DNA from: a virus
Lineage: Duplodnaviria > Heunggongvirae > Uroviricota > Caudoviricetes
IMG/VR virus record: IMGVR_UViG_3300029248_000131
DNA: 6,650 nt
Strand: one strand, 5' to 3'
Positions 1 to 6,650 of this stretch are shown piece after piece. The notes under the pieces are model-generated. The model was not told the DNA's origin and did no database searches. It saw only the letters and a program-made list of their open reading frames with translations. The translations under genes were made by a program, and so were the position numbers. Numbering within the stretch: position 1 is the stretch's first letter; each line of letters begins with the position of its first letter.

Positions 1-6223: not shown

Positions 6224-6403
6224 CTACTCCTGTTCTTTGGCCTTGCGCCGCTGGCGGCGTTTGATCTCGCCTTTTGCGGCAGTAACTAAAAAACCAGCGG
6301 TACTTTCGCCAGGTTCTTTAAGTTGCTCAATATCATCCATTACTTCATGTGGGATTCTGACAGTTGTCATTTGTGATTTTGCGTTCTTTGCACCAGTTGC
6401 CAT
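6224..6403 (-). CDS. Small ribbon-helix-helix-like DNA-binding protein (59 aa), putative
   Basis: Internal start of ORF-track ORF 6224-6580: ATG at 6403-6401 with AGGAG (rev-comp of 6412-6416) 8 nt upstream. MATGAKNAKSQMTTVRIPHEVMDDIEQLKEPGESTAGFLVTAAKGEIKRRQRRKAKEQE has a beta-strand (TTVRIP) plus two-helix pattern and a basic tail, like Arc/MetJ-type or small prophage regulators. The 59 codons upstream of this ATG in the ORF-track ORF read as low-complexity antisense-like sequence over an AT-rich region. Confidence 0.5.
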   Translation of the reverse strand: MATGAKNAKSQMTTVRIPHEVMDDIEQLKEPGESTAGFLVTAAKGEIKRRQRRKAKEQE

Positions 6404-6469
6404 TTCTGGATCTCCTAAAAATTGGTGTATGTCAGTATACGCAAAAAAAATGATAAAAAAAGGCTTGAA

Positions 6470-6515
6470 GTGTATTTCACCAGTGAGTAAATTAAAAAGC
6501 AAAGGTGAAATACAC
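6470..6515. promoter_or_regulatory. Perfect 12-bp inverted repeat GTGTATTTCACC-N22-GGTGAAATACAC in the upstream region of the small RHH-like gene
   Basis: GTGTATTTCACC (6470-6481) and its exact reverse complement GGTGAAATACAC (6504-6515), separated by an AT-rich 22-bp spacer, in the AT-rich region with A-runs upstream of the minus-strand start at 6403. Confidence 0.35.
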
Positions 6516-6650
6516 CTGAAAGAGCAACGCCCCGCAGTGCTCGCAACACATGCAGGGCGTCTAACCACCAACGATAGCAAGAGTATCGAGGTAGCTATGA
6601 GAAATCATACCACACACCCGCAAGGGCGGGACTCGCACAACCTGAATAAA

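What the first reader, a model, noticed from the sequence alone, without database searches (positions are those of the whole stretch)
6224..6596. Small RHH-like gene with strong RBS and a perfect 12-bp inverted repeat in its upstream region
The 59-aa ORF has an AGGAG at ideal spacing and an RHH-like sequence pattern. About 70-110 bp upstream of its start lies GTGTATTTCACC-N22-GGTGAAATACAC in an AT-rich region. This looks like a small autoregulated repressor with its operator, possibly sharing a divergent control region with a + strand gene starting near 6597. Small RHH proteins in mobile elements are often antitoxins or switch regulators.
Basis: partly seen in the sequence, partly recalled or inferred. 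Interest (0 to 1): 0.45.

Follow-up and report, generated by a model that had tools for sequence, protein, structure and literature searches.

The report
Satellite repressor gene with co-evolving operators
A 59-residue YlcI/YnfO-family protein of a phage-satellite island is very probably a small ribbon-helix-helix repressor that binds three 11-bp boxes (two of them form the reported inverted repeat) placed on its own promoter and on the divergent promoter of the island's icd-like/replication operon, and its gene lies antisense inside a long read-through reading frame like the eta/kil arrangement of satellite phage P4.

Summary
The 59-aa ORF is at 6403..6224 on the minus strand, with AGGAG 8 nt upstream. 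The perfect 12-bp inverted repeat is at 6470-6481 and 6504-6515, and none of 2000 shuffles reached 12 bp.

The protein belongs to NCBIfam YlcI/YnfO, which has no known function. Its predicted topology is strand-helix-helix, and it gives weak but register-correct matches to Arc and CopG.

In 77 related loci from about 25 genera, three boxes (GTG-N5-CAC) sit at fixed positions:
- O3 lies on the ylcI -10.
- O2 lies in the spacer of a conserved divergent promoter.
- O1 lies at that promoter's -10/+1.

The central 5 bp co-vary with beta-strand residues 11-14 of the protein. They do not co-vary with Icd-like, AlpA or the protein's own C-tail.

Two further features emerged:
- ylcI is embedded antisense in a stop-free frame running from the antA stop into icd-like. 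That frame is kept open by synonymous-site constraint, as in P4 eta/kil.
- The leader hairpins belong to a minus-strand RNA antisense to the icd ribosome-binding site.

DNA binding and repression are inferred, not shown.

The parts
6224..6403 (-). ylcI-like gene: 59 aa plus stop. Predicted ribbon-helix-helix DNA-binding protein, member of NCBIfam YlcI/YnfO.
   Evidence: Translation. NF041551 64 bits against a cutoff of 30. phrog_949. 179 homologues. AF2 pLDDT 88 with strand-helix-helix topology.
6411..6415 (-). Shine-Dalgarno AGGAG of ylcI, 8 nt before the ATG.
   Evidence: Sequence.
6434..6439 (-). Putative -10 of the ylcI promoter (TATACT).
   Evidence: TATACT, TATAAT or TATAGT at -36..-31 from the ATG in 55 of 70 loci.
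6425..6435 (.). Operator box O3 (GTGTATGTCAG; CTGACATACAC on the minus strand). It overlaps the -10 and start region of the ylcI promoter and is the proposed autoregulation site.
   Evidence: A box at -32 whose core matches the other two boxes of the same locus is present in nearly all loci. Window match.
6470..6480 (.). Operator box O2 (GTGTATTTCAC), the left arm of the reported inverted repeat. It fills the -35/-10 spacer of the icd-ward promoter.
   Evidence: A box at -77 in nearly all loci. It abuts TTGAnn in 70 of 70 loci.
6505..6515 (.). Operator box O1 (GTGAAATACAC), the right arm of the reported inverted repeat. It lies about +5 to +15 from the inferred start of the icd-ward promoter.
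   Evidence: A box at -99 to -113 in related loci, direct or inverted depending on the class.
6465..6493 (+). Putative promoter of the icd-like/replication operon: TTGAAG (6465-6470), 17 nt, TAAATT (6488-6493). Analogue of P4 PLE.
   Evidence: TTGAnn in 70 of 70 loci, spacer of 17-18 nt, TAnnnT in 68 of 70. It falls below the threshold of the generic scan.
6524..6562 (-). G+C-rich hairpin (arms 6527-6536 and 6551-6560) followed by a T-rich tract on the minus strand. Proposed intrinsic terminator of a short minus-strand RNA.
   Evidence: I7. Covariation in 38 sequences. Strand test: 97.6% paired with 123 G-U cells on the minus strand, against 83.2% with 3 G-U cells on the plus strand.
6572..6588 (-). 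Second conserved stem-loop, next to or containing the complement (CCUC) of the icd Shine-Dalgarno sequence. Part of the putative cis-antisense RNA (about 6597 down to about 6518).
   Evidence: Sub-threshold SymR matches at the same place in L031 and L022.
6604..6612 (-). Putative extended -10 (TGGTATGAT) of the antisense RNA promoter, inside the first codons of icd-like.
   Evidence: Read from the sequence. TAnnnT seen by eye at about the same distance from the CAT in the listed related sequences; not counted. Not tested further.
6597..6650 (+). Start of the Icd-like (P4 Kil-like) gene, with SD GAGG at 6588-6591. It runs off the window; 67 aa in NZ_CP065970.
   Evidence: NF033153 phage_ICD_like 68 bits. 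Annotation in E. coli genomes.
5946..6650 (+). eta-like read-through reading frame. ATG 5946 (GGAGG at 5932-5936) overlaps the antA stop (ATGTGTAA). The frame is stop-free through 5946-6223, through the antisense of ylcI, through the operators and the leader, and is in frame with icd-like.
5977..6002 (-). Terminator-like hairpin with a T-run on the minus strand, about 220 nt downstream of the ylcI stop. Probable end of the ylcI transcript.

Best explanation
The 59-aa YlcI/YnfO-family protein is a small ribbon-helix-helix DNA-binding repressor of a phage-satellite island. The island has the order int, alpA, antA, ylcI (minus strand), then icd-like, primase and downstream genes.

The protein recognises 11-bp boxes, GTG-N5-CAC. 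The invariant flanks would be read by invariant residues. The central 5 bp would be read by the variable beta-strand residues 11-14.

Three boxes lie in the 193-bp divergent control region:
- O2 (6470-6480) fills the spacer of the icd-ward promoter.
- O1 (6505-6515) covers that promoter's start region. Occupancy of O1 and O2 would shut off the icd-like/replication operon and keep the island quiescent.
- O3 (6425-6435) overlaps the -10 of the ylcI promoter, giving negative autoregulation.

The reported inverted repeat is O2 plus O1.

The repressor gene sits antisense inside a translated read-through frame. That frame is coupled to antA and ends as icd-like, an analogue of P4 eta with nested kil. 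Helper-triggered, AlpA-dependent transcription from upstream could therefore bypass the repressed internal promoter. It could also interfere with ylcI expression.

Shown here: conservation, positions, co-variation, the open frame and its synonymous-site constraint, and the strand-specific RNA structure.

Inferred: DNA binding, repression, autoregulation and the induction route.
For: Family and fold:
- NF041551 YlcI_YnfO_N, E = 9e-18.
- AF2 model with pLDDT 88: extended 11-18, helix 19-28, conserved G32-E33-S34-T35 turn, helix 35-58.
- hhalign of the family profile against Arc, CopG, CcdA, MetJ and NikR gives P = 0.002-0.013 in the correct register. YlcI M12, T14 and R16 align with Arc Q9, N11 and R13. 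Controls Cro, Rop and Fis give 0.12-0.8.
- Sub-threshold Pfam matches to RHH_1, CB_ParB_C and PSK_trans_fac in some members.

Operators:
- The 12-bp repeat is not a chance feature (0 of 2000 shuffles).
- In 77 loci, boxes sit at -32, -77 and -99 to -113 from the ylcI ATG, and cores match within each locus.
- About 17 specificity classes are seen, for example QMTTV with AAATA, KKLEA with TCAGC, QQLNA with AATCG and LQVSV with AACAC.
- Pairs of loci with the same core have beta strands 94% identical. Pairs with different cores have 43%.
- The box core accounts for most of the variation at residues 11-14 (MI/H 0.89-0.98). For the equally variable C-tail the figure is 0.54-0.60.

The core does not track the neighbours:
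- Icd-like, 0.31 against 0.26 identity.
- AlpA, 0.51 against 0.54; identical AlpA proteins occur with different cores.

Promoters: TTGAnn abuts O2 in 70 of 70 loci, and TAnnnT follows at 17-18 nt in 68 of 70. TATACT-like -10 elements overlap O3 in 55 of 70.

No other exact boxes occur in the island.

Read-through frame:
- Zero stops in 68 of 68 loci across the ylcI antisense, and in 63 of 68 across the box region. The other two frames carry 200-270 stops in each of these regions.
- The codon before His or Gln never ends in T (0 of 331).
- The start is coupled to the upstream gene.
- The P4 eta/kil precedent is summarised in PMC10111431.

Against: - No experiment and no protein-DNA model: binding is inferred from co-variation, which relatedness of the loci inflates.
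- Every sequence match to RHH families is below threshold. Foldseek of the monomer model against the PDB found nothing significant (best 1xrx_A, E = 2.5).
- The promoters are consensus-level predictions. The generic scan did not call them, and the ylcI promoter has no clear -35.
- O3 in the window has two mismatches.
- Box O1 varies in distance (22-35 bp from O2) and in orientation, so cooperative binding geometry is unclear.
- The sign of regulation (repressor or activator) cannot be read from sequence. O2 lies about -45 to -55 from the inferred ylcI start, a position also typical of activators.
- The element is known to need AlpA as an activator in related PICIs, and no repressor has been reported there.
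Confidence: 0.7

Rival explanations
1. The boxes are bound by some other factor of the island or of the helper phage. YlcI co-varies with them only because the gene and the adjacent DNA are inherited as one recombination module. YlcI would then do something else.
For: The gene and the boxes are physically adjacent (under 120 bp), so linkage is expected. Co-variation counts are inflated by shared ancestry. PHROGs label the Icd-like family 'transcriptional repressor'.
Against: Within the same 59-aa protein, the variable C-tail does not track the box core (0.33 against 0.23 identity), whereas the beta strand does (0.94 against 0.43). The N-terminal 40 residues of Icd-like, encoded less than 100 bp from the nearest box, do not track it either: 24 pairs of loci have Icd-like at least 85% identical but unrelated cores. 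AlpA does not track it. The best-predicting residues, 12 and 14, align with the base-contacting Arc residues Q9 and N11.
Confidence: 0.1
2. YlcI binds the boxes but is not the maintenance repressor. It could act mainly as an activator of its own promoter from O2, as a Cro-like early regulator, or as a fine-tuner of a toxic Kil/Icd-like gene, while quiescence depends on the absence of AlpA and on the antisense RNA.
For: O2 lies about -45 to -55 from the inferred ylcI start (and the coordinates above). Related Gram-negative PICIs are controlled by the activator AlpA (PMC6092414). Many satellites carry the same leader and icd-like module without ylcI (H50-H60). A conserved antisense RNA covers the icd ribosome-binding site.
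Against: Two boxes bracket or overlap the core elements of the icd-ward promoter in all classes, and one overlaps the ylcI -10. This is the classic geometry of repression. Genomes with several copies nearly always carry different specificity classes, as expected for immunity repressors.
Confidence: 0.12
3. YlcI is the RHH antitoxin of a toxin-antitoxin pair, and the repeat is the usual autoregulatory operator of the pair.
For: Many RHH proteins are antitoxins. Weak Pfam matches to PSK_trans_fac and HicB occur in a few members. The divergent Icd-like protein is the counterpart of P4 Kil, which the paper read describes as functioning in cell killing.
Against: No conserved co-directional ORF follows ylcI; many loci have none of 30 aa or more. 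The protein has no C-terminal toxin-binding extension, only a basic tail. Two of the three boxes sit on the divergent promoter, not on the protein's own promoter.
Confidence: 0.03
4. The inverted repeat acts as an RNA hairpin (terminator or attenuator) or arose by chance.
For: Each arm is internally palindromic, and the generic scan called a weak terminator-like site at 6517..6503.
Against: In most related classes the two boxes are direct repeats with variable spacing, so no hairpin is conserved. None of 2000 shuffles gave a 12-bp repeat. The real conserved RNA hairpins lie further right, at 6524-6588.
Confidence: 0.01

Closest known systems
Mnt and Arc repressors with sar RNA in the immI region of phage P22 (recalled from memory; no paper was read here)
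   Same: Small RHH repressors acting on a compact divergent control region. One is divergently transcribed and autoregulated, with its operator overlapping the opposing promoter of an antirepressor operon. A short cis-antisense RNA covers the ribosome-binding site of the first gene of that operon. YlcI residues 12-18 (MTTVRIPHEV) align with Arc 9-15 (QFNLRWPREV).
   Different: No significant sequence relationship (hhalign P about 0.002 only). The operator form differs: three GTG-N5-CAC boxes. The controlled operon is icd-like plus replication genes of a satellite. The repressor gene is embedded antisense in a translated frame.
Satellite phage P4 left-operon control: eta with nested kil, internal promoter PLE, CI RNA immunity (Forti et al. 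1999, as summarised in PMC10111431)
   Same: [quoted passage not shown] The element type is the same: P4-type integrase, AlpA, primase.
   Different: No C4/CI or isrK RNA was detected. Instead there is a protein repressor gene on the opposite strand with three operators, plus a minus-strand antisense RNA. P4 Kil was not shown here to be homologous to this Icd-like protein; the phage search hit only one record.
E. coli K-12 YlcI (DLP12) and YnfO (Qin)
   Same: Same NCBIfam domain model, NF041551.
   Different: They are uncharacterised; the literature search found no functional study. They sit in lambdoid prophage remnants (from memory). Their context was not examined here.
Stl/Rpr master repressors of Gram-positive PICIs (SaPIs)
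   Same: Functional analogy: a repressor gene transcribed divergently from the excision and replication genes and next to int, holding the island quiescent (PMC6092414).
   Different: Stl proteins are large helix-turn-helix proteins relieved by helper-phage proteins. There is no sequence or fold relationship. Relief of YlcI is unknown and may be transcriptional (read-through) rather than by an anti-repressor.
SymR, cis-antisense RNA of symE (Rfam RF01809). Relevant only to the side feature at 6518-6597.
   Same: About 75-80 nt, transcribed from inside the 5' end of the target gene, complementary to its SD and start codon, ending in an intrinsic terminator. Sub-threshold matches of 39 and 36 bits occur in two related loci.
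   Different: Below the gathering score of 61, and no match in the window itself. The target is an Icd/Kil-like protein, not SymE.

Membership tests
NCBIfam NF041551 YlcI/YnfO family | Score above the curated cutoff of the family model. | tested here: met
   64 bits against a cutoff of 30, E = 9.2e-18, residues 9-50. RefSeq annotates the identical gene as a YlcI/YnfO family protein.
Ribbon-helix-helix (Arc/MetJ/CopG) superfamily | Strand-helix-helix topology of about 45 residues. | tested here: met
   AF2 monomer model, pLDDT 88: extended 11-18, helix 19-28, helix 35-58. This is a prediction, not a solved structure.
Ribbon-helix-helix (Arc/MetJ/CopG) superfamily | Conserved G-x-S/T/N turn between the two helices. 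| tested here: met
   In the 31-sequence alignment A1, G32 is at least 90% conserved, E33 and S34 are invariant, and T35 is at least 90% conserved. In the broader 41-sequence alignment A2, only E33 of these reaches 90%.
Ribbon-helix-helix (Arc/MetJ/CopG) superfamily | Significant sequence or profile match to a curated RHH family, or to a solved RHH structure. | tested here: inconclusive
   Pfam RHH_1 matched only 3 of 41 members, best E = 0.003, below the cutoff. CB_ParB_C matched 4 of 41. The PDB profile search gave 3no7 at E = 0.1 as its best hit. Foldseek found nothing significant.
Ribbon-helix-helix (Arc/MetJ/CopG) superfamily | Homodimer forming a two-stranded antiparallel sheet that enters the major groove. 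| not testable with these tools
   Only monomer prediction was available. Indirect support: residues 12 and 14, which would face the DNA, co-vary best with the operator core.
Type II toxin-antitoxin, RHH antitoxin | An adjacent co-transcribed toxin gene. | tested here: not met
   No conserved same-strand ORF lies downstream of ylcI in 70 loci; many have none of 30 aa or more. Nothing is annotated there in NZ_CP065970.
P4-type eta/kil nested-gene control | A long frame that begins upstream of an internal promoter, is coupled to the upstream gene, and ends as a short Kil/Icd-like protein. | tested here: met
   The window frame is open from 5922, with ATG 5946 overlapping the antA stop. The frame is open 411-1128 nt upstream of the icd ATG in 45 of 62 loci. 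Stop depletion. Synonymous-site constraint. Coupled starts.
P4-type eta/kil nested-gene control | CI/C4-type immunity RNA with seqA/seqC targets. | tested here: not met
   No C4 or isrK match in the window at E up to 1, nor in 8 related loci at E up to 0.1.
P4-type eta/kil nested-gene control | A Rho-dependent terminator in the leader that is suppressed by translation of eta. | not testable with these tools
   Inferred only from the selection against stop codons.
Gram-negative PICI / P4-like satellite (the host element) | P4-type integrase, AlpA, a primase-type replication gene, small size, and no phage lysis or tail genes. | tested here: met
   Integrase domains and AlpA. In NZ_CP065970 the roughly 12-kb island between abgR and smrA carries int, an HTH/AlpA gene, antA, ylcI, icd-like, a primase, ProQ/FinO and PerC genes, and DUF2213.

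The most novel reading that the evidence does not exclude
In a large subgroup of enterobacterial phage satellites, protein-based immunity is built into the P4-type eta/kil scaffold.

- A tiny RHH repressor gene is encoded antisense inside a translated read-through frame.
- Helper-triggered, AlpA-driven transcription and translation would then do three things: escape Rho termination, bypass the repressed internal promoter, and silence the repressor by convergent transcription.
- A SymR-like antisense RNA adds a third lock on the toxic Icd/Kil-like gene.
- About 17 repressor/operator specificity classes define heteroimmunity groups, which lets several satellites share one cell.
Probability: 0.3. 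Interest if true: 0.75.

Novelty: new variant of a known kind. Interest (0 to 1): 0.6.

Why it matters

The analysis here contributes four things:
- It assigns a testable function (operator-specific repressor) to the uncharacterised YlcI/YnfO family.
- It gives the operator sequences and promoter geometry for about 17 specificity classes. These form a natural set of orthogonal small repressor/operator pairs.
- It offers a residue-to-base map for a minimal RHH protein.
- It documents a clear case of a protein gene fully embedded antisense in a second translated frame, with measurable synonymous-site constraint (0 of 331 T before His/Gln codons).

The module is common. It occurs in at least 749 of 5426 complete E. 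coli genomes and in about 25 genera.

Tried and rejected
- **Rfam on the window and 8 related loci:** no C4, isrK or other curated RNA in the control region. Only sub-threshold SymR matches in two loci.
- **Foldseek of the monomer model against the PDB:** nothing significant.
- **phmmer and profile searches of PDB sequences:** nothing at or below E = 0.1.
- **tblastn of YlcI against 50,697 deposited phage genomes:** no match. Icd-like hit a single 16.5-kb record. P4 itself could therefore not be compared directly.
- **Forti et al. 1999 (PMC94026):** not held in the library. I relied on the summary in PMC10111431.
- **CFT073 genome:** I fetched two stretches (1.395-1.480 Mb) to see whether the experimentally studied EcCICFT073 carries ylcI. 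I found only the icd prophage, so this was a dead end (one search was a range error).
- **Toxin partner:** none found.
- **Additional boxes elsewhere in the island:** none beyond chance.
- **Generic promoter scan:** did not call either proposed promoter. The promoters rest on conservation across loci.
- **Long plus-strand ORF as a shadow of ylcI codon usage:** considered and rejected. The stop depletion extends through non-coding DNA, and synonymous resampling keeps the frame open in only about 41% of trials.
- **PGAP's 123-aa Icd-like start at window-equivalent 6429:** probably not a real start. It lies upstream of the inferred promoter and within the operator region.
Full report

Yes. The minus-strand ORF 6403..6224 encodes MATGAKNAKSQMTTVRIPHEVMDDIEQLKEPGESTAGFLVTAAKGEIKRRQRRKAKEQE. 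AGGAG lies 8 nt upstream of the ATG.

GTGTATTTCACC (6470-6481) and GGTGAAATACAC (6504-6515) form a perfect 12-bp inverted repeat with a 22-nt spacer. None of 2000 dinucleotide-preserving shuffles of the intergenic region 6404-6596 reached 12 bp; the maximum was 10.

**2. Context**

The window carries:
- a P4-type integrase (2673-3887);
- an int-alpA RNA match just under threshold (3931-3991);
- a 251-aa ORF;
- AlpA (4809-5075);
- an AntA-domain protein (5153-5953);
- the small minus-strand gene;
- a plus-strand gene starting at 6597.

In E. coli FDAARGOS_1058 the stretch 6224-6650 is 100% identical. There the island lies between abgR and smrA and continues with an Icd-like gene, small ORFs, a primase, ProQ/FinO and PerC genes, and a DUF2213 gene. 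This is a Gram-negative PICI / P4-like satellite.

The divergent ylcI/icd-like pair is common. 1786 of 5426 complete E. coli genomes have a match, and 749 of them cover at least 80% of the query.

**3. The protein**

- It passes the NCBIfam model YlcI_YnfO_N (64 bits against a cutoff of 30) and matches phrog_949, which has no assigned function. No Pfam family passes threshold.
- The family is small: 88 clusters at 50% identity among 1.84 billion proteins.
- No functional study turned up. Papers mention it only as an accessory gene of cf-PICIs.
- The AF2 model is confident (pLDDT 88). It shows an extended segment 11-18, helix 19-28, a turn at G32-E33-S34-T35 that is invariant or nearly so among close relatives, and helix 35-58. 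This is the ribbon-helix-helix topology.
- Direct tests of RHH membership are only suggestive. Pfam RHH_1, CB_ParB_C and PSK_trans_fac match a few family members below threshold. The PDB profile search gives 3no7 at E = 0.1. Foldseek finds nothing significant.
- hhalign of the family profile against Arc, CopG, CcdA, MetJ and NikR gives P = 0.002-0.013 in the correct register, against 0.12-0.8 for three non-RHH controls.
- In that alignment, YlcI M12, T14 and R16 correspond to Arc Q9, N11 and R13, the base-contacting residues of Arc (that role is from established knowledge of Arc, not tested here).

**4. The repeat is a set of operator boxes that co-evolve with the protein**

One scan of 185,579 species genomes returned 77 loci from about 25 genera, including Escherichia, Yersinia, Pectobacterium, Xenorhabdus, Serratia and Gilliamella.

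Nearly every locus has three boxes of the form GTG-N5-CAC (GTG-N6-CAC in the most distant proteins). They sit at fixed distances from the ylcI ATG: -32, -77 and -99 to -113. Within a locus the three cores agree. Between loci they differ, and the differences follow residues 11-15 of the protein:

| Residues 11-15 | Box core |
|---|---|
| QMTTV | AAATA |
| QLFTV | AAACA |
| QKLQA | GACTC |
| LQVSV | AACAC |
| KKLEA | TCAGC |
| QQLNA | AATCG |
| QSVTA | TCTTA |
| QQIVS | AATGC |
| QS/ALKS/A | TGGCC |
| QKMSA | GCACC |

There are about 17 classes in all.

- Locus pairs with the same core have 94% identical beta strands (residues 11-19). Pairs with unrelated cores have 43%.
- The box core accounts for almost all of the variation at positions 11-14 (MI/H 0.89-0.98). 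For the equally variable C-terminal tail the figure is 0.54-0.60.

The neighbours serve as controls:
- The N-terminus of Icd-like does not track the core (0.31 against 0.26 identity). 24 pairs have near-identical Icd-like proteins but unrelated cores.
- AlpA does not track it either (0.51 against 0.54). Identical AlpA proteins occur with different cores.

In the window's class, boxes O1 and O2 are inverted relative to each other. In most other classes they are direct repeats, and the spacing varies from 22 to 35 bp. The conserved unit is therefore a protein-binding site and not an RNA hairpin.

The window's third box (GTGTATGTCAG, 6425-6435) has two mismatches. No further boxes occur in the island beyond chance.

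**5. Promoter geometry**

On the plus strand, TTGAnn abuts O2 in 70 of 70 loci, followed at 17-18 nt by TAnnnT in 68 of 70. In the window this is TTGAAG (6465-6470), 17 nt, TAAATT (6488-6493). O2 therefore fills the spacer, and O1 lies at the -10 or start region of the icd-ward promoter.

On the minus strand, TATACT, TATAAT or TATAGT lies at -36..-31 from the ATG in 55 of 70 loci and overlaps O3 by two bases. In the window this is 6439..6434.

This is the geometry of repression of the divergent operon together with negative autoregulation. Both promoters are predictions; the generic scan missed them.

**6. Not an antitoxin**

No conserved co-directional ORF follows ylcI. A terminator-like hairpin on the minus strand at 6002..5977 probably ends its transcript.

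**7. Unexpected: the gene is embedded antisense in a translated frame**

The plus-strand frame of ATG 6597 has no stop codon back to 5922. It starts at ATG 5946, with GGAGG at 5932-5936, and overlaps the antA stop as ATGTGTAA.

- In 45 of 62 related loci the same frame is open for 411-1128 nt upstream of the icd ATG.
- In all of those loci, the distance between the two ATGs equals 1 modulo 3.
- Across 68 loci this frame has zero stops in the ylcI antisense in 68, in the box region in 63, and in the leader in 60. The other two frames carry 146-273 stops in each of these regions.
- Inside ylcI, the codon before His or Gln never ends in T (0 of 331, although T makes up 22% of third positions). 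A T there would create a stop in the antisense frame.
- Synonymous resampling keeps the frame open in only about 41% of trials, against 75 of 75 unique genes observed.
- The first ATG of the frame usually has a GAGG-type SD and overlaps the stop codon of the upstream gene of 80-330 aa.

The translated product does not look like a protein. Only its last 48 residues match a family, phage_ICD_like.

This mirrors P4 eta with nested kil. In P4 an internal promoter lies inside eta, Kil is a truncated form of Eta, full-length eta is translated only from an upstream late promoter and is coupled to the alpA homologue, and translation of eta prevents termination (PMC10111431 citing Forti 1999).

I infer that the frame is kept open so that AlpA-dependent read-through transcripts are translated and escape polarity. 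Such transcription would run antisense through ylcI.

**8. The leader hairpins belong to a minus-strand RNA**

Two stem-loops (6524-6562 and 6572-6588) are supported by compensatory changes in 16 of 22 pairs. They are strand-specific: 97.6% of cells pair on the minus strand, including 123 G-U cells, against 83.2% with 3 G-U cells on the plus strand.

A T-rich tract follows on the minus strand. TGGTATGAT (6612..6604) is a plausible extended -10. Together these features suggest an antisense RNA of about 80 nt covering the icd SD and start codon. Two related loci give sub-threshold SymR matches at this position. No C4/CI or isrK RNA was found.

**9. Mechanism proposed**

YlcI dimers occupy O1 and O2 to silence the icd-like/replication operon, and occupy O3 to limit their own synthesis. 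The antisense RNA adds a translational lock on the Icd/Kil-like gene. Helper-induced AlpA drives read-through of the eta-like frame.

The positions, conservation, co-variation, frame constraint and RNA strand asymmetry are shown. Binding, the sign of regulation and the induction route are inferred.

Genomes with several copies nearly always carry different classes. Xenorhabdus innexi and X. mauleonii each have four. This is consistent with immunity groups.

**10. Novelty**

RHH repressor/operator pairs are a classic kind. P22 immI (Mnt, Arc and sar RNA) is the nearest architectural analogue; I recall this from memory and did not check a paper.

What appears new:
- a function for the YlcI/YnfO family;
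- a candidate repressor for Gram-negative satellites, for which the existence of a repressor was called unclear (PMC6092414);
- the series of specificity classes;
- the antisense embedding of the gene in an eta-like frame.

I found no paper describing any of these.

Noticed in passing
window 5946-6650 (+): A stop-free reading frame runs from the antA stop, through the antisense of ylcI and the operators, into icd-like. It is conserved in 45 of 62 related loci and is maintained by synonymous-site constraint inside ylcI (0 of 331 codons before His/Gln end in T). It is an analogue of P4 eta/kil.
   Followed up: yes
window about 6518-6612 (-): Putative cis-antisense RNA of about 80 nt against the icd-like ribosome-binding site and start codon. 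It has two stem-loops with covariation that pair far better on the minus strand (123 G-U cells against 3), a T-tract after the second stem-loop, and a candidate extended -10, TGGTATGAT. SymR matches below threshold occur at the same place in L031 and L022.
   Followed up: partly
window 6429-6596 (+); L001 12480-12851: RefSeq/PGAP annotates the Icd-like protein as 123 aa, starting at the equivalent of window 6429. That start lies inside the operator region and upstream of the inferred promoter. The family domain covers only the last 48 aa. The starts that make sense are 6597 (nested) and 5946 (long frame).
   Followed up: partly
window 3931-3991 (+): Match to the Rfam int-alpA RNA (RF02996) at 33.8 bits, just under the gathering score of 35.8. 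The same family passes threshold in related loci L021, L026 and L068.
   Followed up: no
window 4008-4763 (+): A 251-aa ORF between int and alpA with only weak coiled-coil-type matches and no family assignment.
   Followed up: no
window 1-2600, including ORF 1516-2088 (-): No ORF longer than 79 aa apart from one 190-aa ORF (phrog_4350, unknown function). No tRNA gene anywhere in the window, so the integration site of the island is not a tRNA here. In NZ_CP065970 the related island lies next to abgR.
   Followed up: no
L015/L028/L031/L066 (Xenorhabdus innexi); L017/L035/L048/L061 (X. mauleonii); and other genomes with several loci: Co-resident copies of the module in one genome carry different repressor/operator classes. 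The only exception is two short contigs of Gilliamella Choc5-1. This is consistent with heteroimmunity but is not statistically decisive.
   Followed up: partly
E. coli genome hits H50-H60: The part to the right of the boxes (terminator hairpin, leader, icd-like start; window about 6519-6650) also occurs in many E. coli genomes without ylcI. In O157:H7 genomes only a 55-nt unannotated piece is present. The repressor-plus-box module and the icd leader module are therefore separable.
   Followed up: no
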